24,000 nt of DNA, from NCBI RefSeq assembly GCF_015356115.1, contig NZ_CP063056.1, positions 1,003,296-1,027,295 of the forward strand. The letters are read 5' to 3'. This DNA is from Rodentibacter haemolyticus. GTDB lineage: Bacteria > Pseudomonadota > Gammaproteobacteria > Enterobacterales > Pasteurellaceae. The first letter of the stretch is position 1. Each line of letters opens with the position of its first letter. Positions 1 to 24,000 of the stretch are shown piece after piece. The position numbers and the translations under genes were made by a program. The notes under the pieces were generated by a model, which searched no databases, had not been told where the DNA came from, and saw only the letters and a list, made by a program, of their open reading frames with translations.

Positions 1-42
1 TCATGGTTGATTGAAATTAACTACGTAATAAAGAAAGAGTGA

Positions 43-1176
43 TTATTCAATGGTTAATGTTTTGCCGTCATAACTTAAGGTTTGCACCGTTGTTAATGCC
101 TTACCCCCGTCGGTTTCACCACCGATCAGCAACACTTTATTGTCATAGCCGATGCTCACTCCATAGCCGATACCTGCCGGTAACTCACCAATAATTTTCC
201 ATTTGTTATTGTTGAGTGCATACACTTCTTTATGCCATGCTTTTTTCAATCCCTGATGAGCAAATAATTTCCCCTCTTTGAACTGTTTAGTTGAGCCAGG
301 GAAGTTCGCTCCGCCGGTTACCACATAATAACCGTTGGTATATCCGCCCATTGCACCGGCTAACCCATCTTGTGTCTGACCTTTTGGTGCCGGTAAATCA
401 CCCAAGGCTTTCCATTTCACGCCTTTTTTAGTAATTGTTCCTTGCTCTGTTGCGGCAGTACGCAATCCCGGTTTGATTTCACCATTTATAACGAGAAGAT
501 CATTGCCTTTAATAGCAAATGCTGCACCGGCACGTGGTGGGAATGGGAATACGCCCTCGTTGTACCATTTATTAGTTGCCGGTTGATAGCTGAATAATTC
601 CGGAGTGAAGAAATAGTCTTGAGGACGTTGATCAAAATACGGATCCATCACCGCTTTTTGTTTTGCTTTATCATCACCTGCAGCTGTGTAATCTTGGAAA
701 TAACCGTTAAAAATAGCTTCGTTTACGCCACCGATTAAATAAATTTTATCTTGAGAACTCACCGCACTTGCGCCCACAATACCACGTGGTGAATGTGTCG
801 GAAGTTTTGTCCAAGTGTTATCTGCCGGGTTATAACTATAGGCATCATTTACTAACTGTAATTCGCCTTTTTCATTTTTTTGTAAACCACCGAACACGTA
901 TAATTTGCCATCAATTGCGGCCGCGACAGGTTGGTTACGATCGCCACCGGGGAATGCTGCAATTTCTTGCCATTGCGCATCCTTTTCTTTCAAGTTTAAT
1001 GAGAAGAATTTGTTACCACCCGTGCCTAACCCTACATAAACCGTATCATTGATTAAAGCGCCTGCACCGCTTTTGATTCCGATTGGTAAATCCGGGTATT
1101 GGGCAGCCTGTGCCGCTGAAAATGCAGCAAATGAGATCGCAGCTAATACTGCAGCAGATAAAGTTGATTTTTTCAT
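43..1176 (-). CDS. nanM: N-acetylneuraminate epimerase (sialic acid mutarotase) NanM, periplasmic Kelch-repeat protein
   Basis: ORF 43-1188 (-). A Sec signal peptide ([24 protein letters not shown]) is followed by repeated Kelch-type blades (VYVGLG, LYVFGG, IYLIGG, YVVTGG, LLIGGE). Length and architecture fit NanM/YjhT. Start set at ATG 1176 because GAGG (rc of 1183-1186) lies 6 nt upstream; the ATG at 1188 has no SD. Confidence 0.85.
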
Positions 1177-1432
1177 ATAGCACCTCATTGAGAGATTAAT
1201 AATTTGCCTATCTTTAAAACAACATTGAAGGGCGCTTTTAAATTGAAAGAGAAATCAATACTGTGAATCGCACGAAATCCCTTTTCTTTTATTACAGCAT
1301 TAATAAATTTGGTATGAATTGCAATGAACTCCAAAACAGAGAAGATCAGCACTAAGGCGTTTAATAAGATGAGGCTATATTACGGAGTGAAAAATTAATA
1401 TTCAACAATAATTTGAAGTGAATTTTCAGAAA

Positions 1433-1448
1433 TGAGAGATTGATCACA
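1433..1448. promoter_or_regulatory. CRP-like palindrome TGAGA-N6-TCACA
   Basis: Sequence aaTGAGAgattgaTCACAaattt differs from the CRP consensus TGTGA-N6-TCACA at one position. It lies in the 454-bp nanM/tRNA divergent intergenic region. The target promoter is unknown. Confidence 0.3.
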
Positions 1449-1496
1449 AATTTACAACATACTTTTTATAAAATAAGAATAATTCTTAAACAATAA

Positions 1497-1537
1497 AAGT
1501 GCGGTTAGAAAAAACAATGTTTTAAATAACCGCACTT
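1497..1537. repeat. Inverted USS pair forming a hairpin (AAGTGCGGT ... ACCGCACTT)
   Basis: A perfect forward core at 1497-1505 and a perfect reverse core at 1529-1537 form a stem aaagtgcggtta/taaccgcacttt, followed by atttac. Confidence 0.8.
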
Positions 1538-1594
1538 TATTTACACAATATGAAGATAAAATATTCAACTGAATTATCTTTTTCAAAAAAGGGT

Positions 1595-1623
1595 TTGACA
1601 TCTTTTTAAAAAAACGTATTATA
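1595..1623 (+). promoter_or_regulatory. Sigma70-type promoter of the tRNA cluster
   Basis: TTGACA (1595-1600), a 16-17 nt spacer, then TATTAT/ATTATA (1617-1623). A GC-rich discriminator (ccgccc) follows, about 20 nt upstream of tRNA-Ser. Confidence 0.55.
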
Positions 1624-1642
1624 CCGCCCACACACCGATTGT

Positions 1643-1736
1643 GGTGAGATGGCCGAGTAGGCTGAAGGCGCTCCCCTGCTAAGGGAGTATGGGGTCAAAA
1701 ACTCCATCGAGGGTTCGAATCCCTCTCTCACCGCCA
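1643..1736 (+). tRNA. tRNA-Ser (anticodon GCU), class II with long variable arm, CCA encoded
   Basis: Acceptor stem GGTGAGA/TCTCACC, anticodon stem-loop ctccc-CTGCTAA-gggag, long variable arm tggggtcaaaaactcca, T arm gaggg-TTCGAAT-ccctc, and 3' GCCA. Confidence 0.95.
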
Positions 1737-1756
1737 TTTGTGCTTTTATTTATTCT

Positions 1757-1833
1757 GCACCCGTAGCTCAGCTGGATAGAGTACTCGGCTACGAACCGAG
1801 CGGTCAGAGGTTCGAATCCTCTCGGGTGCGCCA
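1757..1833 (+). tRNA. tRNA-Arg (anticodon ACG), copy 1
   Basis: Acceptor stem GCACCCG/CGGGTGC, D arm tagctcagctggataga, anticodon stem-loop ctcgg-CTACGAA-ccgag, T arm agagg-TTCGAAT-cctct, and 3' GCCA. Confidence 0.95.
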
Positions 1834-1888
1834 TTTTAAAACGGCTCTATCTTCTTAGAATGGTGATGAATAATTAAAAGACGACTAC

Positions 1889-1965
1889 GCACCCGTAGCT
1901 CAGCTGGATAGAGTACTCGGCTACGAACCGAGCGGTCAAAGGTTCGAATCCTTTCGGGTGCGCCA
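1889..1965 (+). tRNA. tRNA-Arg (anticodon ACG), copy 2
   Basis: Identical to copy 1 at a 132-nt offset, except for a compensatory T-stem pair change (G1807/C1821 becomes A1939/T1953). Confidence 0.95.
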
Positions 1966-2025
1966 TTTCTATTTTTATATTATCTTAATTCTCTCATTTT
2001 TTTTGATGTCTCATTATTCGGTATT

Positions 2026-2709
2026 TTATCTGCCTTCTCTGTTATCAATCGTTTTTAGCAAATATTGCCCGTTGACGTCCGCTAAACTACGGAATCCGAC
2101 ATTTGTGATTTTGTAAGCATATTTTGTTTGATAAATCACATTATCGTGATGATGGCCGTGGAAAATATGTTTTATTCCCATTTTTTCGGCTAAATCATTG
2201 ATCACCTGAAATCCCATAGGATGCGGTTTTGGTGCTTCGTGACAAATTAAAATATCGGCTTGTTTATTCTCAAGTACTTCAATATCGGAAGGGAAAATCG
2301 AGGTGCGATGGCGTAATGGTACGCCGCCACGCCAGATTTTTTCTTGTGAACTGTATTGACAATAATGAATGGGATCAAAAAACATCGGGCGATTTGGCGG
2401 CATCCAAATTTGCCCACGGAATACGCCGCCGAGACCTGCAATGCGCACGCCTTGAACATTCTCTACACGGTTGTGTAAATTCCGTGTTTTCCATTCACTC
2501 CCCCAAATTGCATCGAAAGCGGCAACGGTATTACTGTCATGATTGCCATGAATGAACCAAATATCACAATATCGTGCCAATTTTTCTAATTCGTCAGGCG
2601 AAGAAAGCTGTAAGTCACCCAGAATAATCAGGGCAACATCGTCATTTGCTTTAACGAAAGGATAGAGATGCTCATAACTGCCATGAGGGTCGCCGGCGAA
2701 TAGAATCAT
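2026..2709 (-). CDS. Calcineurin-like metallophosphoesterase family protein
   Basis: 227 aa with the full metallophosphoesterase motif series: GDPHG, LGD, HGNHD, CHEAP and HGHHHD. Its ATG (2707-2709) is 1 nt from the nadR stop, so it is probably co-transcribed and translationally coupled. Confidence 0.8.
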   Translation of the reverse strand: MILFAGDPHGSYEHLYPFVKANDDVALIILGDLQLSSPDELEKLARYCDIWFIHGNHDSNTVAAFDAIWGSEWKTRNLHNRVENVQGVRIAGLGGVFRGQIWMPPNRPMFFDPIHYCQYSSQEKIWRGGVPLRHRTSIFPSDIEVLENKQADILICHEAPKPHPMGFQVINDLAEKMGIKHIFHGHHHDNVIYQTKYAYKITNVGFRSLADVNGQYLLKTIDNREGR

Positions 2710-2710
2710 A

Positions 2711-3820
<1,110 letters not shown>

Positions 3821-3924
3821 TCACTTTTTTATTGCACAAAATTGAGTGTCGCTATTGTAGGCGAAATGAAAATATTTTTCACGTTCTGATTTTGCACCTC
3901 CGCATTTTACGTTATACTTAGTCC

Positions 3925-4130
3925 CGCATTCTCAGGGCAGGGTGAAATTCCCTACCGGTGGTAAAGCCCACGAGCGCTTAAAAGTGCGGTCAATTTTTAG
4001 TTAAATTTTCTTGTGAAATTGTTCCGCTTTTACTTTTAAGGTTAGCAGATTTGGTGAAATTCCAAAGCCGACAGTAAAGTCTGGATGAAAGAGAATAAAA
4101 CGGATTGGATTCCCAACCCGTTCTTTTTAT
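3925..4130 (+). promoter_or_regulatory. FMN riboswitch (RFN element) with intrinsic terminator expression platform, leader of ribB
   Basis: Conserved RFN blocks are present: attctcagggcagggtgaaattccctaccggtggtaaagcccacgagcg and ggttagcagatttggtgaaattccaaagccgacagtaaagtctggatgaaagagaat. P1 is attctc (3928-3933) paired with gagaat (4091-4096). A terminator hairpin cgg.ttgg/ccaa.ccg (4101-4120) is followed by ttcttttt. A possible promoter is TTGCAC (3892-3897) with TATACT (3913-3918). Confidence 0.92.
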
Positions 4131-4188
4131 TTGTATTTCTCAGCCCTGATTCTGGTTAATTTTAATCTAAGAAATAAAGGAAATTACG

Positions 4189-4836
4189 ATGAATCAGTCA
4201 ATTTTATCCCCATTCGGCGCAACCGCTGAAGCACGTGTACTGAATGCTATCAACGCATTCAAGAATGGCAACGGTGTATTGGTATTGGACGATGAAGATC
4301 GCGAAAATGAAGGTGATTTAATCTTTCCAGCCGAAACCATCACATCAGAACAAATGGCAAAATTAATTCGTTACGGTAGCGGTATTGTATGTTTATGTAT
4401 CACTGAAGAATTATGCCAGCAGCTTGATTTACCGCCGATGGTAGAGAATAACAGCAGTGTTAATAAAACGGCGTTTACTGTGACGATTGAAGCCGCTAAA
4501 GGAGTTTCTACCGGTGTGTCCGCAGCCGATCGCGTAACCACGATTCAAGCTGCGATCGCAGACGGCGCAAAACCGCAAGACTTACATCGACCGGGGCACG
4601 TTTTTCCACTTCGCGCTACAAATGGCGGAGTATTGGCACGCCGTGGACATACCGAGGCTTCCGTAGATCTTGCTCGACTTGCCGGCTTTAAACCTGCCGG
4701 GGTGATTTGTGAAATCACTAATGATGACGGCTCGATGGCACGCGCCCCCGAAATCATTGCATTTGCCCAAAAATTTGGCTATGTGGTCTTAACGATTGAA
4801 GATTTAGTGGAATATCGTTTAGCACACAATATTTAA
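4189..4836 (+). CDS. ribB: 3,4-dihydroxy-2-butanone-4-phosphate synthase
   Basis: 215 aa with typical RibB blocks ([29 protein letters not shown]). It sits downstream of the FMN riboswitch, with SD aaagga 8 nt upstream of the ATG. Confidence 0.95.
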
Positions 4837-4845
4837 TTTCAGTCA

Positions 4846-4886
4846 AAGTGCGGTTAAAATTCAACGTGATTTTTAACCGCATTTTT
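4846..4886 (+). terminator. Rho-independent terminator of ribB built from a USS and a degenerate inverted USS
   Basis: aagtgcggttaaaa (4846-4859) pairs with ttttaaccgca (4871-4881) and is followed by ttttt. Confidence 0.7.
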
Positions 4887-4926
4887 CGATAATATGCTGG
4901 TGTGTTTTTATATTTAGGATGATTTT

Positions 4927-5699
4927 ATGCACAATACAATACAAAACAACACAATTACGTTATTAGCCTAACCACAGAGACAAAACGCCGAAAACATATT
5001 GAACAAGAATTTGGTAAGCAAAATATTCCTTTTGTATTCTTTGATGCGATTACACCTGAACGCATTGAAGAAATCGCTAAACAATTTAGCATCACCCTTG
5101 ATCGCTCTTCCAAGGCAAAATTGTCGGACGGCGAGATTGCTTGTGCATTAAGCCATATCGCCCTATGGAATTTCGCACTAGAAAATGATCTGGATTATAT
5201 TAATATCTTTGAGGATGACATTCATTTGGGTGAAAATGTCAAGGCATTATTAGAGGTCGATTATCTTCCTCTGGATGTTGATGTGCTGAAATTAGAAGCC
5301 AATGGCAAAATGATTTTTAAAAAGCCGACAGTGATAAAGTGTGGACGAAATATTTATCCTCTGACCTTTAAACAATCAGGTACGGCAGGTTATACCGTTA
5401 CGCATAAAGGGGCGAAATATTTACTTGAGCAGGTGAAAAATAAACCACTTGAACTTGCGATTGATTCACTAATTTTTGAAGATTTTTTGAACTTAAAAGA
5501 TTATAAGATTATGCAACTTTCACCAGCAATTTGTGTTCAAGATTTTATTATCAATAGCGTCCCCTTTGAAAGTAGTTTGAAGAAAGGTCGTGCAGCGGTT
5601 TCCGGTAACCAAAAGAAAGCCTCATTATTAGAAAAAATCAGAAATGAATTTATAAGAGTAAAACGAAAACTATTTATGAAACAGGTACCTTTTAAATGA
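4927..5699 (+). pseudogene. lpsA: Glycosyltransferase family 25 (LOS glycosyltransferase, LpsA-like), 5' frameshifted
   Basis: The GT25 body is open from 4923 to 5699 in one frame (..YVISLTTETKRRKHIEQEFGKQNIPFVFFDAI.., DXD-type NIFEDDIH). The only SD-preceded ATG (4927, AGGA at 4916-4919) is in another frame and stops after 14 codons (TAA 4969-4971). Five ACAAN pentamers occupy 4931-4955. The symbol is assigned by synteny with nadR-ribB only. Confidence 0.7.
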
Positions 5700-5727
5700 T
5701 AAAGAGCGATCAAAATTGACCGCACTT

Positions 5728-5752
5728 TGATCTGCTCCCCAAAAGTTGGACA
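5728..5752. repeat. IS3-family left terminal inverted repeat
   Basis: See the mobile element entry. It is directly preceded by a reverse USS core, ACCGCACTT, at 5719-5727. Confidence 0.8.
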
Positions 5753-5785
5753 TTCAAACCAACAAATTAAGGAGCAGATTCTTTT

Positions 5786-6133
5786 ATGGGCAAACATTAT
5801 TCAACAGACTTTAAATTAAACATCGTTAAAATGATAGGAAACGACCAATTAGGTATCCGAGAAGCGGCAGAACGCTACCATATCTCAAGCCATGCCTCTA
5901 TCGTAAATTGGTTGCAACGTTTCCAAAAACAAGGTATGAACGGGCTTATTCGCCAACCTAATAAGGGATATTCACAAAAAATGAAAAAATATGATGGTTC
6001 GGAGACGGTCAAAGACCTGACGGATAGAAATGCGCTTTTAAAACGAATAGAATACCTTGAAGCGGAAAATGATGTGCTAAAAAAGTTAAAAGCCTTGCGG
6101 GAGCAGAAAGTCAAAAGGAAAAAAGGGTCATAG
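5786..6133 (+). CDS. IS3-family transposase OrfA (HTH DNA-binding subunit)
   Basis: 115 aa with an N-terminal HTH (FKLNIVKMIGNDQLGIREAAERYHISSHASIVNWLQRF) and a C-terminal leucine-zipper-like segment (LKRIEYLEAENDVLKKLKAL). It ends in the A6G slippery run. Confidence 0.85.
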   Translation: MGKHYSTDFKLNIVKMIGNDQLGIREAAERYHISSHASIVNWLQRFQKQGMNGLIRQPNKGYSQKMKKYDGSETVKDLTDRNALLKRIEYLEAENDVLKKLKALREQKVKRKKGS

Positions 6134-6961
6134 TGAATGCCTTAAGACATAGGCATCGCTTGCCCCTGTTATTGCAAATTCTGTCCTTATCCCGTTCAAC
6201 TTATTACTATAAAACGACTGCGCAGGATAATACCCGGATTCGACAGCGAATTTTACAGCTTCATCAAGATAATGAAGGGAGGGACGGCTATCGGATGTTA
6301 CGGGTGAAGTTACGTAAGGAAGGGCTTTTTCTAAGCGGTAAAACCGTGCTTTCACATATGCAAGCCCTGAATATTCGCTCTTGTGTCAAAGTGAAACGTT
6401 GTAGGAAAGGCGGGAAAACAAGCTACGTTGCCCCGAATCTTCTGGCCGGCAATTTTAGTGCGAAGAAACTGAAGCAGAAATTCGTGACGGATGTCACCGA
6501 GTTTCGGGTGGGGAAAGAAAAGTTGTATTTATCACCGATGATGGATTTGGCGAATAGAGAAATTATCGCCTATCAAATAGGGAGACGACCTTCCTTTGCC
6601 TTGGTGAGCGGTATGCTCAAGAAAACCTTGGCACAATTAAGCCGGGAAGATTTACCGATAATCCATAGTGAAAGGCACGCTTTATGGGCTGAAACGTTGG
6701 CGGGAATTGCTTCTTAGAGAAGATGGCACGCCTTATGCGATTCAGAGTATGAGTCGTCGGGGTAATTGCTATGATAATGCGGTAATGGAAAGTTTCTTTA
6801 GTTTATTGAAATCAGAAGCTTTTTACCCTAAACAATTTAGTCATATTGATGAGTTGGAGCAGGCGCTTCACCGTTATATTCGTTATTACAATGAGAAACG
6901 GATTAAATTAGGTTTAAAAAATTTGAGCCCTGTGGATTACAGGACTCAATATTTAAGTTAA
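6133..6961 (+). pseudogene. IS3-family transposase OrfB (DDE/RNase H-fold catalytic part), frameshifted
   Basis: Two ORFs (6133-6717 and 6668-6961) together give a typical OrfB (..LSRSTYYYK.., ..FVTDVTEF.., ..IIHS / KGTLYG.., ..[24 protein letters not shown]..). The frame changes within 6668-6717, most likely at about 6670, where the conserved HSDxG Asp is expected. Confidence 0.8.
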
Positions 6962-6967
6962 ATTATC

Positions 6968-6992
6968 TGTCCAGATTTTGGGGTGCAGATCA
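6968..6992. repeat. IS3-family right terminal inverted repeat
   Basis: See the mobile element entry. It is directly followed by a forward USS core, AAGTGCGGT, at 6993-7001. Confidence 0.8.
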
Positions 6993-7023
6993 AAGTGCGG
7001 TCATTTCTAAGCGTTTTTTATGA

Positions 7024-8373
7024 TTAATATACGCCTTGTGCCAACATTGCGTCCGCTACTTTCACAAAACCGGCTACGTTTGCACCAACGACGTAATTGA
7101 TATTTTCCTGACCTGCAACAGTACCGTATTTTTTACAGTTTGCGTGAATATCAAGCATAATGCGGTGCAATTTTTCATCCACTTCTTCTGAAGTCCAGTA
7201 TAACCGTTGTGAACTTTGCGCCATCTCCAAACCGGAGGTTGCCACCCCGCCGGCATTCGCTGCCTTACCCGGTCCGAATAACACATTAGCCTCTAAGAAT
7301 GCATCGGTTGCTTCAATGGAAGTCGGCATATTCGCCCCTTCTGCAACTAATTTTACGCCATTTGCGATCAAGACTTTGGCGTCCTCAATTTCAAGTTCAT
7401 TTTGAGTCGCACAAGGCAGTGCAATATCGACTTTCACTTCCCAAGGGCGTTTGCCTTCAACATACTGTAAACCAAATTGTTCTGCGTAATCTTTCACACG
7501 ACCACGTTTTACATTTTTAATCTCTAAAAGTGCGGCTAATTTTTCAGAAGTGAAGCCTTCCGGATCATAAACATAACCTGAAGAATCCGAGCAAGTTATC
7601 ACTTTCGCCCCCAATGCCAAGGCTTTTTCAATAGCATATTGTGCCACATTGCCGGAACCTGAAACAGAAACGACTTTATCTTTGAAGCTATCGCCTTTTT
7701 CTGCCAACATGGCTTGTGCGAAATAAACCAAACCGTAACCGGTTGCTTCCGGGCGAATCAAGCTCCCGCCGAAAGACAAACCGCGACCGGTGAATACACA
7801 GGCGGCTTGATTGGATAATTTTTTCATATAACCGGCAAGATAACCTACTTCGCGACCACCTACACCGATATCTCCCGCAGGAACGTCCGTATCAGAACCG
7901 ACATGGCGATATAATTCCGCCATCAGTGCTTGACAGAAACGCATCACTTCGCCATCAGATTTGCCTTTAGGATCAAAATCCGAGCCGCCTTTACCACCGC
8001 CCATCGGCAATGTGGTTAACGCATTTTTGAAAATTTGTTCGAATCCTAAAAATTTTAAGATAGATAAGTTGACGGACGGATGAAAACGCATACCGCCTTT
8101 ATATGGGCCAATCGCACTATTGTATTGAACGCGGAATGCACGGTTTACTTGAACTTGTCCTTTGTCATCAGTCCATGCGACACGAAACTGGAATGCTCGC
8201 TCAGGCTCAACTAAACGTTCTAATAACGCTTCTGAACGATATTTAGGGTTTGCTTCCAAAAATGGCCAGATAGAAGTGAAAACCTCTCGAACTGCTTGTA
8301 AAAATTCAGGTTGGTGACCATCACGTTGAGCGACTTTTGCTAAGAATGCGTCTAAGGATGCAACTGTTGACAT
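7024..8373 (-). CDS. gdhA: NADP-specific glutamate dehydrogenase
   Basis: 449 aa with the Glu/Leu/Phe/Val dehydrogenase active-site block LPMGGGKGGSDFDPKGKS and the dinucleotide fold VSGSGNVAQYA. Colinear with enterobacterial GdhA. Confidence 0.95.
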   Translation of the reverse strand: MSTVASLDAFLAKVAQRDGHQPEFLQAVREVFTSIWPFLEANPKYRSEALLERLVEPERAFQFRVAWTDDKGQVQVNRAFRVQYNSAIGPYKGGMRFHPSVNLSILKFLGFEQIFKNALTTLPMGGGKGGSDFDPKGKSDGEVMRFCQALMAELYRHVGSDTDVPAGDIGVGGREVGYLAGYMKKLSNQAACVFTGRGLSFGGSLIRPEATGYGLVYFAQAMLAEKGDSFKDKVVSVSGSGNVAQYAIEKALALGAKVITCSDSSGYVYDPEGFTSEKLAALLEIKNVKRGRVKDYAEQFGLQYVEGKRPWEVKVDIALPCATQNELEIEDAKVLIANGVKLVAEGANMPTSIEATDAFLEANVLFGPGKAANAGGVATSGLEMAQSSQRLYWTSEEVDEKLHRIMLDIHANCKKYGTVAGQENINYVVGANVAGFVKVADAMLAQGVY

Positions 8374-8504
8374 ATTATGTTTCCTTCTTAATTATTGATG
8401 TTGTGTGTTTGCTTTTTTTCTTTAATAACCGTTGGGAACGGCTCAAAAACAATATGCAATGACTAAACCAGTATTGCAACGATTTTTTTATAGAAAAAAT
8501 GAAG

Positions 8505-8547
8505 AAAAAAGAAAAATCGAGATTTTTTCTAAAAAAATCTCGATTTT
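8505..8547 (-). terminator. AT-rich hairpin plus T-run, probable hemB terminator
   Basis: Stem 8513-8528 pairs with 8532-8547 (core tcgaga/tctcga). On the minus strand it is followed by tttttcttttttc. Confidence 0.5.
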
Positions 8548-8588
8548 ATTAGATTGAATTTAATTTCACTAGTAAAAGTGACAAATCG

Positions 8589-9623
<1,035 letters not shown>

Positions 9624-9673
9624 TTATTGACTACTTATAACGAGAAAGGGGGAAGCCTCCCGTTTTGCTTATG

Positions 9674-10438
9674 CTATTTTTTCAATTCTTCCGAATTTTC
9701 AACCGCACTTTCATCTTCTTTTGGCTGATAGAAACGTGCGATTAGCAAACCGATCTCAAATAACAAGCACATAGGTACGGCAAGTAAGGTTTGCGAGAAA
9801 ACATCCGGCGGCGTTAAGATCATACCGATAAAAAATGCGGCAACAATAATATAAGGGCGTTTTTCAGAAAGGGCTTTTACCGTAGTAACGCCGGTCCAAC
9901 AAAGCAAAATAATCGCAATCGGTACCTCAAAACATACGCCGAAAGCAAGAAATAACGCTAACGCAAAATCAAGATAGCTACTAATATCCGTTGCAATAGC
10001 AACGCCTTCCGGTGCGGTTTGGGTGAAAAAACCGAATACAAAAGGAAACACCACGTAATAGGCAAATGCGACACCGCAATAAAATAAAACCGTGCTGGAA
10101 ATCAACAGCGGATAAATCATTCGCTTTTCATGCTGATACAATGCCGGCGCAACAAACGCCCAAACTTGATAAAGTAAATAAGGGACGGAAATAAATACAG
10201 CGACAATTGCCGTTAATTTAATCGGTGTGAAAAAAGGGGTTTGAATGTTGGTTGCTATCATCGTTGCCCCTTTTGGCATAACCGCTGTTAAGGGGGCAGC
10301 AACGAAATGGTAAATATCATTGGAAAAATACACCAAGGCGATAAAAACAACCAAGATGCAAATCACACAACGCAGTAGTCGGTTTCTTAATTCGACAAGA
10401 TGGCTGATAAGAGGTTGAGATTCATCCACGCTACTCAT
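9674..10438 (-). CDS. tatC: Twin-arginine translocase subunit TatC
   Basis: 254-aa polytopic membrane protein with the TatC N-terminus ([14 protein letters not shown]) and about six hydrophobic segments. It lies downstream of tatA-tatB. Confidence 0.93.
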
Positions 10439-10448
10439 AAAAAGCTCG

Positions 10449-11006
10449 CTATGATTGGGACTTTTGTGCCGGAGTAACTTCTATATCATCCGGCGGATAA
10501 TAATCGGATAAACGTTCGGTCAGTTCCGCTTGTTCGTGGGCTTCAAGTGCGGTCAAATCCGAAGCGGTTTTTTCTTCGGTCATTTCCCCTCTTTCATTTA
10601 AAGTTAGGATTTCTTCGGAAACCGAAGGTTCGGTAAATTTATCCGCATTTCCAGCCACACTTTTGATTTCTTTAATCTGCTCTTCCACCGTAGTGCCGGC
10701 TTCTGCAGCTTTCGCTTCTAACTCCGCACGCATTTTATTCGCTTGGATTTTTAATTCTTCAACGGTTTTGCCCAATTCAGGAGAGAGCGTTCGCAAATTC
10801 AACGATTCCGCTTTTTTAATGCTATCTTGCAACTCTTGCAGTTTCAGTTCCTGTTTTAATTCATTTTGAACATTCGCCGCTAATCCACGAATTGTTTTTA
10901 CCCAGCCCATCACGGTTCGGATTGCCACGGGCAAACGTTTAGGACCTAGCACCACTAAGCCCACTATCATTAATAAAACAAGTTCGGAAAAACCAATATC
11001 AAACAC
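10449..11006 (-). CDS. tatB: Twin-arginine translocase subunit TatB
   Basis: 185 aa. The N-terminus [26 protein letters not shown] is the TatA/B family TM plus amphipathic helix, followed by a long acidic tail. Confidence 0.9.
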
Positions 11007-11009
11007 GGG

Positions 11010-11243
11010 TTATGCCTGTTCTTTATCTTTTACGCTTTCAGATTTTGTCGTATTTGCCGATTCATCTTGAATTGACTTAAATTCCGCATCTTTCGATTTC
11101 GGCTCATCATCTTGCATCGCTTTTTTAAATCCTTTCACTGCCGCGCCAAGATCAGAACCCGCATTTCTTAATTTCTTCGTACCAAAAACCAATAAAATCA
11201 CCACTAGCAAGATGATCATTTGCGCTGGGGATAAACCGAACAT
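11010..11243 (-). CDS. tatA: Twin-arginine translocase subunit TatA
   Basis: 77 aa. The N-terminus [43 protein letters not shown] is the typical TatA/E sequence. Confidence 0.92.
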
Positions 11244-11479
11244 AATAAAAACTCCGTTTTCTAAAATAAAAAATTCGGGCTGAATATACTCTTTTTACCC
11301 TCATTGAACAATAGCTAAGCGGGATTATTTTGCCCCCTTCATAGTGAATTAAATTTAAAAATGGCTACTGCATTGCTGTGTCTTGCCGTACTACTTGTAT
11401 TGTCTTCGGCTTACTGCTCTGTATCCATTTTAATTCACTACAACAAAAGTGCGGTCAAGTTTTGCAGAGAATTTAAAAG

Positions 11480-11507
11480 TTGGAAGAACGACAAAAATTG
11501 CTATAAT
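11480..11507 (+). promoter_or_regulatory. Candidate sigma70 promoter of psd
   Basis: TTGGAA (11480-11485), a 16-nt spacer, then an extended -10 TGcTATAAT (TATAAT at 11502-11507), 30 nt upstream of the psd ATG. Confidence 0.45.
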
Positions 11508-11536
11508 CAGCGCCTAATTTTTATGGAGGAAAAACA

Positions 11537-12409
11537 ATGATGAACAGGATTTCTTATTGGCAACGCCTAAAAATTGCCTTTCAATACGTGATGCCGCAAT
11601 TTTATCTAACCCGTTTTGCAGGTTGGTTTGCCAAACAAAAATGGGGAAAAATTACTCATCTTGCCATTCAAGTCTTTGCGAAGAAATATCATATTGATAT
11701 GAGTATTGCACAAAAGGAACAATTTAACGAATACGCCAGTTTTAACGAATTTTTTATTCGCCCTTTAAAAGAAAATGCCCGCCCGATTAATCAAAACCCA
11801 AGCGCACTTTGCTTGCCGGCAGACGGTCGGATCAGCGAATGCGGTCATATTGATGACAACCGATTACTACAAGCCAAAGGGCATTTTTTCCGTTTAGAAG
11901 AATTATTGGCGGAAGATGAAACCTTGGTGGAAACCTTTAAAAACGGAGAGTTTGTCACCACTTACCTCTCTCCGCGTGATTATCATCGCGTTCATATGCC
12001 TTGTGACGGCACATTACGCAAAATGATTTACGTGCCGGGCGAGTTATTTTCCGTCAATCCGTTTTTGGCCCAACATATACCGAACTTATTCGCCCGTAAC
12101 GAACGTGTTATTTGTGTGTTTGATACGGAATTTGGCACAATGGTACAAATTTTAGTCGGCGCGACCATCACCGCCAGCATCGGTACGACTTGGGCGGGCG
12201 TAATTAATCCACCACGTCACGATACCGTGAAAACTTGGACTTACGAGGGCGAAAATGCGGTGAAATTAACGAAAGGTCAAGAAATGGGCTGGTTCCAACT
12301 CGGTTCTACCGTAATTAACCTCTTCCAAGAAAACCAAGTACGCTTAGCCGATCATTTAACGGTGAGCGAGCCGGTGCGTATGGGCGAAATCTTGGCATAT
12401 AAAAACTAA
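11537..12409 (+). CDS. psd: Phosphatidylserine decarboxylase proenzyme
   Basis: 290 aa with the self-cleavage LGST motif (WFQLGSTVINLF) and conserved YHRVHMP. SD GGAGGA lies 6 nt upstream of ATG 11537; a second ATG is at 11540. Confidence 0.95.
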   Translation: MMNRISYWQRLKIAFQYVMPQFYLTRFAGWFAKQKWGKITHLAIQVFAKKYHIDMSIAQKEQFNEYASFNEFFIRPLKENARPINQNPSALCLPADGRISECGHIDDNRLLQAKGHFFRLEELLAEDETLVETFKNGEFVTTYLSPRDYHRVHMPCDGTLRKMIYVPGELFSVNPFLAQHIPNLFARNERVICVFDTEFGTMVQILVGATITASIGTTWAGVINPPRHDTVKTWTYEGENAVKLTKGQEMGWFQLGSTVINLFQENQVRLADHLTVSEPVRMGEILAYKN

Positions 12410-12432
12410 TTTTTTAACAAAGGAAAATGACA

Positions 12433-13056
12433 ATGAGTTTTAACAACGTGAAATTAGAGAGTATCTCTGAAAAAGGCAGTTATGGGATCGGTTTACAAAT
12501 CGGCCAGCAATTACTTGACAGTCAAATGGACATCAAGGTTGAAGCGGTGGCAAAGGGTATTTTTGATGCCTTAAATCACAATCAACCGGCATTAGATATA
12601 AATGACTTAATGACTTCCGTGCAACAACTTCAACAACAAGCGGCGGAGGCACAGCAGGCTCAATTTAAAGTGATTGAAGAAGAAGGCAAAGCGTTTTTAG
12701 CCGAAAATGCCAAAAAAGACGGTGTAAATATTACCGACAGCGGTCTTCAATACGAGATCATTACCGAAGGCAAAGGCACAAAACCAAACGCAACCGACAA
12801 AGTTCGTGTTCACTATATCGGTACTTTACCAAACGGAACGGTGTTCGATAGCTCTGTGGCACGCGGTCAACCGGCTGAATTTCCGGTAAACGGCGTTATT
12901 CGCGGCTGGGTAGAAGCGTTACAAATGATGCCTGTAGGATCAAAATGGAAATTAGCCATTCCACACGAATTGGCCTACGGAGAACGTGGCGCCGGCGCCT
13001 CTATCCCACCATTCTCTCCATTAGTGTTTGAAGTGGAATTACTCGATATTCTTTAA
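12433..13056 (+). CDS. fklB: FKBP-type peptidyl-prolyl cis-trans isomerase (FklB-like, cytoplasmic; no signal peptide)
   Basis: N-terminal dimerisation helix region plus a C-terminal FKBP domain (VRVHYIGTLPNGTVFDSS.., GVIRGWVEALQMMPVGSKWKLAIPHELAYGERG). The ORF opens at 12427, but AGGA (12421-12424) is better spaced for ATG 12433. Confidence 0.88.
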   Translation: MSFNNVKLESISEKGSYGIGLQIGQQLLDSQMDIKVEAVAKGIFDALNHNQPALDINDLMTSVQQLQQQAAEAQQAQFKVIEEEGKAFLAENAKKDGVNITDSGLQYEIITEGKGTKPNATDKVRVHYIGTLPNGTVFDSSVARGQPAEFPVNGVIRGWVEALQMMPVGSKWKLAIPHELAYGERGAGASIPPFSPLVFEVELLDIL

Positions 13057-13063
13057 TCGAAAA

Positions 13064-13106
13064 AAGCGCGGTCAAAATTCCCCAAGATTTTTAACCGCAC
13101 TTTTTA
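13064..13106 (+). terminator. Terminator hairpin made of a degenerate USS and a perfect inverted USS
   Basis: aagCgcggtcaaaa pairs with ttttaaccgcactt (perfect core 13094-13102) and is followed by ttttt. Confidence 0.65.
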
Positions 13107-13208
13107 TTCCAAAATCACATATCAATTAACCAAAAATTATTGGCATATTCTCCCCTCTCCAATTAAAAATAATCCTACGTTTTTTCCGGTTTATTTTGGG
13201 AGGGATCA

Positions 13209-14249
13209 ATGCTTTTAACAGGATTACTTTGCGGCGTTTTGCTTGGATTTGTCATGCAGCGCGGGCGTTTTTGTATTACGGGTGCTTTTCGCGATTTATA
13301 TGTGACGAAAAGCAATAAAATGTTTGTCGCTTTGCTCATTGCAATCACCGTACAATCTATCGGTTTCTTTATTTTAAAAGAAATAGGTTGGTTGAATATC
13401 GAACCCGCTAAAAATTTTGAATATCTGGCAGTGATTAGCGGTTCTTTCTTATTCGGTATCGGTATTATTTATGCCGGAGGTTGTGCCACGGGGACATGGT
13501 ACCGTGTGGCGGAAGGACTCATCGGGAGTTGGGTCGCATTATTTATGTATATATTATTGAGTGCGATAATGCGTACCGGTCCGCTTGGTGACACTAACCG
13601 TGCCATGCGTAGCGTAAAAGTGGACGAACGTAATATTTATGAAACGGTCGGTATTTCAGCTTGGTGGTTCGTTGCTTTATTAACCTTTGTTACAGGCTAT
13701 TATGTCTATAAACATCTCGCTAAACCACAAGCCAAAATCGCCTCGCTTAAACCGAAAAAAACCGGCATTGCACATATACTCTTTGAAAAACGTTGGCATC
13801 CCTTCGTTTCCGCCATCTTAATCGGTTTGATCGCTTTTGCCGCTTGGCCATTAAGTGTCGCAACCGGGCGCATTGGTGGATTAGGTATTACCACGCCATC
13901 GGCAAACATTATGCAATACTTAATCACCAATGATACGAAATTTATTAACTGGGGTGTGTTCTTAGTATTAGGGATCTTCATCGGTTCATTTATCGCAGCA
14001 AAAGGCAGTAACGAATTTCGCCTTCGCTTGCCGGATGTTCAAACTATGGTACGAAGTGCATTCGGCGGCACACTGATGGGTATTGGCGCAAGCCTTGCCG
14101 GAGGTTGCTCAATAGGTAATGCATTGGTCGCTACCGCTTATTTCTCGTGGCAAGGCTGGGTATCCCTTCCCTTGATGGTACTTGGCACTTGGGTGGCAGC
14201 CTATTTCACGATTATCCGCCCACAACGACTAAAATCAGCAACATCTTAA
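13209..14249 (+). CDS. yeeE: YeeE/YedE family inner-membrane sulfur (thiosulfate) transporter
   Basis: 346-aa polytopic membrane protein with the family's conserved Cys-containing motifs (RGRFCITGAFRD, AGGCATGTWYR, AGGCSIGNALV). It is followed by a TusA-like yeeD partner. SD GGGAGGGA. Confidence 0.85.
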   Translation: MLLTGLLCGVLLGFVMQRGRFCITGAFRDLYVTKSNKMFVALLIAITVQSIGFFILKEIGWLNIEPAKNFEYLAVISGSFLFGIGIIYAGGCATGTWYRVAEGLIGSWVALFMYILLSAIMRTGPLGDTNRAMRSVKVDERNIYETVGISAWWFVALLTFVTGYYVYKHLAKPQAKIASLKPKKTGIAHILFEKRWHPFVSAILIGLIAFAAWPLSVATGRIGGLGITTPSANIMQYLITNDTKFINWGVFLVLGIFIGSFIAAKGSNEFRLRLPDVQTMVRSAFGGTLMGIGASLAGGCSIGNALVATAYFSWQGWVSLPLMVLGTWVAAYFTIIRPQRLKSATS

Positions 14250-14263
14250 TATAAGGAGAAAAA

Positions 14264-14485
14264 ATGATTGTTAAATTACCTGCCCTTGGGTTAGTTTGCC
14301 CTTTCCCCCTTGTTGAAGCCAAAGAAGTAATGGCAAAACTCAATAAAGGCGACGGCTTAGAAATTGAATTTGATTGTACGCAAGCCACGGAAGCAATCCC
14401 CGCTTGGGCTGCGGAAGAAGGCTATGATGTAACCGATTTTGAACAAATTGGTAATGCCAAGTGGACGATCACGGTTGTGAAATAA
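14264..14485 (+). CDS. yeeD: TusA-like sulfurtransferase YeeD
   Basis: 73 aa with the TusA/SirA active-site motif GLVCPFPLVEAK. It starts 14 nt after yeeE, with SD AAGGAGA. Confidence 0.85.
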   Translation: MIVKLPALGLVCPFPLVEAKEVMAKLNKGDGLEIEFDCTQATEAIPAWAAEEGYDVTDFEQIGNAKWTITVVK

Positions 14486-14490
14486 ACACA

Positions 14491-14532
14491 AAGTGCGGTC
14501 AAAAAACACGAAGATTTTTGACCGCTGCTTTG
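14491..14532. terminator. USS hairpin (yeeD terminator); left copy of the 35-bp inverted repeat bounding the HNH/XRE cassette
   Basis: aagtgcggtcaaaaa, loop acacgaag, then atttttgaccgcTGcttt. Positions 14491-14525 are the exact reverse complement of 15533-15567. Confidence 0.8.
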
Positions 14533-15060
14533 TTACTTATAACTACGTCTTCCTCTAGGAGATAAGGGATTATCAGGAAATTCTATATATTCAATATCTC
14601 TAATATGGAGTTTTCGTTCTTGTCTCCATTCTAGATATTCAAATAGTGTTTTATTGGTTTTTTCTTTATTACATTTATGACAACTTAAGGTCAAATTGTT
14701 AATATTATTGGAACCACCTCTTGAAATAGGGGTTAGATGCTCAATATCACCTCCCCCATTCAAGGATTTCCCACAAAACCTACACATATCATTTAATTTA
14801 TTTCTTAATATGCTTATTTCTTGTTCTGTGTAGCTACCACCTGCAATCTCCATATGCTGGGATCTTCTTTTGATACGAGCAGCCATAGCTAAAGGGTTTT
14901 CTCTATGATACTTGGCTGTATTAGCTGCCATGCATTTTCTACAAGAATTTCGGTATGCTACCTTAATTGAACCATCACTTCTTTTATTTTTATATTGTCC
15001 AAAGTGTTCTCTATCTACAGGCAAATATTCACCACAATCTTTACAATATTTATATTCCAT
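14533..15060 (-). CDS. HNH endonuclease with N-terminal zinc-ribbon (CxxC...CxxC)
   Basis: 175 aa. The N-terminus has CKDC...CRKC. The C-terminal HNH/His-Me finger core is CRFCG..DIEHLTPISRGGSNNINNLTLSCHKCNKEK. The gene is AT-rich and uses AGA/AGG Arg codons, unlike its neighbours. Confidence 0.85.
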   Translation of the reverse strand: MEYKYCKDCGEYLPVDREHFGQYKNKRSDGSIKVAYRNSCRKCMAANTAKYHRENPLAMAARIKRRSQHMEIAGGSYTEQEISILRNKLNDMCRFCGKSLNGGGDIEHLTPISRGGSNNINNLTLSCHKCNKEKTNKTLFEYLEWRQERKLHIRDIEYIEFPDNPLSPRGRRSYK

Positions 15061-15079
15061 ATATGAAATCCTTAGTTAT

Positions 15080-15113
15080 TTAATGAGTAATTTTATTTCA
15101 TTTTACTTATTAA
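15080..15113. promoter_or_regulatory. Candidate operator: inverted repeat TTAATGAGTAA-N12-TTACTTATTAA in the HNH/XRE divergent promoter region
   Basis: 15080-15090 against rc of 15103-15113 matches at 10 of 11 positions. The repeat is centred in the 95-bp divergent intergenic region. Confidence 0.4.
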
Positions 15114-15155
15114 TAGCACTTCATTCAACATTAAAAACCGACAAAATATCTAAAA

Positions 15156-15521
15156 ATGAGTAAAACTTTATTGATAATGGCACAATTAATATCTACAAAC
15201 ACAGATAAATTGATCGGGGCAAGAATACAGCAGAAAAGAAGAGAGCAAGGACTTTCAGCAGAAAAGCTTTCTGAATTTGTAAATCTTTCGCAACAACAAA
15301 TATCACGCTATGAACGTGGGGCAAGCAAAATTAATATTGCTCATCTAATTGATATTGCAATATTTTTAAGAACTCCAATTAACTGGTTTTTCCAAGACTG
15401 CTTACCAGAAGAACTTACTTCAGAACAACTCCCTAAAAATAATTTTGATCTACAATGGGATACTTTAAACAATGAACAAAAGGAAAGATTTATTTCCTTT
15501 CTTGATTCTATAAGGAAATAA
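15156..15521 (+). CDS. XRE/Cro-family helix-turn-helix transcriptional regulator
   Basis: 121 aa with the HTH_3-type motif IGARIQQKRREQGLSAEKLSEFVNLSQQQISRYERGASKINIAHLIDIA. The start is uncertain (ATG 15156 or 15177) and there is no clear SD. Confidence 0.8.
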   Translation: MSKTLLIMAQLISTNTDKLIGARIQQKRREQGLSAEKLSEFVNLSQQQISRYERGASKINIAHLIDIAIFLRTPINWFFQDCLPEELTSEQLPKNNFDLQWDTLNNEQKERFISFLDSIRK

Positions 15522-15526
15522 CATAA

Positions 15527-15569
15527 GTAACTGCGGTCAAAAATCTTCGTGTTTTTTGACCGCACTTTT
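15527..15569. terminator. USS hairpin; right, inverted copy of the 35-bp repeat bounding the HNH/XRE cassette (bidirectional terminator for the XRE and yhcH genes)
   Basis: aaCTgcggtcaaaaa, loop tcttcgtg, then ttttttgaccgcactt (perfect core 15559-15567). Positions 15533-15567 are the reverse complement of 14491-14525. Confidence 0.8.
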
Positions 15570-15587
15570 CTTACTAAGAATATAAAA

Positions 15588-16067
<480 letters not shown>

Positions 16068-16127
16068 TTATGCGAATATGTGAATAAAAACTACCTCATA
16101 ATAGCAAGTCGGCGGGGCGAAATAAAG

Positions 16128-16157
16128 TTACCAATCACATCAAAACATCTGTATAAT
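16128..16157 (+). promoter_or_regulatory. Candidate pnp promoter with extended -10
   Basis: TTACCA (16128-16133), an 18-nt spacer, then TGTATAAT (TATAAT at 16152-16157). This would give a leader of about 250 nt. Confidence 0.45.
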
Positions 16158-16412
16158 GCGTAGGCTTTATTTTCTGTATTAGCGTGCGGCTATCAAAAGA
16201 GATTTTTATTGTGTTGATGGTGCTTTAGGCTTGCCGTAACGCACCAAGCTATGTAGGGTGGGCAAATTTTTGCCCACCGTTTCAAGTACGATATTTTAGG
16301 TGGACAATTTGTTGCCCCCCTACAATGTGCGGTCGATTTTTTGAAGATTTCTTTTGTTAGTCGCAATCTGGAAAATAAAGCCTTGTTTTAAAATATAAGA
16401 AGGAAAAACATT

Positions 16413-18542
16413 GTGAATCCAATTGTTAAACAATTTAAATACGGTCAACACACCGTAACCTTAGAAACCGGTGCGATTGCGCGTCAAGCAACGGCAGCTG
16501 TGATGGCGAGCATGGACGATACCAGCGTGTTCGTTACCGTGGTTGCTAAAAAAGATGTAAAAGAAGGTCAAGATTTCTTCCCTTTAACCGTTAACTATCA
16601 AGAACGAACTTACGCAGCCGGCCGTATCCCGGGCGGTTTCTTCAAACGTGAAGGTCGTCCGTCCGAAGGTGAGACATTGATCGCGCGTTTAATTGACCGA
16701 CCAATCCGCCCGTTATTCCCTGAAGGTTTCTTTAATGAAATTCAAGTGGTCGCAACGGTCGTTTCCGTTAACCCGCAAATTAGCCCTGATTTAGTGGCGA
16801 TGATCGGCGCTTCCGCTGCTCTCTCGTTATCCGGTGTGCCGTTTAACGGTCCTATCGGTGCGGCGCGTGTCGGTTTCATCAATAATCAGTTCGTATTAAA
16901 CCCAACCATGGCGGAACAAAAACAAAGCCGTTTGGATTTAGTGGTTGCCGGTACCGATAAAGCCGTATTAATGGTTGAATCCGAGGCGGATATTTTAACG
17001 GAAGAGCAAATGCTATCCGCCGTTGTATTCGGTCATCAACAACAACAAGTCGTCATTGAAGCGATTAAAGAATTTGTTGCAGAAGCCGGTAAACCTCGTT
17101 GGGATTGGGTAGCACCTGAGCCGAATATTGATTTAATCAACAAAGTGAAAGCTATTGCAGAAGCCCGCTTAGGCGATGCCTACCGTATCACGGAAAAACA
17201 AACCCGTTATGCGCAAATTGATGCGATTAAGGCGGATGTGATCGCTCAAATCACTGCGGAAGATGAAGAAATCAGCGAAGGTAAAATCGTTGATATTTTC
17301 ACCACACTTGAAAGCCAAATCGTGCGCGGCCGTATCATCGCCGGTGAGCCACGCATTGACGGACGTACCGTGGACACCGTGCGTGCGTTAGATATTTGCA
17401 CCGGTGTATTACCTCGAACCCACGGTTCTGCCATTTTTACTCGTGGCGAAACCCAAGCATTGGCGGTGGCTACGTTAGGTACTGAGCGTGATGCGCAAAT
17501 TATTGATGAATTAACCGGTGAGCGTTCCGATCACTTCTTATTCCACTATAACTTCCCGCCGTATTCTGTGGGAGAAACAGGAATGATCGGTTCACCGAAA
17601 CGTCGTGAAATCGGTCACGGTCGTTTAGCCAAACGCGGTGTAGCGGCAGTAATGCCAAGTCTTGCCGAATTTCCTTATGTAGTGCGTGTGGTCTCTGAAA
17701 TCACCGAATCAAACGGTTCTTCTTCAATGGCATCGGTATGTGGCGCTTCTCTTGCATTAATGGATGCCGGTGTGCCGATTAAAGCTGCTGTTGCCGGTAT
17801 CGCAATGGGCTTAGTCAAAGAAGAAGAGAAATTCGTGGTGCTTTCCGATATTCTTGGCGATGAAGACCATTTGGGTGATATGGACTTTAAAGTTGCCGGT
17901 ACACGCGAAGGGGTAACCGCACTTCAAATGGACATCAAAATTGAAGGGATTACACCTGAAATTATGCAAATCGCCTTAAATCAAGCGAAAAGTGCGCGTA
18001 TGCATATTCTCGGCGTAATGGAACAAGCGATTCCTGAACCGCGTGCCGATATTTCCGACTACGCACCGCGCATTCACACAATGAAGATTGATCCGAAGAA
18101 AATCAAAGATGTTATCGGTAAAGGCGGCGCAACAATTCGTGCGCTGACAGAAGAAACCGGCACTTCTATTGATATTGATGATGACGGCACCGTGAAAATT
18201 GCAGCGGTAGATAGCAATGCGGCGAAAAACGTGATGGCGCGCATTGAAGAAATCGTAGCAGAAGTGGAAGCGGGAGCAATTTACAAAGGTAAAGTAACCC
18301 GCTTAGCGGACTTCGGTGCATTTGTTGCAATCGTTGGTAACAAAGAAGGTTTAGTTCACATTTCGCAAATCGCAGAAGAACGCGTAGAAAAAGTGAGTGA
18401 TTACCTTCAATTGGGTCAAGAAGTCAATGTGAAAGTGGTGGAAATCGATCGTCAGGGTCGTATCCGCTTAACGATGAAAGACTTGGCACCAAAACAAGAA
18501 ACCGAAATTAACCAAGAAGATTCTACGGAAGAACAAGAATAA
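16413..18542 (+). CDS. pnp: Polyribonucleotide nucleotidyltransferase (PNPase)
   Basis: 709 aa with two RNase PH domains, a KH domain ([20 protein letters not shown]) and an S1 domain ([17 protein letters not shown]). GTG start with AGGA 8 nt upstream. The N-terminus [19 protein letters not shown] matches E. coli PNPase. Confidence 0.97.
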
Positions 18543-18559
18543 TCTTGGTCGATAAAATC

Positions 18560-18597
18560 AAAACTTGATGGCAAATGCCATCAAGTTTTGTTCTTTC
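18560..18597 (+). terminator. Rho-independent terminator of pnp
   Basis: A perfect stem aaaacttgatggca/tgccatcaagtttt is followed by gttcttt. Confidence 0.85.
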
Positions 18598-18626
18598 CAA
18601 CAATTTATTGATGCAAAAGAAAGCAA

Positions 18627-19571
18627 ATGCGATGTTTTCGACTCTCTCACCGTTTTTTAATCTATTTATTTAGCTTATTTGCGGTGTTATTTCTTACAGG
18701 CTGTATTCAGTCAGGAAACGTTTTTGTATCTAAAAATAGGGTAATGCTTGCTGAACAAAACCCAAATTCACACTTTCAACAGGAAGTGATGATTGTGCGA
18801 ATCAGCCAAGTATTATTAGTTGGAAAAATGAGTAATGAAGAACGTGCTTCGCTGCACTTTGAACGTGGGGTTTTATATGATTCCCTCGGTTTATGGGGAT
18901 TGGCGCGTTACGATTTTACTCAAGCCCTTGCATTGCAGCCTAAAATGGCTTCCGTGTATAACTATTTAGGGCTTTATTTATTGCTTGAAGAAGATTATGA
19001 CGACGCATTAGAAACCTTTAATGCGGTGTTTGAATTAGATGCAAGCTATGATTACACCCACCTTAATCGTGGTTTAAATTTTTACTATGTAGGACGTTAC
19101 AATCTTGCCGAACAAGATTTCTTACAGTTCTACCAAGCTGATACAAAAGATCCTTACCGTGTCTTATGGCTGTACTTGAACGAACAAAAATTAAAACCAC
19201 AAGAAGCCCACGCAAACCTTGTCGAACGAGCAAAAGGGCTATCAGAGGATTTCTGGGGTACAAATATCGTTCAATACTACTTAGGACATATTTCTTTAGA
19301 ACAATTGCAACAACGAGCCGATGAATTTGCGAAAAATTCTCAGCAATATGCAGAAATTCTAACAGAAACCTATTTTTATCTAGCAAAACAAAAACTCAAT
19401 GTAGGGCTGGTAGATGAAGCGGCGGCTTTATTTAAACTGGCAATGGCAAATCAGGTTTATAACTTTGTTGAGTATCGTTTTGCTTCGTTTGAGCTAATGA
19501 AATTAAAACCGGCTCAAACAGACAACGAAAAAGAAGAGAAAAATGCGATCACAAAAGCAATTGTTTTATAA
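18627..19571 (+). CDS. nlpI: Lipoprotein NlpI (TPR-repeat)
   Basis: 314 aa with a signal peptide and lipobox LFLTGC. TPR-like repeats are present (RGVLYDSLGLWGLARYDFTQALALQP..). The pnp-nlpI-deaD order is conserved. Confidence 0.9.
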   Translation: MRCFRLSHRFLIYLFSLFAVLFLTGCIQSGNVFVSKNRVMLAEQNPNSHFQQEVMIVRISQVLLVGKMSNEERASLHFERGVLYDSLGLWGLARYDFTQALALQPKMASVYNYLGLYLLLEEDYDDALETFNAVFELDASYDYTHLNRGLNFYYVGRYNLAEQDFLQFYQADTKDPYRVLWLYLNEQKLKPQEAHANLVERAKGLSEDFWGTNIVQYYLGHISLEQLQQRADEFAKNSQQYAEILTETYFYLAKQKLNVGLVDEAAALFKLAMANQVYNFVEYRFASFELMKLKPAQTDNEKEEKNAITKAIVL

Positions 19572-19722
19572 AAATTGCGTAAAATCGACCGCACTTATAT
19601 AGGATATGAATGGCTGACCATTCATACATACGTTAATAATACGTGCATAAAACGTCCTATAAACCGAAATTAGCCACCGAAAGCCTATTGAGTTTTCCTT
19701 AATTTATAATTTGAGAATTTTA

Positions 19723-21540
19723 ATGACTGACAAAATCACTTTTAATGACTTAGGCTTACCTGAGTTCATCTTAAAAGCTGTTTCAGACTTAGGTTTTGAA
19801 ACCCCTTCCCCAATTCAACAAACTTGTATTCCGCACTTGCTCAATGGCAATGATGTGCTGGGTATGGCACAAACCGGTAGCGGTAAAACCGCCGCATTTG
19901 CTTTACCGCTTTTAGCACAAATCGATACGGCGGCAAAACACCCGCAAATGTTAGTGATGGCACCAACCCGAGAACTTGCTATCCAAGTAGCGGATGCTTG
20001 TGAACAATTTGTGAAATATGCGCATGGTACACGCATTGTTACCCTTTACGGCGGCCAACGCTATGACATTCAACTTCGCGCTTTAAAACAGGGAGCGCAG
20101 GTGATTGTCGGTACACCGGGGCGTATTCTCGATCACATTCGCCGCGGTACTTTAGACCTCTCCGAGCTCCGTTTTATCGTGCTTGATGAAGCCGATGAAA
20201 TGTTACGAATGGGCTTTATTGATGATGTAGAAACCGTGATGGCGGAATTGCCGGAAAATCATCAAACCGCCCTCTTCTCCGCAACGATGCCGGAACCTAT
20301 TCGCCGCATAACCAAGCGTTTTATGAACGATCCGAAAGAAGTGAAGATCAAAGTCAATAACGAAAATGCACCGGACATTGAGCAAAGTTGCTGGTATGTA
20401 CATGGGGTACGTAAAAACGAAGCGCTTCTTCGCTTTTTAGAAGTAGAAGATTTTGATGCGGCAATCATTTTCGCCCGTACCAAAACGGCAACACTGGATA
20501 TTACCGAGCTGCTTGAAAAAAACGGCTTCCGTTCAGCCGCCCTTAATGGCGATATGACACAACAATTGCGTGAACAAACCCTCGATCGTTTGCGTAACGG
20601 CAGCCTTGATATTGTTGTGGCAACCGATGTTGCAGCCCGTGGTATCGACATTGAACGTATCAGCCTTGTTGTAAACTACGATATTACCCTTGACGCGGAA
20701 TCTTATATTCACCGTATCGGCCGTACCGGTCGTGCCGGTCGTTCCGGCCGTGCACTACTGTTTGTCGAACCACGTGAACGCCGCTTACTTCGCAATATCG
20801 AACAGTTAATGAAAAAACCGATCAATGAAGTGGAATTGCCAAATCATTTCGTGTTGCAAGAATGCCGCCGAAAGAAATTCGTGGCGAAAATCACCAAACA
20901 GCTTGAGCATCACGACCTGGAACAATATCGTAGCTTGCTGGAAGATTTATTTACCGCCGATCAAGATCAGGAAGATATTGCAGCAGCAATGTTAATGTTA
21001 CTTCAAGGTAAACAAAAACTTATCCTTCCTCCTGATCCACCAATGGAAAAACGCCGCCGCAACGATCGTGATCGCCGTGAAAATCCTCGTTCTGCGGAAC
21101 GTCGCGGTGAACGCAAAGGCTACGGCAATCCGCAACCAATGGATTTATATCGCATTGAAGTGGGTAGAGTCGATGGTGTGGAGGTTCGTCATATTGTGGG
21201 CGCGATTGCAAATGAGGGCGATATTGATAGCCGCTACATTGGTCATATCAAACTCTATGATGAACATTCTACCGTAGAATTACCACAAGGAATGCCGAAA
21301 GAATTACTTCAACAATTTGGGAAAACCCGCGTGTTGAATAAACAAATGCAAATGTCATTTCTTGGTGCGGTAAAATCTGACGGTAACCGCGGCGGTGATG
21401 ATTTCAACGGTAAACGCCGCGCAGGGCGTGGCAATGACTTTGGTCGTGAGCGGAGTCGTAACGAGCGTGGAGGACGTAAATTTAACGAAAAATCCAACCG
21501 CTCTTTTAGCGACAAACCACGCAAAGTACGCCGAGGCTAA
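19723..21540 (+). CDS. deaD: ATP-dependent DEAD-box RNA helicase DeaD/CsdA
   Basis: Q motif (FETPSPIQ), motif [19 protein letters not shown] (VLDEADEM), [14 protein letters not shown], and a basic RGG-rich tail. Start set at ATG 19723 ([12 protein letters not shown]) rather than the upstream TTG at 19711. Confidence 0.95.
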
Positions 21541-21560
21541 AATCGCTAAACACTAATCCT

Positions 21561-21595
21561 AAGCCCCTTAAACAATCTGAAGGGGCTTTTTATTG
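21561..21595 (+). terminator. Rho-independent terminator of deaD
   Basis: Stem aagcccctt/aaggggctt with a 10-nt loop, followed by tttttatt. Confidence 0.85.
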
Positions 21596-21621
21596 TCTAT
21601 ACACAAAATTCCCGTTACAAT
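21593..21621 (+). promoter_or_regulatory. Candidate sigma70 promoter of mltF
   Basis: TTGTCT (21593-21598), a 17-nt spacer, then TACAAT (21616-21621). Confidence 0.45.
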
Positions 21622-21653
21622 CCCCCACAATTTACACAATAGGATTAAGGTAT

Positions 21654-23075
21654 TTGAAAGGTTTATTTTTACGCATTATTGCCGCTTTTGCTTTGTTACT
21701 TTGGGCGATTGATATGGTATTCCCATGGCAAAAAATTATGCTGTCGGAAGAAAATCACTATTCAGCCATTCGATCTCGCGGCAGTTTGATTGTCGGTACC
21801 ATTAATAACCCGATTTATTATTTCATCGATGCTAAAGGTGAGTCCGGTTTGGAATATGAATTGGCGAGAAGTTTTGCTGATTATCTGGGAGTAAAGCTTG
21901 AAATTAGGACCTTAGAAAATACGGATGCGCTTTTTCAGGCGCTTGAAAGCAATCAAATTGATTTGGCGGCGGCAAATTTATTCTTTCACCCTAAACGAGC
22001 CGAACAATTTCAAATAGGACCGGCTTATACCTCCGCCTCTTGGCAGCTGGTTTATCAAAAAGGAGAAACTCGCCCGAAAGATTTAAGCCAAATCCAACGA
22101 GAAATTGTACTTGCCGGCGGTGAAGAGTTAGATGAATTATTAGTTCAATTTCAGAAAAAATTCCCAACGCTAAAATGGAAAAATAACAAACAACTCACAC
22201 AGGAAGAACTATTGATACAAGTGGCGGAAGGGAAAATACCTTATACCATTGCTAATTCCATTGATGTGGCTGCAGCCCAACAAACTCGCCCCAATCTTGC
22301 CATTGCTTTTGATTTAACGGATGAAGCAAGCGTCCATTGGTATTTGGCCAATAATTCTTATAGCGAGTTACAAGCCGGACTGTTGGATTTTATGAATAAT
22401 GCGCTCGATACCGGTTTGATTGATCGTATTGAAGAAAAATATTTCCGCCATATCGCACAATTTGATTATGTGGATAGTCGCGCTTATTTAGAAGCCATTG
22501 AAAAAATTCTACCGCAATATCAACCGCTCTTTGAGAAATATAAAGGTGATTTGGATTGGCGTTTATTAGCTGCTGTGGCATATCAAGAATCTCATTGGAA
22601 TCCTTATGCCACTTCGCCTACCGGCGTGCGTGGTATGATGATGCTGACAAAAGACACGGCGGAACGAATGAAAATTAATAACCGCACCGATCCGGAACAA
22701 AGCATTAAAGCAGGCTCAGAGTATCTACATTGGCTAATTTCACAAATGCCTGACAGCATTCCGCAAGAAGATCGTATTTGGTATGCACTGGCGGCATATA
22801 ATATGGGATTAGGGCACGTAGTGGACGTACGCCGTTTAACCAAAAACTTGGGCGGAAATCCCGATAATTGGCTTGATGTAAAAAATAACTTGCCGTTATT
22901 GGCGGAAAAACGCCATTATAGTAGCTTAAAATACGGCTATGCACGCGGTTATGAAGCCTATCAATATGTCGAAAATATTCGCCGATATATGAATAGTATT
23001 GTGAACTACCATCGGGTTCAGGAAAATCAAAGCAATAATGAATTTGAAAGTGCGGTCAAAAATAAACAAGAATAG
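21654..23075 (+). CDS. mltF: Membrane-bound lytic murein transglycosylase F
   Basis: 473 aa with an N-terminal hydrophobic anchor, a periplasmic solute-binding-like domain ([39 protein letters not shown]) and a C-terminal SLT domain ([32 protein letters not shown]). TTG start; the exact start is uncertain. Confidence 0.9.
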
Positions 23076-23087
23076 GAGAAAGTAGCA

Positions 23088-23237
23088 ATGTTAAAACGAA
23101 AAACCTTCTTGAAAAAAGTGAAGTCTCGGGATATTTCTTCCTCGCGAAACTTACGTTTAAGACGACTAAAACATCGTAAACAAAAACAATTTAAACGCCA
23201 GGCTCTGCAATTTGTTGTGCAAGAGATTTGCGGTTAG
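23088..23237 (+). CDS. Hypothetical small, highly basic protein (49 aa)
   Basis: Not in the supplied ORF track (too short). ATG 23088 is preceded by AGGAGA (23074-23079) at 8 nt. The product is MLKRKTFLKKVKSRDISSSRNLRLRRLKHRKQKQFKRQALQFVVQEICG. A terminator hairpin lies 15 nt after the TAG. I recognise no family. Confidence 0.4.
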   Translation: MLKRKTFLKKVKSRDISSSRNLRLRRLKHRKQKQFKRQALQFVVQEICG

Positions 23238-23251
23238 TTTACTGAATGAAG

Positions 23252-23279
23252 AAAACCCCGATATACCATCGGGATTTTC
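23252..23279. terminator. Bidirectional terminator hairpin between the small ORF and bamD
   Basis: aaaaccccgat, loop atacc, then atcgggatttt. A/T runs on both sides allow termination in both directions. Confidence 0.7.
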
Positions 23280-23287
23280 TTTGCCTT

Positions 23288-24000
23288 TTATTTGGCTGTC
23301 GGTACGACTAATTCCGAATCTTTCGGTTTTTCCACTTTGGTGAATTGCTTATCTTTATTTGCATCAATCACTTGCTGGGTTTGATTGGCTAAGGTTTCCA
23401 ATCCCATTTTTTGATAAGCATCACGCATAAAGAATAAGGCTTCATAGGTCGGTTGCGTATCCGGGTATAATTGCAACATTCCCACAACACGGTTTGCAAC
23501 CGCCACATCCGCATTGCGCTTAGCATAGAATTTCACAATATCTAATTCGTGGCGGGCTAAAGAATCTTTGATATACGCCATACGTGCCAAAGCATCTTGT
23601 GAATAAGGACTATTCGGGAATGCACGTACTAAACTTTGGAAATTTGAGAATGCGGTTTTCAATGATGTTGTTTCACGGGTCGCACGATCAATCCCGAAAA
23701 AATCCTGAATGGCATTATCTGCGGTTGCAGAATTTGTTAAACCTGCCATATATACGGCATAATCACGATTCGGACTTTGTGGGAATTGATTTAAAAAACT
23801 ATCTACATTAACCAATACCGCCGTGTAATCCTGAGATTTATAATAGGCATAAATTAAATCCAGCATTGCCTGCTCTTGATAAGTACTGCCGGGGAAACGT
23901 GCCGTTGTTGCACTTAAATAACGGATTGCATCGGCATAGCCCCCTTCTTGCAATGAAGCCGCTCCCTTATTATAAAGCTCATCAACTGAGGCTTGTTCCA
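23288..24000 (-). CDS. bamD: Outer membrane protein assembly factor BamD (YfiO/ComL), 5' end beyond the window
   Basis: TPR-like lipoprotein colinear with BamD (..RFPGSTYQEQAMLDLIYAYYKSQDY.., PNRDYAVYMAGLTN, ARHELDIVKFYAKR). The frame stays open from 23953 to the window edge (..EQASVDELYNKGAASLQEGGY..), so the CDS is partial. Confidence 0.9.
   Translation of the reverse strand, partial: EQASVDELYNKGAASLQEGGYADAIRYLSATTARFPGSTYQEQAMLDLIYAYYKSQDYTAVLVNVDSFLNQFPQSPNRDYAVYMAGLTNSATADNAIQDFFGIDRATRETTSLKTAFSNFQSLVRAFPNSPYSQDALARMAYIKDSLARHELDIVKFYAKRNADVAVANRVVGMLQLYPDTQPTYEALFFMRDAYQKMGLETLANQTQQVIDANKDKQFTKVEKPKDSELVVPTAK

Follow-up and report, generated by a model that had tools for sequence, protein, structure and literature searches.

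A zinc-ribbon HNH nuclease gene and a divergent XRE regulator gene between inverted copies of a USS-pair hairpin at the tusA-yhcH junction of Rodentibacter haemolyticus

A low-G+C cassette carrying an HNH nuclease gene and a divergently transcribed XRE-type regulator gene was found between the core genes tusA and yhcH of R. haemolyticus, within a stretch of 24,000 nucleotides that is hereafter called the window. The evidence leans, by a modest measure, toward a cassette that is exchanged horizontally without a recombinase in the manner of minimal mobile elements (MMEs), that occupies the tusA-yhcH USS-pair hairpin, and that encodes an XRE-repressed nuclease with a likely restriction-like or defense role. 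As a mobile cassette, it is of a broadly known kind. The features of the locus are listed in Table 1.

Table 1. Features of the cassette and its borders (window coordinates; a dot marks features without a strand)
Feature	Position	Strand	Basis
tusA/yeeD, 73 aa, left flanking core gene	14264..14485	+	Pfam TusA 4e-18
Left hairpin copy, AAAGT + 31-nt core GCGGTCAAAAA-ACACGAAGA-TTTTTGACCGC	14490..14525	.	Repeat search, USS scan, folding
Zinc-ribbon + HNH nuclease gene, 175 aa	14533..15060	-	Pfam HNH_5/HNH, homologue alignment, AF2 model
Divergent promoter + operator region (function inferred)	15061..15176	.	Five-locus alignment, motif count, promoter-like scan
Operator palindrome ATGAGTAA-N12-TTACTTAT (predicted)	15083..15110	.	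Alignment of five loci
XRE/Cro-C1 HTH regulator gene, ORF 121 aa	15156..15521	+	HTH_3 3e-13
Third operator half-site ATGAGTAA	15156..15163	.	Overlaps first ATG of XRE ORF
Right hairpin copy, 31-nt core + ACTTT	15533..15568	.	Repeat search, USS scan, folding
yhcH-family gene, DUF386, 156 aa, right flanking core gene	15588..16058	-	Pfam DUF386 3e-41

The cassette is bounded by a perfect inverted repeat of 36 nt (100% complementary, 1007 nt between the arms), slightly longer than the 35 bp given in the original prediction. Its 31-nt core occurs at only two places in the 24-kb window, where the chance expectation is 0, and both copies fold stably on either strand (−17 to −22 kcal/mol; z −4.5 to −6.5). 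The left and right copies are exact reverse complements, and the two loops are flipped (ACACGAAG versus CTTCGTGT), which agrees with the claim that the copies are inverted and not direct. Each copy had also been described as a USS-arm terminator hairpin. The stable fold upholds this description in part, but a complete USS core is present only in the outer arms, at 14491-14499 on the plus strand (the sole one on the left side) and at 15559-15567 on the minus strand. The ancestral USS pair is thus split, and the duplication comprises the 31-nt core. Bidirectional termination is now predicted at both copies, of tusA and the HNH gene at the left one and of the XRE gene and yhcH at the right one. 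A simple terminator scan flagged neither hairpin because their 9-nt loop lies outside the limits of the scan.

Two further candidate features of the borders were rejected. A direct duplication reaching past the hairpin (the 52-nt, 73% "D1" repeat) was not supported by shuffling, in which the flank similarity was not significant (P = 0.24 and 0.49). Of the four occurrences of the XRE operator half-site TTACTTAT in the window, three fall within the cassette, and the inner inverted match GTTACTTAT has a P value of ~0.05. Its presence at both cassette ends is probably due to chance: the terminal copies show no conservation at the loci L057 or L126, and the left one is coding sequence.

Empty junctions were counted among the Rodentibacter loci in which tusA lies beside yhcH, and five of these are short and carry a single USS-pair hairpin (R. 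rarus, R. myodis, R. pneumotropicus, R. heidelbergensis, and R. abscessus, the last being the closest relative, with a yhcH dS of 0.49). The loops of the empty-site hairpins resemble that of the left copy in the window, which is their ortholog and has retained the ancestral loop orientation. The single-hairpin empty sites in these five species indicate that the cassette is a true insertion between core genes, as had been proposed together with a search for just such a site; the pair is thus not present at this locus with the same borders in all relatives. The cassette was absent from 50 of the 50 yhcH loci retrieved. On the evidence of the aligned sequences, the flanking repeat was copied from the target hairpin and is not an end of the element.

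Four states of the tusA-yhcH site were recognized: empty (L002, L007, L008, L009, L010, and others), occupied by a MITE in the hairpin loop (L004 and L006), occupied by the HNH and XRE genes (the window and L057), and occupied by an unrelated 190-aa ORF (L011 of H. haemolyticus, and L017). At L011, the 190-aa ORF cassette is bordered by a direct 45-nt hairpin duplication (91%). In L057, which represents a second lineage at the same locus, the dS of the cassette is about 1.4-1.6 compared with 1.07 for yhcH, and sequence divergence does not demonstrably point to a recent acquisition. Since the cassette has diverged as much as its flank between the two carrier lineages, long residence followed by repeated loss appears as possible as repeated transfer. 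The two hairpins of L057 are only 83% alike, and its flipped loop is on the opposite copy relative to the window. It may be, then, that the window owes its perfect repeat to later homogenization and that the repeat is not an insertion scar.

The G+C content of the cassette is 0.311 compared with 0.412 for the window, the lowest among all 1007-nt windows (sd 0.034), and its GC3 is 0.21 compared with 0.38-0.42 in the adjacent genes. Arginine is encoded by AGA or AGG in 13 of the 17 HNH codons and by CGT or CGC in core genes. The low G+C content and the spot values noted at the outset were correct (the recount gives 25% at 14581-14700 and 47% at 14281-14340), and the windowed G+C and codon-usage analysis proposed there showed the cassette to be deviant. 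It was also true that no USS core lies inside the cassette, but this alone is not significant given 17 cores per 24 kb. All compared cassettes have a G+C content of 0.28-0.32, and their hosts 0.37-0.46. As had been stated of methyltransferase, integrase, transposase, and phage genes, none was found near the pair: the 24-kb window contains no DNA methyltransferase, integrase, or phage gene, and only an IS3 fragment lies 8 kb away. Of the flanking genes, tusA is 88-93% identical across the other Rodentibacter and Haemophilus loci, and yhcH was found in 50 Pasteurellaceae loci.

The HNH protein has a ββα-Me motif and scored above the Pfam gathering cut-offs for HNH_5 (1e-9; 38.6 bits, cut-off 27.5) and HNH (6e-9; 36.3 bits, cut-off 21.4), which places it in the HNH (His-Me finger) nuclease superfamily. 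These matches and the homologue alignment agree with the 175-aa HNH protein with an N-terminal CxxC...CxxC that had been predicted. The Cys4 ribbon consists of C6, C9, C40, and C43, and the HNH core comprises C93, C96, E107-H108, N122, C127, C130, and N131. Among the 18 homologues aligned, the catalytic and zinc-ligand residues are invariant, and E107-H108, N122, and N131 align with the catalytic residues of the Cas9 HNH domain. The AF2 model (pLDDT 90.8) shows the β-β-α fold. In a Foldseek search of the PDB, the HNH part alone was matched and the N-terminal domain was not; this zinc-ribbon domain is probably DNA-binding. Compared with the L057 copies, the dN/dS values are 0.08 for the HNH gene and 0.065 for the XRE gene. 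The strong purifying selection, the invariant residues, and the confident model argue that both genes are functional. PADLOC returned only domain-level matches for the cassette (PtuB, Cas9 HNH, and mREase_IV at 1e-4), and assignment to a known defense system was therefore rejected.

The XRE protein matched HTH_3 with 50 bits against a cut-off of 23. The HTH identity and the 121-aa ORF reported for it were confirmed, but the length was not: translation probably starts at 15177 to give 114 aa, because the first ATG overlaps an operator half-site. The NCBI protein for this XRE (P0054) is 114 aa long. The motif ATrAGTAA-N12-TTACTyAT is kept in five loci (the window, L057, L126, L128, and L130). 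A −10-like box of the HNH gene, TAAAAT at 15105-15100 on the minus strand, overlaps the right operator half-site, and a promoter-like scan placed a −35-like TTGAAT at 15128-15123. Judging from this arrangement, the XRE repressor would bind the motif across the nuclease promoter and would keep the expression of the nuclease gene low and autoregulated.

The HNH gene is paired with a divergent XRE gene in the window and at L057, L052, L053, L133-L137, and L059, and the pair is present at at least five other Pasteurellaceae core-gene junctions, among them lysS/Asp-Al_Ex (Ursidibacter), ABC/luxS (Muribacter), and menC/M15. The gene-neighborhood survey suggested with the original prediction thus recovered the pairing repeatedly. 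No integrase, transposase, methyltransferase, or conserved termini accompany the pair at the Pasteurellaceae junctions, and no methyltransferase adjoins L052, L053, L137, or L133. DNA homology between the cassette copies at different loci is limited to the two genes, and the five or more insertion junctions have no common sequence, several being without a USS hairpin. The majority of the HNH copies in Pasteurellaceae are paired with another XRE, which is only 25-35% identical; in all, three non-orthologous XRE types, mutually 25-35% identical, were found as partners. An HNH gene without an XRE gene occurs in Spirabiliibacterium, on a Cupriavidus plasmid, and at L061 (loci L058, L125, and L061). 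Furthermore, the window-type XRE gene and its operator region are linked elsewhere to a lipoprotein gene or a TbpB-like/Slam operon, and the XRE of an A. actinomycetemcomitans locus, which is paired with another cargo gene, is 65% identical to that of the window. The regulator can therefore not be called dedicated, as it had been. The non-orthologous partners and the HNH genes that stand alone speak for transcriptional control rather than for a toxin-antitoxin pair.

The idea that every HNH cassette is flanked by a hairpin duplication was rejected, since none is present at L052, L053, L137, or L058. L133 has nested partial repeats, and a 60-nt direct duplication bounds the lipoprotein and XRE cassette of L126. 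Distant HNH homologues lie in integrase islands beside R-M, PD-(D/E)xK, or TA genes. One HNH copy is adjoined by a VapD-like/DUF5397 pair. Across about 12 HNH contexts, no linkage to genes for terminase or packaging was seen, and IMG/VR, when scanned with the alignment of the family, yielded no relatives; homologues are thus not confined to the vicinity of phage packaging genes, an association that would have spoken against the original reading.

Based on these comparisons, we propose that the cassette entered the USS-pair terminator hairpin shared by the convergent genes tusA and yhcH and that the insertion duplicated the 31-nt palindromic core of this hairpin. Because the target is palindromic, the copy could arise or be homogenized in the inverted orientation, for example via template switching or gene conversion between complementary arms, which would yield the perfect 36-nt inverted repeat. 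Natural transformation, with homologous recombination in the conserved flanking genes, would probably account for the spread between related species. Uptake and recombination at USS hairpins had been suggested earlier; the borders do derive from the local USS hairpin, but the mode is better described as an insertion that duplicated the target hairpin, after which the cassette spread by way of flanking-gene homology. Both steps correspond to published patterns (PMC2853133; PMC3082526, as far as the definition given in the latter extends). The cargo would be a stand-alone nuclease with a Cys4 zinc ribbon and a complete HNH catalytic motif. Its most likely role is that of a solitary restriction-like or defense nuclease that needs no methyltransferase and would be either modification-dependent or rare-cutting. 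The recurrence of the XRE and HNH genes in Pasteurellaceae, together with the strong purifying selection, makes the pair a reasonable candidate for a small module of this kind.

An addiction module, in which the HNH protein is a DNA-degrading toxin and the XRE protein is an antitoxin (protein-binding or a labile repressor) that stabilizes the cassette, is fairly unlikely. The conservation of a two-gene nuclease and HTH architecture at many loci, its persistence under purifying selection, the VapD-like/DUF5397 neighbor of one copy, and the weak NCBIfam matches of the XRE protein to the HTH antitoxins MqsA, HipB, and PezA (all far under the cut-offs) would be consistent with such a module. However, the genes are divergent and form no operon as Type II toxin-antitoxin genes would, the XRE partners are of three non-orthologous types, the HNH gene occurs without an XRE gene, the window-type XRE and operator control unrelated cargo elsewhere, and the cassette was evidently lost or is absent in the closest relative, R. 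abscessus. The swapped regulators and the XRE-less copies thus weaken the earlier reading of a nuclease toxin with a transcriptional antitoxin. We consider it unlikely that the HNH protein is a selfish homing-type endonuclease that cuts empty terminator hairpins or cruciforms, with the cassette being copied in during repair. Such a mechanism would account for the insertion in hairpins and the palindrome duplication, which is seen at the window and L133, and it would fit the copies at several intergenic sites, the full-length structural matches to phage HNH (homing) endonucleases of ~165 aa (TM 0.43-0.46), and the best PHROG family, which is annotated as endonuclease VII (1e-17). On the other hand, the same hairpin duplication surrounds the HNH-less cassettes of L126 and L011, no sequence is common to the insertion sites, of which several lack a USS hairpin, a repressor-controlled homing gene would be unusual, and in transformation there is no obvious route by which donor and recipient alleles would coexist.

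The dS of the L057 cassette, comparable to that of yhcH, and the purifying selection on both genes could also reflect an old resident pair, domesticated for housekeeping DNA processing and lost from most relatives, with the repeat being a local terminator duplication of no significance for mobility. This is improbable, because the G+C content and codon usage are still strongly atypical, the cassette is missing from all 50 yhcH loci retrieved, five Rodentibacter junctions including that of R. abscessus are short with a single hairpin, and homologues are present at other loci in other genera and, elsewhere, in islands or plasmids. The least probable explanation, to which we give hardly any weight, is a remnant of prophage or phage-satellite immunity consisting of a repressor and an HNH protein. 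The pair at L059, in a MAG, does lie beside an integrase gene and a Prim-Pol/PriCT primase gene, and both XRE types weakly match RstR-type phage repressors (under the cut-off); however, no att-like scar is visible in the clean empty site, the 24 kb contain no phage genes, the family has no relatives in IMG/VR, and the tblastn matches in phage GenBank entries are at most 33% identical.

If the cassette is a recombinase-free insertion as proposed, this locus is a clean, sequence-resolved example of a naturally competent bacterium gaining a nuclease gene without a recombinase, and the alleles of one site, whether empty, filled, or filled with something else, lend themselves to direct comparison. 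The range of long target duplication is thereby widened to include a palindromic uptake-signal terminator, of which the copy can be inverted. The swapping of regulators indicates that the conserved feature is tight transcriptional control of the nuclease and not a specific partner protein. A bolder reading, which we regard with considerable doubt, is that the USS-pair terminator hairpins of Pasteurellaceae are preferred recombinase-free landing pads for foreign gene cassettes, at which the palindrome is copied in direct or inverted orientation, and that the XRE-repressed HNH protein constitutes an undescribed two-gene defense system riding them; copying in either orientation on entry suggests a template-switch or cruciform-processing route. 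Current views are not overturned by these observations, and their value lies in a testable model system.

Among known systems, a DNA transposon or MITE was rejected, because the inverted repeat aligns with the empty site, no TSD is present, and the copies share only the two genes. Septu (PtuA/PtuB) does not fit, as no neighboring ATPase gene was found and PtuB matched over the HNH region only (1.7e-9). A Type II R-M system controlled by a C protein resembles the cassette in its small HTH regulator, palindromic operator, and adjacent nuclease gene, and weak Control_protein matches were obtained with PADLOC (4e-4 for the window XRE and 1e-7 for the type-A XRE). However, no methyltransferase domain was found in ORFs of at least 110 aa in the 24-kb window, the regulator gene is divergent and not co-transcribed upstream of the nuclease gene, and its family is common to non-nuclease cargo. 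The suggestion that the pair is half of a restriction system thus lacks the methyltransferase that would define it. EcoKMcrA and PacI are similar in being stand-alone HNH nucleases with a zinc-bound ββα-Me core that need no methylase. PacI has two Cys4 zinc sites and is not known to have a cognate methyltransferase. Foldseek matched 6ghc (EcoKMcrA, Type IV; E 2.5e-3) and, over the full length, PacI (3ldy; E 0.095), but the latter resemblance is weak (TM 0.33). In the case of EcoKMcrA, only the HNH core aligns (6ghc, residues 97-140 only, E 0.009), and the N-terminal zinc ribbon is unrelated to the 5mC reader of McrA. Free-standing phage HNH (homing) endonucleases of ~165 aa (PHROG 1035 and 2118) share the N-terminal zinc-ribbon/β domain followed by HNH; PHROG 1035 covers residues 1-152 of the HNH protein (1e-17), and BFVD models of such enzymes match over the full length. 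Identity is only 20-30%, however, and the cassette is chromosomal, outside a phage, and under an XRE repressor.

With regard to the mode of insertion and spread, the closest parallels are MMEs and long target duplication. The MME concept comes from Neisseria (Saunders & Snyder 2002; Snyder et al. 2007; definition quoted in PMC3082526). As in MMEs, one pair of conserved flanking genes, here tusA and yhcH, encloses whole-gene cassettes that vary between strains and species, or no cassette at all; mobility genes are lacking, there is no recombinase, and the host is transformable and has uptake sequences. The concept differs in that, within that definition, it concerns Neisseria and not Pasteurellaceae and is silent on the primary insertion event and on hairpin duplication. 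Insertion with long target duplication has been described for restriction(-modification) genes (Nobusato et al. 2000; Furuta, Abe & Kobayashi 2010, PMC2853133). The species concerned are for the most part naturally competent and include H. influenzae, in which the duplications are 39-46 bp long, and the insertion of a short, solitary HNH gene ("mcrA") on its own in this manner has been reported (PMC2853133). The present cassette likewise is a low-G+C nuclease insert without mobility genes in a competent host, and its repeat of more than 30 bp lies at the 3' ends of the flanking genes and, over 31-36 nt, corresponds to the orthologous empty-site hairpin of a relative. Unlike the published cases, it has no methyltransferase gene, its cargo includes a regulator, and its copies are exact reverse complements and not direct, owing to the palindromic nature of the USS hairpin that served as target; direct copies were seen at L011 and L126.

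Comparison of loci indicates that the divergent HNH nuclease and XRE regulator genes form a horizontally mobile, recombinase-free cassette, whose insertion in a USS (DNA uptake signal) terminator hairpin duplicated the core of that hairpin. A repeat search of the window detected one outstanding inverted repeat, 36 nt long and 100% complementary, at the cassette borders, where a perfect 35-bp repeat had been predicted. Its 31-nt core occurred only twice in the window, at those two sites (0 expected from shuffles), and folding predicted a stable hairpin (−17 to −22 kcal/mol) for each copy, whichever strand is taken. The G+C content of the cassette, 0.311, was the lowest among all 1007-nt windows (mean 0.412, sd 0.034); its GC3 was 0.21 versus 0.38–0.42, and 13 of the 17 Arg codons of the HNH gene were AGA/AGG, CGT/CGC being used in neighbouring genes. 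None of the 17 USS cores (AAGTGCGGT) in the window lay inside the cassette, and each hairpin had one on its outer arm. Near the pair, the 24-kb window contained no methyltransferase, integrase or phage gene; only an IS3 fragment, 8 kb from the cassette, was present. The windowed G+C and codon counts bore out the AT-rich, AGA/AGG-biased insert of the original prediction, and the searches bore out its lack of an internal USS core and of such accompanying genes. IS3-family transposase fragments come after a truncated gene of glycosyltransferase family 25 (LPS).

Features of the window and of the comparison loci
Feature	Locus	Position	Strand	Detail
HNH gene	window	14533-15060	-	175 aa; Pfam HNH_5, HNH, HNH_4
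XRE gene	window	15156-15521	+	ORF 121 aa; Pfam HTH_3
Left flank	window			tusA/yeeD + yeeE
Right flank	window			DUF386/YhcH gene, then pnp
Inverted repeat	window	14490-14525; 15533-15568
Palindrome	window	15083-15110
TTACTTAT in cassette	window	14533-14540; 15103-15110; 15523-15530
Intact USS-pair hairpin	window	1497-1537		AAGTGCGGT...ACCGCACTT
Glycosyltransferase and IS3 region	window	5121-6717
IS3-family transposase fragments	window	5786-6133; 6133-6717		ORF; HTH_21 + rve
Hairpins	L057	487-536; 1534-1563
MITE-like element	L004	~4499-4677
MITE-like element	L006	~4500-4623
MITE-like element	L057	left end
AT-rich insert	L011 (also L017)	4489-5367		ORF 4732-5304
Lipoprotein + XRE	L126	3362-4444		between dacB and folE
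Divergent XRE+HNH	L052 (Ursidibacter)			between lysS and Asp-Al_Ex gene
XRE+HNH	L053 (Muribacter muris)			between ABC transporter gene and luxS
XRE+HNH	L137			between menC and peptidase M15 gene
XRE+HNH	L133			adjoins VapD/Cas2-like + DUF5397 pair (2681-3154)
Terminator-region repeats	L133	2639-2658; 3246-3266; 4361-4388		nested, partial
HNH without XRE	Spirabiliibacterium			between tfoX and rplS
Integrase-XRE-HNH	L059 (MAG)			island with Prim-Pol and R-M gene
HNH	L061	5232-6510		region with HNH homologue 4 nt after 254-aa HSDR_N_2/PD-(D/E)xK gene; metagenomic integrase island
HNH without XRE	Cupriavidus plasmid

A YhcH scan of one genome per species yielded 50 Pasteurellaceae loci, and the HNH gene was present in 0/50. 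The empty site sought in relatives was found in five Rodentibacter species (R. rarus, R. myodis, R. pneumotropicus, R. heidelbergensis and R. abscessus), in which ~60–70 bp with one USS-pair hairpin separate tusA from yhcH; the R. abscessus junction is AAAGAGCGGTCAAAAAACAAAAAGATTTTTGACCGCTCTTTTCTTACTAAG. The window junction reads AAAGT, core with loop ACACGAAGA, cassette, core with the loop flipped, ACTTTTCTTACTAAG. Comparison of this layout with the single-hairpin empty sites shows that the repeat was copied from the target hairpin and is no terminus of the element itself, that the ancestral USS pair is now divided between the two outer arms, and that the duplication in the window is inverted. 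Beyond the hairpin, direct similarity of the flanks was not significant (P 0.24 and 0.49), and only a marginal 9-nt inner inverted match was detected (P about 0.05). In R. haemolyticus, an older inverted duplication was probably homogenised recently to give the perfect repeat. The sole intact full USS-pair hairpin in the window is an undisturbed example of the terminator type split by the cassette.

Other fillings of the junction were also seen. In R. genomosp. 1 and R. mrazii, a MITE-like element (about 125–180 bp, ~25-bp terminal inverted repeats, internal GC-rich palindrome) lies in the hairpin loop, with an apparent 8-bp AAATTTTT duplication in L004. H. haemolyticus CCUG 12834 carries an unrelated AT-rich insert (28% G+C) bordered by a direct USS-hairpin duplication (45 nt, 91%), whose single 190-aa ORF had no match in Pfam or PADLOC. 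The tusA-yhcH junction is a hot spot with several states.

A second HNH-XRE cassette, with 81% protein and ~80% nucleotide identity to that of the window, adjoins yhcH in a 1590-bp assembly contig (L057). Both of its hairpins are full USS pairs but share only 83% when aligned in inverted orientation, and the one beside tusA carries the MITE-like element in its loop. The loop is flipped next to tusA in L057 and next to yhcH in the window, so its orientation seems to flip independently, which may represent a template-switch 'flip-flop'. Between the two loci, the cassette genes had a dS of 1.4–1.6 and yhcH one of 1.07; R. abscessus, with its empty site, is much closer to the window (yhcH dS 0.49). 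The cassette is therefore old at this junction or was exchanged long ago, and it is sporadically distributed. The dN/dS values against L057 were 0.08 for HNH and 0.065 for XRE.

In 18 HNH homologues, C6, C9, C40 and C43 (the N-terminal Cys4 ribbon) and C93, C96, H108, N122, C127, C130 and N131 were invariant, and the HNH block aligned with the catalytic D/E-H...N...N of Cas9 and IscB HNH domains. The AlphaFold model was confident (pLDDT 90.8), with a β unit of four strands at the N-terminus, then a helical linker, then a ββα core. PDB matches were confined to the HNH part (Cas9 HNH, Gme HNH, McrA, Cap5), except for a weak full-length match to PacI. Predicted phage proteins of ~165 aa matched at full length, and PHROG 1035 spans residues 1–152. 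The predicted zinc ribbon and HNH core were upheld, and the nuclease gene appears to be functional and conserved. A word-indexed protein search found 53 relatives at 46–100% identity, including an NCBI protein of Rodentibacter haemolyticus that is 100% identical. The HNH superfamily is very large, and an exhaustive profile search of it gave 41 representatives at E ≤ 1e-30. The pairing with an XRE gene recurs at other loci (L052, L053, L137, L133 and L059). All cassettes had 28–32% G+C regardless of host composition; DNA homology between copies at different loci was confined to the two genes, and no conserved termini were found among these copies. The VapD/Cas2-like gene of L133 (92 aa, PF09827 2e-5) and its DUF5397 neighbour are probably a VapXD-type TA pair. 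The L061 nucleases, which may constitute a different two-nuclease operon, adjoin an ImmA/IrrE-type peptidase and XRE pair, as in L062.

Two unrelated XRE types accompany Pasteurellaceae HNH genes. The type of L052, L053 and L133–L137 (128–136 aa, coiled-coil-like C-terminal tail, 62–90% mutual identity) shares only 25–35% identity with the window/L057 type. The latter family also occurs in A. actinomycetemcomitans, Glaesserella, Actinobacillus succinogenes and others, where its divergent partner is not HNH but a 135–138-aa lipoprotein-like gene or a TbpB-like/Slam operon. A palindrome, ATrAGTAA-N12-TTACTyAT, and a downstream block were common to the intergenic regions of 5/5 window-type XRE loci; in the window, the palindrome overlaps a −10-like box of the HNH gene. 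Because the first ATG of the XRE ORF falls on a third operator half-site, the true start is probably 15177 (114 aa, as in the NCBI annotation). The 24 kb contain four copies of the operator half-site TTACTTAT, three of them in the cassette: one is in the operator, and the other two lie 7–8 nt inward from the hairpins, inverted relative to each other. These terminal copies are not conserved in L057 or L126 and are therefore probably there by chance.

Short-read assemblies of HNH homologues, such as L001 (1067 bp) and numerous Logan contigs of 1.0–1.9 kb, often end near cassette length. The window strain's contig terminates within the 36-nt repeats, so de Bruijn assemblies are broken by the inverted repeat. 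Broken assemblies may conceal the context of such cassettes in public data.

The observations of the original prediction stood, and its interpretation was partly supported. That the pair is an addiction module is unlikely: the XRE types, their other partners and the shared palindrome indicate that the XRE is a bona fide operator-binding regulator and that the Rodentibacter cassette is chimeric, joining an HNH gene to a regulator module that serves other cargo, and they make a specific protein-protein antitoxin relationship unlikely. A homing-type selfish nuclease seems slightly less likely still. In A. actinomycetemcomitans (L126), a cassette of about 960 bp, with a 135-aa lipoprotein-like gene (weak PEGA match) and a window-type XRE, lies between direct, near-identical copies of a 60-nt USS-pair hairpin; its Logan contig is 1049 bp only and therefore breaks at the repeats. 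Together with the nested partial repeats of L133, this shows that hairpin duplication is not tied to the HNH gene.

An old resident gene pair, to which the high dS values could be assigned, is improbable beside the empty sites of five congeners. A phage remnant is highly improbable: an IMG/VR scan returned no relatives.

As a mobile cassette, the pair would spread through flanking homology in natural transformation, as in the minimal-mobile-element model as defined in PMC3082526. The nuclease would have a defence or restriction-like role needing no methyltransferase. Template switching or gene conversion could have acted between the palindrome's complementary arms to give the inverted orientation. 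[quoted passage not shown]
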